Shown here: positions 1 through 64,000 of the stretch, piece by piece
Position numbering within the stretch: the stretch's first letter is position 1
How the letters are laid out: each line of letters begins with the position of its first letter
Assembly: GCA_038207725.1 (NCBI GenBank)
Contig: JBBQZN010000006.1
Coordinates: forward strand, 4,824 to 68,823
Origin: Bacteroidales bacterium
Lineage (GTDB): Bacteria; Bacteroidota; Bacteroidia; Bacteroidales; VadinHA17
Direction: 5' to 3'
Length of the DNA stretch: 64,000 bases
The notes under the pieces: model-generated
The model's database searches: none
The model's input: only the letters and a program-made list of their open reading frames with translations
Told to the model about the DNA's origin: nothing
Program-made: the position numbers and the translations under genes

Positions 1-181
1 TTGCTGACCTGTAACCGGTATTGTACAGGTCCATCCAAACACTCAGAGATTCATCGAAATTCCCAGCAGTAAATAAAGTTACCCCTTTCTCAAATTTAGC
101 GGGGGCTGATTCCTGTGAATAACCCTGACCTGAAAAAACAGACAGTAAAAATATGACTGCTATATATCTGATTGTCTTCAT
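1..181 (-). CDS. BatE-like protein, N-terminal fragment (gene continues beyond window start)
   Basis: ATG at 181-179, 3 nt after the BatD stop. Translates to MKTIRYIAVIFLLSVFSGQGYSQESAPAKFEKGVTLFTAGNFDESL..., a signal peptide followed by a TPR-like helix. Its position after BatD matches the known batA-E gene order. Confidence 0.5.
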   Translation of the reverse strand, partial: MKTIRYIAVIFLLSVFSGQGYSQESAPAKFEKGVTLFTAGNFDESLSVWMDLYNTGYRSA

Positions 182-184
182 ATT

Positions 185-1999
185 TTAGCCTATTGAGTTT
201 TCAACTGACTTTATAAACTGCGAAGCTCCTTCATAAATTGTTGCAGCTTCTGTTCCTGAAGCAGAAGGTGCAAATCTGGCATATTCACAAGTGTCAAGTA
301 TTTCATTCAGTGACCTTAGCCGTTCGTCATCAATGCCACGTTCTGTCAGGGCATCAACTGCATTGTTTCGTGTGAGGTCGGAAACGGGTATGCTGAGTTT
401 ATCGCTGAGGTAACCCCATAATGCTTTCAGAATCTCTTCATAGAACTTATCAATCTGATCATTTTTGAGACAAACAGATGCGTTGTGAAGCCTCTTTACT
501 GCAACTTTTCCGGCTTTTCTGTTTCTGACCAGCGAAAGATCTGAATTTCTTCTTATCTGTTCTCTTCTGATGAAAAGAATCAGTAGAAAACCAAACAGAG
601 CTAATGCATATATACTGTAAAACAATCTCTTAGTAACAATAAGGTCTGCCGACTTCGAGAGCGTTCCGGAAGAAGATTTGATAAATCTGATATCTTTTCC
701 AAGGTATTTGACATCCTCTTTCGACACACCTCCATAAACGGTAATGCCTGTATTCTGATCTGTTCCTTTCCGGGCATGAAAATGGAATTCACCAGTAGTC
801 AGCGTCTCGTACCTGCCTTTAGCGGTATTGAAATATGAATATGATACGGATGGAATTGTATAATCTCCGTAATGACGCGGGATTAAAAGATACTCAAAGC
901 TTTTTTGTCCTGATGTACCACTGCTTCCGTTTTTAATATCGTCAGAGATCTTTGGATCGTACACCTCAATATCGGGTGAAAGTTTTAACTGAGGGGTAGC
1001 AGCTACTTTAAGATTACCTGTACCTGAAATTGTAATTCTGTAAGTAACAGCATCATTAACGTTTACACTATCCTTATTCAATGTGGCTTTTATGTCAAGC
1101 TTACCAACAACCCCTGAATAGTCTGAAGGCTGAGTACCCGGCAAAGGTTTAACGTTTACCTTCATGGACTTGCTTGCGACAGCTGTTGGAACATTCTGAT
1201 AGCTGGTAAAGAAATCGCCAAAAAACGGATCAGACTGACCTGATTTCTGTTGAGTAAGTACGGTTATCTGAACAGGGTCGATCACAATTTCACCGGTTAC
1301 CTGAGGATAGAGCAAAAATTGCTGTACAACACCTGAACCATAAATAGTACCATTAACATTCTCCTGCTGAAGCGAATTGAGAGGCGGAGTTGTGAGATCA
1401 GTCTTCAGAAACTTATCGAAACTCGGGAATTTTATTTCATTAATTCCGGAGAGGTTTACCCTGGTGTATATTTTTACAGTGGCTACGATATGTTCTCCAA
1501 GGTAGACGTCTTTCCTGTTGAGACCAAGATTTATAAAGATATCTCCGCCTGATGAATTAACTGCCTGCTCTTCTCCTCCTTTTTTGTCTGCAGAAGCTAC
1601 TGTATTTTGATTTTGAGGTGCTCCTGAAATTACCTCAATTTTCATAGAATCAGACGAATATGATTTGTTCTTAATTGTAAATTTAGCAGGTGACAAAACA
1701 AACTTCCCCTCTTTTACTGCCTGCAGATAATAAACATAGGTATATGATGTCTGCCGGGTCATTTTTCCATTAACAATCTGGGTATTTGAACTGTATGATG
1801 TCTGAGGGCCCATTAACTTATAGAAACCTTCAAATGAGGGAGCGGAAAATTCTCCACCACCCGAATTGACACTCCACATAACACTGAACTGCTGACCGGC
1901 CGTTACCACAGATGGATATTCTACGGAAAGAGAGATATCCTGTGCGTTTAACGCCGCAGTTAAGAGTAAACTCAAATATAAAAAAAGTACTTTTCTCAT
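185..1999 (-). CDS. batD: BatD-like oxygen-tolerance protein (signal peptide, C-terminal TM segment)
   Basis: 604-aa ORF with an ATG start and signal peptide MRKVLFLYLSLLLTAALNAQ. It has a late TM helix LFYSIYALALFGFLLILFI and sits after the BatC-like gene in the Bat operon. Confidence 0.8.
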   Translation of the reverse strand: MRKVLFLYLSLLLTAALNAQDISLSVEYPSVVTAGQQFSVMWSVNSGGGEFSAPSFEGFYKLMGPQTSYSSNTQIVNGKMTRQTSYTYVYYLQAVKEGKFVLSPAKFTIKNKSYSSDSMKIEVISGAPQNQNTVASADKKGGEEQAVNSSGGDIFINLGLNRKDVYLGEHIVATVKIYTRVNLSGINEIKFPSFDKFLKTDLTTPPLNSLQQENVNGTIYGSGVVQQFLLYPQVTGEIVIDPVQITVLTQQKSGQSDPFFGDFFTSYQNVPTAVASKSMKVNVKPLPGTQPSDYSGVVGKLDIKATLNKDSVNVNDAVTYRITISGTGNLKVAATPQLKLSPDIEVYDPKISDDIKNGSSGTSGQKSFEYLLIPRHYGDYTIPSVSYSYFNTAKGRYETLTTGEFHFHARKGTDQNTGITVYGGVSKEDVKYLGKDIRFIKSSSGTLSKSADLIVTKRLFYSIYALALFGFLLILFIRREQIRRNSDLSLVRNRKAGKVAVKRLHNASVCLKNDQIDKFYEEILKALWGYLSDKLSIPVSDLTRNNAVDALTERGIDDERLRSLNEILDTCEYARFAPSASGTEAATIYEGASQFIKSVENSIG

Positions 2000-2011
2000 T
2001 TATTATTCAGA

Positions 2012-2761
2012 TTACCAGTTTTTTACTGTTCTGACTTTTGCTTTTTCAGCTTTTGCAAGTTTAACTTTTTCCTGAACCTTCTTTTCATCATTAGCCAGTG
2101 CATTCAAAAGACGCTGGGCATCTTCCTTCGACATCCCCTGCTGATCTTTCTGTTGTTGCTGCTGGTCTTTATCATTCTGATTTTTCTGCTGATCCTTTTT
2201 ATCATCACCCTGATTCTGCTTCTGATCATCCTTTTTATTGTCCTTTTTATCTTTATTCTCTTTGTTCTCTTTATCCTTATCTTTCTGTTGTTGTTCCTGT
2301 TGCTGTTTCAATAAATCCTGGGCATAGGCAAGATTATATTTTGCTTCAGTATTATCAGGCTTAAGCTTCAGGGAGTTTTTATATGCGTCAATACTCTCTT
2401 CAACCTTTTTGGCTTTAAGAAATGAATTACCAAGATTAAAATAGCCTGCCGATTTCTTTGACTTATCTTCGTTCTTGACTATGTTCTCCTCAAACTGTTT
2501 TCCGGCCTCTTCAAATTTTTCCTGCTTATAGAGGGCATCTCCTATATTGAATATTGCATCAGCCGACTGATTGTTTTTGTCTACTGCTTTACGATATGAA
2601 ATCTCAGAATCAGAGAAAACGCTTTTATTATACTCACGATTACCCTGTCTTATAAATTTCTTATCAGTCTGACCATTAAGTGACGTAAAAAGGCCGACCA
2701 TTAGAAATGCGAGTACAACTTTCATTGATCTGTTAACCATTATCTTACTAACATTCTTCAT
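2012..2761 (-). CDS. batC: BatC-like TPR protein with K/D/Q-rich low-complexity C-terminal tail
   Basis: TPR-like repeats (AIFNIGDALYKQEKFEEA, GYFNLGNSFLKAKKVEES, AKYNLAYAQ). The start was moved to internal ATG MKNVSKIM at 2761 to remove the overlap with batB. The ORF track start at 2812 is less likely. Confidence 0.72.
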   Translation of the reverse strand: MKNVSKIMVNRSMKVVLAFLMVGLFTSLNGQTDKKFIRQGNREYNKSVFSDSEISYRKAVDKNNQSADAIFNIGDALYKQEKFEEAGKQFEENIVKNEDKSKKSAGYFNLGNSFLKAKKVEESIDAYKNSLKLKPDNTEAKYNLAYAQDLLKQQQEQQQKDKDKENKENKDKKDNKKDDQKQNQGDDKKDQQKNQNDKDQQQQQKDQQGMSKEDAQRLLNALANDEKKVQEKVKLAKAEKAKVRTVKNW

Positions 2762-2777
2762 ACCGGGTAAATACCAG

Positions 2778-3818
2778 TTAAATTTTAAATTTAAAAAGGC
2801 GTATCTGAGCAAGTCTTCTGTTCTTTCTCTCCATAATCAAAAAGTCAGCCAGAAGAAGCAAAAGTACAATGGCTGCAAAAATCTGGAACTGATCGTTATA
2901 TTCGGTGTACATTGTACTCTCCAGCTCCTCTTTTTTCATTTTTCTTATTTCACCAAAAATCTCGTCAAGTCCGATATTTGAATTACTCGCTCTGACATAG
3001 TTTCCTCCGGTTGCAACAGCAATTTTCTTAAGTATCTCTTCATCAAGTTTTGTTATAACGGTATTTCCATCAACATCTTTCAGAAATTCTTTTTTTCCGC
3101 CGACAATCTGCGGAACAGGTACGCCCTCGGTTGAACCGATTCCAATAGTGTGGATAACAATACCGGCCTTTGCAGCTTCGTCAGACATTGAAACAGGATC
3201 ATCTTCATGGTTTTCACCATCCGTTATGATTATCAGTGCCTTACTTTTTCCTTCACCCGGACTAAATGATCTCACTCCCAGGTCAATTGCAGCTCCAATT
3301 GCAGTTCCCTGTTTTGGAACCATATTAGGGCCAATTGTGGAAAGAAACATTTTTGCTGAAATGTAATCTGTTGTAATTGGTATCTGGGTATATGCGTCAC
3401 CTGCAAAAACAACAAGTCCGATTTTATCATTCTCAAGATTATCTACCAGTCGTGAAATGGCCTGCTTTGCCCTTGTAAGCCTGTCGGGCTGAATATCTTC
3501 AGCCAGCATTGAATTACTGACATCAAGCGCAATTATAACTTCAACACCCTGTTTTTTAACATCCTCGATCTTAGACCCGAATTGTGGTCTTGAAATCATT
3601 ATAACTGACAGAGTAAATGCAAGCATTCCTATTATAAATTTGAGGATTGGTCTTGCTTTTGATAATTCAGGAACCAATGAGCTAACAAGATTTAAATCGC
3701 CCAGTCGCTGCAGTGACTTTCTCTTTCTGATTTCGTTTACTACGAACAAAAAGACAAGTAAGGGCAGCAGAAGCAGCAGGTACAAAAAATCGGGATTTGC
3801 AAATCTGAACAATTGCAT
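2778..3818 (-). CDS. batB: BatB-like VWA-domain membrane protein
   Basis: N-terminal TM helices, then a VWA MIDAS motif (ALDVSNSM) and ...IIITDGENH. Confidence 0.85.
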   Translation of the reverse strand: MQLFRFANPDFLYLLLLLPLLVFLFVVNEIRKRKSLQRLGDLNLVSSLVPELSKARPILKFIIGMLAFTLSVIMISRPQFGSKIEDVKKQGVEVIIALDVSNSMLAEDIQPDRLTRAKQAISRLVDNLENDKIGLVVFAGDAYTQIPITTDYISAKMFLSTIGPNMVPKQGTAIGAAIDLGVRSFSPGEGKSKALIIITDGENHEDDPVSMSDEAAKAGIVIHTIGIGSTEGVPVPQIVGGKKEFLKDVDGNTVITKLDEEILKKIAVATGGNYVRASNSNIGLDEIFGEIRKMKKEELESTMYTEYNDQFQIFAAIVLLLLLADFLIMERKNRRLAQIRLFKFKI

Positions 3819-3829
3819 ATCTATTCTGC

Positions 3830-4822
3830 TTAAGTTAGGTTTCTGAATAAAGTATTCCGTAATATAATTTCGAGAAGAAGAAGAATTACTGCAGCAATGG
3901 CAGGAATAAGGAACTTTTCTTCCTTTATGCTGAATTGTCTGACATCAATCTTCGATTTTTCGAGCTTATCTATCTCTGTGTACACCTGTATAAGTTTATC
4001 ATTATCAGTAGCCCTGAAGTATTTACCTCCTGTATTCTGAGCTATATCTCTTAGTATTGCTTCATCAATTTCAACAGGCATATCCTGATATTGAATCCCG
4101 TATGGTGTCTGAACCGGATAAGGAGCCATTCCCTGAGTACCAACACCTATTGTATATACCCTTATTCCATATGTCTGGGCAATACCTGCCGCTGTTGCCG
4201 GAGCAATCTCCCCTCTGTTATTCACACCATCAGTTAGAAGAATTATTACCTTACTCTTAGCTTCCGAATCTTTGATCCTGTTCACAGCAGTTGCCAGGCC
4301 CATTCCGATCGCTGTGCCATCCTCAATCATTCCGCTCTTTATTTCGCGAAGAAGGTTAATAAGCACAGCATGATCAGTTGTTAAAGGACATTGGGTAAAA
4401 CTCTCCCCGCTGAATACCACCAGGCCCATTCTGTCGTATGGCCGGCCTGAGATAAACTCAGTTGCAACATTTTTTGAAGCTTCAAGCCTGTCGGGACGGA
4501 AATCTCTGGCAAGCATACTTCCTGAAATATCCAATGCAAGAATGATATCAATACCTTCTGTGGATGTATCCTGAAATTTGTCTGTAGCCTGCGGACGGGC
4601 AACCACAATTATTATAAGGCCAATAGCTATTGTACGAAAAGCAAAAAGAATATGCCTCAGATAATGTCTGAATGTATTGCCTGTATTCGCGAATGGCTCT
4701 AGTCCGGGCATGGTAAGTGAGGCATTCGTACTCTGCTGTTTAAATATGTAAAAGGCAATAATTGCAGGAATGAGAAGCAGCAGGTACAGGAAAAACGGTT
4801 GTTCAAATGTTATTACTTTCAT
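3830..4822 (-). CDS. batA: BatA-like VWA-domain membrane protein
   Basis: TM helices plus a VWA MIDAS motif (ALDISGSM ... ILLTDGVNN). A 4-nt ATGA overlap with the upstream gene suggests translational coupling. Confidence 0.85.
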   Translation of the reverse strand: MKVITFEQPFFLYLLLLIPAIIAFYIFKQQSTNASLTMPGLEPFANTGNTFRHYLRHILFAFRTIAIGLIIIVVARPQATDKFQDTSTEGIDIILALDISGSMLARDFRPDRLEASKNVATEFISGRPYDRMGLVVFSGESFTQCPLTTDHAVLINLLREIKSGMIEDGTAIGMGLATAVNRIKDSEAKSKVIILLTDGVNNRGEIAPATAAGIAQTYGIRVYTIGVGTQGMAPYPVQTPYGIQYQDMPVEIDEAILRDIAQNTGGKYFRATDNDKLIQVYTEIDKLEKSKIDVRQFSIKEEKFLIPAIAAVILLLLEIILRNTLFRNLT

Positions 4823-5799
4823 GCCTTCACCTCCCCTTCTTTGCCTGATGAATCGGTCCCTGTTATTGCTTGATCCGTCGCCTTAGTGACATCAACAAAT
4901 TCCCATGAATTCGTGAAATTTACTTCATTTTCCTGTGCATCAGGATTATACTTTGCAAATTTCACAAGGTCTGCACCTGTGAGCACACTTTTAAGTTTAT
5001 TGTAAGAATCATCTTTCTTAAAACCTGATTTGATCAGAGCATTAAGAGTTTCAGATGTTGTAAGTTCAAGTGAATAAACTCTGTACCTGTTTTCAAGATA
5101 CTGGCGGAGTATTTCAGTGAGTCTGGTATAATAATGTTTTGTCTCTCCTTTTTGCCAAAGTTCTTCATTCTTAATCATTTCCAGTTCCCTGAATGCAATT
5201 ATATGTGCAGGTTCTATAATTATCTCAGGAGTATAATCAGGTTTCGATTTTCTGAACCGGCGAATGAGCCTGATTACAATCCAAACAATGATTCCTGCTG
5301 CTATTACAAGAAGAACCCATGGCAGAATTTCTCCGGGTGTGAGTGGTGCCTTGTAAGGTTTTATTATATCATAAATAGTTGCGGCGGTATCTGCAGGAGC
5401 CACATTAAGCCTCATAACAGCCAGCTGAGTATATTCCGAGTAGAATCTTTTAAGACCACCTTCACTCCTGTGTTCGGCAAAAACAGGCGGCAGTTCGTAA
5501 TACCCGGAGTCGAATGAAGTGATAAGGTATTTTTCAGTAATTGATAATCTTCCGTCTATTCCTACTATACTATCGACATCGGGGCCTGATATTATCTCAA
5601 TATTTTTGCATAAAGTGTCCCTGAAAAACGGAAACCGGAGGCCAATTTCAGATGGCTGGTCAACCTTCAGAGTAAAGTAGATCTGATCGCCTATATAAAT
5701 TTTTGATGAATCAAACGCTGCAGTCACCTTTACATCCTGTCCACTTGCAGCAGATGACGCGAATAAAAATATTATTAATATGTTATGAAGTCTTTTCAT
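4819..5799 (-). CDS. Bat-operon membrane protein (BatD-like N-domain, one TM, DUF4381-like C-region)
   Basis: 326-aa ORF with a signal peptide and central TM helix ILPWVLLVIAAGIIVWIVIRLI. It occupies the slot between the DUF58 gene and batA. Confidence 0.7.
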   Translation of the reverse strand: MKRLHNILIIFLFASSAASGQDVKVTAAFDSSKIYIGDQIYFTLKVDQPSEIGLRFPFFRDTLCKNIEIISGPDVDSIVGIDGRLSITEKYLITSFDSGYYELPPVFAEHRSEGGLKRFYSEYTQLAVMRLNVAPADTAATIYDIIKPYKAPLTPGEILPWVLLVIAAGIIVWIVIRLIRRFRKSKPDYTPEIIIEPAHIIAFRELEMIKNEELWQKGETKHYYTRLTEILRQYLENRYRVYSLELTTSETLNALIKSGFKKDDSYNKLKSVLTGADLVKFAKYNPDAQENEVNFTNSWEFVDVTKATDQAITGTDSSGKEGEVKA

Positions 5800-5804
5800 A
5801 AATA

Positions 5805-6668
5805 CTATCTGTTCTCAAACAACTTAATAAGTGGTTTTACGTAATCCAGATCTGTTCTCAGCTCTGTTGAATCTACTCCACATCTTTTAAAAGTACCTCT
5901 TATTGAGGCAATATGAGTCAGCCACCATTTTTCATACGACTCTCTGGCTGCCTTCGACGAAGTGTCAATCCATCTTTCTGCACCTGATTCAGAATCACTT
6001 ACCTTTACAAGTCCTATATCAGGGATAGATTTTTCTACAGGATCAAAAACCTTTAGCGCAACTATATCATGTTTGTTTGACGCAATTCTCATTGCTTCTT
6101 CAAAATCAGGAACAATAAAATCAGAAATGATAAAGGCGGTACATCTCTTTTTTATTGCATTCGTAAGAAAGCGTAATGGTTCATCGAGGTTTGTCCTTTT
6201 GCTTTCTGCCTTAAAATCAAGAAGTTCCCTGATGATTCTTAGTATATGCTTACGTCCCTTTTGCGGGGAGATAAACTTTTCAACTTTATCAGAGAAGAAG
6301 ATGACCCCTATTTTATCGTTATTGTAGATTGCTGAGAATGACAATACTGCTGCAACTTCTGTCATGAGGTCTCTTTTATAGCTGCCTGATGTACCAAAAT
6401 AGCCCGAACCGCTTACATCAATCAGCAGCATAACAGTCAGTTCCCTCTCCTCTTCAAATATTTTTACATACGGATGATTAAACCTGGCAGTGACATTCCA
6501 GTCTATGCTTCTTATATCATCACCATACTGATACTCCCTGACTTCACTGAATGCGATACCTCTTCCCTTGAAAGCGCTGTGGTATTCGCCGGCAAATATG
6601 TGCCGGCTAAGCCCCCTTGTCTTAATCTCAATCCTCCGTACTTTCTTCAGTAATTCAGTAGCTTCCAC
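5805..6668 (-). CDS. DUF58 domain protein (MoxR-associated, VWA-like)
   Basis: Contains the GEYHSAFKGRGIAFSEVREYQYGDDIRSIDWNVTAR signature typical of DUF58. The start appears to be GTG (cac at 6666-6668). Confidence 0.85.
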   Translation of the reverse strand: MEATELLKKVRRIEIKTRGLSRHIFAGEYHSAFKGRGIAFSEVREYQYGDDIRSIDWNVTARFNHPYVKIFEEERELTVMLLIDVSGSGYFGTSGSYKRDLMTEVAAVLSFSAIYNNDKIGVIFFSDKVEKFISPQKGRKHILRIIRELLDFKAESKRTNLDEPLRFLTNAIKKRCTAFIISDFIVPDFEEAMRIASNKHDIVALKVFDPVEKSIPDIGLVKVSDSESGAERWIDTSSKAARESYEKWWLTHIASIRGTFKRCGVDSTELRTDLDYVKPLIKLFENR

Positions 6669-6679
6669 TTTTCAACAGA

Positions 6680-7084
6680 TTATTTTTCCGCTTGTATAGT
6701 TACAGAACAAGACCAGGAATCCTCCTTTAAGACGATCTGATAATTCTTCCCATCGCGTTTGTCAGTCCAGACATTTTCATCCTTTTTACTGAACTGAGAA
6801 TTCAGCTCTTTTGTCTTCTGTGGTTTCAGACTTATATCGCATACCATTCTGATACCGCTGCATACTGAGTCTTTGTCGAGAAAGAAAAGCAGAGTCAGGC
6901 TTTCTGAGTTATCTCCATATTTCAGATATTTGAAAGATTTATTAACAACTTTTTCGGCATGCAACTCTTTATAGTTTTCTTTCATATACTTAACAATTTC
7001 TTTTCCACTGTAACCAACAAGATTCTGTCCTGAAATTGTCAGGTTAAGAAACAGAATAAACAGCAACAGTGTAAAACATCTCAT
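6680..7084 (-). CDS. small secreted hypothetical protein inserted between moxR and DUF58
   Basis: The ORF is open across 6680-7114. Internal ATG at 7084 gives MRCFTLLLFILFLNLTISGQ, a signal peptide, and avoids overlap with the moxR stop. No recognisable domain. Confidence 0.55.
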   Translation of the reverse strand: MRCFTLLLFILFLNLTISGQNLVGYSGKEIVKYMKENYKELHAEKVVNKSFKYLKYGDNSESLTLLFFLDKDSVCSGIRMVCDISLKPQKTKELNSQFSKKDENVWTDKRDGKNYQIVLKEDSWSCSVTIQAEK

Positions 7085-7094
7085 AATCAGAACA

Positions 7095-8090
7095 CTAAGG
7101 CACCTCAACAACATTAAGAATCTCGGATATTATCTTATCCTGATTAATATTTTCAGCTTCAGCTTCATATGTAAGCCCGATACGGTGGCGCATTACATCG
7201 GGACAGATAGTTCTCACGTCCTCAGGTATTACATAGCCTCTTCTCTTTATGAATGCATATGCCTTGGCTGCAAGTGAAAGGTTAATAGAAGCTCGTGGAG
7301 AGGCGCCATAAGATATCATACTTTTAAACGCAGGAAGACCGTATTTTTCAGGATTACGACTGGCGAAAACAATATTAAGAATATAGTTTTCAATTTTTTC
7401 ATCCATATAAACTTCACGCACAACATTTCGTGCCCGTGTTATATCTTCAGTTTTCAGAACTGTATTTGTTCTGGGGAATTCACGTGCAAGGTTCTCGCGT
7501 ATAATCAACTTTTCCTCTTCAATTGTAGGATAATCAATGAGAACCTTCATCATGAACCTGTCGATCTGAGCTTCCGGGAGAGGATAAGTTCCCTCCTGTT
7601 CTATTGGGTTTTGTGTTGCCAGAACAAGAAATGGTTCCTCTAGTTTATAAGTATTCTCCCCTATTGTAACCTGCCGTTCCTGCATTGCTTCGAGAAGGGC
7701 GCTCTGTACTTTGGCGGGTGACCTGTTAATCTCGTCAGCAAGTATAAAATTGGCAAAAACCGGACCCTTTTTAACAATAAACTCCTCTTTCTTCTGACTA
7801 TATATCATTGTACCAATGAGGTCAGCAGGAAGTAAGTCAGGTGTAAATTGAATCCTGCTGAATTTAGCATCAATTATTGATGCCAGTGATTTAATTGCAA
7901 GAGTCTTGGCAAGACCCGGAACACCTTCAAGAAGAATATGCCCATTGGAAAGAAGTCCGATCATAAGGCTGTCGGTCAGATGTCTCTGACCAATAATTAC
8001 CTTATTCATCTCCATCCTTATGATATCAACAAAGGCGCTCTCTTTTTCAATTTTCTCATTCAGAATCCTGATGTCAGCAGTTTGCTCCAT
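7095..8090 (-). CDS. moxR: MoxR-family AAA+ ATPase
   Basis: Walker A LLEGVPGLAKT and Walker B ILADEINR. The overall sequence is typical of the MoxR/BatI first gene of the Bat operon. Confidence 0.92.
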   Translation of the reverse strand: MEQTADIRILNEKIEKESAFVDIIRMEMNKVIIGQRHLTDSLMIGLLSNGHILLEGVPGLAKTLAIKSLASIIDAKFSRIQFTPDLLPADLIGTMIYSQKKEEFIVKKGPVFANFILADEINRSPAKVQSALLEAMQERQVTIGENTYKLEEPFLVLATQNPIEQEGTYPLPEAQIDRFMMKVLIDYPTIEEEKLIIRENLAREFPRTNTVLKTEDITRARNVVREVYMDEKIENYILNIVFASRNPEKYGLPAFKSMISYGASPRASINLSLAAKAYAFIKRRGYVIPEDVRTICPDVMRHRIGLTYEAEAENINQDKIISEILNVVEVP

Positions 8091-8109
8091 ATTTTTAAAT
8101 TTTAACCGG

Positions 8110-8117
8110 CAAATGTA
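8110..8117 (-). promoter_or_regulatory. Bacteroidota -7 promoter box (TACATTTG) for the moxR-bat operon
   Basis: The reverse complement of caaatgta matches the TAnnTTTG consensus. It lies 20 nt upstream of the moxR ATG. Confidence 0.45.
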
Positions 8118-8220
8118 ATAAAACTGGTACTAAAAACTGTTTAAATATTCAAATGTTGAAACAGTTCACAAAGGAACTCTGTGAATCTCTAAAGTGGTGT
8201 TAATGACTGTTAAAGTTTTG

Positions 8221-9405
8221 TTAAAGGTTTTTTTGTGATGTTAATGGATTCCATTCAAATCCTGATCTCATAGAACTCCTGACAAGGATTATAACTGCCA
8301 AAGGAATTACTGCAAGATTAAACTCCTGTGGCATAATGAAATGCAACAGCACAAAAACTGCAGACAGAACAAAAACAATTCTATACCAAAGCAGTATTGG
8401 TTTGTTTAGAATAAGGAGTATCAGGCAGACAATAATTGCAGGATTAAGCCATATAATATTCAGGTTCATTCGCATCTGTGCATGATCAGTGAAGAAATTG
8501 AAGAAGATCATCAAAACTGCAAGAATTGAGTAAACAGAGTATATAACAAGATCCATTCTCCTGCTCGTCTTACTATTTTTATTTAACCCCGACAATATTA
8601 TAACTAAAATCATAAGTCCGATAAATAAATACAAAGGAGCTGAGAATATCCTGTTCTTTAAAACGGGAGGTTCATAGTCTAGGATTACTTCAGGATTCTG
8701 TAATAGCGGAATCATTTTTCCATCACGGTTGACCACTGCTTTTGATAATCCCTCTTTCAGATCTATTGGCAGGAACAACCTGTCACGAAACAACGCATCC
8801 TTATCGCCTGATGATCCCATAATGAGATCAACTCCGAATTTGTACCATGGATATGCAGCCTGGTATTTGCCAACCATCTGTCTGAAAGTAGGAGGCTTAT
8901 TCAGTTCAACAGGTGGATAGAGCAATGTGGGGCCAACAGCTTTTTCCAGAAGGTCTCTTATCCGTGTTGAGCAGTCATCATAAAAAAAGTCATATCTGTA
9001 TTTTATATTTTCAGGCTTGAGGTTTTCATTTATCAATTCCAGCAAGCGCTTTTTTTCGACTGCTGTAATATTGATTTTCTGTGACACTACATATCTTTCT
9101 TCGTAAAAGTAGAATGACAGAAAACTATTAAGCGAGTCATCACCGAGGTAGTAATTAAGCCTTCCTTTTGCAAATTTCCATGCAAAATTTGGTGTATCAA
9201 AATCAAAAATTCCCCAGTTATAGATCTTATCCGAGTTTGCCGATTTGATTTCAACTCTCAGGGCGCTGTGTCCGTAAACTGAATAGGTTTCTGTGCCCGG
9301 TCCGCAGGTAATAAGATATATAACAGTATCATTTGCAGGCTGAGAAAACAGCAATGGAGAACCTGACAGCAAAAGAATATTGAGAAACAGCAATACTTTT
9401 TTCAT
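8221..9405 (-). CDS. DUF4105 (Lnb N-terminal periplasmic domain)-like membrane protein
   Basis: Signal peptide, then ITCGPGTETYSVYGHSALRV, which is typical of DUF4105. The C-terminus has multiple TM helices. Confidence 0.65.
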   Translation of the reverse strand: MKKVLLFLNILLLSGSPLLFSQPANDTVIYLITCGPGTETYSVYGHSALRVEIKSANSDKIYNWGIFDFDTPNFAWKFAKGRLNYYLGDDSLNSFLSFYFYEERYVVSQKINITAVEKKRLLELINENLKPENIKYRYDFFYDDCSTRIRDLLEKAVGPTLLYPPVELNKPPTFRQMVGKYQAAYPWYKFGVDLIMGSSGDKDALFRDRLFLPIDLKEGLSKAVVNRDGKMIPLLQNPEVILDYEPPVLKNRIFSAPLYLFIGLMILVIILSGLNKNSKTSRRMDLVIYSVYSILAVLMIFFNFFTDHAQMRMNLNIIWLNPAIIVCLILLILNKPILLWYRIVFVLSAVFVLLHFIMPQEFNLAVIPLAVIILVRSSMRSGFEWNPLTSQKNL

Positions 9406-9526
9406 ACTAATTCTGTTTCTGTAAACGTAAGCGTTTTTTAGCAGAAAAGAAAGTACTGAGCATGGAGTGAATCGTGAGAGTTCAAAAAACAGTATTTTTA
9501 GAAATCATAGTGAAGAAAACTGATAT

Positions 9527-10921
9527 ATGATTAAACATCTCATATTAAGTGTTTTAATTACGGCTTTTTCATCTGTACATTTATTTGCAGAGGAAAAAGT
9601 GTTCATAAGTGATATTCATATTGCCGGCAACAGAACAACAAAGGAAAAGGTAATTTTAAGGGAGCTGACATTTCAAAAGGGCGATACCTTATATATATAT
9701 GATTTTGAAAAGAGATTAGCACTTTCGCGTGAAAATCTCCTGAACACATCGCTGTTTAATTATGTATCAATCAGCAAAAATGACATTTCAGCAGGCAAAA
9801 TTAATATCATCATATCGGTTGAAGAGCGCTGGTATACATGGCCATCGGTGATTCTTAAATATGATGACAGAAATTTCAGTGCCTGGCTGAAGGAAGGTGA
9901 TCTGTCACGATCAATGTATGGAGTTTCGCTCGAGAAGTACAATTTCAGAGGAAGAAAAGAGAATCTTAAATTAGCTTTACTTTCCGGTTATGCCAATCAA
10001 TTCTATCTATCATATAAAAACATTGCCTTAGACAGTAAAAAGAAACATTTTATAGGCGCTGATATTGAACTTTCAAAACAGGATGAGATAATTTATAAAA
10101 CAGAAGATAATAAACCTGTTACTTTCAGCAACAGTTACAAAACAGTTTATGAGCGTCAGAAGTATACATTTAATTATATGTACAGGCCCTTTATTTACAG
10201 CCGGCATAATTTCTATTTCAACTATGTAAAATACAATGTGGCTGATACAATTATCAGGCTAAACCCTATTTTTCTTTTAAACGGAAAATCAAAAATGAAC
10301 TGTTTTACACTTGACTATCTCTATACTTTTGACAAACGCGATCTGAAAGCATATCCACTTGATGGATCAGTATTCGAAATTCTGATCGGACAAACAATTT
10401 CAACACAATCATCTGATAACAGATTTTCTTCCACAGTTGTAATACCAACCTACTACAGGTACTTTGAAATCAATAAACGGTTCCATTATGCTGCAGGGTT
10501 TAACCTTAAACTCTCTTTTACTAATAATCCTTCGTATATGTACTCAAAATCAATGGGATACAATTACAACATGCATGGTTTTGAGTATAATACAATAGAA
10601 GGTCAGCATTTTATTATTATAAAAAACCTTTTCAAGATTACACTCCTGAATCCACGGGTTTCCGAATTGAGATTTATTCCTCTCAAAAAATTCAATAAGG
10701 TCCATTATGCCTTATACTTTAATATCTTCAGTGATATGGGGTATGTTTCAGACAAATACAGTACCGATGACAATGATTATGCAAATAAATTTCTGGTAAG
10801 TGCCGGAGCAGGCCTTGATCTTGTGACGTATTATGACAGGACATTCAGATTTGAATATGCAATTAATGGTTTTGGCAAGAGCGGATTTTTCATTCATCTT
10901 ACTGCTCCTCTTAATAAATAG
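9527..10921 (+). CDS. Omp85/BamA-family outer-membrane protein (single POTRA plus beta-barrel)
   Basis: POTRA-like IHIAGNRTTKEKVILRELTFQKGD. The rest is rich in aromatic-alternating beta strands, ending in ...FFIHLTAPLNK. Confidence 0.65.
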   Translation: MIKHLILSVLITAFSSVHLFAEEKVFISDIHIAGNRTTKEKVILRELTFQKGDTLYIYDFEKRLALSRENLLNTSLFNYVSISKNDISAGKINIIISVEERWYTWPSVILKYDDRNFSAWLKEGDLSRSMYGVSLEKYNFRGRKENLKLALLSGYANQFYLSYKNIALDSKKKHFIGADIELSKQDEIIYKTEDNKPVTFSNSYKTVYERQKYTFNYMYRPFIYSRHNFYFNYVKYNVADTIIRLNPIFLLNGKSKMNCFTLDYLYTFDKRDLKAYPLDGSVFEILIGQTISTQSSDNRFSSTVVIPTYYRYFEINKRFHYAAGFNLKLSFTNNPSYMYSKSMGYNYNMHGFEYNTIEGQHFIIIKNLFKITLLNPRVSELRFIPLKKFNKVHYALYFNIFSDMGYVSDKYSTDDNDYANKFLVSAGAGLDLVTYYDRTFRFEYAINGFGKSGFFIHLTAPLNK

Positions 10922-10960
10922 ACTATTTTTATATCAACTTGATAAATTCAAATCAATAAC

Positions 10961-12064
10961 ATGTTTCTTATGAAATCATTTCAACTCCTGGCACTTGCGT
11001 TCATACTGATTATCAGTAGTTCAGCTGGCATAAAGCAATCGAAAACAGTTGTTTCAATAAAGGATGGCCAGTTCTATATCAATGGGAAAATTACATATGA
11101 AGAAAGGTACTGGAACGGTACAAAAATTGAAGGATTACTTATGAATTCACGAATGGTTCAGGGAATTTATGATGATGTTAATACTGAAACAACTGATTTA
11201 TGGGTTTATCCTGATACCAAAAAGTGGGATGCAGAGCGTAATAACAATGAGTTTATTAAAAACATGAGTAAATGGAAAAGTTACGGACTGCTTTCATTTA
11301 CAATAAATATGCAGGGAGGCAGTCCTCAGGGATATTCTGCCTCACAGCCATGGAATAACTCAGCATTTTCTAATGATGGATCGCTCAAGCCGGAATATAT
11401 GAAAAGACTTGAGAAAATACTGGATAAGGCAGATGAACTGGGTATGGTCCCGATTCTCGGACTGTTCTATTTCGGTCAGGATGAGAGATTAACTGATGAA
11501 AAAGCAATCATAAATGCAGTTAACAATACAATTGAATGGCTCTTTGTTCGCGATTACCGCAATATTCTTATAGAGATTGATAATGAATGTAATGTGAATA
11601 AGTATGATCATGATATCCTTAAACCTGAAAGAGTGCATGAGCTCATCGAACTTGCAAAAAGTAAGGAGAAGAATGGTTTCAGGTATTATGTGAGCACGAG
11701 CTATGGAGGCGGTGCGATACCTCAGCCAAATGTTGTAAAAGTATCTGATTTCATACTATTGCATGGCAATGGCGTAACAAATCCCGACAGAATAACTGAA
11801 ATGGTTGAAAAGACTAGAAAAGTAGAAGGATACAAATTACAACCTGTTTTATTCAATGAGGATGACCATTTTAACTTCAAACAGGAACATAATAACTTTA
11901 CAGCAGCAGTAAAAAGTTATGCTTCATGGGGCTACTTTGATTACAGGATGAAGGATGAAGGTTTTTCTGAAGGTTATCAGAGTGTTCCAGTTGACTGGGG
12001 CATCAACTCTGAAAGAAAAATTCAATTCTTCGGGCTGCTGAAAGAGATAACTGGGACAAAATAG
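10961..12064 (+). CDS. putative secreted TIM-barrel glycoside hydrolase (GH5-like NE motif)
   Basis: Signal peptide and an IEIDNECN motif resembling the GH-A clan acid/base Asn-Glu. The function is tentative. Confidence 0.5.
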   Translation: MFLMKSFQLLALAFILIISSSAGIKQSKTVVSIKDGQFYINGKITYEERYWNGTKIEGLLMNSRMVQGIYDDVNTETTDLWVYPDTKKWDAERNNNEFIKNMSKWKSYGLLSFTINMQGGSPQGYSASQPWNNSAFSNDGSLKPEYMKRLEKILDKADELGMVPILGLFYFGQDERLTDEKAIINAVNNTIEWLFVRDYRNILIEIDNECNVNKYDHDILKPERVHELIELAKSKEKNGFRYYVSTSYGGGAIPQPNVVKVSDFILLHGNGVTNPDRITEMVEKTRKVEGYKLQPVLFNEDDHFNFKQEHNNFTAAVKSYASWGYFDYRMKDEGFSEGYQSVPVDWGINSERKIQFFGLLKEITGTK

Positions 12065-12173
12065 GCTTTTAAGTATTGAAATTGCCTTCCTTTTTGTTAG
12101 TTTTATGCCCGTTATGAACGAATATCATTCTGAATTAAAATTCATTATTATACATCATTAAATTTCCAGAAAA

Positions 12174-12974
12174 ATGAAAAAGATTACATTAGCATCAATC
12201 ATTATGTTCGCATTTCTTGCAAGCAGTTGCAAGAATGAGAAACCTATTCAGATTACAGACCTTCATATTCACGTAAAAGGAGGATTTACGATAGAAGATG
12301 CAGTAATAAAATCAAAAAAAGAGAATATAAACTACGGTATTGTGATGAACTGCGGTGTTGGTTTCCCTGTTCATAACGACAGTCAGATTGATTCAGTGCT
12401 TCTTACCCTGAAGGATTATCCTCAGTTTGTGATAGGGATGCAGGCTGAAGGAAGAGAATGGGTTAACACCTTCTCACAGGAATCAATGAACAAATTTGAT
12501 TATGTTTTTACTGATGGAATGACATTTACTGATGCACAGGGCAGAAGGAACAGGATCTGGGTAAAAGAAGAAACATGGATTGATAATGAAGAAGAGTTCA
12601 TGGATTATCTGGTTAATACTATTGAAAAAATTCTTCTCACAGAACCAATAAATATTTATGTAAACCCAACATTCCTGCCGGCTCAGATGGCAGACAGATA
12701 TGACACATTCTGGACAGATGCCAGAATGGACAAGGTAATCAATGCTGCAAAGGCAAAGAATGTTGCGATCGAAATAAACAACAGGTACAAGATCCCTTCT
12801 GTTAAATTTCTTGAAAGGGCTAAAAAGGCAGGAGTAAAATTCACAGTTGGAACAAATAATGCAAATGCCGATTTTACTGGTGCTGCATACGCCCTTGAAG
12901 TCATTGAAAAATTAGGTCTTACTCAGGACTATTTCTACCAGCCTGTCAATAAAAGGGTGAATGGAAAACTTTGA
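12174..12974 (+). CDS. hypothetical lipoprotein, possible metal-dependent hydrolase
   Basis: Lipobox LASSC and an N-terminal DLHIHVKGG His motif. No firm family assignment. Confidence 0.5.
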   Translation: MKKITLASIIMFAFLASSCKNEKPIQITDLHIHVKGGFTIEDAVIKSKKENINYGIVMNCGVGFPVHNDSQIDSVLLTLKDYPQFVIGMQAEGREWVNTFSQESMNKFDYVFTDGMTFTDAQGRRNRIWVKEETWIDNEEEFMDYLVNTIEKILLTEPINIYVNPTFLPAQMADRYDTFWTDARMDKVINAAKAKNVAIEINNRYKIPSVKFLERAKKAGVKFTVGTNNANADFTGAAYALEVIEKLGLTQDYFYQPVNKRVNGKL

Positions 12975-13605
12975 TATATTCAGAGTTTTAAAGTTTCTCC
13001 CGGGAATTGTTCTTGGACTTACAATTCATGAATTCAGTCATGCCTGGGTAGCTCACAGGTGTGGAGATTCAACTTCTAAAGATCAGGGAAGAGTTACTCT
13101 CAATCCTCTTAAACACATTGATGTTTTTGGTTTTGCTATGCTTATTATCGCTGGTTTCGGATGGGCGAAACCTGTTCACTTCAATGAGCAAAATCTGAGA
13201 AACCCCAAGACTGACATAATGAAAATTGCTGTTGCAGGACCAGTGTCAAATGCCATTCTAGCAATGCTCCTGTCGGTAATATTTTCAGCCTATGTTTCAA
13301 TACTGCCTCTTTATCAGAGCAATTGGATGAACATTGTAAAAGAAGTATTTATTTATGGGATCTATATAAACTGGGGACTATTTATTTTCAACCTTATTCC
13401 TCTGCCTCCCCTTGATGGTTCACACCTTCTTTTTAACTACTTCAGAAAGTATCCGGCGCTTTACGATGGATTATATAAATATGGCTCATATTTGTTTTTT
13501 GGTCTGATACTTGCAACTATTGTGACCAAGATCAATTTCATACCAATCATGCCTGTCATTGAATTCCTCGGAAACGGATTTCTTTCACTGGTTGGTTACC
13601 ACTAA
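12961..13605 (+). CDS. site-2 protease (M50) family zinc metalloprotease
   Basis: HEFSHAW (HExxH) lies within a TM helix and LPPLDGSH is present. The protein is multi-pass. Confidence 0.8.
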   Translation: MENFDIFRVLKFLPGIVLGLTIHEFSHAWVAHRCGDSTSKDQGRVTLNPLKHIDVFGFAMLIIAGFGWAKPVHFNEQNLRNPKTDIMKIAVAGPVSNAILAMLLSVIFSAYVSILPLYQSNWMNIVKEVFIYGIYINWGLFIFNLIPLPPLDGSHLLFNYFRKYPALYDGLYKYGSYLFFGLILATIVTKINFIPIMPVIEFLGNGFLSLVGYH

Positions 13606-13609
13606 TAAA

Positions 13610-13634
13610 AAGAGAGACAAATAATGTCTCTCTT
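13610..13634. terminator. bidirectional hairpin between the M50 protease gene and tRNA-Arg
   Basis: aagagagaca-aataa-tgtctctctt forms a perfect 10-bp stem flanked by A/T runs. Confidence 0.5.
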
Positions 13635-13636
13635 CG

Positions 13637-13710
13637 TGATTCCGGTGCGACTCGAACGCACGACCCACAGCTTAGAAGGCTGTTGCTCTATCCAACTGAG
13701 CTACGGAACC
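13637..13710 (-). tRNA. tRNA-Arg (anticodon TCT)
   Basis: The reverse complement GGTTCCGTAGCTCAGTTGGATAGAGCAACAGCCTTCTAAGCTGTGGGTCGTGCGTTCGAGTCGCACCGGAATCA folds as a cloverleaf. It has a 7-bp acceptor stem, GTTCGAGTC T-loop, anticodon loop CTTCTAA, and no encoded CCA. Confidence 0.93.
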
Positions 13711-13799
13711 ATTTACCGGCTGCAAAAATACATTTTTTTTCAATTCATGCAAGCCAAATGGAAAATTGTAAATGTGATAAACCTGTCATGCAGTTATAT

Positions 13800-15575
13800 T
13801 CAGGTTGTTTTCATGTAGTTAACAAGTCCTTTTTTATCTATTATATACTTCAGTTTATCCGGTAGTGGTTCAAAATGAAAAACCTCTGCCCCTATCCTGA
13901 TATATCCTTTGTCGAAATGCACTTCGGCTTCCATACCTCTTTTATATGCATCAACTGCTTCCCTGTGAACAATGAGCAGCAATCCCTGATTAATTGATGA
14001 CCTGTAAAAGATTCTATTCACCGATTTTACAATAACAGCCTTTATTCCTATATATGCCAAACCTACTGCAGGATGTTCTCGTGAACTCCCGCAACCAAAA
14101 TTATCCCCGGCAATAATAAGGTCATCCTTCTTAGCATTTTTGCTGAACGATTTGTCAAAGTCCTCAAAAAGCAACGGGACTATTGAAGCAGGATCGGTAC
14201 TTAAAACATTGTAAGTATGTTTTCCGGAAAACATCTGATCGGTATTCAGGTTATCAACATCGGAATAATCCCAGACGTTTCCTGATCTCCTGTCATCAGT
14301 CTCTTTTATTTCAAATGTTATACTCTGTTCTGATTTATAGGGGAATATGTCGTTAAAACCACTGCCACGGGGATCAGTTATCTTTCCTTCCAGTGCAGAA
14401 GTTGCTACTGTACCCGGAGATGCAAGATATATTGCGGCCTCCTTATTTCCCATTCTTCCCGGGAAATTTCTATTTGCTGTAGATATTACAACATGTCCGT
14501 TTGCAGGGATTCCCAGTCCTGTTCCCAGACAAGGTCCGCACGATGGTGTAAGAACACTTGCACCGGCATTAATAAAAACAGAAATCAGTCCCTCTTTAAT
14601 TGCCTGCAGGTAAATTTCAGCTGAGGCCGGTATAATATTCAGCTGAAATCCGGGTTTAATACTCTTTCCTTTTAGTATTCCGGCGGCAATACGGAAATCC
14701 TCTATTCTCCCATTAGTACATGTTCCGATAAGTCCCTCATGCACAACTATTCCGACAACTTCAGAAACAGATTTTATATTATCTACATTGTGGGGAGCCG
14801 CAACAACCGGGAATATTTCGCTTAGATTTATCTCAATCTCCTTAAAATAGACTGCTTCTGGATCAGCCCATACACCTTCTATATTATCATTAAGGAAATC
14901 AGACAAAACTTTATCAGCAGGAAAGACGGCATTCTTCGCCCCCATTTCGGATGCCAGGTTTGCAATTGTCATGCGGTCAGAAATGCTGAGTGATTCTACA
15001 CCCTCACCATGGTATTCGACAGACATGTAATTAGCACCATCAGAACCTATCATCCCAATAATCCAGAGAGACAGGTCTTTAGCAGAGACAAAAGCAGAAA
15101 GTTTTCCAGTAAGAGTGATCTTTACAGATTCAGGAACCCTGAACCAGGTTTCACCTTTCTTCCATATTCCGGCAGATTCTGTACGATCTATTCCGGCAGC
15201 AAAAGAATTAAATGCACCGGCAGTTGAAGTATGACTGTCGCTTCCAACAATAAGCATTCCCGGTCGAGCATGGTACGACATTATCTGATGACATATTCCC
15301 CTTCCGGCATCATAGAATTTTTTAATACCTTGATCAGTAACTATATTCCTGATTTCCTGATACTGTGTTGCCAAACCTGCATCAGCCGGTGGAGCGTTAT
15401 GGTCGAGAACAACAAGCATCTGATCGGGATCAGAGACCATTTCTCCCCCCATTTTTTTGAAGGTTTTATATATACTGGAGGTATTATCGTGGGTCAGAAT
15501 AATATCAGGGCGGGCAAAGACTATTGCACCAGCCGGAGCATTAAATATCTTCTCTGCGAATGTTTGTGGTTTCAT
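13800..15575 (-). CDS. aconitase-family dehydratase, fused large (LeuC-like) and small (LeuD-like) domains, paralogue 2
   Basis: Fe-S ligands GTCTNGR and PSCGPCLG, plus the swivel-domain motif GDNFGCGSSREH. The start was set at ATG 15575, giving an ATGA overlap with the upstream stop. Confidence 0.85.
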   Translation of the reverse strand: MKPQTFAEKIFNAPAGAIVFARPDIILTHDNTSSIYKTFKKMGGEMVSDPDQMLVVLDHNAPPADAGLATQYQEIRNIVTDQGIKKFYDAGRGICHQIMSYHARPGMLIVGSDSHTSTAGAFNSFAAGIDRTESAGIWKKGETWFRVPESVKITLTGKLSAFVSAKDLSLWIIGMIGSDGANYMSVEYHGEGVESLSISDRMTIANLASEMGAKNAVFPADKVLSDFLNDNIEGVWADPEAVYFKEIEINLSEIFPVVAAPHNVDNIKSVSEVVGIVVHEGLIGTCTNGRIEDFRIAAGILKGKSIKPGFQLNIIPASAEIYLQAIKEGLISVFINAGASVLTPSCGPCLGTGLGIPANGHVVISTANRNFPGRMGNKEAAIYLASPGTVATSALEGKITDPRGSGFNDIFPYKSEQSITFEIKETDDRRSGNVWDYSDVDNLNTDQMFSGKHTYNVLSTDPASIVPLLFEDFDKSFSKNAKKDDLIIAGDNFGCGSSREHPAVGLAYIGIKAVIVKSVNRIFYRSSINQGLLLIVHREAVDAYKRGMEAEVHFDKGYIRIGAEVFHFEPLPDKLKYIIDKKGLVNYMKTT

Positions 15576-17416
15576 ATCTTTTTGTGTGTATCTTCCTGAT
15601 TTCCCAGCAATCCGCCTTTCTGCCATATTTCTAACTGGACTTCAGAAAATGGTTCGGCTTTTTCGGATATCTCAGTACGTAGATTTTTTATTTCACCTGT
15701 TTTAAAATCAATCTGAAGAATATCTCCATCAACAATATCTGCTTCGTGCAATGTTTTCCACATAATAACAGGCAAAGCAGCATTGATGGCATTACGTTCA
15801 TAAATGGCTCCAAAGGATTCGGCAATAATCGCACTTATCCCAAGTGCAAGGAAGCAATCGACAGCCTGTTGCCGGGAGCTGCCGCAACCGAAGTTTTTCC
15901 CGGCAATTATTATATTTCCCGGCTTAACATTCTTTGAAAAATCCTCAAATCCTTTCATATTATTGAAGGCATATTTGCCCATTTCCTTTGGATCAGTAAT
16001 GGCAAGGTATCGGTTATGGAAAATCATATCGGTATCTATATTATCTTTATTAAGCACCCATACTATTCCTTCAATAACGTTTTTTTTATGTTCTGGTATT
16101 ATTTGTTGAGATGATCTGTTTTGTTTCTCCGATTTTGAGATTAAGGGCTTTTCAAAATTTGCGGGTATTAATGGTATTTTATCAGGAGTTGTAATAAAAC
16201 CTGCAACTGCTGATGCTGCTACCACTTCGGGAGAAGCCAGGAATACACTTCCCTTTCCCTGTTTTCCCGGAAAATTTCTGTTGCCTGTGCTTATTGTAAC
16301 TTCACCCAGACCATTTTGACCTACCTGACCTGCGGCACATCCTGCACATCCTGCATTTGAAACCAGAGCGCCTGCCTTTTTAAACACATCAATCAGGCCT
16401 TCTTTCAGACACATCTTCCATACCTGGTCAGTAGAAGGAACAATTTTAAGAACCACGCCAGGAGCTGTCTTCCTGTCTTTGAGAATTGATGCAGCTATTC
16501 TCATATCGCTTATTCTGCCGTTTGTGCAACTGCCTATGAAAGCTGAATCAATTTTCTGACCATATACTTCAGTTACCGGAACTGTATCATGGGGTTCGCC
16601 TGGTCGCGCAACCATTGGTGTAAAGCTTCCGGTGTCAATGCTGAATTCCTTTTCGTAATTGGCATCATTATCAGCAGTAAATAAAGGAAATTTTACTCTG
16701 GAGCGTTTTGAACAATAATCTATTATCTCTTTGGACTGAGGAAATAAAATTATTATCGCACCCATTTCAGTTGCCATCGATGAAATAGTGATTCTTTCGT
16801 CGAGGCTGAGCTTCTCAGAAACCTCACCTGACATTTCAACAGAGTAGCCAAGAAGCGAATTTGCACCAAATATTTTCAGCAAATTCAGGATAATATCTTT
16901 TGGAGACACATCAGATGGAGTTGAGCCAAACAGATTTATTCTGACAGATGGAGGAATTTTGAACCATACCTTTCCGTTATGCCATGCAGCAGCAATATCC
17001 ATATCGCCCATTCCCTGACCAAAAGCTCCGATAGCGCCAAGGATATTGGCATGTGAATCAGTTGATATAGCAGTACTCCCCGGATGTATATAACCCTCAT
17101 CAATAAGCAGATGTGTTCCTATGCCAGCGTCGATATCATATATTTTTATCTCATGTTCCCTTGCAAAAAGGCGGCAGACATGCTGATTTATTGCATATTT
17201 CTGATCAGAGCCGGTAGGGTTACAGTCGAATGTGAAAATTGTTTTTGAAGGATCGTCAATAGAAAGGTTAAAGTCATTTAGATTTTTAACAACATTGGCA
17301 CCTCCAAAGTCACGGGCTACTCTGCAATCAATTGAAATATCGATTATTTCACCCGGATGAACTACGTCAAATTTTGAATGTGCAGAAAGAATTTTCTCCA
17401 GCAGAGTCATGGCCAT
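15572..17416 (-). CDS. aconitase-family dehydratase, fused large and small domains, paralogue 1
   Basis: Fe-S ligands GSCTNGR and AGCAGCAAG, plus a divergent swivel motif GKNFGCGSSRQQ. A linker of about 45 aa joins the two domains. Confidence 0.85.
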   Translation of the reverse strand: MAMTLLEKILSAHSKFDVVHPGEIIDISIDCRVARDFGGANVVKNLNDFNLSIDDPSKTIFTFDCNPTGSDQKYAINQHVCRLFAREHEIKIYDIDAGIGTHLLIDEGYIHPGSTAISTDSHANILGAIGAFGQGMGDMDIAAAWHNGKVWFKIPPSVRINLFGSTPSDVSPKDIILNLLKIFGANSLLGYSVEMSGEVSEKLSLDERITISSMATEMGAIIILFPQSKEIIDYCSKRSRVKFPLFTADNDANYEKEFSIDTGSFTPMVARPGEPHDTVPVTEVYGQKIDSAFIGSCTNGRISDMRIAASILKDRKTAPGVVLKIVPSTDQVWKMCLKEGLIDVFKKAGALVSNAGCAGCAAGQVGQNGLGEVTISTGNRNFPGKQGKGSVFLASPEVVAASAVAGFITTPDKIPLIPANFEKPLISKSEKQNRSSQQIIPEHKKNVIEGIVWVLNKDNIDTDMIFHNRYLAITDPKEMGKYAFNNMKGFEDFSKNVKPGNIIIAGKNFGCGSSRQQAVDCFLALGISAIIAESFGAIYERNAINAALPVIMWKTLHEADIVDGDILQIDFKTGEIKNLRTEISEKAEPFSEVQLEIWQKGGLLGNQEDTHKKI

Positions 17417-17466
17417 AACCTGATTATTAACGAAACATGCAGAATCTAAGATTTACTTCGCAAAAA

Positions 17467-18315
17467 CTATTTGAACTGCGCCCTGTAATAGCGGGGAGAG
17501 ATGCCTTCTGTTTTGCGAAACTGCTTATTAAAATTGGAAATACTTGCAAATCCGCATTCAATAGCAATATCGTGGACCTGGTATTCAGTTTCGCGCAGCA
17601 GGTAGCAGGCTTTGTTTGTTCTTACTCTGTTAAGAAATTCCACAAAACCGGCACCGCAGTTCTTCTTAAAATAACGGCTGAATGAAAATGGGCTCATGTG
17701 AGCAATTTTTGAGATCCTCTCAAGAGAAATAGGTTTAAAGTAGTTTTCTCTTATATAGTTATAGACATCAGTCATTCTTTTATTGCCTCTCTCATCAAAT
17801 GCAATCCTGTAATTTTCTGAGCAAAGGGTGTTTTTTCTTTCCGATGAGGATAGTATTTTAATAACATTAAAAAAATCAATCATTTTATCAATTCCTTTGT
17901 TATTTACCATATTAACAAGATGTTTTTCAGCAGCTTTCGCATCATCTACTGAAAAGGCAATACCTCTTTCAGCTTCTGTTAGTAACTCTTTAAAGGAATG
18001 AAATTCATGTTGAGACAGCAGAGTATCGCCCAGTGATTCAAGTTTAAAATGGACCATAATCCCATGCTTTTCAGGAAGAGCGTTGTCCTGCCGATAGTAG
18101 TTCCAGCAATGAGGGATATTGCCCGCCAGCAGTATCAAATCATACTGATCGAATAGTTCAACACTATCTCCTACGATTCTTGTCCCATTGCTTAATGTGT
18201 TAAGCACAAGTTCATATTCGGGATGGAAATGCCATAATCCGCCAGAATCATTTACATACTCCGCTCTGAAACCACCACCGTCATCGTAAGAAATTTTTTC
18301 CAGTTCCGCAACCAT
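17467..18315 (-). CDS. AraC-family transcriptional regulator (cupin-like N-domain plus HTH)
   Basis: C-terminal AraC HTH (ISKIAHMSPFSFSRYFKK ... IAIECGFASISNFNKQFRK). The start was moved to MVAELEK (ATG at 18315), because the 72-aa upstream extension in the track looks non-coding. Confidence 0.82.
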   Translation of the reverse strand: MVAELEKISYDDGGGFRAEYVNDSGGLWHFHPEYELVLNTLSNGTRIVGDSVELFDQYDLILLAGNIPHCWNYYRQDNALPEKHGIMVHFKLESLGDTLLSQHEFHSFKELLTEAERGIAFSVDDAKAAEKHLVNMVNNKGIDKMIDFFNVIKILSSSERKNTLCSENYRIAFDERGNKRMTDVYNYIRENYFKPISLERISKIAHMSPFSFSRYFKKNCGAGFVEFLNRVRTNKACYLLRETEYQVHDIAIECGFASISNFNKQFRKTEGISPRYYRAQFK

Positions 18316-18790
18316 CTGAATTAGTTGAATTAAGTGCGCTGTGATCAAAAATAAGCAATATTTTTTCAAAAAAACGAGAATTGATTGTATAATTTTTTTT
18401 AAATTCTTGGTTTTAATTAAAATATTCTGTATATTTGTTATCAAACTCATGCTATATACATTAAGAGGAGATGAGTAAAGGTTGGGAGTGAAAATCAACA
18501 GGATTGTATTGCAGACATTGACTTTCACATCAGGAATCTAAGGTATAGCGCCAGCTAACCATGGTTCCATCCTTTTATCAGACAGTAGACACGGAATTTA
18601 TCTTCACAAGTAAATTCCACTCCCAGGTTTTCACAACCGTCCTTTCTCCTCTTATTTTTTTCAAAAACGAATCCCCCTAGTTTCTGCATTTTATACTTTT
18701 TACTTCACAATTGAAAAATGAACTATCTTTGACGCCTATCAGATAGGGGAATTCTGAAATTTTTTTTTTTAAAAACCTGAATATAGTATA

Positions 18791-19513
18791 ATGAAGACCT
18801 ATATCAGAAGAAGGGATAAGAACACTCATCTCGTAGTTTTTTATGGTGGCTGGGGAACTGATGAGAATGTTTTTCTGCCTCTCTGTAACAATGATTTTGA
18901 TTTTATTCTATTCTATAATTATTCTGCCGACGAAGCGCTTGTACTTCCGGAGATGAAGCGGTACGACAAGATAATTCTTATAGGATGGTCTCTTGGTGTA
19001 TGGGCGGCAGAGCATCTCTCACTTAAAACAGGGATCAAACCTGATGTTACTATTGCAGTAAATGGCACTCCTGTTCCGGCTGATGACAAGTACGGCATAC
19101 CGCTTCACGTTTTCGAAGGAACATTGAATAACATTACCGAGGAAAACATTGAAAAGTTCTATTTCAGAATGTTTGGAGATAAGGAAACCTATGAAAAAAA
19201 TATTGACAGGATTCCACATCGTACACTGAAATCCCTTCATGATGAACTGCGATGGTTGTATAACAGGATAATGGAGCAGAAAGAGCCGGGGTTCAAGTGG
19301 GACTATGCAGTTACAAGTGAAATAGACAGGGTATTTCCATCGGCTAACCTGAATGGTTACTGGGATAAAGAGACTGCTACGAAACACATATTACTTCCCT
19401 TTCCGCATTATTTCTTTCACAAATGGGTTTCATTTTCTGATTTTATCTCATTTGTTGAGAATTACGATGGAAAACTGCCGAAGAAAAAGAAAAAGCAAAT
19501 TTCAAAACTCTAA
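18791..19513 (+). CDS. bioG: DUF452 / BioG-type pimeloyl-ACP methyl ester esterase
   Basis: FYGGWGTD, the GWSLGVW nucleophile elbow, and AVNGTPVPADDKYGIPLHVFEGTLNNITE closely resemble the BioG sequences I recall. Confidence 0.72.
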   Translation: MKTYIRRRDKNTHLVVFYGGWGTDENVFLPLCNNDFDFILFYNYSADEALVLPEMKRYDKIILIGWSLGVWAAEHLSLKTGIKPDVTIAVNGTPVPADDKYGIPLHVFEGTLNNITEENIEKFYFRMFGDKETYEKNIDRIPHRTLKSLHDELRWLYNRIMEQKEPGFKWDYAVTSEIDRVFPSANLNGYWDKETATKHILLPFPHYFFHKWVSFSDFISFVENYDGKLPKKKKKQISKL

Positions 19514-20847
19514 AGATCCTTTAGAAGGATATTGGAATCAGACTTGTAGATAAGTTTATCAAACTTATCGAGCATCTGAATTACTTTGTCATAATCTTTA
19601 TTTTTGGAAACCATAATCTGCGAAACTCCGATTTTATCAAGTTTTGTAAGAACGTAGCTCACAGAAATTTTATTGATGTCCAGTGCAGGTTGAAAGAGCC
19701 TTTCTGTCTGGCTGTTTTCATGAACAACCGATATGAGATTAGCTGCTGCCAGATCCTGAATAATGTCACGCACAAGCCTGACAGGAATCTTTAATTTTAA
19801 GGCAATATTCTCAGTGCTTATTGGTTTTTCGCCAACTGAAAAATTTCTGATTATCATATGAAGTATCATAAGAACAAGTGCCCTCTTCTGATAATTACTT
19901 ATATTAAGTGCCTCCGATTCAAATTCGTATCTTGAAACATTCTGATTGGCAAATGATAATTCGGCGCCCAGAAGGACAATTATCCAACTGCTCTGCAGCC
20001 ATAAAATAAACAAAGGAACGGCAGCGAAACTGCCATAAATAGCGCTTAGTTTCGAAATTCCGAACTGAAGGTCGATATATAGCCATTGCAGAACCTGTAA
20101 AAAAGTACCGGCTATTATGCCCGATATCAATGCCGGTCCGAACTTAACCTTTGTATTAGGCATTATTATAAAGAGGACTGTAAGTGTAATCCAGCTTATG
20201 AAATATGGAGCAAATCGCAGCAGAAAGCTAATCACTGGCTTAAAGAAGTCAAGAATTGGCGCACTGGTCATGTAATCAGTAAGTTCAGTGCTGACAAAAA
20301 CCGTTATACTGCTTGAAAGAATTATGAATACCGGTGAAATAAGCATGATAGTCAGGTAGTCAGTAAACTTTCTGTACCAGGGTCTTGAAGTTCTAATCTG
20401 CCATATATGGTTGAAGGAGCTTTCAATATGCTCAAGCAACGACATTACTGAGTAGAAGAGGACAATAACTCCTACCCCGGCAATATAACCGCCTCTGGTT
20501 TCCTGAATTGCATTTCGGGCATTAGAAAGAAGAAAATTCATAATTTCCTGACTGGACTGGAATTTTTCGGTAATAAGTTGTTCAAGATTCTGATCAAGCC
20601 CAAATCCTTTTGCAATTGCAAAGGCGATTGCGGCGACAGGTATAACAGAAAGGAGTGAATAGAATGTTAATGCCGACGCTCTGAGCTGTACTTTATCATT
20701 TGAGAAACCTCTTATGGCCAGCACCACTATCCTTAACTGCTTAACAAGAAAGGTTTTACCTTTTGAAATTTCTGACAGAGGTGTATTCCAGATAGCGTCA
20801 TTAACTTTCTTAAACAACTGGATTGCCCAAGGAACAGGATTTGTCAT
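19510..20847 (-). CDS. YihY/BrkB-family inner-membrane protein with C-terminal extension
   Basis: LRASALTFYSLLSVIPVAAIAFAIAKGFG is typical of the YihY family, and there are six TM helices. Its stop overlaps the bioG stop by 4 nt, with the two genes convergent. Confidence 0.82.
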   Translation of the reverse strand: MTNPVPWAIQLFKKVNDAIWNTPLSEISKGKTFLVKQLRIVVLAIRGFSNDKVQLRASALTFYSLLSVIPVAAIAFAIAKGFGLDQNLEQLITEKFQSSQEIMNFLLSNARNAIQETRGGYIAGVGVIVLFYSVMSLLEHIESSFNHIWQIRTSRPWYRKFTDYLTIMLISPVFIILSSSITVFVSTELTDYMTSAPILDFFKPVISFLLRFAPYFISWITLTVLFIIMPNTKVKFGPALISGIIAGTFLQVLQWLYIDLQFGISKLSAIYGSFAAVPLFILWLQSSWIIVLLGAELSFANQNVSRYEFESEALNISNYQKRALVLMILHMIIRNFSVGEKPISTENIALKLKIPVRLVRDIIQDLAAANLISVVHENSQTERLFQPALDINKISVSYVLTKLDKIGVSQIMVSKNKDYDKVIQMLDKFDKLIYKSDSNILLKDL

Positions 20848-20976
20848 AATGAATTATTACTTTAAATGTCAGTAAGATATATGCTTTTAACTCAAAGATC
20901 AAATATACAAATTACCTGGGGGTGAAGAAAATAAATTGATCAAAAATAATTAACTTCACTTATTAAACAGCAGGGA

Positions 20977-21669
20977 ATGAAAATTGATATTCTGCAATTT
21001 GTTGAAGGAGCCAGGAAAGCACAGGGATTTGTTGTAATAATCGATGTTTTCAGGGCATTTTCAGTGGCCTGTTATGCGATAGATTCCGGGGTAACAAGAA
21101 TAATTGCAACTGACACGCCTGAAAAAGCATTTGAATTAAAGACAAAGTACAGAAATTCAGTTCTCGCAGGCGAAAGAGATGAGAAAAAGATTCCGGGGTT
21201 TGACTTTGGAAACAGTCCTACTGAGATCATTAAATGTGACCTTACCGGTAAAACTTTCATTCACACCACTACTGCGGGTACGAGAGGATTGGTAAATGCA
21301 GTAAATGCTGATTTGCTGATAACCGGAAGTCTGGTAAACGCTGATGCAATAGTGAAGTATATCAGAAGCGTAAATCCTGATCAGGTATCACTTGTAGCTA
21401 TGGGTTACAGGGCAACTATCAGTGCAGAAGAAGATCTGTTGTGTGCTGAAATAATTAAAGCCAGGTTGATTCAGCAGGAATTCAGGGAGGAAGAAAGAAT
21501 ATCAGAATTAAGGCATAGTTCAGGTAAACGTTTTTTTAATCCTGGAAATATCGATTTTTCACCTCCTACCGATTTTTTTCTGTGCACCATGTCCGACCGA
21601 TTTAACTTTGTTCTTAAAGCAATTTGCAGGCCAGACGGAAATATTGATCTTATGAGGCTGGATATGTGA
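20977..21669 (+). CDS. comB: 2-phosphosulfolactate phosphatase (ComB) family protein
   Basis: The motifs IDVFRAFS, GERD..KIPGFDFGNSP and TTAGT are characteristic of the ComB family. Confidence 0.75.
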   Translation: MKIDILQFVEGARKAQGFVVIIDVFRAFSVACYAIDSGVTRIIATDTPEKAFELKTKYRNSVLAGERDEKKIPGFDFGNSPTEIIKCDLTGKTFIHTTTAGTRGLVNAVNADLLITGSLVNADAIVKYIRSVNPDQVSLVAMGYRATISAEEDLLCAEIIKARLIQQEFREEERISELRHSSGKRFFNPGNIDFSPPTDFFLCTMSDRFNFVLKAICRPDGNIDLMRLDM

Positions 21670-21745
21670 TATGTACGGCAAATTAAAATTTAAGATTACG
21701 CTATGCGAATAAAAATATAATAACATATCTTAAACTCTCTTCGCA

Positions 21746-22687
21746 TTAAAATAAAAAGACAGGAAGTACATTCCTTCGTTTGTGAATTGCCCGGTAAGTA
21801 CAGAACATAGATATCTTATAAAATTCAAATAGTTTCATTGAGATCTTATTCGAATCAAGCCTGATTTCCATTCTTTCCCGGTAACGGATAAATATACCTG
21901 CAAGAATCATTGTCAGTTTGAGTAATCTTAATTTATCATATAATCTTAGCATTCTCACAGTCTCAGAAAATGCTCTTTTATCAGTAACGCTATCATAAAG
22001 CATACTGAGATTTTCAATGCCCAGTTTCGTTTTTGCAAGAAAGTCCTTGTTAGTCTCCAGTCCCTCGTGCATGAGACCATTATCTATATGTAAAACTTTT
22101 ATCCCGGCTTTTTTTAGCTGATAGCCCATAAGAGTATCCTCATGACCATATTGTTTAAGCTCTTCGTTAAACCGAAGTTTTGCAAATACATTTTTGCTTA
22201 TCAGAACGTTGAAAGTAGAAAAGCTTGCATGAGGATGTTTATTTTTTTCAACGGGTTTTATCTGTTCCTTACTCTTTCCATATTTCCATCTAAGAAGCTT
22301 ATCAGGATCTCCGGGAGGAGAATCATGGTATAGTACACCTCCGCAAATGACTTCTGACTGATTAATATAAGGAAGCCATTTCGATATATAAGCTTCGGCT
22401 GTACCCGGAACCATAGTATCAGCATCGATAAAAAGAAAAAAATCTCCTTTTGCTTCAAGTGCAAGCCTGTTTCTAATGGCAGCACGCCCAATATTCTTCT
22501 CTGATGATATAACCCTTACTCCTTCCTCAACCAGTGAATTGTACTTTTCCCTGAAATCAGCTGATGATCCGTCATCACCAATAAGAATTTCAAGAAATTC
22601 CGGCACTTTGCCAAAAGCATTTTTCATACTATGAACCAATGCTATAATATCATAGTCAAATACTGGAATCAGTAAAGATATCTTCAT
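21746..22687 (-). CDS. family-2 glycosyltransferase
   Basis: The N-terminal LIPVFDYD, DDGSSAD and FIDAD (DxD) motifs indicate a GT-A fold. Confidence 0.8.
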   Translation of the reverse strand: MKISLLIPVFDYDIIALVHSMKNAFGKVPEFLEILIGDDGSSADFREKYNSLVEEGVRVISSEKNIGRAAIRNRLALEAKGDFFLFIDADTMVPGTAEAYISKWLPYINQSEVICGGVLYHDSPPGDPDKLLRWKYGKSKEQIKPVEKNKHPHASFSTFNVLISKNVFAKLRFNEELKQYGHEDTLMGYQLKKAGIKVLHIDNGLMHEGLETNKDFLAKTKLGIENLSMLYDSVTDKRAFSETVRMLRLYDKLRLLKLTMILAGIFIRYRERMEIRLDSNKISMKLFEFYKISMFCTYRAIHKRRNVLPVFLF

Positions 22688-22711
22688 CTTTCCCCTTTAA
22701 GGTTAATATAT

Positions 22712-22719
22712 CAAATGTA
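22712..22719 (-). promoter_or_regulatory. -7 promoter box (TACATTTG) for the GT2 gene
   Basis: Matches TAnnTTTG and lies 25 nt upstream of the ATG. Confidence 0.4.
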
Positions 22720-22772
22720 CAATTTTTTAATAATATTTTCCGAACAAACTTTGGCAAAGAAATTGCATTGGT

Positions 22773-22780
22773 TATTTTTG
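22773..22780 (+). promoter_or_regulatory. -7 promoter box (TATTTTTG) for the TlpA-like gene
   Basis: Matches TAnnTTTG and lies 29 nt upstream of the ATG at 22809. Confidence 0.4.
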
Positions 22781-22808
22781 TATTTGTAGTCAATAATCTG
22801 ATTTTTAA

Positions 22809-24227
22809 ATGAAAAAGTTATTCATTGCTGCTATAATATCCTCAATTTCTCTTTTCATTTCAGGCCAGACTAAATCCGGTTTTGAACTTGACATCATGAT
22901 AAATGGATTACGCGATTCAACTGTTTATCTCGCATACCATCTTGGAGATAAGCAGTATATAAAGGATACTCTTAAACTTGACAATACCGGCCATGGAATA
23001 CTGCATGGAAAAGAGTCACTTCCGCAGGGTATATATATGGTTGTTCTGCCGGGCAGAAACTATTTTGAAATTCTTATGTCAGACGACCAGATTTTTGGAA
23101 TCACCTGTTCCTTTACTGACTACTTTAATACCTTGAAATTCAGTGGATCTGCCGAAAACACCGCCTTTATTGAATACCAGAAAAAATGGATCTCCCTCCA
23201 AAAAGCGTCCGGAGCATTATCAACAAGGCTTCAGAACAACAAGCAAAACAGTGATTCAAGCAGAATCCTTGCTGACATTCAGAAAAAGCAGGAGGCGAAT
23301 ATGAAGCAGTATCTAAAAAATGTTGCTTCAGAAAACAACGGGAACCTTCTTTCAGTTCTTGTAAAAGCAATGCTTCCGATTGAGATTCCTGAATATGTTG
23401 TTCCTTCGGTGGTTGCAAATCGCGATTCAGCCAGGTGGATATGGAATTATAACTATAATAAAAACCATTTTTTTGATAATATTGATCTTACTGACGAAAG
23501 GCTGCTCCGTACACCAATTTTGCAGGCAAGGCTGATTGCCTTCTTCTCAAATGTATTAATCCAGTCGCCTGATTCAATTAATAAAGAGATAGATAAAATA
23601 ATTAAAAAATGTCAGCCTGATTATAATGTATTCCAGTTTATTTCAGTCTTCCTGTTTAACCATTTCAGGGAGAGTGAGATAATGGGACATGATGCTGTTA
23701 TGGTAAAGATTGCTGATGATATATATCTGTCAGGCAAGGCTGATTGGGTCTCTAAAGAATTCAAGGAAGATCTCAGAAAACAGGTTGACCTCATCAGACC
23801 GAACCTTATTGGCAAAAAGGCAGAGAATCTCATAATGGATTCTTATAAGGGCATTTTTGTTTCACTTGATGACATTGAAAAGGATTTTACTGTACTAATA
23901 TTCTGGGAGCCGGATTGCGGACATTGCAAAGAGGCTCTGCCAAAACTTAAAACTTTTTATGAGAAAGCAAGGAATGAAAGTGTTGAGGTCTTTGCAATTT
24001 GTACTACATCTGATAAGGATAAATGGTCAAAGTATATTGAGGAGAATAAATTAACCTGGATAAACGGCTGGGATCCTCAAAGAAAATCGCATTTCGACTA
24101 CTATTATAATGTACAGTCAACACCGCTGATATATATACTCGACAAAAACAAAAAGATTATTGCGAAAAAAATTGGAGTAGAGGATCTGGCTCCATTTATT
24201 GATAACTACCGGAAGTACTTCAAATAA
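22809..24227 (+). CDS. secreted thiol:disulfide oxidoreductase (TlpA/redoxin-like C-domain)
   Basis: Signal peptide and a C-terminal thioredoxin fold with FWEPDCGHCK (CxxC). Confidence 0.8.
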   Translation: MKKLFIAAIISSISLFISGQTKSGFELDIMINGLRDSTVYLAYHLGDKQYIKDTLKLDNTGHGILHGKESLPQGIYMVVLPGRNYFEILMSDDQIFGITCSFTDYFNTLKFSGSAENTAFIEYQKKWISLQKASGALSTRLQNNKQNSDSSRILADIQKKQEANMKQYLKNVASENNGNLLSVLVKAMLPIEIPEYVVPSVVANRDSARWIWNYNYNKNHFFDNIDLTDERLLRTPILQARLIAFFSNVLIQSPDSINKEIDKIIKKCQPDYNVFQFISVFLFNHFRESEIMGHDAVMVKIADDIYLSGKADWVSKEFKEDLRKQVDLIRPNLIGKKAENLIMDSYKGIFVSLDDIEKDFTVLIFWEPDCGHCKEALPKLKTFYEKARNESVEVFAICTTSDKDKWSKYIEENKLTWINGWDPQRKSHFDYYYNVQSTPLIYILDKNKKIIAKKIGVEDLAPFIDNYRKYFK

Positions 24228-24236
24228 ATTATAAAT

Positions 24237-25241
24237 CTATTCTGAAAGATAATTTACCAGATCGTAAGCAGTATTGAAACTGACTATACTTTCATTATTA
24301 ATAAGAAGATAATCATCATTTTCATCAGCCGGCACAGAAATGTAGGGATCAGTTCTTATAGCTGATGGCAGGAATCCTGCCCTGCTTATTGCCTTTTCTA
24401 TCCAGTATTTACGGCTTCCCTCCCCTTTTACATAAATTGTACCCCTCTCCTCTTTTCTGAATGTAAAAGTTCCATTTACTGAATTGAACTGTACAGCTGA
24501 GAAATTAAACAATTTATCAAATACACCTTTAATCATAAGGTCTTCAGGAGCTCCTTCAAACAGCGTATCATCGAGCACCAGCCATATTTTATCTGCCTGC
24601 GTGGTTGCGCTCTGCAGGTCATGCGTAGAGAAAATAATTGATTTACCGCTTTTTCTTGAAATATCGTGCATGAGATGGAGTATCTCATATCGGCCGCTGA
24701 CATCAAGAAATGCTGTTGGTTCATCCATTATCATAATACCTGTATCCTGGGCAAGAATTCTGGCTATCATCGCCCGCTGACGCTCGCCGTCTGAAAGCTC
24801 AGATATAAGCCGGTTAGCAAATTCACCGATAGAACACTTTTCAAGGGCATCAACAATAACCTCATGGTTTTCCGGGTCAATTTTACCCATCCAGTTAGTA
24901 TATGGATACCTGCCGAGAGCAACAAGTTCATATACTGTCATATTACCGGGTTTCACAACTTCTGTGGATATATATGAGATATTCCTGGCAAGCTCTTGTC
25001 TTGAATAATCCGTGATTTTTCTGCTTCCATATAAGATTTCTCCACCCAAAGGCTTCTGCAAACCGGCAATAGTTCTTAACAAAGTACTCTTGCCTATTCC
25101 ATTTCTTCCAATTACAGCAATCAGTTCTCCTTTGCCGGCACTGGCTGTGAGTGGCGGCAAAATTGATTTTTCTCTTCTGCCGGCAGTATAGCCAATCAGT
25201 ACCGATTCTAAAGATAATATTTTGGTTGTCAGATAATTCAT
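24237..25241 (-). CDS. ABC transporter ATP-binding protein (iron-siderophore/cobalamin type) with C-terminal extension
   Basis: Walker A GRNGIGKST, signature LSDGERQR and Walker B IMIMDEP. Its start overlaps the permease stop. Confidence 0.9.
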   Translation of the reverse strand: MNYLTTKILSLESVLIGYTAGRREKSILPPLTASAGKGELIAVIGRNGIGKSTLLRTIAGLQKPLGGEILYGSRKITDYSRQELARNISYISTEVVKPGNMTVYELVALGRYPYTNWMGKIDPENHEVIVDALEKCSIGEFANRLISELSDGERQRAMIARILAQDTGIMIMDEPTAFLDVSGRYEILHLMHDISRKSGKSIIFSTHDLQSATTQADKIWLVLDDTLFEGAPEDLMIKGVFDKLFNFSAVQFNSVNGTFTFRKEERGTIYVKGEGSRKYWIEKAISRAGFLPSAIRTDPYISVPADENDDYLLINNESIVSFNTAYDLVNYLSE

Positions 25242-26305
25242 CAGAATATTCCTGAGTATTTCCTGTTTTTCAAAAGAATCCAGATTACGATTGGAATTCC
25301 TATCAGTGATGTCACTGAATTTAATGGTAAAACTTTATCTGAGCCGGGAAGTTGAGAAATAATATCACTCACAAGCATAACGGCAGCACCGGTGAGCAAT
25401 GTTCCGGGCAATAAAACTTTATGATCAGATGTTTTAAAAAGCATTCTTGTGAGATGAGGAACTGCAACACCGATAAAGCCAATTGGACCGCAAAATGCAG
25501 TTACAGTTCCTGCCATTATACTTGTTCCGGCAAAGATCAGTGTTCGTGATAATCTGACATTCATCCCTATTGTCCTGGCATAGTTTTCTCCAAGAAGCAT
25601 GGCATTAAGCATTTTTGCAGAAAGAAAACTAAGAAACACGCCGGCGGTAACAGAAATAGCAAGCACCTTCAGCTGTCCCTCAGTTAGGTTTCCAAGAGAT
25701 CCCATTGTCCAGATAACATAAGATTTAAGCATTGTTTCATTGCTGAAATACTGCATTATAGTGACTATTGCCGAAATGCCTCCGGAAAGCATGATACCAA
25801 GTATAAGAATTGTTAATATGTCTTTCACTCTCGCAGATATTATCATTATCAGAATCATTACTGATCCGGCTCCGGCCCATGCTGCGAAAACAAGTAGCCA
25901 GTTACCGATTCCTGCGATACTTTCAATTGATATTCCTGCTGAGAACCCGAGAATTATGAAAGCAACGCCAAGACTTGCTCCTGAACTTATTCCAAGTAGA
26001 TCAGGCCCTGCCATAGGATTCCTGAATACAGTCTGCATCTGCAATCCGCTTATTGAAAGTGCTATTCCCACAAAAAGTGCAGTCACTGCCTTTGGAATTC
26101 TGAATTTGAATATGATTGTATCGTTAAGCGGATTACTGCCGGAAAAAAGAGATTTAAAAACATCTGATGCACTTATATTGGCCGACCCAAGAAAGATATC
26201 AAGCAAGAAGAGAAGCAGCAAAGAGATAAGCAGACCGAAATAAATAGTATTCCGGTATCCTGTTGAAACCTCTGTGTATGCCGTATCTTTCATTCTTAAT
26301 GCCAT
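25241..26305 (-). CDS. FecCD/BtuC-family ABC permease
   Basis: About 9 TM helices of typical FecCD type (GPIGFIGVAVPHLTR). The first ATG is at 26305, since the track start at 26308 is TTG. Confidence 0.9.
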   Translation of the reverse strand: MALRMKDTAYTEVSTGYRNTIYFGLLISLLLLFLLDIFLGSANISASDVFKSLFSGSNPLNDTIIFKFRIPKAVTALFVGIALSISGLQMQTVFRNPMAGPDLLGISSGASLGVAFIILGFSAGISIESIAGIGNWLLVFAAWAGAGSVMILIMIISARVKDILTILILGIMLSGGISAIVTIMQYFSNETMLKSYVIWTMGSLGNLTEGQLKVLAISVTAGVFLSFLSAKMLNAMLLGENYARTIGMNVRLSRTLIFAGTSIMAGTVTAFCGPIGFIGVAVPHLTRMLFKTSDHKVLLPGTLLTGAAVMLVSDIISQLPGSDKVLPLNSVTSLIGIPIVIWILLKNRKYSGIF

Positions 26306-26319
26306 CAATATGAAATGGA

Positions 26320-27471
26320 TTACCTGATTTTATTATAGAAAACCAACTCATCTTTACCAAATATTCCGGGATGGAATATAGAGGCCATATCTTTTATTAT
26401 CAGATGCGGATGAAGCATGCCTGTTTCCCAATAGTCATTCGCTTCCATATTTTTCACTGATCTGTTATTGTTATAAAGATTGCCATTTTTGTAGCATGGC
26501 AGTTCTGTTAACCTTGCATCGGCAATGGTGATTTCGCTTTTCGTTTTTACAGTTCCTATATTAAGCCAGAAATCTGCATTAATGGCCCTGAAAAATACAT
26601 TTTCGAGACCCATTGGCATAGAAACAGATGAAGTTTTATCTGACCATAAATATGATCCGCCAGCATCGTCGATAAGTCGCGACATATATGAATTACCCGG
26701 AGAAATATACCAGGTATCTCTGAATGGAAGCCCTGTCAAGACTTTTGGTTTAATATCTGACTTTGATTTTATGAGTGACTTAAGTATATTATATTCAATA
26801 ACTTCTGTATTATAAATCGAATCTGCCATATTTGCTTTGTTGTATAAAGCTCCAAAAAACTTAATCCATTCAGTTCTGGCAAGAGGGTCATTCTCGAGGT
26901 AATCAGCATTAAACATTACCTTTAAGCCTAATTCCTTCATTTTGTTTATATAACCTTCTGATTCACTTCCGATACCATACATCATTATGAGATCAGGATT
27001 TAAATTCAATATAAGTTCCATGTTGAGGTTTGCATCATACCCTACCTCCTCAATCATCCCATTTGAGATAAGATTTTTAAACTTTTCATCGAATATGAGA
27101 TTGCCTCCTGAGATTCCACAGACAGACTTCTCCTCCCCAAGAGCAGATATCATTGCTGCATGTGACGTGGCCATGCAAATTATTCGTTTCACCGGGACAA
27201 AGATTACTGTTGATGAATCAAGCCCTGCCGGTATTTTATCACCACGGTTAATGAGAATGTACTTTTGATTCACATTTATGGCACCCTGCCATGGATTTAT
27301 TACAGTAACTTCAGTATTACTGCCCTTATTCTTTATGCTGAATCTTTCAGCTCTTTCTATACTGTTATTAATGCTTGTATTGCCTTGGTCAGAATAATTC
27401 TCTTTTCTGCTACTGCAGGAACACAGCATTATTAAATAAAACAGTGACAGAAAAATATGTCTTACCTGCAT
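26320..27471 (-). CDS. periplasmic-binding-protein (BtuF/FhuD-like) lipoprotein
   Basis: Lipobox LMLCSCS, class III substrate-binding-protein features, and operon context. Confidence 0.82.
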   Translation of the reverse strand: MQVRHIFLSLFYLIMLCSCSSRKENYSDQGNTSINNSIERAERFSIKNKGSNTEVTVINPWQGAINVNQKYILINRGDKIPAGLDSSTVIFVPVKRIICMATSHAAMISALGEEKSVCGISGGNLIFDEKFKNLISNGMIEEVGYDANLNMELILNLNPDLIMMYGIGSESEGYINKMKELGLKVMFNADYLENDPLARTEWIKFFGALYNKANMADSIYNTEVIEYNILKSLIKSKSDIKPKVLTGLPFRDTWYISPGNSYMSRLIDDAGGSYLWSDKTSSVSMPMGLENVFFRAINADFWLNIGTVKTKSEITIADARLTELPCYKNGNLYNNNRSVKNMEANDYWETGMLHPHLIIKDMASIFHPGIFGKDELVFYNKIR

Positions 27472-27474
27472 AAG

Positions 27475-29391
27475 CTATTTCTTAAAATGACATGAAAGAA
27501 TAAGAAAATATGTTCGTCCGGGTTGAGGATAATAAGCAATTGTCTCATAAGATTTATCAAGAATATTATCAATCCTGAACCGGAGATCACAATAATTCTC
27601 GCTGAATTCAAATTTCACACCACTTGTAAGGTTATTAATTGTATACCGGGGTAGAGATGCTGAATTATCAGCATTAGTATAAGTAAGTCCTGTAAAATGT
27701 GTTCCCCATGATGTGTAAAAATTGTTATAAGAAAGCAGAAGTGAGCCCATCGCCTGATTCCGTGGAACATATACCAGTTGCTTTCCTGTATTTACATTTT
27801 GACTGTTACCTGTTGATCTGGCTAGAGTATAGGAATATCCTGCATTAAGGTTCACAGATACCCTGTTCAATAGATATTTTACTAATAATGAAGATTCGAG
27901 ACCTGATGAGTTTACTTCCCCAATGTTGTCGGCGACCCAAAACCAGGAATCGCCCGGACGCCATTGTATCATATCTCTGATGAAATTGTTGAAATAATTT
28001 ATTTCAGAATTCATAGTTACTGTTTCAGATATTTTCTGATCAAGTTTGTATCCTGCTTCAAATGAATAGGCATATTCGTTTTTTAGATATGAGTTTCCTC
28101 CCGGATTCCAGTAACGATCATTAAGTGAAGGTATTTTTGAGTTTCTTGAAAGATTAAATTTCAGAAAATGCTCCTCTCCTTTTAATACTCTAAACTCCAA
28201 TCCTGCTGAAAAATCGGGTATCAGAAATTGTTTCTCATCAATAGTCTCTCTAAGCAGAACTACGGCTCCCAATCGTCTTCCTTTTTTTCTTTCAGCCGAT
28301 AGTGTCAATGAGGTATTATTTCGTTTAATACTCTCAACGTAATTATTGGTTTCAACCGAATTCAACTCATTGCTTAATATGATTTTCAGACGCGAGTATT
28401 CACCCAATGGTGATGTCATGCCAGTTTTCAGAACCAGCGCATTAGATTTATTAGCAGAATTGATTGAATATAAAGTGCTTGAGTAGTCAAGATTTGACAG
28501 CATCCAGGCAGCAGTTGTAAAGAATTCATTTTTTCCTTTATCAAAATCGTATGAAAGGATGGTCCTGAATGATTCGTCAGATTGTTTCTCACCTGCGTAG
28601 CCATATTGGGTCGATCCGGGGAGGTCGCGTGTTGCAGACTGGTACCAGAATCTTGCTGAGAAAACATTTCCTGACTTTCTCAGGTACATATCCTGCATAA
28701 AGCCCTTTTGAAGGAGCTGATTATTCTCTCTGTCTTTCCACGAAGGTCCTGCAACATCTTCTTTATCAAGATAACGGAAGTCATTTCTGGATACATTGAG
28801 ATAGCCTTTAGTATTTGATTGAAACTGATCAGTTCCGGTAGTTACTTTAATTAATCCGCTTTTTTTTCCATAACTTCCTGTTCCGGCTACAAAATCAATA
28901 AGAGTTTGATTTTTCCAGTCTGCATTATTCTCAAGGTTTATAATCCCTCCGATAGCACCATTTCCAAGATCCATTGAAGCACCTCCAAAACTTACCATTA
29001 CATTATCGATTATGCCGGCAGGCAAAAGGGAAAAGTCTGATTGTCCCAGCATTGGATCGTTTATATTTATGCCATTCCAGGTAACCTGTGTATGTCCGGC
29101 AGAAGTGCCCCTGAAAGATGCTGTTGCAGTTCCTCCCGATCCATAGTTTTTTATATATAACGGAGTATTCTCACATAATACTTCTGAAATAGAATAAAGG
29201 TGATAGTTGCTTTTTACCAGGGAATCAATGCTATAGAATTTGAAGCCGGGTTGTTCTGAACTAATCTGCTTTCGTGTGATAACAACTTCCTTAATCTTAA
29301 GTGTGTCATTAATAAATGAATACTGAGCATTTAGTTCGATCGAAATTAAAACTGCAATGATGATGAGACTTGCTACTTTGACTGATTTCAT
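27475..29391 (-). CDS. TonB-dependent receptor (BtuB-like)
   Basis: Signal peptide, plug-domain motifs (RGTSAGHTQVTWNGININD), and a C-terminal barrel ending ...YFLILSCHFKK. A cobalamin riboswitch lies directly upstream. Confidence 0.88.
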   Translation of the reverse strand: MKSVKVASLIIIAVLISIELNAQYSFINDTLKIKEVVITRKQISSEQPGFKFYSIDSLVKSNYHLYSISEVLCENTPLYIKNYGSGGTATASFRGTSAGHTQVTWNGININDPMLGQSDFSLLPAGIIDNVMVSFGGASMDLGNGAIGGIINLENNADWKNQTLIDFVAGTGSYGKKSGLIKVTTGTDQFQSNTKGYLNVSRNDFRYLDKEDVAGPSWKDRENNQLLQKGFMQDMYLRKSGNVFSARFWYQSATRDLPGSTQYGYAGEKQSDESFRTILSYDFDKGKNEFFTTAAWMLSNLDYSSTLYSINSANKSNALVLKTGMTSPLGEYSRLKIILSNELNSVETNNYVESIKRNNTSLTLSAERKKGRRLGAVVLLRETIDEKQFLIPDFSAGLEFRVLKGEEHFLKFNLSRNSKIPSLNDRYWNPGGNSYLKNEYAYSFEAGYKLDQKISETVTMNSEINYFNNFIRDMIQWRPGDSWFWVADNIGEVNSSGLESSLLVKYLLNRVSVNLNAGYSYTLARSTGNSQNVNTGKQLVYVPRNQAMGSLLLSYNNFYTSWGTHFTGLTYTNADNSASLPRYTINNLTSGVKFEFSENYCDLRFRIDNILDKSYETIAYYPQPGRTYFLILSCHFKK

Positions 29392-29463
29392 GTTTAATTT
29401 TTACTTAGTTCTCCAATGCAAAATTTATCATTCTAAATGATTACCATTATCCTGAGCGCATGG

Positions 29464-29492
29464 AAAAAAAGTAAGGAATCAAAAATTGATCC
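29464..29492 (-). terminator. riboswitch expression-platform terminator
   Basis: On the minus strand, GGATCAA-TTT-TTGATTCC (one bulge) is followed by TTACTTTTTTT. It lies between the B12 box and the receptor ATG. Confidence 0.45.
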
Positions 29493-29525
29493 GTGCTTTT
29501 CTTCCCGAAAGCTTTGAATAACAGA

Positions 29526-29718
29526 GTTTTATGGCAGGTCTTCTGACTTATCCCGGTTTTATGAAGCCTTCCCATCCGCCAGCCGGCGGACAGTGGCAGG
29601 GTTTTCATAAAACCATCATCGTAAAAACGATCGGGCATCACAGCAGCGGGTACTGTTGCGGATTCAAACCGCATTCCCTTTTCATTGCAATGCAAAAATT
29701 TCATTGCAACACCAAAAC
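29526..29718 (-). promoter_or_regulatory. cobalamin (B12) riboswitch
   Basis: The minus strand reads ...AAAGGGAATGCGGTTTGAATCCGCAACAGTACCCGCTGCTGT...CCTGCCACTG...GATGGGAAGGC...AGTCAGAAGACCTGCC. These are the conserved GGTnnAATCC, CCCGCnnCTGT, GCCACTG and GGGAAGGC motifs and the B12 box (29533-29548). Confidence 0.88.
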
Positions 29719-29722
29719 ACTT

Positions 29723-29730
29723 CAAAGATA
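29723..29730 (-). promoter_or_regulatory. -7 promoter box (TATCTTTG) driving the riboswitch-btu operon
   Basis: Matches TAnnTTTG and lies immediately upstream of the predicted riboswitch 5' end. Confidence 0.45.
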
Positions 29731-29822
29731 TATTAAATATTAATGCACTGAAAAAAAAGATAAATACAGATATCAACACCTGTTGATAAGACTGTAATTA
29801 TTTATAATTCAGTACATGAACG

Positions 29823-32453
29823 CTATTTTACATTTTTAAGAATCTGTTCACCTATACCTATCCTATAGCCTGCTGAGGTGAAGGTCACATTACCTTTTTT
29901 ATCAGCAAGAAGCACAAATGGTAAACTTAAGGTCCCTGATTCATCTGGCTTGAATACATAAAGTAATTCAAATTTAATATCAATACCAAAGAAGGAATTT
30001 ACAGGTAAGCCTTTAAGTGATTCAGGTTTTAAAACGGATAACGATTCCCCTGAGTCTGAAAGAAACAGAAAGTCCCCTCCCCAATTATCAAGTTCTGTTT
30101 TAAGAAGCGGGAGATCATTAAAAATATGTTTTGTAGGTTCCTTATCCGGCTCGATCCATATTATAACGGTTCCTTTGGGGTTTACACCTGATATTACTTC
30201 AGCCTGATGCTCAACAAGAGCTTTTATTTTTTTAAGATCAATTTTACCTGATATTTTTCTTTCTGACAGGTCTTTTCTTAAAGTTACATCAATCATTTTA
30301 TGTTCATTTTCTTGCAGATTAAAAAACGAGATTGAAGACAATACTTTGCTATCATTCAGTCTATTACCAGTTACCAACATATAACTTCCGGGTATAAGAG
30401 CAAGTTTCTTTTCAAAGTCAGATACCTTCTCGTTAAATTTATACTCAAGCGTAATATATCTCCCGTTAATTAATCTTGCAATCGTAAAATGCGAATAGTA
30501 TTCAGGTACAGGCTTGTCATCAATTGATTTAAAAGTAATATATCCCTTAACAAGTTCAGGTTTCTTCTGATCAGTAAAATAAACATCATTCCATTTTTCA
30601 TTTCTGAAATACTGGGGCAAATTACTACCCGGTTCAAGTCGTGCAGGTATTCCCAGTGTCCTGCATATTGCGACGAAGCATATAGCTCTGGAGTCAGAAT
30701 CTGACACTTTCAGATCGAGTACCCCACGTGGTGTTATAGGAGTTCCATAATAGTTCTCATCGTCACTGATCCTGATTGTTTCATTCAGGTAATTTACGAT
30801 CCGAGAAGGCTCAGATAATGAAGAGGTCTTTACTGTTTCCGGAATTCTGTCATGTATTTCAGAGCGCCAGCCGGTTAGAATTTCATTTGCCACCCTTGGA
30901 TTTAGAATATATTCCAGATAAAATTTATACCCATCACTACCTTTATATATAGCAGGATCATAGCTGCAACTCATATGGTCAGAAAGAATAAAGCTCTTTG
31001 TATCTCTCAAGTCTTTTTCTGCGACGGTTTCGAGCAAATCCAGAGCCCTGACTCTCATTGAATCATTTGTTTGTGAAATAAATGAGACAATCTCTCTGTA
31101 ATTTCCCATGCTTTTTCTCAGCACCTCCCGAAGTCTGATCGGGTCAGTATTGAGTACTATTGACAGAGAATCAATCTGCGGCGTTTTTAACCAGGTGTTA
31201 ATATATTTCTGCCTGATAAAGTTTTCTTTCTCAAATCTTTCTGAGTTTGCTTTTGCAAGATCAGCAGATGGAGTTGAGCGTGGTGCCCTGAGAATTGGAA
31301 CATCAAGATCGAGATCGAGTTTATATGATTCATTTCCATCCCTGGTTAGTTTCAGAACCAGGGTATCAGTTTCGCTTAACGAAATCTTTTTAAAATCAAA
31401 GTGTTTTCCATCTGAAGCCCAGATAAGAAGATCACCAAGACCTGTTTCGAAGCTGCTTAAGCCATTAGAATCTGTGTTTACAGTTGCAAGTGAATAATAT
31501 TCAGCATAATTATATAGCTTATATTCAACCGAAGCATCAGTGGCAGGCTCATTTTTACTGTTAAGAACGCTCACAACTACTCTCTTCGTAACAGCATATT
31601 TTGACAGATTATTGACTTCAGAATATAGTTTGAATTTATTTATAGTGTTTTCATTTCCATCTGGGGCACCGAATGATTTGGTGTGCACCAGCATTGCCCG
31701 TCGTGCAGGTTCAGTGAACCATCCCAGATCAAGAACAGGTTCAGGTTCGCATGCTCCCATATAATACCAGTTTCCTTCATCCCAAATTTCAACCCAGGCA
31801 TGATTATCATCAGTATGTGCCCATCTCGGAGTATAAACCTGTCGTGCAGGAATACCGGCTGTTCTCAATGCAGCTACAGTAAATGTAGATTCTTCTCCGC
31901 ATCTGCCCCTGGCAGACAGTATTGTGCTTAATGGAGAAGATGTGCGTATATCTGATGGCTGGTAATTAACCTTTTCGTGACACCAGTGATTTACTTCAAG
32001 TGCTGCCTCTTTCAAACTCATCCCTTTTATGCGGCTGTGAATTTCATCATAGTATGCAATCCTGAATGAATCGAGGTTTTCATTATTTATACGGCACGGA
32101 AGGACATAGTGTAGAAAAATATTTTCCGGTATTGTTTTGCCCCAAGGGATTTCTGTTCTGGACTGAAGGGATTTATTAACGTTGGCCAGAAAAAACTTGC
32201 CTTCATAATCAGCCAGATCATTAAGGGGCATAAATGCGTAAAGAAATTTCATCGCTTCTGTCTGATCCAATGAAAGTTCGCTTTTAAATACCGAAAAAAG
32301 ACTCTCACTTCTGTTTGCAGCAAGTTCTTTCCTCTCAATAAATATCGCATTGACATTTGAGAGGTATTCTTTATTGTTTATCAGATTATTGCTTCGACAG
32401 CTACTAAAAATAACCAGAATGGAAATAATAATAAGTTTCAGAACTGATTTCAT
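29823..32453 (-). CDS. large secreted transglutaminase-like cysteine protease-fold protein
   Basis: Lipobox/signal peptide and the transglutaminase core GRCGEESTFTVAALRTAGIPARQV...HAWVEIWDEGNWYYMGACEP (Cys-His-Asp). A second IPARLEP-containing repeat is present. Confidence 0.85.
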   Translation of the reverse strand: MKSVLKLIIISILVIFSSCRSNNLINNKEYLSNVNAIFIERKELAANRSESLFSVFKSELSLDQTEAMKFLYAFMPLNDLADYEGKFFLANVNKSLQSRTEIPWGKTIPENIFLHYVLPCRINNENLDSFRIAYYDEIHSRIKGMSLKEAALEVNHWCHEKVNYQPSDIRTSSPLSTILSARGRCGEESTFTVAALRTAGIPARQVYTPRWAHTDDNHAWVEIWDEGNWYYMGACEPEPVLDLGWFTEPARRAMLVHTKSFGAPDGNENTINKFKLYSEVNNLSKYAVTKRVVVSVLNSKNEPATDASVEYKLYNYAEYYSLATVNTDSNGLSSFETGLGDLLIWASDGKHFDFKKISLSETDTLVLKLTRDGNESYKLDLDLDVPILRAPRSTPSADLAKANSERFEKENFIRQKYINTWLKTPQIDSLSIVLNTDPIRLREVLRKSMGNYREIVSFISQTNDSMRVRALDLLETVAEKDLRDTKSFILSDHMSCSYDPAIYKGSDGYKFYLEYILNPRVANEILTGWRSEIHDRIPETVKTSSLSEPSRIVNYLNETIRISDDENYYGTPITPRGVLDLKVSDSDSRAICFVAICRTLGIPARLEPGSNLPQYFRNEKWNDVYFTDQKKPELVKGYITFKSIDDKPVPEYYSHFTIARLINGRYITLEYKFNEKVSDFEKKLALIPGSYMLVTGNRLNDSKVLSSISFFNLQENEHKMIDVTLRKDLSERKISGKIDLKKIKALVEHQAEVISGVNPKGTVIIWIEPDKEPTKHIFNDLPLLKTELDNWGGDFLFLSDSGESLSVLKPESLKGLPVNSFFGIDIKFELLYVFKPDESGTLSLPFVLLADKKGNVTFTSAGYRIGIGEQILKNVK

Positions 32454-32598
32454 TTCTTATAGAATAAAATGGTAAAAATGTTAACAGTGTCTCAACAATA
32501 AAAGTCAGACATTGCCGAAAATTATTGCAGTAACAAAATAACAGGAAATTCGTTACAAAGAAAAGTAAAGTATTAAATGATCCGGATCAGAACCGGAT

Positions 32599-33633
32599 TT
32601 AAATTGTACCGCAGGAGTTTCTGACAATCAGTTCAGGTGCAATATTAACCTGTCGCTTAAATTTACCTTTTCCCGAGTTTTTCACTTCCGACCAGATCAT
32701 GTTGGCTACCTTAGTTGAAATTCCCGAGAGCGGCTTTCTCAGACATGTTACAGGCGGGAACATCAGATCAAACCCTATTCCCTCCTCCATCGACACAATA
32801 GCAATATCCTGAGGTATTCTTACCTTTTTCCTTCTCAGGATTGACATAATCGGATAAACAAGTCCGGCATTCATTATTATCATCGCATCAGCACGATAAG
32901 GAGGACGAAGGAATTTTTCAAACTGAGAAAAATCAATATCATCACCTGAAACAGGTATATTCAATTCAATTATTACAGGTCTGTTTATTGCAGCTTTCCC
33001 CTCTATGGCATCAGCAACCTCAATTAAAGCGGCTTTGTCGGTTTTGTAAACCTTCTTTTCCGCCATAATGATAATATTTTTATAGCCAAGTTTATCAAGA
33101 TGATCTGCTACAAGAAGTGAACCTGCCGCATTGTCGGTGGATATAGTATTTAATCTTAATGATTTCACGGTTTTCTCAAGAAGTACAAAGGGGTAATCTG
33201 AAGTCCGCAGTGCACGTATTGTATTTTCATCTGCAGCATCACTAAGAAGGATTAATCCGCTATAGAATTTTTTAAAAGCACCAATAAGACGGTCATATCT
33301 CTGATCATCAGGGTCTTTTGTGACAATAGAAAAACCGACTCCGATACTTGAAAAAGCTTTCTGAAGATAGGGTGTTATCTGAATTACAAATGGATCATTC
33401 AAAGAAGGGACTATCATTCCCATTACACCAGGTTTCTCTTCGACAGGAGCGACCTCATTCTTTTCACTGAGAGCAGCGAAGTATCCCATCTGTTTTGCAA
33501 GTGCCAACACCTTTTCCTGGGTATCTTTTCGGATACCCTGCTCATCCGCTTTATTATTTAAAACCAGTGACACTAAAGTCCCGGAAACGCCCAAGCGAGC
33601 GGCTAAATCTTTATTTTTAAATTTTTTCCCCAT
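32599..33633 (-). CDS. LacI-family transcriptional regulator
   Basis: N-terminal HTH DLAARLGVSGTLVSLVLNN and a periplasmic-binding-protein-like C-domain. Confidence 0.88.
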   Translation of the reverse strand: MGKKFKNKDLAARLGVSGTLVSLVLNNKADEQGIRKDTQEKVLALAKQMGYFAALSEKNEVAPVEEKPGVMGMIVPSLNDPFVIQITPYLQKAFSSIGVGFSIVTKDPDDQRYDRLIGAFKKFYSGLILLSDAADENTIRALRTSDYPFVLLEKTVKSLRLNTISTDNAAGSLLVADHLDKLGYKNIIIMAEKKVYKTDKAALIEVADAIEGKAAINRPVIIELNIPVSGDDIDFSQFEKFLRPPYRADAMIIMNAGLVYPIMSILRRKKVRIPQDIAIVSMEEGIGFDLMFPPVTCLRKPLSGISTKVANMIWSEVKNSGKGKFKRQVNIAPELIVRNSCGTI

Positions 33634-33700
33634 TTCCCCTAATAATTGGAAGAAATAAATTTAGTTGATTTTTTCTAACGAAAAAAAAAATTAATCATTT

Positions 33701-33763
33701 TTAACTATTTTTTTGGAGGATTGATTCCCCTCTGTTTCACGGCAGTTTCAAGCCTTGCCTGCC
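33701..33763. repeat. 63-bp direct repeat, copy A (orphan duplicate of the yidC 3' end)
   Basis: Identical to 33901-33963 except at 33702 and 33739. On the minus strand it would encode ...QARLETAVKQRGINPPKK*. Confidence 0.9.
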
Positions 33764-33847
33764 TACCCCCTGCCCCCTAAAGGGGGTTCTGTAAGATACT
33801 GATAATCAGGAATATCTCTTTAAAGCTTGCCCCGCTTGGGTGGGGGG
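33764..33847. repeat. about 84-bp GC-rich mini-element (C-run/G-run hairpins), copy 1
   Basis: TACCCCCTGCCCCCTAAAGGGGG...TAAAGCTTGCCCCGCTTGGGTGGGGGG. It shares TACCCCCT, an internal CCCCC/GGGGG palindrome and TAAAGCTT with 47864-47942. Confidence 0.7.
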
Positions 33848-33900
33848 ATTTAGGGATTTTTAATCAGATGTAGCTTTTTATACATCCTCTTTAATATTTC

Positions 33901-33963
33901 TCAACTATTTTTTTGGAGGATTGATTCCCCTCTGTTTCGCGGCAGTTTCAAGCCTTGCCTGCC
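33901..33963. repeat. 63-bp direct repeat, copy B (functional 3' end of yidC)
   Basis: See copy A. This copy supplies the last 19 codons and the stop of yidC. Confidence 0.9.
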
Positions 33964-35869
33964 ATTTTGATTTCTTAACCGGTTTCTTTTTATTCTCCTC
34001 AAGAGTAGCAAGTACCGCATCAGCATTTATGAATTGCTTGGATAGGATGTTTTGCCCGAAGGTTATCATGTTAGCCAGAAAATAGTAATATGTGAGACCA
34101 GATGAGAAATTATTAAGAATTAACATGAACATTACCGGCATCATATACATCATCAGTTTCATCCCCGGCTGGTCGGAACCAGGAGTTGAGCCCTGCATCT
34201 TCATTGTAAGAAGTGTAGAGGCTGTCATGAGAAGTGTAAATAGACTGACATGGCTTCCGTACATAGGAATAGTGAAAGGTAGAGTCAATATTGAATCATA
34301 AGTTGAAAGGTCAGTTGCCCAAAGGAAGTGCTCCTGTCTCAATTCAATAGAGACAGGGAAGAAACGGAACATAGCAAACAGGATCGGCATCTGAAGGAGC
34401 ATTGGAAGACACCCGCCCATTGGATTAACTCCGGCCCTTTTATAAAGGTCCATTGTTGCCTGCTGTTTTTTCATTGCATCCTCTTTCTTTGGAAACTTTT
34501 TCCCAAGCTCATCAACAAGAGGCTTCAATACCTGCATTTTTGCCTGCGACTGATATGATTTAAATGTAAGAGGGAAAAGTACAATCTTTATTATTATTGT
34601 AAGGATCAGAATAATTATACCATAACTTCCTATGTAGTTATCGAGCCAGTTGAATATCGGAATTATAGCAAAACGGTTTATCCAGCCAATTATATTCTTA
34701 CCCAGAAATACCAGCTTGTCAAGGTCAAGTCCCTCTTTTTTAAGAATTGTAATAGAATTCGGGCCATAGTATAACTTCATTTTAATGTCTGTGGAAGCTC
34801 CCTGTTCGAACGGAACACCAACTTCGGAAGTAAAGTATCTTATATACTTCGGTGATTCGGTTGTTTTTGTTGAAGAGACTGATCCATTCAAAAAGAAATC
34901 ATTTGTTATGAGTACTGATGAGAAAAACTGATCCTGAAAGGCTATCCAGCTGAGTTTGGTAGTTATATCTGCTTTTTCAATATCTTTACTTTGGCGCTGT
35001 TTTAAATTGACAACATCATCCTGAAAGTACTTATACCTGATATCAGCATAATTTTCTTCATTTGTTCTGCCTTTTTCCTGCTGAGGAATATACATTTTCC
35101 AGTCAAGTGTAAGGCTATTCTGATTCGAAGCAATAATTCCATCCATCGACTTGAACGTAACTTCGAAGTCAATCATATACTTATCAGGTGCAAGAGTGTA
35201 CCTGTATTCAATATATTTATTATCAGATGCATTGAGCCTGAGAATTACAGTCTGGGGTTCGGAAGTGGCATCAAATGATTTTTTTTCACTTACAGGGGTG
35301 AAGTAAAGATTATTTGTCTGTACTGCTTTATTATCAGTTGTAAAGAAGTTAAAACCGAAGACAGTTGAATCGCCTGAAAAAAGAATCATTGGCATAGAAT
35401 CAAATGTGCGGTACTCCTTAAGACGTGCAGAATAGACCTTTCCGCCCTTTAGTGAAATTTTGAGTTCAACCTTACTGTTTTCGAGTGTCATGAACTCATT
35501 TTCACCAGTTGCTGCAGGTGCAAAAACGCCATATTGGTTACTATCAGCAGTAGTCTGCTGAATTGCGGCAGGTATGTCTGCATTAGTTTGTTGTGCAGGA
35601 ACTGAGTCAATCTTAACAGATGGAGAAGACATTCCAAGTTTAATGTTAATCTCATTTACTTTGGCAACAGCATCAGGCTGATTCGGCTTGAATCGAAGTG
35701 CATTAATATATTCGGTACGTGCATTTTCAAGGTCTCCCTTGGCATAATAGGCATCAGCAACGACAACAGCACTTTCGAAACCTTTATTCATTTTGCTGTT
35801 GTTATATACAATGAAACCAATAAAGATTGCAAAAATCAGAATTATGCCAGTAATTGTATTTCTATCCAT
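33905..35869 (-). CDS. yidC: membrane protein insertase YidC
   Basis: N-terminal anchor, a large periplasmic domain, and the conserved C-terminal TM core (GCLPMLLQMPILFAMF, MYMMPVMF). Confidence 0.92.
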   Translation of the reverse strand: MDRNTITGIILIFAIFIGFIVYNNSKMNKGFESAVVVADAYYAKGDLENARTEYINALRFKPNQPDAVAKVNEINIKLGMSSPSVKIDSVPAQQTNADIPAAIQQTTADSNQYGVFAPAATGENEFMTLENSKVELKISLKGGKVYSARLKEYRTFDSMPMILFSGDSTVFGFNFFTTDNKAVQTNNLYFTPVSEKKSFDATSEPQTVILRLNASDNKYIEYRYTLAPDKYMIDFEVTFKSMDGIIASNQNSLTLDWKMYIPQQEKGRTNEENYADIRYKYFQDDVVNLKQRQSKDIEKADITTKLSWIAFQDQFFSSVLITNDFFLNGSVSSTKTTESPKYIRYFTSEVGVPFEQGASTDIKMKLYYGPNSITILKKEGLDLDKLVFLGKNIIGWINRFAIIPIFNWLDNYIGSYGIIILILTIIIKIVLFPLTFKSYQSQAKMQVLKPLVDELGKKFPKKEDAMKKQQATMDLYKRAGVNPMGGCLPMLLQMPILFAMFRFFPVSIELRQEHFLWATDLSTYDSILTLPFTIPMYGSHVSLFTLLMTASTLLTMKMQGSTPGSDQPGMKLMMYMMPVMFMLILNNFSSGLTYYYFLANMITFGQNILSKQFINADAVLATLEENKKKPVKKSKWQARLETAAKQRGINPPKK

Positions 35870-35956
35870 TCTATCAGGTTAATTAAATTGTGATTCTCAG
35901 TAGTTAAAACTTTATATGATAATGCTTTAAAATTTAAAATGAAGATCCCGGAAAGA

Positions 35957-37585
<1,629 letters not shown>

Positions 37586-37599
37586 TTATAATTATTTAA

Positions 37600-39591
37600 T
37601 TATTCATCAAGACCGGATTGGTCAATCATTTTGACCTTTTCCTCAAGTGTCTTAATCATATTTTTTGCACTCAAAATCTTATCCTCAACTTCACGAATCA
37701 TGGTATCGGCATTAGCAGATTTTGCAAAGAAACCAATATTATTTTCCCAAAGAACGATATCACTTTCGAGCTGTTTGATTTTAGTAAAGAACTTATCGCG
37801 CTCATTTCTTACTTTTCTGGAAGCAGCTTTTGGATTTGATTTCAGATTATCAAGCTTTGACTTGTACTTAAGAATGCTCTTATCATCATCTCCGATTTTC
37901 AGCTTATCGAACTCTTTATTAATTGCGTTTCTGTATTTGTTAGTGATTTCATCCTTCATATTGAATGGAACAAATCCTATATCAGTCCATCTTCGCTGAA
38001 TCTCCTTGAGTCGCTCAAATGCTGCATGAACATCTGATCCTGGTTCAAATTTATCAAGCTCACCAATTATAGATAGTTTTGCTTTAAGATTATCTTCATA
38101 TGAAGTATCAAGTTTTGAAAAGAACTCAGCTTTCAGGTTAAAGAAATGGTCGCATGCTTTTCTGAATCTCTTCCAGCTCCTCTCAGACTGTTTTCTTGGG
38201 ACTGGTCCTATATCCTTCCATTCTTTCTGCAGTTTTATTAGTGAATCAGAAGTTGCCTTCCAGTCAGCACTTTCCTGCAGAGCTTCAGCCTGAACACAGA
38301 GATCTGTTTTAAGCTGAAGATTGTGCATCTGAACCTCCTTATTATCAGCATAGAATCCTCTCTTCTTTTCGAAAAAAGCATCGCATGCTTCCCTGAACCT
38401 CTGGTATACTTTATTATTCTGTTTTTTTGGAGCAAACCCAATAGTACGCCACATTCTCTGAAGCTCAACTACTTTCTCAGCACGTTCATCAAACTCCTTG
38501 AAATTTTTTATTTCATAGAGATTGATCGTCTCGACCTCTTCGCTAAGGGCCATTTTGGCTTCAAGATTTTTTCGCTGATCATCTTTTTGTTTCTCAAAAT
38601 ATTCATGATGGCGCTTATTAATCTGAGAAGTAGCCTCTTTGAATCTTTCCCATATTTCATTTTTGGATTCAAGGGGGACAGGACCAATCTCACGCCACTG
38701 GTTATGATAGTCCTGCAGCAGCCTGAAGGCATTTACCGGATTTGGTTCAAGCAGAAGTTCTTCAGCCTTCTCACATAAAAGGACCTTGGTTTCGAGGTTC
38801 TTTTTCAGATCAAGGTCGCGTAACTCTTTATTAATCTTGATATAATCATAGAATATCTCTACATAATGGTGGTAGTTTTCCCAGATATCTTTTAAAGCTG
38901 TCTGAGGAACAACACCAACAGAATGCCAGTCATTTTGTAAAGCCCTGAAATCATGGAAAGTCTTATTTATTGATTCTTCCCTGTTAACAAGATCCTTAAT
39001 CTTCTCTATTATATCATATTTCTTTTTAAGATTCTCAAGCTTCTCAGTTTCTTGAATCTTGTTATAATCTGTTTTCTTCTCTCTGAATTTTTCAAGCAGA
39101 TGTTTTACCCTGGCATCATCCGGATCAATCCATATACGATACTCCTCAATCTTACCTCCTGTCTCAAGATATTTAGCTTTACGCTCTTCTGTATCCTGTT
39201 TTAGTTTTTTGTAAAAAAGTATCTTTATTCTCTCTACATCCTCCCGTATTTCACCGGCAGCCCTGTTCTCAACAATCAGCGTAAGTGTTTCAACAAGTTC
39301 ATGTTTTGTATACCCTGAATAGTCTACTTGAGGAAGTGTAATGTCATCGAAGTCATGCTCATTGACCTGCTCAATAATAATAACTTCAGGCTTGGATTCA
39401 ACTGCTTCCTGAACTTTAACATCCTCAATTTCAATAACTTCAGTAACAATACTTTCTGGCATATCACCAGAATCCTGTAAATCAGGTATTTGCGCGGTTT
39501 CCGCCTGTGTGGTTTCCTCAGATTCGGCAGCAATTTTTTCTGCCCCAAATTGTTCTTCACGAACAGAGTCTTCCGGATTTTTTTTGGTCAT
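37600..39591 (-). CDS. DUF349 repeat protein
   Basis: Repeated helical units carry W..IG.VP motifs (WHSVGVVP, WREIGPVP, WRTIGFAP, WKDIGPVP, WTDIGFVP). The first ATG is at 39591. Confidence 0.85.
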   Translation of the reverse strand: MTKKNPEDSVREEQFGAEKIAAESEETTQAETAQIPDLQDSGDMPESIVTEVIEIEDVKVQEAVESKPEVIIIEQVNEHDFDDITLPQVDYSGYTKHELVETLTLIVENRAAGEIREDVERIKILFYKKLKQDTEERKAKYLETGGKIEEYRIWIDPDDARVKHLLEKFREKKTDYNKIQETEKLENLKKKYDIIEKIKDLVNREESINKTFHDFRALQNDWHSVGVVPQTALKDIWENYHHYVEIFYDYIKINKELRDLDLKKNLETKVLLCEKAEELLLEPNPVNAFRLLQDYHNQWREIGPVPLESKNEIWERFKEATSQINKRHHEYFEKQKDDQRKNLEAKMALSEEVETINLYEIKNFKEFDERAEKVVELQRMWRTIGFAPKKQNNKVYQRFREACDAFFEKKRGFYADNKEVQMHNLQLKTDLCVQAEALQESADWKATSDSLIKLQKEWKDIGPVPRKQSERSWKRFRKACDHFFNLKAEFFSKLDTSYEDNLKAKLSIIGELDKFEPGSDVHAAFERLKEIQRRWTDIGFVPFNMKDEITNKYRNAINKEFDKLKIGDDDKSILKYKSKLDNLKSNPKAASRKVRNERDKFFTKIKQLESDIVLWENNIGFFAKSANADTMIREVEDKILSAKNMIKTLEEKVKMIDQSGLDE

Positions 39592-39817
39592 AATCAATCC
39601 TTTTAGTTTTCAGCTCTTTATAAGAGTTTATTACCATGGCATACCATGGACTTTTCAGAGTACGAAAATATTGAAATATTTAATAAAATTCAAAGTTTTG
39701 CGATAAATAAATGTGAGAATCAGACAATAAGAGAATATGCAGCCTGATTTGGCATTCCAATAAAGCAGGCAGGAAATGTTTTCACTTGTGTAAAAGTTAC
39801 CTTTATAATGGAATTGC

Positions 39818-39825
39818 TATATTTG
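39818..39825 (+). promoter_or_regulatory. -7 promoter box (TATATTTG) upstream of the 59-aa ORF
   Basis: Exact TAnnTTTG match, 62 nt upstream of the ATG at 39887. Confidence 0.4.
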
Positions 39826-39886
39826 TATAAAGTAATTAGTGTCGTACCACATTTTTATTATAAATCACTAATCATCATATTATCAA

Positions 39887-40066
39887 ATGAATAAAATTGA
39901 AGTTATTGCATTTTCTGCAGCTTTTGCAATTGTAGCAATGAAGTTATATCAGAAATATTATAAAAAGGACCAGAACAAAGGTTCTGGCAATAATCAAAAA
40001 CAGGGAGGCAATTTATTATCATCAGGTCATGGTGACGATGATTATGAACCTTACTCTAAAAAATAG
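39887..40066 (+). CDS. 59-aa small membrane protein (below the ORF-track cutoff)
   Basis: MNKIEVIAFSAAFAIVAMKLYQKYYKKDQNKGSGNNQKQGGNLLSSGHGDDDYEPYSKK has one TM helix and a charged tail. It has its own -7 box and is convergent with the HlyD gene, 8 nt stop-to-stop. Confidence 0.4.
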   Translation: MNKIEVIAFSAAFAIVAMKLYQKYYKKDQNKGSGNNQKQGGNLLSSGHGDDDYEPYSKK

Positions 40067-40073
40067 GATTCTG

Positions 40074-41363
40074 CTATCTCCTGTTTCTGGTAATCATGTA
40101 ACGGAATGGATTCAGTATCTTCTGGAGTAAATTAACATCATCGGTAATTATTTCAGCAGTACCCTGCATCTTCTGGTTGAATTCAAGTGAATGTCCGTAC
40201 AATGTTTTAAGACCATCAGGCAGCAGAACCTCAATTACATAGGTATCTCCGGCAGGAACCAATGATTTTGATCTGACGATGCCTCTGACCATACCAAATT
40301 CGAGGTACGGATATCCGCTTAGTTTGATATTTACCTGCTGACCTGCTTTTACTTTTCCTGATCTGTACATACCAAGATAAATTCTTCCCAGGAAATCTCC
40401 GGTTTGTGCCGGAATTATGTTCATTACCGGATCATCTTTTGCGACTGACTGATTCACGCTCCAGTACTTTGTAAATGAAACACTTCCGGCAACAGGTGAG
40501 ATCAGAAGGTAGCGATCCTCCCAAATTTTCAGCTGAGCTTTAAGATTAAAGAATGATTCCATGAGTATTGTCACGAGTGTTTCCCTCTCCTCACTGCGTT
40601 TAATGCGGTAATCCTGTAGCAATTGCTCTCTTTCAGCAAGGAGAATAATCCTTTCAGCATGCTGAAGGCGAACATCCTGGAGTTCTATTCTTATCTTTAA
40701 CAGTGATTGCTGAGATGCCTCTTTTGTGCTTTCAGAAACAGCATTACCCGCGAACAGGCTTGAGTCGCGTTTGAATTTTTTGATTTCAAGATTCTGATTC
40801 TGAATAAGCAATTTTTCCTTAACATACAGACTACTTATATAATTGCCCAATCCATTAATTTCTGTTTTCAGGGAGATTACCTTGTTCCCGTAAAAGTCAT
40901 TAATATCATAAGTTCCAAGATTCCTGACATTCCTGAGGAAAAGGGAATAAAATTCCTGCAACTCTCCCAATTCAGTAAATACCGGCATTGAATCAGATGA
41001 AATCAGTTCTGGTTTATTAAGTGTATCTAGTACACTTCTTAATGTTTCTATTTCCCCGACAGATGCCGTTGACTCCATAACTGCAAGCAGTTGATTACTC
41101 TGGACTTTATCCTTTTCTTTAACGTATAGTCGTTCTATATGGCCTGTAATTTTTGATGAAATGGTTACCGGAGGGTTCTGAGTGGTAATTTCTATTTCAG
41201 AAGGAATAACATCAGGATATCGGATGATCCATGAAAAAACAAATAGCAAAATGAAGACAGCAAACAGCACAAATGTTCCCCACCTCACTATCCTGCCGGG
41301 AGGTGTGCCCATTATTTCCTTAACAGTATCAGAATAAAGTATGTCTGGTTTTCTTTCCTTCAT
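40074..41363 (-). CDS. HlyD-family secretion adaptor (bacteriocin/peptide export accessory)
   Basis: N-terminal TM helix, a lipoyl-like hairpin (GHIERLYVKEKDKVQSNQLLAVME), a long coiled coil and a C-terminal beta domain. It lies immediately downstream of the C39-ABC exporter. Confidence 0.85.
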   Translation of the reverse strand: MKERKPDILYSDTVKEIMGTPPGRIVRWGTFVLFAVFILLFVFSWIIRYPDVIPSEIEITTQNPPVTISSKITGHIERLYVKEKDKVQSNQLLAVMESTASVGEIETLRSVLDTLNKPELISSDSMPVFTELGELQEFYSLFLRNVRNLGTYDINDFYGNKVISLKTEINGLGNYISSLYVKEKLLIQNQNLEIKKFKRDSSLFAGNAVSESTKEASQQSLLKIRIELQDVRLQHAERIILLAEREQLLQDYRIKRSEERETLVTILMESFFNLKAQLKIWEDRYLLISPVAGSVSFTKYWSVNQSVAKDDPVMNIIPAQTGDFLGRIYLGMYRSGKVKAGQQVNIKLSGYPYLEFGMVRGIVRSKSLVPAGDTYVIEVLLPDGLKTLYGHSLEFNQKMQGTAEIITDDVNLLQKILNPFRYMITRNRR

Positions 41364-41371
41364 AATAGTAG

Positions 41372-43558
41372 TTAGTTGCCTAAATCAAGCTGATTCCTTA
41401 TCAGGTTAAAATATGCCCCTCTGTTGAGAAGAAGAGTCTCATGATTTCCTGTTTCAATTATTCTTCCACTCTCGATAACAATAATTTTGTCAGCATTTCT
41501 TACAGTACTTAACCTGTGTGCTACAATTACAACAGTTTTGCCTTTAAAGAAACCTGCAAGATTTTCAACAATGACTTTTTCATTATTTGCATCCAGCGAA
41601 TTTGTGGCCTCATCGAACAGTATTATTTCCGGATTTTTATACACGACACGTGCAATAAGGATCCTTTGCTTCTGGCCTTCGCTTAAGCCATGGCCGTTAT
41701 TCCCTATTTTAGTATTGAATCCCAGGGGCAAAGATTCAATCAATCCTTTTATATTGGCAATCTCTACTGCCTTTACAAGTTTCTCATCATCAATCTCCTG
41801 AGAGCCCGGTGCTATATTTGCTGCAATTGTATCGGGAAAAAGGAAACCATCCTGCATAACTGCACCTACTTTTTCCCTCCACATTTTCAGGCTTATATTT
41901 GACAAACGTGAATCGCCAATTAAGATCTCACCTCCTACCGGCTGATAAAAGCCGAGAAGAATTTTTAAAAGAGTTGTTTTTCCGCTTCCGCTTGTGCCTA
42001 CAATAGCAGTTACCTTACCTGCTTCAATATGAAGATCAGCATTTTTCAATGCAAAAGCAGAACGTGGTCCCTCGTACTGAAAAGAAAGGTTATTGACATA
42101 TATATCCTTTTTATCAGGAAGTTTACTTATTTTGTTTTCAGGATCTGGCACTTCATTATCCATTTCATGAACTTCAGATAGTCGTGACAGACTCATCCTT
42201 GCATCCTGCGACATTCTGAAGAAGCCTATTATCTGGCTTATTGGTACGTTCATCTGACCAATAATAAACTGAACGGCCAGCATCATTCCAAGTGTCATAT
42301 TTCCTTTCAGCACTGCAGTTGCAGCAACAATTGTAATGAGAACATTTGTAACTTCATTTATAAATGCTGCTCCGGCCGACTGATATTGGATTATACTCAG
42401 ACCTTTGACCTTAAGTTTAAACAAAGAGGCCTGAAGGTTTTCCCAGTCCCACCGCATACTAAGCTCACTTCGCGTCAGCTTTATTTCCTGCATGCCATTA
42501 ATAATGTTGATCAGTTTTGTTCCTGATGCTGACATTTGCTTGAAGCGCAGATTATCAAGATGGGCTCTTGATTTCATGAAAAGAGACACCCACAAAATAT
42601 AGAGAAAAGCACCGGTCAGAAATATCAGCAAAATTTTAAGGCTGAAAATAGCCAGCACAACACTGAATACTACAATATTAAAGAACGAGAACAGGATACT
42701 CAGACTTGCTGAAGTCAGAAATTCTTCAATCCTGTTATTGTCTTCAACACGCTGAAAAATATCACCAGTCAGTTTTGTGTCGAAAAAAGCGACAGGAAGT
42801 GACATCAGTTTCTGAAGGAAACCTGAAACTATGGCGACATTGACCCTTGAGCCAATATGAAGCAGGAGCCAGCCACGAATAAATTCAACAGATAATTTCC
42901 CAAGAAGCAGGGCAAGTTGTGCAAAGAGAATAAGGTAAATAAAGCCAAGATCATTATTATTCAAGCCAACATCAATTACTGACTGAGTCAGAAATGGAAT
43001 AACAAGCTGAATGCAACTTCCAAGAAAAAGTCCAATTAATAGCTGGAATAAATACTTTCTATAAAACCTGAAATATTTAAAAAGAAAGCGGAATCCTCCT
43101 GTTTTTTCCGGTTCAGTAATATTTTCATGAAGCGCGGGAGTCGGTTCAATGATAAGAACAAGTCCGGCAGCTTTTCCTTCAATGGTTGTGGCACCCCACG
43201 ATTTAATAAATTCCTGCACTGAATATGTAATCAATCCCACAGCAGGATCAGCAACCCAAACCTTATTGTTTTTTATTTTATATACAACAATAAAGTGTTT
43301 TTGACGCCAGTGAACAATACAAGGTAATGGCACATTCTCTGACATGACATCAAACGGAATCTTAACACCCAGAGTACGGAATCCTACCGAATCAGCGGCT
43401 TCTGACAGGCCCAGGAAAGATACGCCCTCCTTTGTAATATAGCACCTCCTTCTGAGAGTATCGAGCGAAATGGTTCTTTTGTAAAAACCTGCAATCATCT
43501 TGAGACAAGATGGTCCACAATCCATTGCATCGGGCTGTTTTACAAAAGGGAATGACAT
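41372..43558 (-). CDS. peptidase-C39-domain ABC exporter (PCAT; double-glycine leader processing/export)
   Basis: The N-terminal C39 domain has catalytic Cys (QPDAMDCGPSCLKMIAGFY) and His (CIVHWRQKHFIVVY). There are six TM helices, Walker A GTSGSGKTT, signature LSEGQKQR and Walker B ILFDEATN. The start was set at MSFPFVKQ (ATG at 43558). Confidence 0.9.
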   Translation of the reverse strand: MSFPFVKQPDAMDCGPSCLKMIAGFYKRTISLDTLRRRCYITKEGVSFLGLSEAADSVGFRTLGVKIPFDVMSENVPLPCIVHWRQKHFIVVYKIKNNKVWVADPAVGLITYSVQEFIKSWGATTIEGKAAGLVLIIEPTPALHENITEPEKTGGFRFLFKYFRFYRKYLFQLLIGLFLGSCIQLVIPFLTQSVIDVGLNNNDLGFIYLILFAQLALLLGKLSVEFIRGWLLLHIGSRVNVAIVSGFLQKLMSLPVAFFDTKLTGDIFQRVEDNNRIEEFLTSASLSILFSFFNIVVFSVVLAIFSLKILLIFLTGAFLYILWVSLFMKSRAHLDNLRFKQMSASGTKLINIINGMQEIKLTRSELSMRWDWENLQASLFKLKVKGLSIIQYQSAGAAFINEVTNVLITIVAATAVLKGNMTLGMMLAVQFIIGQMNVPISQIIGFFRMSQDARMSLSRLSEVHEMDNEVPDPENKISKLPDKKDIYVNNLSFQYEGPRSAFALKNADLHIEAGKVTAIVGTSGSGKTTLLKILLGFYQPVGGEILIGDSRLSNISLKMWREKVGAVMQDGFLFPDTIAANIAPGSQEIDDEKLVKAVEIANIKGLIESLPLGFNTKIGNNGHGLSEGQKQRILIARVVYKNPEIILFDEATNSLDANNEKVIVENLAGFFKGKTVVIVAHRLSTVRNADKIIVIESGRIIETGNHETLLLNRGAYFNLIRNQLDLGN

Positions 43559-43677
43559 TACTGAACAGGGAATTAAAAAATGATAGTAAAGATATTTATA
43601 ATTTGATATTGACAATCGGGGTTTAATATAAAATAGGAGCCCCTGGTATATTAAATCCTTTTTGGGTTTGGAAATAG

Positions 43678-43685
43678 TATATTTG
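43678..43685 (+). promoter_or_regulatory. -7 promoter box (TATATTTG) for the ECF sigma gene
   Basis: Exact TAnnTTTG match, 26 nt upstream of the TTG start at 43711. Confidence 0.45.
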
Positions 43686-43710
43686 CGAGGAAAATTCTAT
43701 TTCAAAGGGC

Positions 43711-44277
43711 TTGTTAAATAAGATTTCAGATATTGATATTATCAAAGGGGTGCGCAAACAGGATGTCAAGATCCTGAATTGGCTCTATGATAACTATCTG
43801 CCATCTATAAGGTCATACTTATTTAATAATAGTGGCAATGAACAGGATGCGTCTGATGTTTTTCAAGACACAATAATAATCTTGTATAAGCAGATAAAAG
43901 GCAATAAACTTAAGCTAACAACCGATCTTAAGGGATATTTTTTTGGTATTGCCAGGAATATATGGAGTGAACAGCTCCGGAGAATTGGAAAAACTACTGA
44001 ATTAACTGTCGATTTTCCCGATGCGACTGAACCGGATGAGATAGTTGATCCCGTTATGGAAAGAGTTGTTTCCCGTGCTTTTCTTAAGTTAAAACCGGAT
44101 CAGCAGAAGATCCTTAATCTATACTCTGATGGATTAACTTACGAGAAAATTGCAATAAAAATGAAATTCAAGAATGAAAGTTATGCACGCCGTAAAAAGT
44201 ACCTCAGCAAAGAAGCTCTTCTTGACATTGTAAAAGAAGATCCTGAATATCAGGAATATCTGCGGTTTCTGAAATAG
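43711..44277 (+). CDS. ECF-type RNA polymerase sigma-70 family factor
   Basis: Region 2 (DASDVFQDTIIILYK ... YFFGIARNIWSEQLRR) and region 4 HTH (LTYEKIAIKMKFKNESYARRKKYLSKEAL). The apparent start is TTG, with no in-frame ATG in the N-terminal region. Confidence 0.85.
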   Translation: MLNKISDIDIIKGVRKQDVKILNWLYDNYLPSIRSYLFNNSGNEQDASDVFQDTIIILYKQIKGNKLKLTTDLKGYFFGIARNIWSEQLRRIGKTTELTVDFPDATEPDEIVDPVMERVVSRAFLKLKPDQQKILNLYSDGLTYEKIAIKMKFKNESYARRKKYLSKEALLDIVKEDPEYQEYLRFLK

Positions 44278-47200
44278 ATTACGATAATAACAGCCAAAGC
44301 CACAAATGCAAACACTACCAGCAGAAACATCTTCTTATCATAAAAAAGGGAGGAGTTATCCCCATAAATTACCAGAGTAGCCCAGAAATATGGATGAGAT
44401 CTAAGGTTATCTGCTTTCTTAAGATATTTTATTCTTGCATCTTTCAGGGCTTCACTTTTTGATTTGCCCCGCATCAGGTTATCATAAAAGTACTTTACAA
44501 TCTCAGTACCTGATTTATCCTCTACTTCCCATAAAGACATCACTACAGAAAGACTCCCTGAATACATAAATCCTCTTGCAAGACTTAAAATTCCTTCGCC
44601 AGAAGAGAGTTGCCCATTCCCCGTATTGCATGAGCTTAATACTACCATTCTGGCTTTTGAGGTAGTACCATATAATTCATAGGTCTTAAGATAGCCATCC
44701 TCGATTGTTCCTGACTCCTTATTGAATATCAGAGTTGAATACATAGGATCAGAATCATTCAGAATTGTATGCATCGCCAGATGAATAATGTCATACTTTC
44801 CAGACTCTGCTTTAAAGTTCGATTCGCTTGCCTGTTCATTCAGGTAAACCTTTCCATCAGTAATTTCCGCTACATAAGCGGCTTCCTCCCTGGCATACGG
44901 AAGGTCAGCCAGAAATCCTTCTTCAGCCTGCCGGCTGTTAATTACCTTTCGGATATCGATTGGCTCATAATATTTTGGAGCAAATGCAACCAGCCGGGAA
45001 TCAAAATTAAACCGCCTCTTAACTGCTTCACTCATGAATGTGGCTGAATATGTATATGAAATGTTATAATCATTCATAAGAAAAGGTAACCTTTTATATG
45101 AAAAATCAATTCCGGTTTCATAAGACACCGGCAGCGCTTCAAATGGAATATATGAGAGGATATTATCAGGAGATAATAGCAGATTATCTGAAATAAGAAA
45201 AGGTTTTAGCGGTTTTATGAGCTTATCATATAAAACTAATCCATTTTCAACAAATTTATGGAATGAGAGTCTGGCATTATCCGATTGGCCGGGCTGTGAA
45301 AGCAATAGTCTGAAACTTTTTAATGAGTTAAAGAAAGATGAATCAACAGGTATTGCCATTAAGTTCTGATATTTACGGTTGACTACAAAGATATATAGTA
45401 AAGTATCCGAGGAAATATAGTTTACATAGTTGACATTCCTGCCAACAATGTTAGTAATATCTTTAAGTTCAGCGACTTTAGTATTGTATTTAATTGAATA
45501 ATACTCAGGATATTGCTTCTCGAAAACTAGTATCAGCGAATCTTTCTGTCTGGTTGCTATCAGGAGTCTTTCCCTGAGATTTTTAAGGTATTCAGGGTCT
45601 GGCTTGGCTGCTTTAAGATGTTGGCTTATATAATCATTATAGATCCCGATATCTTTCTTAAGGCGTATTTCAAGTTCAGAAACTTCCTCTGGAATCTGAA
45701 ACTGAGAAGCTTTTAATTCCCGTGTTGAAGCCAGTAATCCGGCAACCTTGCTCTTCTCTGAATAGATAAAAGCTTTTTCAAGATATTTCAGCTCAGATGT
45801 ACTTGAGTAAAGAAGATTAAAGTCGCGTATGCAATTCAGATATGAGTCTCTGTATCTGTCACCCAGAATAAGTCTGCTTTCCTCTTCATTAATACTTATT
45901 CTTACTTTTTCAAGAACAGATATTATCAGCTCAGATGTTGAAGCTGCCGCTTCAAGTAAAAGCGGATCATTTTTTCCGGTGTACAAATCCCATAGGATAT
46001 TGTATTTCGCTGCCAGAACACGCAGTGATTTCCTGTCATTTTTTATTTCGCTTACTCCGGAATTTGAAAGAGTACCCGGAGTTTCTCCATCAGTAACTAA
46101 TGAAAAAAGAGCCATTTGAATGATCTCAAGTGCTTTATCTGATCTTCCGGCTTCTGCAAGTGATTGTGCGTAACCCAGATAAATCGATGATCGCAGTTGT
46201 AAATCCCTTTCATTTTTATTAAGATAGTCAATGCACAAATCAAAGTATCTGATTGATTTCAGATTATCAATTTTGTATTCTCTGAGGTAATTGGCATAAT
46301 TAATTACTACCTCAATATACTTACGTGACCCTGCACCATATACTTTTTCTGATTGTATAAGAGCTTTTAGTAATAGGCCCTCCCCTCTTTTTTGGTTTCC
46401 GGCATTACCCAGTATAACTGCATAGCTGTTGATTACATTGTAACTGTTGGTAGTGTTTTGCGATTCAGCAAGATTTAAGGCTTTAACTAAATACTCCTCA
46501 GCCTTTTGAGGTAATTTTAGGTTAATATAAAGGCTTGCAAGTGAATTCAACAAATTTATATAGTCACTGCTATTCGTTAATTTATTCTCAATCAATATCT
46601 GTTCTGTCTTTTCAAGATAGAGTTTAGCATTTGAAAAATCTGACATTCTGAAATAGCAAACTCCGAGATTATGATATATATAGGTGAGGCTTTTTAATGT
46701 TTCATCTGATGTGTTTTTACCAATTATACCAATAGCATAATTAGATAAAGCGATAACTTCATTATACTTCTGAAGCTCAAGTTTTGCAATTCCAAGATTA
46801 ACATAATTCTCTATCAAAGCAGAATTTGAATCAGACTTAATTTTAGTATCAATATCAATAGACTTCTTAGCAGCAACCTCAAGTCTGTAAAAGTCACCAA
46901 GCTCTGAAATGGCGAAACATAAATTATAATTAGCATTACTATAAAGTATATCAAACCTTTCCATGCTCTCCATTCTGACAATTGCAACACCAAGATATTC
47001 TATTGCTTTATAATTATTTCCGGTTTTCAGATAATATACACCAATATAATAATTTGCCTCACAATATAAGTTATTTGTTATTGCGGTGGATTTAAGCAGA
47101 GAAATCATACGTGGGATGATTATCCCGGCTGGAATAGTATCGTCCCTGAGGAGAAGAACCCGAAGATCTTCAGTCAACGATTTCAATTCAGGACTTTCTG

Positions 47201-47351
47201 CTGCTTGTAAAGAAATGGAGGAGTTGTCTAAGTAAGTATTGTGAGATTCTATTTTTTCAATAAATGAACCATATACCAAAGAAGACTGATTGCACAACTG
47301 GCAATACAGAATTATTGTAAGACAAATAATGGCTCTTTTAATCCAGATCAT
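44250..47351 (-). CDS. secreted, C-terminally membrane-anchored TPR-CHAT protease
   Basis: Signal peptide MIWIKRAIICLTIILYCQLC and many TPR-like repeats over about aa 90-460. The CHAT core carries a His/Cys dyad (DIIHLAMHT ... MVVLSSCNTG) and HPYFWATLVIYGD. The C-terminal TM helix MFLLVVFAFVALAVIIVIYF is followed by RNRRYS. Confidence 0.88.
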   Translation of the reverse strand: MIWIKRAIICLTIILYCQLCNQSSLVYGSFIEKIESHNTYLDNSSISLQAAESPELKSLTEDLRVLLLRDDTIPAGIIIPRMISLLKSTAITNNLYCEANYYIGVYYLKTGNNYKAIEYLGVAIVRMESMERFDILYSNANYNLCFAISELGDFYRLEVAAKKSIDIDTKIKSDSNSALIENYVNLGIAKLELQKYNEVIALSNYAIGIIGKNTSDETLKSLTYIYHNLGVCYFRMSDFSNAKLYLEKTEQILIENKLTNSSDYINLLNSLASLYINLKLPQKAEEYLVKALNLAESQNTTNSYNVINSYAVILGNAGNQKRGEGLLLKALIQSEKVYGAGSRKYIEVVINYANYLREYKIDNLKSIRYFDLCIDYLNKNERDLQLRSSIYLGYAQSLAEAGRSDKALEIIQMALFSLVTDGETPGTLSNSGVSEIKNDRKSLRVLAAKYNILWDLYTGKNDPLLLEAAASTSELIISVLEKVRISINEEESRLILGDRYRDSYLNCIRDFNLLYSSTSELKYLEKAFIYSEKSKVAGLLASTRELKASQFQIPEEVSELEIRLKKDIGIYNDYISQHLKAAKPDPEYLKNLRERLLIATRQKDSLILVFEKQYPEYYSIKYNTKVAELKDITNIVGRNVNYVNYISSDTLLYIFVVNRKYQNLMAIPVDSSFFNSLKSFRLLLSQPGQSDNARLSFHKFVENGLVLYDKLIKPLKPFLISDNLLLSPDNILSYIPFEALPVSYETGIDFSYKRLPFLMNDYNISYTYSATFMSEAVKRRFNFDSRLVAFAPKYYEPIDIRKVINSRQAEEGFLADLPYAREEAAYVAEITDGKVYLNEQASESNFKAESGKYDIIHLAMHTILNDSDPMYSTLIFNKESGTIEDGYLKTYELYGTTSKARMVVLSSCNTGNGQLSSGEGILSLARGFMYSGSLSVVMSLWEVEDKSGTEIVKYFYDNLMRGKSKSEALKDARIKYLKKADNLRSHPYFWATLVIYGDNSSLFYDKKMFLLVVFAFVALAVIIVIYFRNRRYS

Positions 47352-47397
47352 TTAAGAATACCCCGGTTTTAAATCATCAGGTTATAAATATCGGTAT

Positions 47398-47405
47398 CAA
47401 AAATA
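47398..47405 (-). promoter_or_regulatory. -7 promoter box (TATTTTTG) for the TPR-CHAT gene
   Basis: The reverse complement of caaaaata matches TAnnTTTG. It lies 47 nt upstream of the ATG at 47351. Confidence 0.4.
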
Positions 47406-47504
47406 ACATTACCAAATACCCTGATTTCTGTCGTTTTTTACACCCCTGTATATACTTGATATTCAGATTAATGAAAAATAGTTTGAAAATAGTTGGTTTT
47501 TTCG

Positions 47505-47529
47505 TGTCACAAAAAGGCACTTTTTGACA
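47505..47529. promoter_or_regulatory. near-perfect inverted repeat in the CHAT/peptide divergent intergenic region (candidate operator)
   Basis: TGTCACAAAAAG-GCA-CTTTTTGACA has 10-11 bp arms with a 1-nt bulge. It lies 56 nt upstream of the peptide ATG. Confidence 0.35.
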
Positions 47530-47584
47530 TGTAGCAATATAAGACATTAATTTTTTTACAAATTATCCTGAAAAAAAAAAGACT

Positions 47585-47719
47585 ATGAAAACTCTGAATT
47601 TTGAATCAAACGAAATCAATCTTGACAAATTTATTCTTTCATCTGAAGAAATGTTTGCAGTACGTGGCGGCGAATCTGAGCCAATTGTTCTTCCATCAAA
47701 ACCTCCGATCAGAGTTTGA
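47585..47719 (+). CDS. 44-aa double-glycine-leader peptide precursor (not in the ORF track)
   Basis: MKTLNFESNEINLDKFILSSEEMFAVRGG|ESEPIVLPSKPPIRV. The leader fits the LSxxE(L/M)xx(I/V)xGG consensus cleaved by C39 PCATs. The ORF starts at an ATG after an A10 leader, and a PCAT plus HlyD pair lies about 4 kb away. Confidence 0.65.
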   Translation: MKTLNFESNEINLDKFILSSEEMFAVRGGESEPIVLPSKPPIRV

Positions 47720-47738
47720 AAATGGAATATTAAATTTA

Positions 47739-47770
47739 TTATCCTGATAAAGGGATAAACTTTTTTATTT
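47739..47770 (+). terminator. weak hairpin plus T-tract after the peptide ORF
   Basis: ttatcc-tgataaag-ggataa is followed by acttttttattt. The stem is only 6 bp and AT-rich. Confidence 0.3.
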
Positions 47771-47863
47771 GTTATTTCTGTATTATTGGCATTTCCCTGA
47801 ATAGAATATGATTTTATGAGTATCAGGAATCATGCATAAAATATTAATTTTATTTGCAGCTCA

Positions 47864-47942
47864 TACCCCCTTCCCAACCTTCCCCCAGGGGGGAAGGAGC
47901 ACCAAATAAAGCTTTTCCCCTTTGGGGGAAACGGGAAAGGGG
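47864..47942. repeat. about 79-bp GC-rich mini-element, copy 2, flanked by GCTCAT direct repeats
   Basis: TACCCCCTTCCCAACCTTCCCCCAGGGGGGAAGG...TAAAGCTTTTCCCCTTTGGGGGAAACGGGAAAGGGG. The termini are imperfect inverted repeats (CCCCCTTCCC / GGGAAAGGGG), and GCTCAT occurs at 47859-47864 and 47942-47947. Confidence 0.7.
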
Positions 47943-48185
47943 CTCATTTTAAAAATATGAAAGTATTTGTATATTAGCATTATACAAAGAAGGGAGTATT
48001 AAGTTAATCAAATTATTAATCATTGCCGATAGTCATATATGATTTTATACAGTTAAAGGAAACATACATAAATTTGCAGGATTGTTGCTGATACCTATTC
48101 TGGTGCATTAAGTTGGAATTCAGCAGGAATCAGACAGAATCGGATCGTGATCCGGGCAGATAATATTTATTTAATTAATTAAGTT

Positions 48186-48932
48186 ATGGAAACAATTGAT
48201 TTTTCATCTTTCATTGAAAAGTATATTGCCGGAGAGATGAGTAACACAGAACGCAGATGGTTCGAAAAGGAACTTGAAGGTAATGCCAGTTTAAGGCAGG
48301 AAGTCGAACTCAGAAGAACAACCGACAAAATACTTCAGAACAAGGACATACTGTCGCTAAGAGGCAAACTATCGGAGATAGAGAAAAACAGGTCAAAATC
48401 AAAACGTTACATTATGCCTGCTGTACCTGCATTTTATAAATATGCAGCAGCAATAACATTGCTTATAGCTGTTGGAACAATGACATATCAGCCATGGGCC
48501 GACATGAGCAACGAACAGATAATTACGAAGTATTATAGTTCCTATGAGCCACCGGCAGCACAGAGGTCGGCCAACGGCACAACTAACGCACTTTTCAAGA
48601 AAGCCCTTGAGTTATATAGCACGCAGAATTATGAACAAGCTGCTATATTTTTCGCCAGGGTAATAGAGAACAATCCAAAGGATATGCAATCGATGCTGCT
48701 TAACGGGGTTGCAAACTTTGAAAGCAGTAAATATCCCGAGGCCAAACAATCGTTCAATAAGGTAATTGATGATAACAACAACCTTTTTATTGACCAGGCT
48801 GAATGGTATCTGGCATTATGCTATATAAAAACCGGCCAGAATGATAGAGCCAGAGCCCAGTTAACAACAATCAGAGCAGGAGAAGGAATTTATAAGACAA
48901 ATGCCAGAAAGATTCTAAGGAAGTTAAAATAA
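48186..48932 (+). CDS. single-pass anti-sigma-factor-like protein with extracytoplasmic TPR domain
   Basis: The N-terminus FIEKYIAGEMSNTERRWFEKELEGNASLRQEVELRR fits the zinc-less anti-sigma-domain pattern (Y-L/I-x-G-E-L/M-S..E...FE..L). The TM helix YKYAAAITLLIAVGTMTY is preceded by NRSKSKRY. The C-terminus has TPRs (YEQAAIFFARVIENNP..., YPEAKQSFNKVI..., AEWYLALCYIKTGQ). Confidence 0.68.
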   Translation: METIDFSSFIEKYIAGEMSNTERRWFEKELEGNASLRQEVELRRTTDKILQNKDILSLRGKLSEIEKNRSKSKRYIMPAVPAFYKYAAAITLLIAVGTMTYQPWADMSNEQIITKYYSSYEPPAAQRSANGTTNALFKKALELYSTQNYEQAAIFFARVIENNPKDMQSMLLNGVANFESSKYPEAKQSFNKVIDDNNNLFIDQAEWYLALCYIKTGQNDRARAQLTTIRAGEGIYKTNARKILRKLK

Positions 48933-48949
48933 TCTCAATTCATTTTTTT

Positions 48950-49786
48950 ATGTTCCAAACATCGCTTAATGATATTTTCCATGTTGAGAACTCAGACATG
49001 AGTATAAAGAAAACTAGGGAGAAGATGAATCCAGAGAGGACTAATATTACCAATTGTCCGGCAGTTCTTAGGGGTATGTCGCATGAGATGAGAACTCATA
49101 TGAATGCTATTGTGGCATTCTCGTTCCTCATGAAAGAAAAAAGTTGTGAAACTTCAGAAAGAGAGGAATACTGCAAACAAATATTCAGTTCCTGCGATCA
49201 GCTTTTAGGGCTGTTTGATACATACTTTGATTCAGCTATGATAGAGAATAGCAATTACAGGTCTGATTCACACAGTTTCAAACTCGACAATATTCTAAGC
49301 GAGCTTATACCGGAGTTCAGGGAACAAACAAAAAAGGAAAATAAGTCAGATCTGGAATTTTTAACGGAGATTCAATTTAATAATTCAATAGATGTATTTC
49401 TTGACAAGGATAGGATTTTAAGGGTAATCCGAAGCCTTTTTAATAATTCCATCAAAAACACAGATTCAGGGTACATTAAAATAGGTTATTATTTAAGAGA
49501 TGAATTATTAACATTTTACGTACTCGATTCGGGCCAGGGTTATTTAAAATGCAAAGAATTTCTTCATTCTGAAGATATAACTATGTCGCTTGCAATATAT
49601 AATGATCCTTATTCAGCGATGAATATAACTCTGGCCAAGAAGCTTATTCAGTTGTTAGGAGGTAATATATGGATAGAAAATAACGGTCTTTCAGGCTCCG
49701 GATTCTACTTTTCTATACCCGTTAATATGGAGATGACCTCCAAAGCAATAATAGATAAATATGTAAATACAAAAATTACGATTTGA
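48950..49786 (+). CDS. sensor-less cytoplasmic histidine kinase core (HisKA plus HATPase_c)
   Basis: H-box MSHEMRTHMNAI, N-box FNNSIKNT, G1 LDSGQG and G2 GLSGSGFYF. There is no TM or input domain, and it starts 18 nt after the anti-sigma-like gene. Confidence 0.8.
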   Translation: MFQTSLNDIFHVENSDMSIKKTREKMNPERTNITNCPAVLRGMSHEMRTHMNAIVAFSFLMKEKSCETSEREEYCKQIFSSCDQLLGLFDTYFDSAMIENSNYRSDSHSFKLDNILSELIPEFREQTKKENKSDLEFLTEIQFNNSIDVFLDKDRILRVIRSLFNNSIKNTDSGYIKIGYYLRDELLTFYVLDSGQGYLKCKEFLHSEDITMSLAIYNDPYSAMNITLAKKLIQLLGGNIWIENNGLSGSGFYFSIPVNMEMTSKAIIDKYVNTKITI

Positions 49787-49837
49787 AAGGTTTGTGATAA
49801 TTACGTGATCAAAGTCAGAATGCAATCCGCATTTAAA

Positions 49838-49868
49838 AAGATGGCTGCCCTACTCAGGCAGCCATCTT
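49838..49868. terminator. strong bidirectional intrinsic terminator between the kinase and the ompA-like gene
   Basis: aagatggctgcc-ctactca-ggcagccatctt forms a perfect 12-bp GC-rich stem flanked by A- and T-rich runs. Confidence 0.6.
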
Positions 49869-51803
49869 CTATTTCAGATCGATAACTTTTGCTTCAGTAC
49901 GTCTGTTGAGCTTCCGTCCTTCCTCTGTCTGATTATCCCCAATTGGTGAAGAATTGCCATAACCAACAGATTTCAGTCTGTCCTGAGAAACTCCCTTTTC
50001 AACAAGATACTTAACAACAGAGAGAGCTCTTTTTTCAGAAAGTTGTTTATTGTACTCTGCAGTACCTGTTGAATCGGTATATCCGCCTATTTCCAGAATC
50101 AGACCCTTGTTTTCCGTAAGCAATCTGATAAGGTTATTAAGCTCAGACAGCGATTCTTTCTTCAGTTGCCATGAGTCTACCTCATAAAAAATATTTGACA
50201 GGAGCATTTTCTCTCCAACCTTTATCTGACTAAGGCTGATTTTTTTGATAAAAGGTTTCATTACAGTATGATCACCTTCAAACATAAAGTTTTCAGAATA
50301 AAAGAGATATCCTGATTTACTCACATTAATTCCGTAATTGTAACCTGAAGGAAGACATACAAGGAAATTACCTGCTGCGTCAGTTGTGCTTTTAACTTTA
50401 ATCTCCCCTGAGCTAAGATTCACAAGTTCATAATCTGCCTTAATAAGTTTGCCTGTTTCTCTGTCATATACCTTACCCTTAAGATAGGAAACAGGGTCTG
50501 GTCTGATCGATTCGTAAAGGTTAAAACCAAAAATATCCTTTCCGTTTTTCGGATCTCTCACTGATGAATAATACGCCATCTGACCACCCGATTCAATAAC
50601 AAGCCCCATTTCATCGCTCAGTGTATTTATCGGGTAACCAAGGTTTTGCGGTTCACTCCATGAAGAATCATTTATCATCCTTGAAATATAAATATCAAAT
50701 CCTCCGATACCTACTCTTCCTTCGGAAGAAAAATAAAGTGTCTTTCCATCAAAATGGATAAAAGGCGACATTTCATCTCCGTTTGTATTAATAGTTTTTC
50801 CTGCATTTATGGGGTTTGACCATCGATTATTGTTGTTAAGTACCGAATACCAGATATCTTTTCCACCAAAACCTCCGGGCCGGCTGCTGGAAAAGAACAA
50901 TTTTTTCCCATCTGCGCTTATCGAAGGCTGTGATTCCCAATACGTAGAATTTACCGGAGATCCCAGATTTATAGGTTCAGTCCATCTTCCATCTGTATTT
51001 GATGAATAATAAATATCGCAGCTTCCAACACCTCCTTTTCTGTCGCATGCAGTATAAAACATTGAACTTCCATTTGATGCAAGAGACTGAGCTCCTTCAT
51101 TCTGATTAGTATTCAGTGGCCATCCGGCATAAACAGCTTTCTGCCATCTGTTATCAGAAAAGGAGCTCAGGTAAAAATCCTCCTGAAAAAGTCCATACGA
51201 CGAATTGGATCCCACCTGTGTAAGCTGCCTCGTAAACATAAGTGTCTGTCCATCTGCTGTTATAGAGGGCCAATATTCATCATTTGGGGTATTGATTTCA
51301 GATCCAACGCTGACGGGATTAAATGGAACAGGATTCTTGATGGCGTTTATAGCAAATTCACAGTTTTTCAACAATTTCACAGCAAATGTCCGGTTTGTTT
51401 CCAGCATTCCGGGTTGTGACAGATAGACATTGAAATGTATAATTGCTTTATTGAAATCTGATGACATCATCTCGGCTTTGGCCAGACTAAAAAAGACCGG
51501 CTTAAAGAATAGAGAATCAATTTTCACAGCAGTCTGATAAAAGGATGCAGATTCGGCATACTTTCGTTGCTTCAACATAAGTTCGCCCATCATCATATAA
51601 GCTTCAAAGAATCTGTTATCTGTTAAAATTGCTTCTCTGAAACTTCTTTCCGCCCTTGTGAAGTCAAGAAAATCATAGGCTGATACTCCATCATTATAGT
51701 ATTTAAGAGCTTTATTTGATGCAGTGTGAGTCCCCTGACAATAAGTGTCAGTGTTAGCGAACAGGAAAAAAGACACTATTAATATGATTATTGGTTTCAC
51801 CAT
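49869..51803 (-). CDS. OmpA-family protein with TPR, TolB-like beta-propeller repeats and a C-terminal OmpA domain
   Basis: Signal peptide and repeated WPS/WES...DG..L.F.S motifs. The C-terminus EIGGYTDSTGTAEYNKQLSEKRALSVVKYL is a peptidoglycan-binding OmpA_C motif. Confidence 0.85.
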   Translation of the reverse strand: MVKPIIILIVSFFLFANTDTYCQGTHTASNKALKYYNDGVSAYDFLDFTRAERSFREAILTDNRFFEAYMMMGELMLKQRKYAESASFYQTAVKIDSLFFKPVFFSLAKAEMMSSDFNKAIIHFNVYLSQPGMLETNRTFAVKLLKNCEFAINAIKNPVPFNPVSVGSEINTPNDEYWPSITADGQTLMFTRQLTQVGSNSSYGLFQEDFYLSSFSDNRWQKAVYAGWPLNTNQNEGAQSLASNGSSMFYTACDRKGGVGSCDIYYSSNTDGRWTEPINLGSPVNSTYWESQPSISADGKKLFFSSSRPGGFGGKDIWYSVLNNNNRWSNPINAGKTINTNGDEMSPFIHFDGKTLYFSSEGRVGIGGFDIYISRMINDSSWSEPQNLGYPINTLSDEMGLVIESGGQMAYYSSVRDPKNGKDIFGFNLYESIRPDPVSYLKGKVYDRETGKLIKADYELVNLSSGEIKVKSTTDAAGNFLVCLPSGYNYGINVSKSGYLFYSENFMFEGDHTVMKPFIKKISLSQIKVGEKMLLSNIFYEVDSWQLKKESLSELNNLIRLLTENKGLILEIGGYTDSTGTAEYNKQLSEKRALSVVKYLVEKGVSQDRLKSVGYGNSSPIGDNQTEEGRKLNRRTEAKVIDLK

Positions 51804-51809
51804 TTCACT

Positions 51810-52439
51810 TTATGGTATATGCATATATTTATGAACCTGAAGTGATACTCTCCACTGAGGATTTTTCTTAACATATTCAACTATTTCCGGAATAATTACT
51901 TCGAAACGGCTCCATTCAGGCTGCAGATAAAGGCGACAGGTATTGTTTACAAGAGTGCTAAACTTTTCAGCCCATTCAAAATCATCTGAATTTTGAATAA
52001 TTACTTTTAATTCGTCAGCAATTTTATATATTTCATTGACAGGGGGGGAATTTCTCTTTGGAGAGAGACAAATCCAATCCCATATACCACTTACAGGGTA
52101 TGCTCCGGATGTTTCAATAAAGGTACTTATTTTTTTGTTTTTTAATCCTTCACAGAGGTAATCCAGATTCCATATAAGAGGTTCTCCTCCTGTTATTACT
52201 ACTGAGTCGGTACCAGATTCAACGATATTTTTAATAATATCATCGGAACTAACTACCGGGTGAATATCAGGATTCCATGAAAACCGTGAATCGCACCAGC
52301 TGCAACCAACATCACAGCCACCTAATCTGAGAAAATAAGCGGCTTTGCCTGTATGGAAACCTTCACCCTGTAAGGTATAGAACTCTTCAACAACAGGCAG
52401 AAATTTACCCTCCTCAGATTTATCAGTTAATTCATCCAT
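51810..52439 (-). CDS. queE: 7-carboxy-7-deazaguanine synthase (radical SAM)
   Basis: EEFYTLQGEGFHTGKAAYFLRLGGCDVGCSWCDS is the QueE N-terminal signature with the CxxxCxxC cluster, followed by VVITGGEPL. Confidence 0.85.
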   Translation of the reverse strand: MDELTDKSEEGKFLPVVEEFYTLQGEGFHTGKAAYFLRLGGCDVGCSWCDSRFSWNPDIHPVVSSDDIIKNIVESGTDSVVITGGEPLIWNLDYLCEGLKNKKISTFIETSGAYPVSGIWDWICLSPKRNSPPVNEIYKIADELKVIIQNSDDFEWAEKFSTLVNNTCRLYLQPEWSRFEVIIPEIVEYVKKNPQWRVSLQVHKYMHIP

Positions 52440-52508
52440 AATAATATAGACATTGAGTCTGTGACTTATAACACAAAAAAATGAATTAATATTTTAGTCA
52501 ATATTTTT

Positions 52509-54287
52509 TTAATTGCTTTTTGAAGTTCCAAAAAGTAACTTATATTCTCTCCCTGATGCACTCACATGCCATTTTTCAGGAATTATTTTCCAGTTGTTAA
52601 ATTTCTGAGGAGTCACTATTTTTCTTGTTTCAATTGATTTTAAAATATAATACCTTAAATCTCTGTCAGTTGATGAAATAACCCTTGATCGAAGTTCATT
52701 CGCGGCAATCCCTGCACCTTCTGTGAAGTGCCCTCCGCCCCCATTTCCGCGATACGAATTAACAGCCACCTTATACATTGCCTTCTCATCAAAAACTTTG
52801 CCATTTGTAAAACCTGAAATAGTAATTCTGGATCCTTCTGATTTAGTCAGGTCAACAACGTAATCTATACCAACTGCAGAATCAAAATTATATGCTTGGT
52901 TTCTCAGCCATGCTTTACCATTAGTAATAACAGGTTTTCCATCCTTACCGGTTCTGAATTTAAGCATGGGGTCACCAGGTTTACTCATTGTGCTAAACCA
53001 TTCAGAATAAGAGTATTCAAGATATTTCAGAATTTCGGAACCATACATGCTCATTGTATAGAGCATATTCTCAAATCTGTATAGTTTAAACATATCTCCA
53101 ACAGTGACCGGTCCTTCTTTGATACTAACATCGAAAGAGAGAGGCGCTGCAAATGAAACATCAGATCCGGTAATTTCCATCTGAATTGAATGAATCATAT
53201 CTGTAAAGGCCGATGGTCCGAAATATGAATCGCGCGATGAAATTGTTGCAGTTGAAGTGCCGATAACCCTATTTACATATCCATCAATTGTTTGATGCTG
53301 AGTCATGAATTTTGAAATAAATTCAGGATCAGGCTCATAATCAGCAACATTTATAATTTCACCCTTAATTAATTTCTGTCTTTTCCCATTTACCTTCTTT
53401 GAAGAAAAAGCAATGTTAGCCTGTGCTATCTTCTGTGCATGGCTACCTCCATTCAGAATCAGTACAGTGTCGCCAACGGAATTAACAAACTTCTCATTTG
53501 CAACCCGGTGATCATGACCTGTAAAAATTACATCAAACCCCGGAACATTGTATGCAACAGAGGCTGCTCCATTTTCATATAATGGATCTGAAACAGGTGA
53601 GTCGCCTTCTTTAGGCTTATCCCATCCCGAATGAAAAAGCCCCACAATCAGATCAGGCTTTTCTTTTTTTATTAAAGGCATCCATAATTCAGCAGACTCA
53701 AGCATGTCTCTGAATTCAATACCTGCATAAAGTTCTTCAGGCAGCCAGGTAGGAATAGCTGGTGTGACTAGTCCGAAAATTGCCACACTGACTCCCTCTT
53801 TCTCAACTATATAATAAGGTTTGAAGTAAGGTTCACCAGTTTTTGTATTTACAGCATTAGCTGCGAGAAGAGGGAAATTATATTCCTTAACAAGTCGGTC
53901 ATACACTGCGTGCCCGGCTTCCACATCATGGTTTCCTGCTGTACATGCGTCGTACCCCATATAATTCATTACTTCAGCCTGAAAATGAGGAGTTACTGTA
54001 TCGATAAAATTGTAATAATAAACCTCAGGCTGACCCTGCAGATTATCACCATTATCAAGAAGAATTGTTATTCCTTCTTCACTTCTCATCTTTTTAACAT
54101 AGGTTGAAACAGAAGCCAGGGAACTATTCAGTTTCTCTTTTTCAATATAATCATAAGGCAGAATCACCCCATGTAAATCAGTAGTTTCAAGGATACTTAT
54201 TTTCTTTACCTCTGAATCAGAGCAGGAAACAAAAACAACAGCAAGACAGATGCTTAGCAGCAATCTGAAGATTCTTCCTTTTTCCAT
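52509..54287 (-). CDS. bifunctional metallophosphatase / 5'-nucleotidase (UshA-like) lipoprotein
   Basis: Lipobox VFVSCS, metallophosphoesterase motifs TTDLHG, DNGDNLQG, GNHD and GHDH, and a C-terminal 5'-nucleotidase domain. Confidence 0.85.
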   Translation of the reverse strand: MEKGRIFRLLLSICLAVVFVSCSDSEVKKISILETTDLHGVILPYDYIEKEKLNSSLASVSTYVKKMRSEEGITILLDNGDNLQGQPEVYYYNFIDTVTPHFQAEVMNYMGYDACTAGNHDVEAGHAVYDRLVKEYNFPLLAANAVNTKTGEPYFKPYYIVEKEGVSVAIFGLVTPAIPTWLPEELYAGIEFRDMLESAELWMPLIKKEKPDLIVGLFHSGWDKPKEGDSPVSDPLYENGAASVAYNVPGFDVIFTGHDHRVANEKFVNSVGDTVLILNGGSHAQKIAQANIAFSSKKVNGKRQKLIKGEIINVADYEPDPEFISKFMTQHQTIDGYVNRVIGTSTATISSRDSYFGPSAFTDMIHSIQMEITGSDVSFAAPLSFDVSIKEGPVTVGDMFKLYRFENMLYTMSMYGSEILKYLEYSYSEWFSTMSKPGDPMLKFRTGKDGKPVITNGKAWLRNQAYNFDSAVGIDYVVDLTKSEGSRITISGFTNGKVFDEKAMYKVAVNSYRGNGGGGHFTEGAGIAANELRSRVISSTDRDLRYYILKSIETRKIVTPQKFNNWKIIPEKWHVSASGREYKLLFGTSKSN

Positions 54288-54298
54288 CTTTAGCAGTA

Positions 54299-57127
54299 TT
54301 ATTCTTTTATAAGTTCATAGCCATCTGTTTTCCCCTTTTCAAGCTGGGAGATACCATTTTTCATCCATGAAGGCATTGGAGCATCCTTCAGATAATGATC
54401 AAAAAACTGCATCTTTCTTATTGAGATATCCTTTCTTGCAGGACGTTTGACAAGATTGTGGTCTTCATCATTATAAGATAAAAGCCATGCCGGTTTATCA
54501 AGTCGGCGAAGGGCAGTAATAAACTCAATACTCTGGTACCATGGAACTGCGCCATCAGCATCATTATGCATAAGGAGCAACGGAGTATTTATTTTTGGAA
54601 CAAAGAAAATAGGAGAATTCTCAATAAACTGAATCGGCTTTTCCCAAAGAGTTCCGCCTATTCTGCTTTGTGTATGCTCATACTGAAACATTCTTGACAT
54701 TCCTGTACCCCATCTTATTCCGCCATAGGCACTTGTCATGTTCACAACTGCAGCACCTGCATAGGCACATTTAAAAAGATCAGTCTGAGTAACCAGCCAG
54801 GCTATCTGGTACCCTCCCCAGCTTTGACCATCAAGCGCAAGCCTTTCGCTATCGATAAAACTGAATCTGTCAAGCAAAGAGTAAGTACCACTGACAACTG
54901 CATCATAGCAACTTTGTCCCGGGTAACCTATTTTATATGGTATATCAGGAACAAACACTAGATATCCGTTACTTACTGCAAATGTTCTGTTTATTATAGA
55001 GGCACTCGGTGCAGGTGGCATATAGTTATATAATCCATCTGAACTTCTTTCATAGAAATAAACTATCATCGGGTATTTCTTAGTTGGGTCAAAGTTCTCT
55101 GGTTTGTAGAGAATGCCCTGTAATTTCTGACGATCAAATGACATCCATTCAACCAGTTCTGTAGTACCCCAGTTATAATTATATTGCTGAGGGTTTGTCA
55201 CTGAGAGCTTCTTAATTCCTCCGAATGTCAAATTACTGAGATGTAATTCAGGGGAGGATGTATATGTACCCTTCTGCCAGATGATGAAATCTGCTTTCTC
55301 TGCCTTAGTTACTCCTCCCGGGAAAGAAGCCTTTTCCATAATTATGCGGGACGGATCAGTTACTTTTCCCTGTTTCAGAGAATAGAATCCGGCTTCTTTT
55401 GAGTTTTCATTAAATGCAGAAAGCAGAAGAATTTCCTTTATGTTGATAAAATCTGCTTCCTGATCAAGTTTAATATACCTTAGAACAAGATTGTTTTTTC
55501 TTCCAAAACCATAGGTTATATTAACAGAAGGCTCAACACCATTGAGGTCAACCGCCCAGATATCAAAACGATCATATACAAGTACATGCTTCTCGTCAGC
55601 AGAATAACCTGCAATACCATGAGGAGATGGATCGTCAGGCATATCATTAAGCTCGTTATAAAAAGGCAATTTTATTGAAGAGGTAATATTCTTCTTTTGA
55701 CCACCGGCAACAGGAGAGGATATCCATCCCAACTCAGTATTATCCCAGTAAACAAGATATTTTCCGGAGGGAGAAAGAGAAGCTCGTGAAGTACATTTTT
55801 CAAGAACAAGTTTCTTCGATCCGGTAGCTACATTAACAAGATAATAATCTGAGCCTGACCCTCCCTCCCATGAAGAGGATTTCTGATATTTAAGATCTGA
55901 TGAACCAAGAGCAATTAACCCGTTACCTTTTTGAATTGTTCTTACAGAGGGAATAAGAGTATCGGCAAGCTGAAGCATTTTACCTGTATTAATATGGTAT
56001 ACAGCCATCCATGTACGTTTCCTCTCCTGTTCCAGATTTTTTTTCTGCATTGGCTGCAGGCTATCATCATCCCATGACCAGATATCCAATTTATATTTCT
56101 CATCCTCCAGAAGCGTATCTTCAGGCTCTTTAACAGGTTTTTGTGCAGTTCCAAAATATAAGCGCGTGCCATCATCCGAGAAGGTAATACTTCCGTTCTC
56201 ACTTACTGACCATCCCGAAGGCATACCCTGGGTAGTAATGTCTACAACTTTTGAAGCTTGTCCGGAATTACCGGACAGCCAAAGATTATATACTTTAACT
56301 TTAGCTGTATCAGCTGAATAGATAAAAGAGACTGTATTGCCTATGCGATCATTACTAAGCTTTTTCACACTTCCCTTAGCTTCAAAAACAAGCTTTGAAA
56401 CCTCCTTCTCTGTATCAAAGATATTCACCCTGGAATTTTCTATTTTTGTAGTATCAGGTATGCTCTGAAGATAGCTTATTGATTTACCATCTTTCGACAC
56501 CATGTATTCAGTTACATCGGAAAATCTGTATTCCTTTTTTATTAAAGGATTATATATTACCAGTTCAGTGCCTTTTGCTTCTGCAACTTTTGGCTTCTTT
56601 ACCGGAGAAGGAGCAGCAACTTTTGCTGTATCATCCTGATTCTTCTTATCCTTAGCGTCAACAACTTTCTTCTCCAGAAGATAGGCCATCCATAATGAAT
56701 TCTTCTCTGCAACTGCGAATGATTTTACTCTTGGAATTTTCACAACTTCATTGCTCGACAAAAGAAGAATTTCCAGACTATTCTTTGGCAGTTTATCATC
56801 TTTTAGTTTTTTCTTTTTTGCCTGACGTGTCTCAGCGTAAGTTGGGGCTACCTGATAGGCAATATATTTATTATCAGAAGAAAAAACAGCGCGGCTTCCC
56901 CTAGCAACGGAGTCTTTTTTGCCGGTAGCTGCATTATAAATATATAGCCAGCCATCACCCTGCTGAGGGTTTATGACAAATGTTATCCATTTGCCGTCGG
57001 TGGAAATAGCTGAAGAACCAAGACTTTTCCATCCATCATAAATATTATTGTCAAGAGGAGGTTTTTGAGCTGATAATGAAACATTAAGCAACAGAAATGT
57101 GAGCAGAAGTAAAGTTATTCTTTTCAT
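54299..57127 (-). CDS. S9-family (prolyl oligopeptidase/dipeptidyl peptidase-like) serine peptidase
   Basis: Signal peptide MKRITLLLLTFLLLNVSLSAQ, an N-terminal beta-propeller region, the catalytic GQSWGGY (GxSxGG) and a downstream D/H. The start was set at ATG 57127, since the track start at 57154 is TTG. Confidence 0.88.
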   Translation of the reverse strand: MKRITLLLLTFLLLNVSLSAQKPPLDNNIYDGWKSLGSSAISTDGKWITFVINPQQGDGWLYIYNAATGKKDSVARGSRAVFSSDNKYIAYQVAPTYAETRQAKKKKLKDDKLPKNSLEILLLSSNEVVKIPRVKSFAVAEKNSLWMAYLLEKKVVDAKDKKNQDDTAKVAAPSPVKKPKVAEAKGTELVIYNPLIKKEYRFSDVTEYMVSKDGKSISYLQSIPDTTKIENSRVNIFDTEKEVSKLVFEAKGSVKKLSNDRIGNTVSFIYSADTAKVKVYNLWLSGNSGQASKVVDITTQGMPSGWSVSENGSITFSDDGTRLYFGTAQKPVKEPEDTLLEDEKYKLDIWSWDDDSLQPMQKKNLEQERKRTWMAVYHINTGKMLQLADTLIPSVRTIQKGNGLIALGSSDLKYQKSSSWEGGSGSDYYLVNVATGSKKLVLEKCTSRASLSPSGKYLVYWDNTELGWISSPVAGGQKKNITSSIKLPFYNELNDMPDDPSPHGIAGYSADEKHVLVYDRFDIWAVDLNGVEPSVNITYGFGRKNNLVLRYIKLDQEADFINIKEILLLSAFNENSKEAGFYSLKQGKVTDPSRIIMEKASFPGGVTKAEKADFIIWQKGTYTSSPELHLSNLTFGGIKKLSVTNPQQYNYNWGTTELVEWMSFDRQKLQGILYKPENFDPTKKYPMIVYFYERSSDGLYNYMPPAPSASIINRTFAVSNGYLVFVPDIPYKIGYPGQSCYDAVVSGTYSLLDRFSFIDSERLALDGQSWGGYQIAWLVTQTDLFKCAYAGAAVVNMTSAYGGIRWGTGMSRMFQYEHTQSRIGGTLWEKPIQFIENSPIFFVPKINTPLLLMHNDADGAVPWYQSIEFITALRRLDKPAWLLSYNDEDHNLVKRPARKDISIRKMQFFDHYLKDAPMPSWMKNGISQLEKGKTDGYELIKE

Positions 57128-57233
57128 GATTAGATTTTTTTTAATAATATTCAAACATAGGAAAGATTAATGATTATCGTATAATATCGTGTATGTTATA
57201 GATCAGTTAGTACTGATAAATATAAATACTGTG

Positions 57234-57326
57234 CTAATCAGTCCGAAGTTCGGAGTGCGGAGTTCGGAGTGCGTTCACCCCTTCTGGCTTCTGTCTTCTG
57301 TATCCAATGATAATACCACTGATTAG
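57234..57326. repeat. 9-bp inverted repeats (CTAATCAGT / ACTGATTAG) enclosing tandem short repeats
   Basis: The inner 75 bp contain (GGAGTKC)x4-like repeats in cgaagttcggagtgcggagttcggagtgcg, and CTTCTGK x3 in cttctggcttctgtcttctg. This is a GC-rich island in AT-rich intergenic DNA. Confidence 0.7.
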
Positions 57327-57330
57327 TTAC

Positions 57331-57338
57331 TATATTTG
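57331..57338 (+). promoter_or_regulatory. -7 promoter box (TATATTTG) for the DUF1343 gene
   Basis: Exact TAnnTTTG match, 17 nt upstream of the ATG at 57355. Confidence 0.45.
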
Positions 57339-57354
57339 TTTTTAAATTTTGCAT

Positions 57355-58530
57355 ATGGTAGTTACAGGTCTGGAAGCGATCATGGGAAAGTTTCCCGTAT
57401 CATTAAAAGGAAAAAGAATCGGGATTCTATGTCATGCTCCGAGCGTGTCAAGAAATTTTACGCATATTACTGAATTGTTCTTTGAGCGCAGCGACTGCAA
57501 ATTGTCAGCAATATTCGGTCCCCAGCATGGATTATACGGACAGACACAGGACAATATGATTGAATGGAACAGTCAGATGCATCCTGTCTGGAATATTCCG
57601 CTGTATAGTCTATATGGAGAACATCGCAAACCAACAAATGAAATGCTTGCAAATATTGATATGCTGTGTATTGATCTTCAGGATGTTGGCGCACGTTTAT
57701 ATACCTATATCTGGACAGTCAAACTATGCATGGAGGCATGCTCTGAAGCCGGAATCCCAGTATGGATACTTGACAGACCGAATCCGATTGGTTTGATTGG
57801 ATTCGACGGACCTGTACTGAAGAAGGATTTCTTTACTTTTGTTGGCGGGGCCTCAATACCATTATGTCACAGAATGACAATCGGAGAGATGGCAATTTGG
57901 ATAAAAGAGAAACACATCCCTGGATGCAATCTGAATATAGCAAGGCTGGAAAACTGGAGAAGATCATCTCTGTTTAGTGAAACCGGATTGCCATGGGTTC
58001 TTCCGTCTCCAAATATGCCAACGCTTCAGTCTGCAATAGTATATCCCGGAACAGTTTTGACAGAAGCACTTAATCTTTCTGAAGGAAGAGGGACAACAAT
58101 TCCCTTCGAATTATTTGGTGCACCATTTATTAACTCCATAAAACTTAAAAGGAATCTGGACGATCGTTCTATACCCGGATGCGCATTCAGAATCCATGAT
58201 TTCATTCCTACCTTTCACAAGTTCAGCGGTGAACTATGTAAAGGAATTCAAATTCATGTAACAGATATTAAAAAATTCAGGCCGGTATGCACTGCACTTG
58301 AGATATTTGCTGCAATAATTGAAACATCAGAAAATGATGCTCTTAAATTCAATCCTCCACCCTATGAGTATGAATATGATCTTATGCCTTTTGATATTCT
58401 TTCCGGAGATGCTGGTATGAGGGAAACTCTTATAAACAGGCGAAATCTGAATTCAGAAAAAGAAAGATGGGATTATGAAATTTCTATTTTCATGGAAGAG
58501 TTCAACCAGATTGCCTGCTATAAGGATTGA
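57355..58530 (+). CDS. DUF1343 family protein (NamZ-like exo-beta-N-acetylmuramidase)
   Basis: GILCHAPSV, FGPQHG and IDLQDVGARLYTYIWT are characteristic of DUF1343. The ATG at 57355 is preferred over the TTG at 57349. Confidence 0.83.
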   Translation: MVVTGLEAIMGKFPVSLKGKRIGILCHAPSVSRNFTHITELFFERSDCKLSAIFGPQHGLYGQTQDNMIEWNSQMHPVWNIPLYSLYGEHRKPTNEMLANIDMLCIDLQDVGARLYTYIWTVKLCMEACSEAGIPVWILDRPNPIGLIGFDGPVLKKDFFTFVGGASIPLCHRMTIGEMAIWIKEKHIPGCNLNIARLENWRRSSLFSETGLPWVLPSPNMPTLQSAIVYPGTVLTEALNLSEGRGTTIPFELFGAPFINSIKLKRNLDDRSIPGCAFRIHDFIPTFHKFSGELCKGIQIHVTDIKKFRPVCTALEIFAAIIETSENDALKFNPPPYEYEYDLMPFDILSGDAGMRETLINRRNLNSEKERWDYEISIFMEEFNQIACYKD

Positions 58531-58549
58531 ACAATACCTTAAGGTGTAA

Positions 58550-58942
58550 TTAACAGGATCTCCCTTTAAGGTTGAAGATAATTTTATTAATTAAATCTTG
58601 ATGAATAATGGGCTTAATTATATAGTCATTGAACCCTGAAGCTAATATCATCTCTTTATCTCCGAGTAGCCCGTAGGCAGTCTGAGCAATTATAATTACA
58701 TTTTTGCTTATTTCCTTTATTTTAGCGCTAGCAGCATATCCGTCCATAACCGGAAGCTGGATATCCATGAGAACCAGGTCAATATCAGGATTGTTTTTAA
58801 CAACATCAACAGCTGTCAGTCCATCTTCGGCATTATAAAGTATTAAGGCATGTTTCTCCAGAATCCTGTTGAGAAACAAGCGGCTGGCAAAATCATCTTC
58901 AACAATCAGAATTTTCTTTCCTTTCAGATATTCATTTTCCAT
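58550..58942 (-). CDS. stand-alone response-regulator receiver domain (CheY-like)
   Basis: KILIVEDD, the phospho-acceptor region LVLMDIQLPVMDG, and the conserved T (AQTA) and K (IIKP). Confidence 0.85.
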   Translation of the reverse strand: MENEYLKGKKILIVEDDFASRLFLNRILEKHALILYNAEDGLTAVDVVKNNPDIDLVLMDIQLPVMDGYAASAKIKEISKNVIIIAQTAYGLLGDKEMILASGFNDYIIKPIIHQDLINKIIFNLKGRSC

Positions 58943-58953
58943 GAGAAGAATAG

Positions 58954-59337
58954 TTATTCAAAAAGTCCGTCATCTCTAAGTAACAGCAATATTGCAGAAT
59001 GCGGAACGACAACATATTTTTCTTTATTGAATTCAATTTCTATTGCGCTATTCTGCAGATAAACAGCCTGATCCCCCTCCTTAGGCTGTAACGGAACATA
59101 TTTTGGTTCATCAGATCTGTTTTTCCAGGGTTCATCAGTGTCATTTACAGATGGGATGGGATAACCGGGACCAACCTTTACAACATATCCTAAAAGTACC
59201 TTTTCATTTTCATTTACTCCCGGGGGTAAAAGCAGTCCACTTTTCGTCTTTGACTGTGGCAACTTGGGCTTTATAAGAATGCGGTCACCGATTACAATCA
59301 GTTTATGCAGGTCCTTTTCATCTAATAATACACTCAT
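58954..59337 (-). CDS. GroES/Cpn10-like protein with internal insertion
   Basis: GDRILIKPKLPQSKTKSGLLLP resembles the Cpn10 mobile loop, and GYVVKVGPG ... PKEGDQAVY fits the Cpn10 beta-barrel. At 127 aa it is longer than canonical GroES, and no groEL is adjacent. Confidence 0.6.
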   Translation of the reverse strand: MSVLLDEKDLHKLIVIGDRILIKPKLPQSKTKSGLLLPPGVNENEKVLLGYVVKVGPGYPIPSVNDTDEPWKNRSDEPKYVPLQPKEGDQAVYLQNSAIEIEFNKEKYVVVPHSAILLLLRDDGLFE

Positions 59338-59449
59338 TCTGGCAGATCAATTAGGACAAAAGTATCATTTTTTCCAATAAAGAGTAAACAGACTGATAGA
59401 TTTAATTAATATTGTGATGAGGCTGCTGTCAAAATAAGTCTTTACTATA

Positions 59450-60061
59450 ATGGAATCTGACAGTTATTACACAATTAAAAAACCTGCACAGGGTATTTAT
59501 AAGGAAAAAGGAAGCAGATTTCTGGCATTTGCTTTTCCCATAAAAAGCTCAGATGAAGTTAAACCGACTATTGATAAAATACGAAAAGAGCATCACGAAG
59601 CAAGGCATCACTGCTTCGCCTACATGACAGGAAAAGACAGATTGAACTGGAGAGCCAATGATGACGGTGAGCCTTCAGGAACTGCTGGCAGACCCATAAT
59701 GGGGCAAATAAATTCGGCAGGGTTAACAGATATCCTGATTGTTGTAAGCAGGTATTTCGGAGGCACATTATTGGGAGTAAGTGGATTGATAAATGCCTAC
59801 AGATCAGCAGCAGCCGACGCTATTTCAAATTCAGAAGTAATCAAACGTACCCTAAATGAGTACTATGAGATAATGTTTCCATATATTTCCCTGAATGATG
59901 TAATGAAAATACTTAAAGAAGAAGGAGTAGAATTATCTGAGCAGTATTTTGATCTTGAATGTAAGGTATATATCAACTTCAGATTATCTTTAAAAGAGAA
60001 AATATTAAAAAGGCTTGAAAGAGCGGATGGACTAAATTTCAGATATCTAGAAACCCGATAG
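59450..60061 (+). CDS. yigZ: YigZ / IMPACT-family protein
   Basis: KGSRFLAFAFP, HHCFAY, DDGEPSGTAGRPI and VVSRYFGGTLLG are UPF0029 signature motifs. Confidence 0.85.
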   Translation: MESDSYYTIKKPAQGIYKEKGSRFLAFAFPIKSSDEVKPTIDKIRKEHHEARHHCFAYMTGKDRLNWRANDDGEPSGTAGRPIMGQINSAGLTDILIVVSRYFGGTLLGVSGLINAYRSAAADAISNSEVIKRTLNEYYEIMFPYISLNDVMKILKEEGVELSEQYFDLECKVYINFRLSLKEKILKRLERADGLNFRYLETR

Positions 60062-60134
60062 ATACTGTTTTGGGAAGCATACCAGGAAATTTCAGCTAAT
60101 TATCAACATATGCTTAAAAGAGCAAATTCTTCAT

Positions 60135-60142
60135 TAATTTTG
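60135..60142 (+). promoter_or_regulatory. -7 promoter box (TAATTTTG) for pyrBI
   Basis: Exact TAnnTTTG match, 38 nt upstream of the pyrB ATG. Confidence 0.4.
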
Positions 60143-60179
60143 AAAAGAATCCTTTTTGAGAAATTAATTTTCCTGACAG

Positions 60180-61088
60180 ATGAAAAACAGAAGTTTAGTA
60201 TCAATTGATGATTTTTCAACAGAAGAGATCCTCAGGATACTCGATCTGACAACTGAATTTGAGAAACAGCCTATTCAAAAATTGCTGGAAGGTAAAGTTA
60301 TTGCTACCCTCTTCTTTGAACCATCCACACGAACCAGGTTAAGCTTTGAAAGTGCAATCAGCAGGCTGGGCGGCAAGATAATTGGTTTCTCTGATTCATC
60401 CAGTACCAGTGTCTCGAAAGGAGAAACACTTAATGATACAATCCGAACTGTAAATAACTATTGTGATCTGATTGTAATGCGTCATCCTATTGAAGGAAGT
60501 GCAAGATTTGCAAGCGAGATAGCTACGGTTCCAGTCATAAATGCCGGTGATGGTGCAAACCAGCATCCGTCACAAACTTTACTTGATTTGTATTCCATCC
60601 GCAAAACACAGGGCAAACTCGACAATCTCAATATCTTCATGGTTGGCGATTTAAAGTACGGACGAACAGTTCATTCACTGGTCATGGCTATGTCGAGATG
60701 GAATGCGACATTCAATTTTATTTCACCTGAAGAGCTCAGAATGCCTGACGAGTTTAAACTGTATCTTGATAATCTTGGACTTAAATATTACGAACATACT
60801 GACTTTACGGATATAATTTCCAAAGCAGATATAATATATATGACACGTGTTCAGAAGGAAAGATTCTCCGATCCAATTGAATATGAGAAAGTAAAGAATG
60901 TTTACGTTCTACGTAACTCTATGCTCAAAAACACAAAGCCTAATATGAGAATACTTCACCCGCTTCCCCGTGTGAATGAGATTCATCAGGACGTTGATAA
61001 AAACCCTCAGGCTTATTATTTTGAGCAAGCTCTTAACGGAGTATACACACGGCAGGCAATTTTATGTTCATTATTGGGAATAAATTAA
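60180..61088 (+). CDS. pyrB: aspartate carbamoyltransferase catalytic subunit
   Basis: [17 protein letters not shown], and the HPLPR and RVNEI motifs. Confidence 0.95.
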
Positions 61089-61100
61089 ATCAGAAAAGCT

Positions 61101-61559
61101 ATGAAGGAACCAAAACAAATGAGCGTAAGCGCCATACAGAACGGTACAGTAATTGACCATGTTCCTGCGAGTAATCTGTTTAAGGTTATTCAGATCCTGG
61201 GACTTGACAGAATCGAAAACCAGATTACTTTCGGCACTAATCTTGAAAGCAAAAAACTAGGCAGGAAAGCAATTATTAAGATATCGGGGCTCTATTTTGA
61301 AAATGAGGATATCAACAGAATTGCCCTGGTAGCACCTGATGCCAAATTGAATATTATAAAGGACTATGAAGTAATTGAAAAGAAGGAGGTAGAAGTTCCT
61401 GATAACATTGTTGGCATAGCGAAATGCATGAATCCCAAATGCATTACAAATTTTGAAACTGTAACAACCAGGTTCAAAGTTGTTTCAAAGAAAAACTTAT
61501 TGTTGAGGTGTCATTATTGTGAGAAAATAACGAATCAGGATAATCTGCATATAATTTAA
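61101..61559 (+). CDS. pyrI: aspartate carbamoyltransferase regulatory subunit
   Basis: IQNGTVIDHV and a C-terminal zinc cluster CMNPKCIT ... CHYCE. It lies immediately downstream of pyrB. Confidence 0.93.
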   Translation: MKEPKQMSVSAIQNGTVIDHVPASNLFKVIQILGLDRIENQITFGTNLESKKLGRKAIIKISGLYFENEDINRIALVAPDAKLNIIKDYEVIEKKEVEVPDNIVGIAKCMNPKCITNFETVTTRFKVVSKKNLLLRCHYCEKITNQDNLHII

Positions 61560-61606
61560 GCCCCCCAACCCCACCCGCCGAAGCTGGAAAACATAAATCA
61601 TTGAAC

Positions 61607-61645
61607 CACAAAGGACCACAAAGTACGTCACAAAGCAACACAAAG
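61607..61645. repeat. four phased CACAAAG heptamers
   Basis: CACAAAG occurs at 61607, 61617, 61629 and 61639, with spacing 10/12/10 nt. The array lies between convergent pyrI and the DUF4293 gene and is flanked by C-rich (61560-61580) and GCCCCCAGTGGGC (61678-61690) segments. Confidence 0.75.
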
Positions 61646-61689
61646 GCAGCAATCAAACAATTTGCAATTTTTCAACAGCCCCCAGTGGG

Positions 61690-62142
61690 CTACCTCAATC
61701 GATCATAGGATTTCACCAGATCATCATCCTTTTTTATACCCCGATATGCCAGGTATCCAAAGATCAGTTGGATTACCGGTAATCCCATTTTAAACCCGGG
61801 GACTAATTCAGCATTGTACTTTCCGATAATAGTGCAGGAGTAAATAACGAGCGCTATAATAAGAACTGATATCAGAGAGAGCAACATCTTGCAAAGAATC
61901 AGCTGGAGACTCCTGTTTTTAAATAAGAAAATAATCAGGGCGGAAAGAACCGGGATAAGAACTATCAGGATCGTAGCCGGTAAAGTTTTTACAAGTGGCT
62001 CTGGCACACCGGAGAGGCCATTTATTGTGAATTTAATAACAGAGCCTGTTTCGTCTGAGAAAGCAAGAATCTCATTTTTAAGGAATAAAAATGATAATAG
62101 AGTTGTCAGAAGCAAGTATACTGATTGAATTCTTTGAATCAT
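61690..62142 (-). CDS. DUF4293-like small multi-pass membrane protein
   Basis: The start MIQRIQSVYLLLTTLL (ATG at 62142; the track start at 62166 is TTG) is followed by four TM helices. Confidence 0.6.
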   Translation of the reverse strand: MIQRIQSVYLLLTTLLSFLFLKNEILAFSDETGSVIKFTINGLSGVPEPLVKTLPATILIVLIPVLSALIIFLFKNRSLQLILCKMLLSLISVLIIALVIYSCTIIGKYNAELVPGFKMGLPVIQLIFGYLAYRGIKKDDDLVKSYDRLR

Positions 62143-62399
62143 AGTGCACAAAATTTTATTGGTCAAATTTACTTTCTTTTAGTTTAAATTAAAACACTCT
62201 TAGTCAATGAATTCATTTTACATTTTTTTAACACTTTTTGGAAAAATGCATTAACCCAAAAACTCAATATTATTATACCTTTGTGAGGTCTAATATATTG
62301 TCATACACAATTCAATATTCAACACTCTGATAATTAATTTATTAAATAATCCTTAAGAAATATATTGTAATACATTTATAAACCCATTATTCTCATAAA

Positions 62400-63506
62400 A
62401 TGAACAAAAGACTTCGCTTTACAATTACAATTATATTGATAGTTTTCCTTGGGGGTATCGTGTTTTATCCTAAATACAAACCTCTTCTTGCAAAGAAGCT
62501 TAAGGTTCCGGGAACAGCCCAGGGGGCAGGTCCCATCAGACAGCAGCAACAAAAGCTTAATGCGGTTGGGTACATTATTGTTCCAACAAGGATGAGTGAG
62601 TTAATAAATTCAATAGGGACACTTCGTCCTGATGAAGAAACTGATCTATCCTTTGAAACAGCTGGTAAGATTGTTAAGATAAATTTTACTGAGGGAACAA
62701 AAGTGAAGCGTGGTGATCTTCTGGCTAAAATAAATGATCGTCCACTCCAGGCTCAACTTGAGAAGCTGTTGGTCCAGTTAAAAATGGCTGAAGCTAAAGA
62801 GTTCAGACAGAGAAGCCTGTTGGACAAAGATGCAATAAGCCAGGAGAGTTATGATCAGATTCATACAGACGTACAATCAATAAAGGCTGATATAAATTTA
62901 ATTAAAGCCCGAATATCAGAAACCGAGCTTCGTGCACCTTTTGATGGCTCTATAGGCTTGAGAGGTCTCAGCGAAGGAGCTTATGTTACAGCAAATACAA
63001 AAATTGCAAAACTGGTAAAGCTGAGCCCTATCAAAATAGATTTTTCAATACCTGAAAAATATGCTTCAGATATAAATATTGGTTACCCGATAACTTTCTC
63101 TATTGTTGGAATTGAATCAGATAAATTGTACAATGCTTCAGTTTATGCATTTGACCCGCGAATAGTTGAGGGCACACGTACAGTTTCACTTCGTGCATTA
63201 TATGATAATAAAAATGAAGAGCTTAAACCGGGCAGATATGCAGGCATAACTTTGGAGTTATCGAAAATAGAAAATGCAATTGCAATTCCAACTGAAGCTT
63301 TAATAGCTGAGATGGAAGGTGAAAAAGTATTCGTTTATAAAGGTGGTAAAGCCAGGTCAGTTAATGTAACAACCGGATTAAGAACTGAATCTTTAATACA
63401 GATAACTAAGGGTCTTAGTTTTGGAGATACTTTGCTTACCACCGGTATTATGCAATTGAGGCAAAATCTTCCAGTTGTTCTTGATACAGTAATTCTTAAC
63501 AAATAA
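62400..63506 (+). CDS. RND efflux periplasmic adaptor (membrane fusion protein)
   Basis: N-terminal anchor, a lipoyl/hairpin region (GKIVKINFTEGTKVKRGDLLAKIND ... ELRAPFDGSIG), and beta-barrel and MP domains. Confidence 0.88.
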   Translation: MNKRLRFTITIILIVFLGGIVFYPKYKPLLAKKLKVPGTAQGAGPIRQQQQKLNAVGYIIVPTRMSELINSIGTLRPDEETDLSFETAGKIVKINFTEGTKVKRGDLLAKINDRPLQAQLEKLLVQLKMAEAKEFRQRSLLDKDAISQESYDQIHTDVQSIKADINLIKARISETELRAPFDGSIGLRGLSEGAYVTANTKIAKLVKLSPIKIDFSIPEKYASDINIGYPITFSIVGIESDKLYNASVYAFDPRIVEGTRTVSLRALYDNKNEELKPGRYAGITLELSKIENAIAIPTEALIAEMEGEKVFVYKGGKARSVNVTTGLRTESLIQITKGLSFGDTLLTTGIMQLRQNLPVVLDTVILNK

Positions 63507-63517
63507 CCGGGTAGAAC

Positions 63518-64000
63518 ATGAGTTTATCATCAGTAAGTATTAACAGACCGGTATTAGCAACAGTATTTGCTATTGTAATACTGCTGTTCGGAGTAGTTGG
63601 TGTAACTTTTCTGGGAATCAGAGAATTCCCGAGTGTCGATCCTCCAATTATAAATGTCAGAACTTCCTACCCTGGTGCCAATTCAGATGTCATAGAGACC
63701 CAGATAACTGAACCACTTGAACAATCTATTAATGGCATACCGGGGATACGTTCCTTAACAAGCGTGAGTCGTCAGGGGGGAAGTGATATAACTGTCGAAT
63801 TTGAACTTTCAGTCGACATGGAGACTGCCGCCAATGATACCAGAGATAAGGTATCACAGGCAATGAGAATGCTACCCAGAGACTGCGATCCGCCTGTTGT
63901 TGCGAAAGCTGATGCTGATGCAAATCCTATTTTGCAGTTTACAATTGAGAGTGCAAAAAGATCTTTGCTGGAACTTTCTGAATTAGCTGATCTGACATTC
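63518..64000 (+). CDS. RND efflux permease (AcrB/HAE1-like), N-terminal fragment running off the window
   Basis: MSLSSVSINRPVLATVFAIVILLFGVVGVTFLGIREFPSVDPPIINVRTSYPGANSDVIETQITEPLEQSINGIPGI is the classic AcrB N-terminus. It starts 12 nt after the MFP gene. Confidence 0.9.
   Translation, partial: MSLSSVSINRPVLATVFAIVILLFGVVGVTFLGIREFPSVDPPIINVRTSYPGANSDVIETQITEPLEQSINGIPGIRSLTSVSRQGGSDITVEFELSVDMETAANDTRDKVSQAMRMLPRDCDPPVVAKADADANPILQFTIESAKRSLLELSELADLTF

Follow-up and report, generated by a model that had tools for sequence, protein, structure and literature searches.

The window analysed here, a 64,000-nucleotide stretch of a Bacteroidales genome, carries on its minus strand two genes for aconitase-family proteins with fused large and swivel domains: p1 (15572..17416), encoding a 614-aa [4Fe-4S] protein with a rewired active site, and p2 (13800..15575), encoding 591 aa. 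Pfam Aconitase and Aconitase_C domains were found in both proteins, which are 35% identical to each other, and a sequence check confirmed the reading of an earlier note on this DNA that these are two genuine fused genes with three Fe-S cysteines each (C297, C357 and C360 in p1; C286, C346 and C349 in p2). Both have the fold, cluster cysteines and serine base of the aconitase superfamily. A second ATG for p2 lies upstream at 15626, and orthologue starts match the equivalent of 15575. The inter-domain linker of p1, disordered in the structural model (pLDDT <50 at residues 427-441), covers approximately residues 412-444 (16085..16183, minus strand), leaving ~33 aa between structure-matched domains instead of the 45 aa described before. 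The previously reported ATGA stop/start overlap of p1 and p2 is present (15572..15575, minus strand); in this genome it goes together with a slightly longer C-terminus of p1. It recurs at just one other of ~24 loci in the genus, the remaining gaps being 13-470 nt, and in other families p1 and p2 are frequently located on separate contigs. Conserved translational coupling, the other part of that claim, was therefore rejected.

An AraC-family regulator gene (17467..18315, minus strand, 282 aa) is positioned exactly 50 nt upstream of p1 on the same strand, in full agreement with the earlier note, and no leu, homocitrate or methylcitrate gene was found between the 8-kb and 26-kb positions of the window, as had also been stated. 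Most genomes of the genus have the regulator gene in front of p1, and it was not seen beside p1 in the other families examined. Upstream of it, an AT-rich block containing a TAnnTTTG-like element (18346..18366, minus strand) is conserved across the genus and constitutes a candidate promoter. The bioG-like, BrkB, M50 peptidase and tRNA-Arg neighbours reflect genus synteny only. Both the AraC link and the ATGA overlap are lineage-specific. Because araC adjoins p1 solely within the genus and the actual partners are encoded on other contigs, the idea of a self-contained AraC-inducible unit is unsupported.

The pair is distinct from the leucine and TCA cycle enzymes. A separate leuA-leuC-leuD-cimA-leuB operon (contig C24) and a normal acn-icd-gltA cluster are present in the same genome, p1 and p2 stay below the LeuC equivalog cut-offs (341 and 406 vs 611 for TIGR02083; 171 and 186 vs 560 for TIGR00170), and their clades are apart from leu-operon LeuC. 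The leucine-pathway assignment was rejected on these grounds, in line with the earlier note, which had probably been right as well in regarding the pair as catabolic; the pair is also kept in genomes lacking leuA and leuB. Neither protein passes the cut-offs for AcnA, AcnB, mitochondrial aconitase or AcnD, p1 reaching 86 bits against the AcnD cut-off of 1420. The homoaconitase equivalog models are likewise passed by neither p1 nor p2; p2 (319 vs 530 for TIGR00139; 397 vs 550 for NF040615) passes the subfamily model TIGR01343 only (470 vs 386). In a tree that included no biochemically characterised sequence, p2 groups with TIGR00139-passing proteins (support 99/92), with which it has THD, DHN and GK.TY motifs in common, and p1 forms a separate deep clade (100/100). 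A recent tandem duplication was rejected in view of these ancient, separate clades.

The catalytic set of p2 is complete (THDN, DHN, DSH, three cysteines, SSREH); its proposed role is that of a homoaconitase acting on homoisocitrate and homoaconitate. In p1, for which we propose a homoaconitate/homocitrate hydratase role, the active-site signatures read ARDFGG, FDCN, GKQG and SSRQQ. Its most striking change, on which the earlier note was silent, converts Asp-His to Asp-Cys: the Asp-His general acid is present in p2 (LDHN) and absent from p1 (FDCN), where the Asp64-Cys65 codons (17222..17227, minus strand) place cysteine at the position of His101 of mitochondrial aconitase, the general acid (PMC8184944). 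None of the 60 p1 orthologue rows covering this site has histidine there. In addition, Arg35-Asp36 of ARDFGG (17309..17314, minus strand) replaces the His-Asp of p2 and Lys4-like proteins. The three cysteines, serine base, Asp-Ser-His and glutamate are retained, and p1 is 60-73% conserved across families. The SSRQQ sequence had been contrasted with SSREH as a substrate-discriminating motif; solved small subunits carry SSREH, SSRES and SSREQ, and a specificity switch was rejected, since this tail varies among them and the catalytic Ser-Ser-Arg is intact in p1.

We surveyed 151 Bacteroidales genomes drawn evenly across families, with counts that ignore kinship among genomes. About four in ten (64/151) were counted as carriers of the pair or module; p1 and p2 co-occur in 55 of these and are adjacent in this genus. 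A particular dehydrogenase is found in 61/64 module genomes vs 0/87 others, a fused citrate-lyase-like CitDE in 64/64 vs 1/87, and saccharopine dehydrogenase (SDH) in 64/64 vs 24/87. One genome, G378, shows the complete lysine-linked operon on one strand of a single contig, in the order CitDE-CitF-dehydrogenase-HD-p1-p2-Pcd-LKR-SDH, with piperideine-6-carboxylate dehydrogenase (Pcd) above its cut-off (789 vs 730); another, G312, carries an LKR-SDH-p1 run. Outside Bacteroidales, the dehydrogenase-HD block lies beside a protein above the TIGR00139 homoaconitase cut-off (862 vs 530), PrpD and CitDEF. ATP-citrate-lyase-like genes occur in some relatives, and the sole aconitase of the L138 cluster belongs to the p1 clade. 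Of the eight p1-bearing genomes tested, seven yielded no PrpD. Strict exclusivity of p1 and PrpD was not upheld, one genome having both (G100) and one neither (G180); in other lineages PrpD largely takes the place of p1. Gene neighbourhoods around some distant p1 homologues gave no functional clue. Named close relatives derive from peat, fen and sediment metagenomes.

Context and motifs suggest C7 tricarboxylates as substrates. The loop YSSPIVGLR of the dehydrogenase, which is encoded on contig C15 in this genome, matches that of Schizosaccharomyces pombe homoisocitrate dehydrogenase (HICDH) 3ty3 (YSSPIVALR), not the SLNVALR of isocitrate dehydrogenase (IDH), and lacks the IPMDH loop; the HICDH-type loop is found in 44 of 51 orthologue rows. 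Its cofactor motif carries the NADP signature KY (HGSAPKY where the NAD type has HGSAPDI), and its score is below the HICDH equivalog cut-off (254 vs 540). CitF clears the cut-off for the alpha subunit of ordinary citrate lyase (523 vs 501), CitE is far below its own (258 vs 443), and the CitD fused to CitE has a prosthetic-group motif reading RSDC. The activation genes CitC, CitG and CitX were each found in none of the five module genomes searched, which suggests that the CitDEF-like lyase works with free CoA. Pcd is absent from the genome studied here; a tungsten aldehyde oxidoreductase (AOR) may substitute for it, judging from a complementary distribution (35/38 module genomes without Pcd vs 7/26 with it). 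Lysine biosynthesis in this genome follows the DAP route (dapL-lysA-dapF). A lysA above cut-off is missing from 43 of the 64 module genomes, which fits auxotrophy and also a biosynthetic use. In this genome the search for homocitrate synthase matched LeuA and CimA alone, and four other module genomes contain neither a LeuA/CimA/homocitrate-synthase-like gene nor a citrate synthase.

From gene content, co-occurrence, operon order, motifs and the tree, we consider it reasonably probable that p1 and p2 supply two hydratase activities, neither redundant with the other, to a catabolic module whose genes are dispersed and which runs the upper alpha-aminoadipate pathway in reverse. Lysine would be converted to aminoadipate semialdehyde by LKR and saccharopine dehydrogenase and on to 2-aminoadipate by Pcd or, probably, the tungsten AOR in this genome; transamination would give 2-oxoadipate. 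The NADP-type homoisocitrate-dehydrogenase-like enzyme would then add CO2 to form homoisocitrate, p2 would dehydrate this to cis-homoaconitate, and p1 would re-add water at the opposite carbon to yield homocitrate, to be cleaved into 2-oxoglutarate and acetate by the citrate-lyase-like CoA-transferase/lyase (CitF and fused CitD-CitE). On paper, lysine, 2-oxoglutarate and CO2 would give two glutamate and acetate with reducing equivalents balanced. Every substrate, the direction, the order of p2 before p1 and the formation of (S)-homocitrate by p1 for a pro-3S-type lyase are inferred.

Other readings of the module were weighed against this route. The same C7 chemistry could be biosynthetic or two-way, with the lyase as homocitrate synthase and a reversible tungsten AOR and LKR/SDH leading to lysine. 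Cleavage of the lyase type lies close to equilibrium, and AOR enzymes work in both directions; lysA is found less often in module genomes (21/64 vs 52/87), and least often in those without Pcd (8/38 vs 13/26). However, the operon of G378, a genome with lysA, includes an aldehyde dehydrogenase of the NAD type, which is normally irreversible, the dapL-lysA-dapF genes of the present genome speak against it, ATP-citrate-lyase-like genes in relatives imply cleavage, and several module genomes without lysA are missing leuB and leuA as well and therefore resemble general auxotrophs; we regard this reading as unlikely. A citrate/isocitrate module, running reductively from glutamate or 2-oxoglutarate to citrate and then to acetate and oxaloacetate, appears quite unlikely. 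The CitF score, the NADP-IDH cofactor motif and module genomes without another aconitase or dimeric IDH match would agree with it, but a single aconitase is enough for citrate and acn-icd-gltA is already available here, the SLN loop is absent from the dehydrogenase, CitE scores poorly, and the lysine genes of G378 and the Lys4-type homoaconitase of relatives are left unexplained. The methylcitrate cycle was rejected: PrpB and PrpC were seen in no cluster and, to our knowledge, methylisocitrate is not oxidisable by an IDH-type enzyme.

The earlier note had favoured an inducible hydro-lyase for small hydroxy-dicarboxylates such as citramalate, dimethylmalate or a tartrate-like compound; a variant is reverse alkylmalate chain-shortening (citramalate, isopropylmalate, dimethylmalate). 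The isopropylmalate/citramalate isomerase of Methanocaldococcus jannaschii is among the nearest solved structures, the loop in the p1 swivel domain (RYLAI) is similar to that of the isomerase (RYLVY), and three relatives carry a C69 peptidase gene in the space separating araC from p1. Such substrates are nevertheless unsupported because context and motifs indicate the homocitrate series, and the HICDH match, a partner lyase of citrate-lyase or ATP-citrate-lyase type and the strict saccharopine dehydrogenase link make this reading very unlikely. That p1 is a non-catalytic or accessory subunit, with p2 catalysing both half-reactions, would account for its missing histidine and for the adjacency and co-occurrence of the pair, but is highly improbable given its retained cysteines, serine base, Asp-Ser-His and glutamate, its conservation across families, its frequent separation from p2, its replacement in large part by the unrelated catalyst PrpD and the L138 cluster, whose sole aconitase is of the p1 clade.

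The proposed lysine module resembles several known systems. In fungi and Thermus, the upper alpha-aminoadipate pathway comprises homocitrate synthase, aconitase/Aco2, homoaconitase (Lys4/LysTU) and HICDH (Lys12), and isomerisation of homocitrate to homoisocitrate likewise requires two enzymes (PMC3556520). Shared features are two aconitase-family enzymes, p2 as sister to the Lys4 type, the S. pombe HICDH loop and LKR/SDH-type genes. In contrast, the module has a citrate-lyase-like enzyme in place of homocitrate synthase, an NADP signature where Thermus HICDH has an NAD motif, a new His-less clade or PrpD instead of a TCA aconitase on the homocitrate side, and probably the opposite direction. 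The closest solved structures, M. jannaschii isopropylmalate/citramalate isomerase and homoaconitase (HacAB), score equally (4kp2, 2pkp, 4kp1, 3vba; large-subunit TM 0.91-0.93, 33-45% identity) and have the same compact fold; unlike them, p1 and p2 are fused proteins and form a pair of deeply diverged paralogues, of which p1 has no Asp-His pair, and HacAB alone performs both half-reactions that we propose are split. As with PrpD or AcnD/PrpF in the methylcitrate cycle, where the Fe-S enzyme can replace PrpD (PMC5690661), a separate dehydratase would bridge the differing stereochemistry of the C-C enzyme and the aconitase. The module differs in that p1 is not AcnD, no methylcitrate synthase or methylisocitrate lyase was seen in the clusters, and an oxidoreductase needing a secondary alcohol comes next. 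The front end to 2-oxoadipate is identical to saccharopine lysine catabolism (LKR/SDH and aminoadipate semialdehyde dehydrogenase), which decarboxylates 2-oxoadipate to glutaryl-CoA, whereas the module would carboxylate and then cleave it. CitF, CitE and CitD homologues recall citrate lyase, from which the CitD-CitE fusion with RSDC and the missing activation genes set the module apart.

Tentatively, and at somewhat less than even confidence, we suggest that the module is an undescribed but widespread CO2-incorporating route of anaerobic lysine breakdown in which p1, as a new aconitase subfamily lacking His101, hydrates cis-homoaconitate on the opposite face, giving (S)-homocitrate for a homocitrate lyase. 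Nothing relevant on homocitrate lyase, reductive carboxylation of 2-oxoadipate or lysine fermentation via homocitrate was found in the literature searched, with subscription journals mostly outside its reach. In routine annotation the module genes are labelled as belonging to leucine and citrate metabolism. If correct, the proposal would establish a new anaerobic route of lysine degradation and change metabolic reconstructions of protein-degrading anaerobes. It would also introduce three new enzyme activities: a lyase for homocitrate, a dehydrogenase of the NADP type that carboxylates 2-oxoadipate, and an aconitase that lacks the histidine and may act with inverted stereochemistry.

The two fused genes claimed in the earlier note, each encoding an aconitase large domain and a swivel domain, are real: p1 (614 aa, window 15572–17416) and p2 (591 aa, window 13800–15575) lie on the minus strand, with 35% identity between their products. 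Structure prediction for p1 reached high confidence (pLDDT 90), and the model aligns with the large subunits of M. jannaschii isopropylmalate isomerase and homoaconitase at TM 0.91–0.93. The four-base ATGA overlap of p1 and p2 is present but not conserved, the p1 linker measures ~33 residues instead of 45 aa, and SSREH, proposed as a specificity motif, varies among solved small subunits. Frameshifted or fragmented p1/p2 copies, reflecting error or decay, occur in four genus members (G022, G026, G029, and G033), several of them long-read-like assemblies. Downstream of p2, a tRNA-Arg(TCT) gene follows at 90 nt (window 13636–13710), beyond which relatives vary strongly, resembling an integration site; window 10961–12064 encodes a secreted-looking 367-aa protein with no Pfam or NCBIfam matches.

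A role in leucine biosynthesis was rejected. Canonical leuC-leuD genes reside in a complete leuA-leuC-leuD-cimA-leuB operon elsewhere in the same genome, a 97% complete Bacteroidales assembly whose named close relatives are MAGs from peat, fen, and sediment, and which also carries an acn-icd-gltA cluster. Neither protein passes the LeuC equivalog models, and the phylogeny places neither within the leu-operon clade.

We consider it fairly probable, judging by sequence and gene neighborhood, that p1 and p2 catalyze the hydratase steps of a reverse homocitrate route of lysine breakdown, in which homoisocitrate derived from 2-oxoadipate would be converted to homocitrate and cleaved to 2-oxoglutarate and acetate. 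A third isocitrate/isopropylmalate-family dehydrogenase adjoins an HD-domain gene near citF and a fused citD-citE (citDE) in this genome, and dehydrogenase and HD gene directly precede p1 in other families. Among 151 Bacteroidales genomes (one draw, 141 genera), p1 and/or p2 occur in 64; the dehydrogenase is found in 61 of these versus 0 of the 87 others, fused CitDE in 64/64 versus 1/87, and saccharopine dehydrogenase (SDH) in 64/64 versus 24/87, given as counts without reliance on p-values because kin genomes are non-independent. The single-contig genome G378 carries citDE, citF, dehydrogenase, HD, p1, p2, piperideine-6-carboxylate dehydrogenase (Pcd), and the saccharopine-pathway genes LKR and SDH as one same-strand run, another genome (G312) has the order LKR-SDH-p1, and beyond Bacteroidales citDE-citF or ATP-citrate-lyase-like genes come next after HD-p1-p2. 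CitC, CitG, and CitX were not found in five module genomes; the citrate-lyase-like enzyme probably uses free CoA. In several families, as at L032:12953–17083, citDE-citF lies directly 3' of methylmalonyl-CoA epimerase/decarboxylase genes, which suggests a link to propionate formation. Two genomes hold a CstA-family transporter gene within the dehydrogenase-HD-homoaconitase cluster (L119:7191–8855 and L120:7364–8998). Loci L080 and L087 represent a different, uncharacterized catabolic island, with hydantoinase-like and TonB-type genes flanked by two split LeuC/D-like pairs.

The YSSPIVGLR loop of the dehydrogenase differs little from that of S. pombe homoisocitrate dehydrogenase and is missing the SLN seen in isocitrate dehydrogenase; Lys-Tyr occupies the positions that govern NADP preference in E. 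coli IDH (PMC10574006). The dehydrogenase-HD block accompanies, in other classes of the phylum, a protein that passes the homoaconitase model of fungal type, with PrpD and citDEF next in order. These homoaconitase-type proteins form a supported clade with p2 and share its THDN, DHN, and GK.TY motifs; as the tree holds no characterized sequence, the homoaconitase-type assignment of p2 rests on the HMM cut-off of its sister group.

p1 forms a separate deep clade (support 100/100), in which all three cysteines of the cluster are kept, along with the Ser base and the majority of ligands. It has Cys in place of the aconitase His (His101) that protonates the leaving hydroxyl (PMC8184944), Arg-Asp replaces His-Asp, and Lys replaces one Arg. 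Interconversion of homocitrate and homoisocitrate needs two enzymes in fungi and Thermus, and (R)-homocitrate is a substrate of aconitases (PMC3556520). A lyase of the pro-3S type would require (S)-homocitrate, a product that an ordinary aconitase would not yield. This need would explain PrpD, which solves a stereochemical mismatch (PMC5690661), or a rewired Fe-S enzyme at this step, and we hypothesize that p1 is such an enzyme, supplying (S)-homocitrate for the lyase. Of 8 genomes with p1 that were tested, 7 gave no PrpD hit, and in a second panel p1 is absent from 13 of 14 PrpD-bearing genomes. One cluster without p2 (L138:9366–15388) combines HD, a single p1-clade protein (ARDFA, DC, SSREH), and an ATP-citrate-lyase-like pair. 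Degenerate p1-clade proteins in which the Fe-S cysteine motifs and catalytic residues are mostly or entirely gone, possibly aconitase-fold pseudoenzymes, occur at L134:10001–11818 and L176:8949–10715, the latter in a genome (G327) without module dehydrogenase and fused CitDE.

The catabolic role suggested earlier is favored: lysA is present in this genome and in G378, whose operon holds an aldehyde dehydrogenase of normally one-way type. LeuA-family synthase and citrate synthase are both absent from four module genomes. Against a clean catabolic case, Pcd was not found in the genome under study, which encodes a tungsten-type aldehyde oxidoreductase (AOR; contig C55:17325–19511) followed by tungstate-ABC-like and moeA/moaA/moaC-like genes. 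Such AORs occur in 35/38 module genomes without Pcd versus 7/26 with it; in several genomes, similar AORs of ~720 aa are encoded close to Pcd. As 43 of the 64 module genomes lack lysA over the cut-off, biosynthetic or two-way use of the module keeps a small probability beside lysine breakdown.

The AraC gene 50 nt upstream of p1 was confirmed and recurs there in most genomes of the genus, with a C69 peptidase gene between araC and p1, or replacing this link, in three relatives (L063, L065:8272–9732, and L070). AraC was not seen beside p1 in the other families examined; it lies outside the conserved module and may control the p1/p2 pair locally. Neither a homocitrate lyase nor a reverse homocitrate route was found in the literature searched, a body excluding most subscription papers. 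As read from its genes, the module would represent a modified form of aminoadipate chemistry, with new enzyme subfamilies.

What the first reader, a model, noticed from the sequence alone, without database searches (positions are those of the whole stretch)
47585..47719. Unannotated 44-aa ORF with a textbook double-glycine leader and a 15-aa Pro-rich, Cys-free core
The ORF falls below the ORF-track size cutoff. It translates to MKTLNFESNEINLDKFILSSEEMFAVRGG followed by ESEPIVLPSKPPIRV.
Relative to the GG, the leader has V at -4, M at -7, E at -8 and L at -12. This fits the consensus recognised by C39 peptidase domains, and its style resembles the Bacteroidota GG-type natural-product precursor leaders (TIGR04149-like, from memory).
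The core is short, hydrophilic and proline-rich (4 of 15), with no Cys/Ser/Thr pattern suggestive of lanthipeptide or sactipeptide chemistry. No maturase lies nearby. That fits an unmodified signalling peptide better than a pore-forming bacteriocin.
The ORF is preceded by an A10 homopolymer (47571-47580) and a 25-bp palindrome, and is followed by a weak terminator.
Basis: partly seen in the sequence, partly recalled or inferred. Interest (0 to 1): 0.8.

Follow-up and report, generated by a model that had tools for sequence, protein, structure and literature searches.

The report
Conserved exported peptide in Bacteroidales
This unannotated 44-codon ORF is a real, widely conserved gene in environmental Bacteroidales for a short proline-rich peptide that the neighbouring transporter most likely cuts and exports, and that probably acts as the signal of an adjacent, uncharacterised sigma / anti-sigma / periplasmic-protease switch.

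Summary
ORF 47585-47719 encodes MKTLNFESNEINLDKFILSSEEMFAVRGG|ESEPIVLPSKPPIRV.

It is a genuine gene. Orthologues occur in about 100 loci, with a clear coding signature (third-position bias, in-frame indels only, dN<dS). Profile searches find hundreds of unnamed 44-46 aa relatives.

The invariant leader positions are L-12, E-8, M-7 and GG. The nearby transporter has an intact C39 catalytic set. No maturase is present.

The "palindrome" is part of an invariant bipartite element, TGTCACAAA-N12-GACATG. It precedes 88 of 94 peptide genes and resembles an ECF-type promoter.

The gene always lies inside one module: small TM protein, (HlyD), PCAT, ECF sigma, membrane-tethered periplasmic TPR-CHAT protease, peptide, TPR anti-sigma-like protein, sensor-less histidine kinase. 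Sister lineages with remodelled cores keep the module.

Best reading: an unmodified exported peptide that is the output, and probably the ligand, of this switch. The signalling step is inferred, not shown. A bacteriocin role is the main rival.

It is not a TIGR04149 member. No paper in the searched library describes this combination.

The parts
47585..47719 (+). Precursor peptide gene. Leader is 47585-47671 (29 aa, ends in GG). Core is 47672-47716 (ESEPIVLPSKPPIRV). Stop is 47717-47719.
   Evidence: Searches give the sequence. Orthologues are present in all syntenic loci. Codon-position differences are 0.31/0.26/0.57, indels are in-frame only, and dN<dS in all 28 pairs. The profile finds 574 relatives.
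47495..47533 (+). Conserved bipartite cis-element: T-tract, TGTCACAAA (47505-47513), 12-nt free spacer, GACATG (47526-47531). Likely an ECF-type promoter, alternatively an operator.
   Evidence: Found upstream of 88 of 94 peptide genes, in 76 unique instances, with invariant blocks. Occurs once per locus. TGTCACA is an experimentally validated ECF -35 element for group ECF41 (PMC3426412). The peptide gene has no canonical TAnnTTTG box. The sigma gene has one (TAtaTTTG) and the PCAT side a near match (TAtcTTTA).
47563..47598 (+). 5' leader plus first codons. Holds a degenerate copy of a direct repeat (TTATCCTGAA at 47563-47572; ACTCTGAA at 47591-47598) and the A10 tract (47571-47580).
   Evidence: The family consensus ACCCTGAA occurs in the leader and again as codons 2-5, with modal spacing of 42 nt. 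Codons ACC (56/73) and CTG (62/73) are fixed although both are minority codons locally. There is no conserved RNA structure.
47739..47769 (+). Hairpin plus T-run directly after the stop codon. Probable intrinsic terminator or attenuator.
   Evidence: A hairpin is conserved in position in nearly all orthologous loci, with different sequences.
41372..43558 (-). Peptidase-containing ABC transporter (PCAT): C39 domain, 6-TM domain and ABC ATPase. The likely start is the ATG at 43558; the mechanical ORF runs on to a TTG at 43615.
   Evidence: Pfam C39 7e-36, ABC_membrane and ABC_tran. Gln, Cys, His and Asp of the C39 active site align with LahT150 and PCAT1. Homologues are 728 aa and align from residue 20.
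40074..41363 (-). HlyD-family membrane-fusion / periplasmic adaptor protein, in an operon with the PCAT.
   Evidence: Pfam HlyD_3 and TIGR01843. One N-terminal TM segment. The gene is absent from subfamily C loci.
43711..44277 (+). ECF-type sigma-70 factor (188 aa). It is divergent from the PCAT and its 3' end overlaps the CHAT gene by 28 nt in convergent orientation.
   Evidence: Sigma70_r2 and r4_2, and TIGR02937 above its cut-off. It has its own conserved TAtaTTTG -7 box.
44250..47351 (-). TPR-CHAT caspase-like protease (1033 aa). It has an N-terminal signal sequence and a C-terminal TM anchor, so the bulk is predicted periplasmic. It is transcribed divergently from the peptide gene.
   Evidence: CHAT 4e-57 plus TPR_12. 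Hydrophobic segments at 1-26 and 1001-1030. H857, H861 and C908 are invariant in 28 loci, and 27 of the 28 keep the C-terminal TM segment with a basic tail.
48186..48932 (+). Anti-sigma-like protein (248 aa): conserved N-terminal helical domain, TM segment (about 79-101), periplasmic TPR domain.
   Evidence: TPR hits. A weak hit to the NF052375 anti-sigma model, E 2.6e-4, matched by only 3 of 24 orthologues. Conserved N-terminus and TM segment. In L010 its homologue lies directly downstream of the sigma gene. The anti-sigma assignment is inferred.
48950..49786 (+). Histidine kinase core (HisKA + HATPase_c, 278 aa) with no TM or sensor domain, 18 nt after the anti-sigma-like gene.
   Evidence: It is conserved in every locus, including subfamilies B and C. 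Its role is unknown.
39887..40066 (+). Conserved 59-aa small membrane protein: N-terminal TM helix and an invariant C-terminal DDYEPYS[KG]K. A possible module member or immunity-like protein.
   Evidence: It stays with the module even where the left flank differs (L101) or HlyD is absent (L099). No family hit.

Best explanation
**Shown.** The ORF is a functional gene for a 44-aa precursor. It is under purifying selection, has its own invariant upstream element and its own terminator hairpin, and is fixed inside one conserved gene module in a broad clade of environmental Bacteroidales.

**Strongly inferred (about 0.85).** The 29-aa leader is recognised through L-12, E-8, M-7, V-4 and GG by the C39 domain of the PCAT encoded 4 kb away. 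It is cut after Gly-Gly, and the linear, unmodified 15-mer ESEPIVLPSKPPIRV is exported. With HlyD the peptide leaves the cell. In lineages that lack HlyD it may reach only the periplasm.

**Inferred (about 0.6).** The gene is read from an ECF-type promoter (TGTCACA -35, CGAC/GACATG -10). The most economical candidate is the adjacent ECF sigma, which would make the peptide a dedicated output of that sigma.

**Inferred, weakest step (about 0.45).** The mature peptide is also the input. Its conserved free C-terminus (PP[IV]x[IV]-COOH) and variable middle are bound by a periplasmic TPR domain, either that of the membrane-tethered TPR-CHAT protease or that of the TPR anti-sigma-like protein. Binding controls CHAT-mediated site-1 cleavage of the anti-sigma factor, then intramembrane proteolysis and sigma release. 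The result would be an auto-inducing loop that senses cell density or confinement.

**Analogies.** In logic this resembles OMP C-terminal peptides activating DegS to cleave RseA, and the self-cleavage proposed for DdvA.
For: - **Gene reality.**
- **Leader and PCAT.** The invariant columns are L18, E22, M23, G28 and G29. The C39 catalytic residues are intact. This is the only GG-type ORF in the 64-kb window. Leader divergence co-varies with the C39 domain beyond the ABC baseline, partial r 0.31.
- **No modification enzyme.**
- **Dedicated cis-element.**. TGTCACA is a validated ECF -35 element. The sigma gene carries a housekeeping TAnnTTTG box and the PCAT side a near match, but the peptide gene has none.
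- **Module constancy.** Gene order is identical in 7 genome loci, 80 metagenome loci and 5 further contigs. Sister subfamilies with remodelled cores keep sigma, CHAT, peptide, TPR and HK. This holds even where the left flank differs (L101) or HlyD is lost (L099).
- **Sigma, TPR anti-sigma-like protein and TPR-CHAT also co-occur in a distant Saprospiraceae locus**.
- **CHAT is predicted to be extracytoplasmic and active.**
- **Two rate classes.** PCAT, sigma and the leader are slow. CHAT, TPR248, HK and the core are fast. Core divergence tracks the anti-sigma-like protein and CHAT (partial r 0.33-0.43), but not sigma or HK (exploratory).
- **Precedent.** DdvA is a periplasmic TPR-CHAT anti-sigma factor whose signal is unknown (PMC11506125).
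Against: - No transcript, peptide, cleavage or binding data exist. Only DNA metagenome runs hold the locus.
- All loci descend from one clade with a fixed chromosomal site, so synteny is partly inheritance.
- The spacing TGTCACA-N13-CGAC is shorter than the N16+/-1 of ECF41. The blocks also contain an inverted TGTC/GACA, so a dimeric transcription-factor operator is not excluded.
- The motif was found upstream of no other module gene and not in L010.
- The anti-sigma assignment of TPR248 is weak by HMM: 3 of 24 orthologues, below the cut-off.
- The mirror-tree result is confounded by evolutionary rate. The leader also correlates with HK (0.57), which this model does not explain.
- Structure models were unusable.
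- The roles of the soluble HK and of the 59-aa membrane protein are unexplained.
- It is unknown how a 1.6-kDa peptide exported beyond the outer membrane would re-enter the periplasm.
Confidence: 0.45

Rival explanations
1. It is an unmodified class-II-like bacteriocin or microcin. The 15-mer is a toxin exported by PCAT/HlyD against competitors. The conserved 59-aa membrane protein (39887-40066) is its immunity protein, and the sigma/anti-sigma/CHAT/HK genes merely regulate production.
For: - A GG leader with PCAT and HlyD is the classic bacteriocin export set.
- A small conserved TM protein stays with the transporter.
- A few relatives give weak hits to bacteriocin leader models: TIGR01847 in 4 of 111 and lichenicidin A2 in 15 of 111.
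- Tandem duplicated peptide genes occur in three loci.
Against: - The core is only 15-20 aa, Pro-rich, uncharged or acidic, not amphipathic and free of Cys.
- The locus sits at one fixed chromosomal site in every one of about 100 loci, not patchy or mobile.
- The core scaffold is conserved across the clade, so neighbours would all be immune.
- HlyD is missing in subfamily C.
- The 59-aa protein has a conserved, probably cytoplasmic, DDYEPYS tail unlike known immunity proteins, and it matches no family.
Confidence: 0.15
2. It is a substrate or pseudosubstrate of the CHAT protease. The exported peptide occupies or is cut by the periplasmic TPR-CHAT (securin-like inhibitor or decoy). It would then damp or time the sigma response as negative feedback, not activate it.
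For: - The gene is adjacent to and divergent from the CHAT gene in all loci.
- The CHAT dyad is invariant and the protein is predicted periplasmic.
- Core divergence tracks CHAT.
- A basic residue is present in the cores listed for all three subfamilies.
- Separase-securin and Csx29-Csx30 are precedents for TPR-CHAT control through bound polypeptides (established knowledge; abstracts).
Against: - No cleavage motif can be defined. The position of the basic residue differs between subfamilies.
- The data equally fit an activator role.
- No structural model was obtainable.
Confidence: 0.15
3. The peptide and PCAT form an independent export pair whose target lies outside the module, for example an interspecies cue, an adhesion or matrix peptide, or a nutrient-related peptide. 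Adjacency to sigma, CHAT, TPR and HK would then reflect vertical inheritance of a stable neighbourhood and not shared function.
For: - All loci come from one clade in which unrelated flanking genes (DUF349, PD40-OmpA, QueE) are also syntenic.
- The distant L010 locus has sigma, TPR and CHAT without a peptide or PCAT.
- The motif is not shared with other module genes.
Against: - The module survives changes of flank and loss of HlyD.
- The peptide gene is inserted between the CHAT and anti-sigma-like genes, and not next to its transporter.
- It has a non-housekeeping, ECF-like promoter beside an ECF sigma gene.
- The core evolves in the same fast rate class as CHAT and TPR248.
Confidence: 0.2
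4. It is not a gene: a chance ORF in a divergent promoter region.
For: It is short, below the usual gene-calling cut-offs, and matches no curated family.
Against: - The reading frame and length class are preserved in about 100 loci and hundreds of database entries.
- Differences are biased to the third codon position and dN<dS.
- The motif is expected by chance 0.05 times per window.
Confidence: 0.01

Closest known systems
Double-glycine peptide pheromones of streptococci exported by PCATs (ComC/CSP with ComAB; BlpC with BlpAB)
   Same: A short unmodified precursor with an LSxxE[LM]xx[IV]xGG leader. Cleavage and export by a C39-ABC transporter plus an accessory protein. A small linear mature peptide, its own regulated promoter, and variable positions within a conserved scaffold.
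   Different: The phylum is Gram-negative Bacteroidota. No membrane histidine-kinase receptor or response regulator is adjacent; the local HK has no TM or sensor domain. The neighbouring regulators are an ECF sigma, a TPR anti-sigma-like protein and a TPR-CHAT protease. The core is Pro-rich and acidic or neutral.
[quoted passage not shown]
   Same: An ECF sigma controlled from the periplasm by a TPR-CHAT caspase-like module with a His-Cys dyad. The proposed mechanism is CHAT-mediated site-1 cleavage followed by RseP-type proteolysis. The activating signal is unknown in DdvA.
   Different: Here the anti-sigma-like protein and the TPR-CHAT are separate proteins. The CHAT protein is tethered by a C-terminal TM segment, and the anti-sigma-like protein has its own small TPR domain. 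A dedicated exported peptide and PCAT are part of the locus. No CRISPR or CBASS genes are nearby and PADLOC gives no hit. Sequence similarity to DdvA was not detectable.
DegS-RseA-sigmaE activation by OMP C-terminal peptides (E. coli; established knowledge)
   Same: In logic only. A free hydrophobic peptide C-terminus binds a peptide-binding domain of a periplasmic site-1 protease, which then cleaves a single-pass anti-sigma factor and releases an ECF sigma.
   Different: PDZ and serine protease there, TPR and cysteine (CHAT) protease here. The ligand there is misfolded porin, whereas here it would be a purpose-made, exported gene product. No homology.
TIGR04149 (GG_sam_targ_CFB), rSAM-modified GG-leader RiPP precursors of Bacteroidota
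   Same: A Bacteroidota small precursor with a similar LSxxEMxxIxGG leader style. One relative (P0236) is labelled 'natural product precursor' by JGI.
   Different: It fails the HMM: no hit for the window peptide, and only sub-threshold hits for 23 of 111 relatives. There is no radical-SAM/SPASM maturase, and the core is Cys-free.
RRNPP-type TPR peptide receptors (Rap/Phr, NprR, PlcR) and carboxylate-clamp TPR domains
   Same: TPR domains that bind short linear peptides. The CHAT protein's TPR region matches RapJ, KLC and LGN-type TPRs in a profile search.
   Different: Those receptors are cytoplasmic and need peptide import. Here the TPR domains are predicted periplasmic. The similarity is generic to TPR repeats.
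Type III-E Craspase (Csx29 TPR-CHAT, Csx30, CASP-sigma)
   Same: A TPR-CHAT protease functionally coupled to an ECF-like sigma factor through cleavage of a sigma-binding protein.
   Different: That system is cytoplasmic, RNA-guided and CRISPR-associated. None of those parts is present here.

Membership tests
Double-glycine leader peptides / PCAT substrates | N-terminal leader of about 15-30 aa that ends in GG (GA/GS) | tested here: met
   The leader is 29 aa and ends in GG. G28 and G29 are invariant in 111 relatives.
Double-glycine leader peptides / PCAT substrates | Conserved hydrophobic residues at -4, -7 and -12, and an acidic residue at -8 | tested here: met
   V-4 (105 of 111 V, the rest I). 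M-7, E-8 and L-12 are invariant.
Double-glycine leader peptides / PCAT substrates | A cognate C39-ABC transporter with a catalytic Cys/His encoded nearby | tested here: met
   The PCAT is at 41372-43558. Gln, Cys, His and Asp align with LahT150 and PCAT1. It is present in every locus whose flanks reach that far, except L101, where no gene is called in the 2.5-kb gap at the PCAT position.
Double-glycine leader peptides / PCAT substrates | Curated leader HMM (TIGR01847 bacteriocin_sig) above its cut-off | tested here: not met
   No hit for the window peptide. Only 4 of 111 relatives hit, weakly, best E 0.053.
Double-glycine leader peptides / PCAT substrates | Actual cleavage after GG and export | not testable with these tools
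   This needs an in vitro C39 assay or peptidomics.
TIGR04149 GG-Bacteroidales rSAM-modified precursors | HMM score above the curated cut-off | tested here: not met
   The window peptide gives no hit at E<=10. 23 of 111 relatives hit below threshold, best E 0.0013.
TIGR04149 GG-Bacteroidales rSAM-modified precursors | An adjacent radical-SAM/SPASM maturase | tested here: not met
   The only radical-SAM gene within 10 kb is best matched by QueE models and is a syntenic housekeeping neighbour.
Class II bacteriocins / microcins | A mature peptide of about 25-60 aa, cationic and/or amphipathic-hydrophobic | tested here: not met
   The core is 15 aa with net charge 0 and 4 Pro. The family consensus is acidic.
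Class II bacteriocins / microcins | A dedicated immunity gene next to the structural gene | tested here: inconclusive
   A conserved 59-aa TM protein lies at the transporter end of the module, not beside the peptide gene. It matches no family.
Class II bacteriocins / microcins | Patchy, strain-variable or mobile distribution | tested here: not met
   The same chromosomal site and gene order are found in all loci examined.
Peptide-pheromone quorum sensing (ComCDE/BlpCHR type) | An adjacent membrane histidine-kinase receptor plus a response regulator | tested here: not met
   HK278 has no TM or sensor domain, and no response regulator lies in the module.
Peptide-pheromone quorum sensing (ComCDE/BlpCHR type) | The peptide gene is under a dedicated, inducible promoter (autoinduction) | tested here: inconclusive
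   An invariant non-housekeeping bipartite element precedes 88 of 94 genes. Inducibility cannot be tested here.
DdvA/DdvS-type TPR-CHAT anti-sigma systems | An ECF sigma encoded with a periplasmic TPR-CHAT protein that carries the His-Cys dyad | tested here: met
DdvA/DdvS-type TPR-CHAT anti-sigma systems | The anti-sigma domain and the TPR-CHAT are fused in one transmembrane protein | tested here: not met
   The CHAT protein has no N-terminal anti-sigma domain. A separate 248-aa anti-sigma-like protein exists.
DdvA/DdvS-type TPR-CHAT anti-sigma systems | Detectable homology to DdvA, or a defence-island regulon | tested here: not met
   DdvA does not appear in single-sequence or profile PDB searches, where TPR hits dominate. 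PADLOC gives no hits.

The most novel reading that the evidence does not exclude
This would be the first peptide-based self-signalling circuit in Bacteroidota, and a new input route into ECF sigma factors. A ribosomal, unmodified, PCAT-exported 15-mer would be the natural ligand that switches a periplasmic, membrane-tethered TPR-CHAT caspase-like protease. That protease would act as site-1 protease on a separate TPR anti-sigma factor. The released sigma would then transcribe the peptide gene from a TGTCACA-type promoter, closing an auto-inducing loop. The hypervariable core positions would act as lineage-specific 'pherotypes'.
Probability: 0.3. Interest if true: 0.85.

Novelty: new variant of a known kind. 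Interest (0 to 1): 0.66.

Why it matters
- **Peptide signalling outside Gram-positives.** Peptide signalling through double-glycine precursors is textbook biology only for Gram-positive bacteria. None of my literature searches found a described case in Bacteroidota.
- **The DdvA question.** Periplasmic TPR-CHAT proteases coupled to ECF sigma factors have only just been described structurally (DdvA), and what activates them is explicitly unknown. This locus offers a simple candidate ligand, encoded in cis, that can be made synthetically. It would let that question be tested in a test tube with a 15-mer peptide, two TPR domains, one protease and one anti-sigma factor.
- **Annotation.** The work adds a family of several hundred unannotated small genes to the map, together with a very clean conserved promoter-like motif.
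- **If it is a bacteriocin.** It would still be an unusually small, Pro-rich, non-cationic one.

Tried and rejected
1. **Curated families.** A TIGR04149 or Pfam assignment of the peptide was rejected; hits are sub-threshold only.
2. **Rfam.** A scan of 39.5-50 kb gave only chance microRNA-like hits on a GC-rich hairpin.
3. **Transcription evidence.** No RNA runs hold the locus, only DNA metagenomes from sediment, freshwater and similar environmental samples.
4. **Motif elsewhere.** The bipartite motif was not found elsewhere in the window or loci, nor in the distant L010 locus.
5. **5' leader RNA structure.** None is conserved.
6. **Structure prediction with alignments.** The single-sequence models were too poor to use (pLDDT 54 and 36), so no fold search was run.
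7. **PDB profile searches.** They were swamped by generic TPR repeats. Neither DdvA nor any anti-sigma factor appeared in the lists shown.
8. **PADLOC.** No defence-system match.
9. **Distant CHAT loci L011-L013.** Their contexts are unrelated.
10. **Literature.** No paper in the library combines CHAT, C39 and TPR. Bacteroidota peptide quorum sensing and peptide-to-ECF signalling were not found either. The 'CHAT' hits in PMC9308784 were author names.
11. **First motif statistics.** My first regex used the wrong spacer length. This was corrected.
Full report
**1.

Window 47585-47719 (+) translates to MKTLNFESNEINLDKFILSSEEMFAVRGGESEPIVLPSKPPIRV. The stated leader positions (V-4, M-7, E-8, L-12), the four prolines in the 15-residue core and the A10 tract (47571-47580) are all correct. 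A short hairpin with a T-run follows the stop codon (about 47739-47769). A leader pattern of the form L[ST]..[ED][LMIV]..[IVL].G[GAS] occurs once in all six frames of the 64-kb window, against 0.05 expected in shuffles.

**2. It is a real gene.**

A genome-collection search with the neighbouring CHAT protein returned seven loci from Bacteroidales MAGs with a 45-51% identical orthologue. Every one has a 40-46 aa ORF at the same place, divergent from the CHAT gene, with the same leader and a related core.
- Across eight orthologues the per-codon-position differences are 0.31, 0.26 and 0.57.
- All length differences are multiples of three.
- dN<dS in all 28 pairs. For example, L004 against L005 gives dN 0.039 and dS 0.368.

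A profile of nine peptides finds 574 proteins at E<=1 in the 5.8-billion-protein collection. Almost all are 44-46 aa, none has a Pfam domain, and every source that names one calls it 'hypothetical protein'. An exhaustive HMM search of 1.84 billion cluster representatives finds 112 representatives at E<=0.001. The metagenome scan found 231 further coding instances.

**3. Anatomy of the family.**

In 111 aligned members the invariant columns are M1, L-12, E-8, M-7, G-2, G-1 and one core proline. I-6, V-4 and [RK]-3 are nearly invariant. From established knowledge, these are the positions that C39 peptidase domains use to recognise their substrates.

It is a scaffold, [ED]-x-[DE]-P-[IV]-x-x-[PT]-x-x-P-P-[IV]-x-[IVL]-COOH. 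It has four hypervariable positions, and its C-terminal end point is fixed.

Two sister subfamilies keep the leader but have remodelled cores:
- subfamily C: ...NPTRPPVIIE[ILF]
- subfamily B: ...KGTVTPPVTxDPE[IL]

All cores are short, Cys-free, acidic at the N-terminus and Pro-rich, with a hydrophobic C-terminus.

**4. Family membership.**

The window peptide hits nothing in NCBIfam or Pfam, even at E<=10. Of 111 relatives:
- 23 give sub-threshold hits to TIGR04149 (best E 0.0013);
- 15 hit a lichenicidin-A2 leader model;
- 4 hit the generic bacteriocin GG-signal model.

So the leader is of the double-glycine kind and stylistically close to the Bacteroidota GG precursors, but the family belongs to no curated model. 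The only radical-SAM gene nearby (51810-52439) is best matched by QueE models and is a syntenic housekeeping neighbour. No modification enzyme lies within 10 kb.

**5. The transporter.**

ORF 41372-43615 (-) is a C39 + ABC_membrane + ABC_tran protein. Its probable true start is the ATG at 43558, because homologues are 728 aa and align from residue 20. The C39 domain aligns with LahT150 and PCAT1, with the Gln, Cys, His and Asp residues conserved. It should therefore be an active double-glycine protease. A HlyD-type adaptor follows it (40074-41363).

**6.

The peptide gene lies inside a constant module:
- a small TM protein (39887-40066, +);
- HlyD (-) and PCAT (-);
- an ECF sigma (43711-44277, +);
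- a TPR-CHAT protein (44250-47351, -);
- the peptide gene (+);
- a 248-aa TPR protein (48186-48932, +);
- a 278-aa HisKA/HATPase protein with no TM or sensor domain (48950-49786, +).

The CHAT protein has an N-terminal signal-like segment and a C-terminal TM helix with a basic tail. Its TPR and protease domains are therefore predicted to be periplasmic and membrane-tethered. H857, H861 and C908 are invariant in 28 loci, and the C-terminal anchor is kept in 27 of them.

The 248-aa protein has a highly conserved N-terminal helical domain, a TM segment and a periplasmic TPR domain. It hits an anti-sigma model weakly (E 2.6e-4; only 3 of 24 orthologues). In a distant Saprospiraceae locus (L010) its homologue sits directly downstream of the sigma gene, next to a TPR-CHAT gene. 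I therefore read it as the anti-sigma factor, but this is an inference.

**7. Constancy of the module.**

Gene order is identical in the seven genome loci, in five further contigs, and in all 80 metagenome loci wherever the flanks reach. This is one clade with a fixed chromosomal site, so synteny alone is weak evidence. Three observations go further:
- The sister subfamilies with remodelled cores keep sigma, CHAT, peptide, TPR and HK.
- In L101 the left flank is different, but the small TM ORF and the rest of the module remain.
- In subfamily C the HlyD gene is absent while everything else stays.

Between the window and L099 the parts fall into two rate classes:
- slow: PCAT 56%, sigma 53%, leader 60% identity;
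- fast: CHAT 32%, TPR248 37%, HK 32%, core 27% identity.

**8. Regulatory DNA.**

Upstream of 88 of 94 peptide genes (76 unique sequences) lies tTgaTTTTTt..TGTCACAAAa-N-ccGACATGta. The two blocks are invariant, the spacer is free, and the element lies 71-109 nt before the ATG. It occurs once per locus. The exceptions are the downstream copies of tandem duplicates and one variant lineage.

The window's '25-bp palindrome' is this element. Its near-palindromy is local, because the spacer differs in every other locus.

The sigma gene has a conserved canonical Bacteroidota -7 box (TAtaTTTG), and the PCAT side has a near match (TAtcTTTA on its strand). The peptide gene has none. TGTCACA is an experimentally validated -35 element for ECF41 sigma factors, as TGTCACA-N16-CGTC (PMC3426412).

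Here the spacing to CGAC is 13 nt, and the sigma lacks the ECF41 C-terminal extension. So this is an analogy, not membership. A dimeric-regulator operator (inverted TGTC/GACA) is not excluded.

A hairpin follows the stop codon in nearly all loci, with different sequences each time. The peptide gene therefore looks like a self-contained, specially regulated, monocistronic unit.

**9. Exploratory co-variation.**

Twenty-eight non-redundant loci were used, with the PCAT ABC domain controlled for as a phylogenetic baseline.

| Partner | Core, partial r | Leader, partial r |
|---|---|---|
| Anti-sigma-like, cytoplasmic part | 0.43 | -0.05 |
| Anti-sigma-like, periplasmic part | 0.36 | 0.13 |
| CHAT, TPR region | 0.37 | -0.02 |
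| CHAT, protease domain | 0.33 | 0.28 |
| PCAT C39 domain | 0.23 | 0.31 |
| Sigma | 0.16 (not significant) | 0.36 |
| HK278 | 0.11 (not significant) | 0.57 |

The leader-C39 link is expected. The leader's links to HK and sigma are not. Differences in evolutionary rate can produce such patterns, so I count this as weak support only.

**10. Mechanism.**

My best explanation is an unmodified peptide, cut after GG and exported by the PCAT. It is transcribed from an ECF-type promoter, most economically by the adjacent sigma. It then acts in the periplasm on the TPR domain of the CHAT protease and/or of the anti-sigma-like protein, where it controls site-1 cleavage of the anti-sigma factor and so closes a loop.
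- Shown: the gene is real, the leader and PCAT are compatible, no maturase is present, the cis-element is conserved, the module is constant, and the topology and catalytic residues are as described.
- Inferred: every functional link between these parts.

The closest precedents are:
- the streptococcal ComC/BlpC pheromones (same export logic, different receptor);
- DdvA-DdvS of Myxococcus, a fused periplasmic TPR-CHAT anti-sigma factor whose signal is unknown (PMC11506125);
- in logic only, DegS activation by OMP C-termini (established knowledge).

The main rivals are:
- a small bacteriocin, with the 59-aa TM protein as immunity;
- a CHAT substrate or pseudosubstrate giving negative feedback;
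- an export pair that is functionally independent of the neighbouring regulators.

**11. What could not be done.**
- No RNA data exist for this locus.
- PDB profile searches were dominated by TPR repeats.
- PADLOC shows no defence-system match.
- No paper in the searchable library combines CHAT, C39 and TPR, and none describes peptide signalling of this type in Bacteroidota.

**12. Verdict.**

The finding is real and more interesting than a stray small ORF. It defines an unannotated family of several hundred members, with a very clean promoter-like motif, embedded in a conserved ECF sigma / anti-sigma-like / periplasmic TPR-CHAT module. The signalling role and its receptor remain to be shown. 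I rate it a new variant of known kinds (GG-leader/PCAT peptides; TPR-CHAT-controlled ECF sigma factors), with a 0.3 chance of being a new peptide-to-ECF signalling route.

Noticed in passing
window 39887-40066 (+): A second conserved small gene of 59 aa, with an N-terminal TM helix, a low-complexity linker and an invariant C-terminal DDYEPYS[KG]K. It has its own TAtaTTTG box. It stays with the PCAT end of the module even where HlyD is missing (L099) or the left flank differs (L101). It matches no family.
   Followed up: partly
window 47563-47598; family consensus in about 73 unique leaders: A direct repeat of ACCCTGAA: once in the 5' leader, and once as codons 2-5 (AAA ACC CTG AAT), about 42 nt apart. 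The synonymous positions are fixed (ACC 56/73, CTG 62/73) although both are minority codons in the neighbouring CHAT gene. This points to nucleotide-level constraint (a protein- or RNA-binding site?). The leader has no conserved secondary structure. The window's own copy is degenerate.
   Followed up: partly
window 47860-47945: A long GC-rich imperfect hairpin (CCCCCTTCCC...GGGGGGAAGG / TTTCCCC..GGGGGAAA) in an otherwise AT-rich intergenic region (fold z = -3.7). It is absent from the orthologous peptide-to-anti-sigma spacers of the ten other loci checked. It looks like a small inserted repeat element and explains the spurious microRNA-like Rfam hits.
   Followed up: partly
L061 639-960, L064 1164-1480, L075 700-1065: Tandem duplicated peptide genes with slightly different leaders and cores. 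In L061 and L064 the downstream copy has no motif of its own, so the two genes are probably co-transcribed.
   Followed up: no
L099 3661-6036, L100 371-2746, contig of P0327: Subfamily C loci carry the PCAT but no HlyD adaptor gene; the small TM ORF directly abuts the PCAT 3' end. The peptide may therefore reach only the periplasm in these lineages.
   Followed up: partly
window 44250-44277: The 3' ends of the ECF sigma gene (+) and the CHAT gene (-) overlap convergently by 28 nt. The overlap is conserved in other loci (for example L014 6687-6714; about 22 nt in L099). Possible transcriptional interference or antisense coupling.
   Followed up: no
window 48950-49786: A histidine-kinase core with no TM or sensor domain and no response regulator in the module. 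It is always 10-30 nt after the anti-sigma-like gene. Its divergence correlates unexpectedly strongly with that of the peptide leader (partial r 0.57). A single-domain response-regulator gene lies about 9 kb away next to groES in the related loci L014 and L016.
   Followed up: no
L010 5162-12535 (Saprospiraceae MAG): A distant relative of the regulatory core: ECF sigma, a TPR anti-sigma-like protein and a divergent TPR-CHAT. It is flanked by two proteins with T9SS C-terminal sorting domains in place of a GG peptide and PCAT. This suggests the sigma/TPR/CHAT trio is an older module that takes different partners.
   Followed up: partly
window 41372-43615: The mechanical ORF for the PCAT starts at a TTG (43615). 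Homologues are 728 aa and align from residue 20, so the real start is probably the ATG at 43558.
   Followed up: yes
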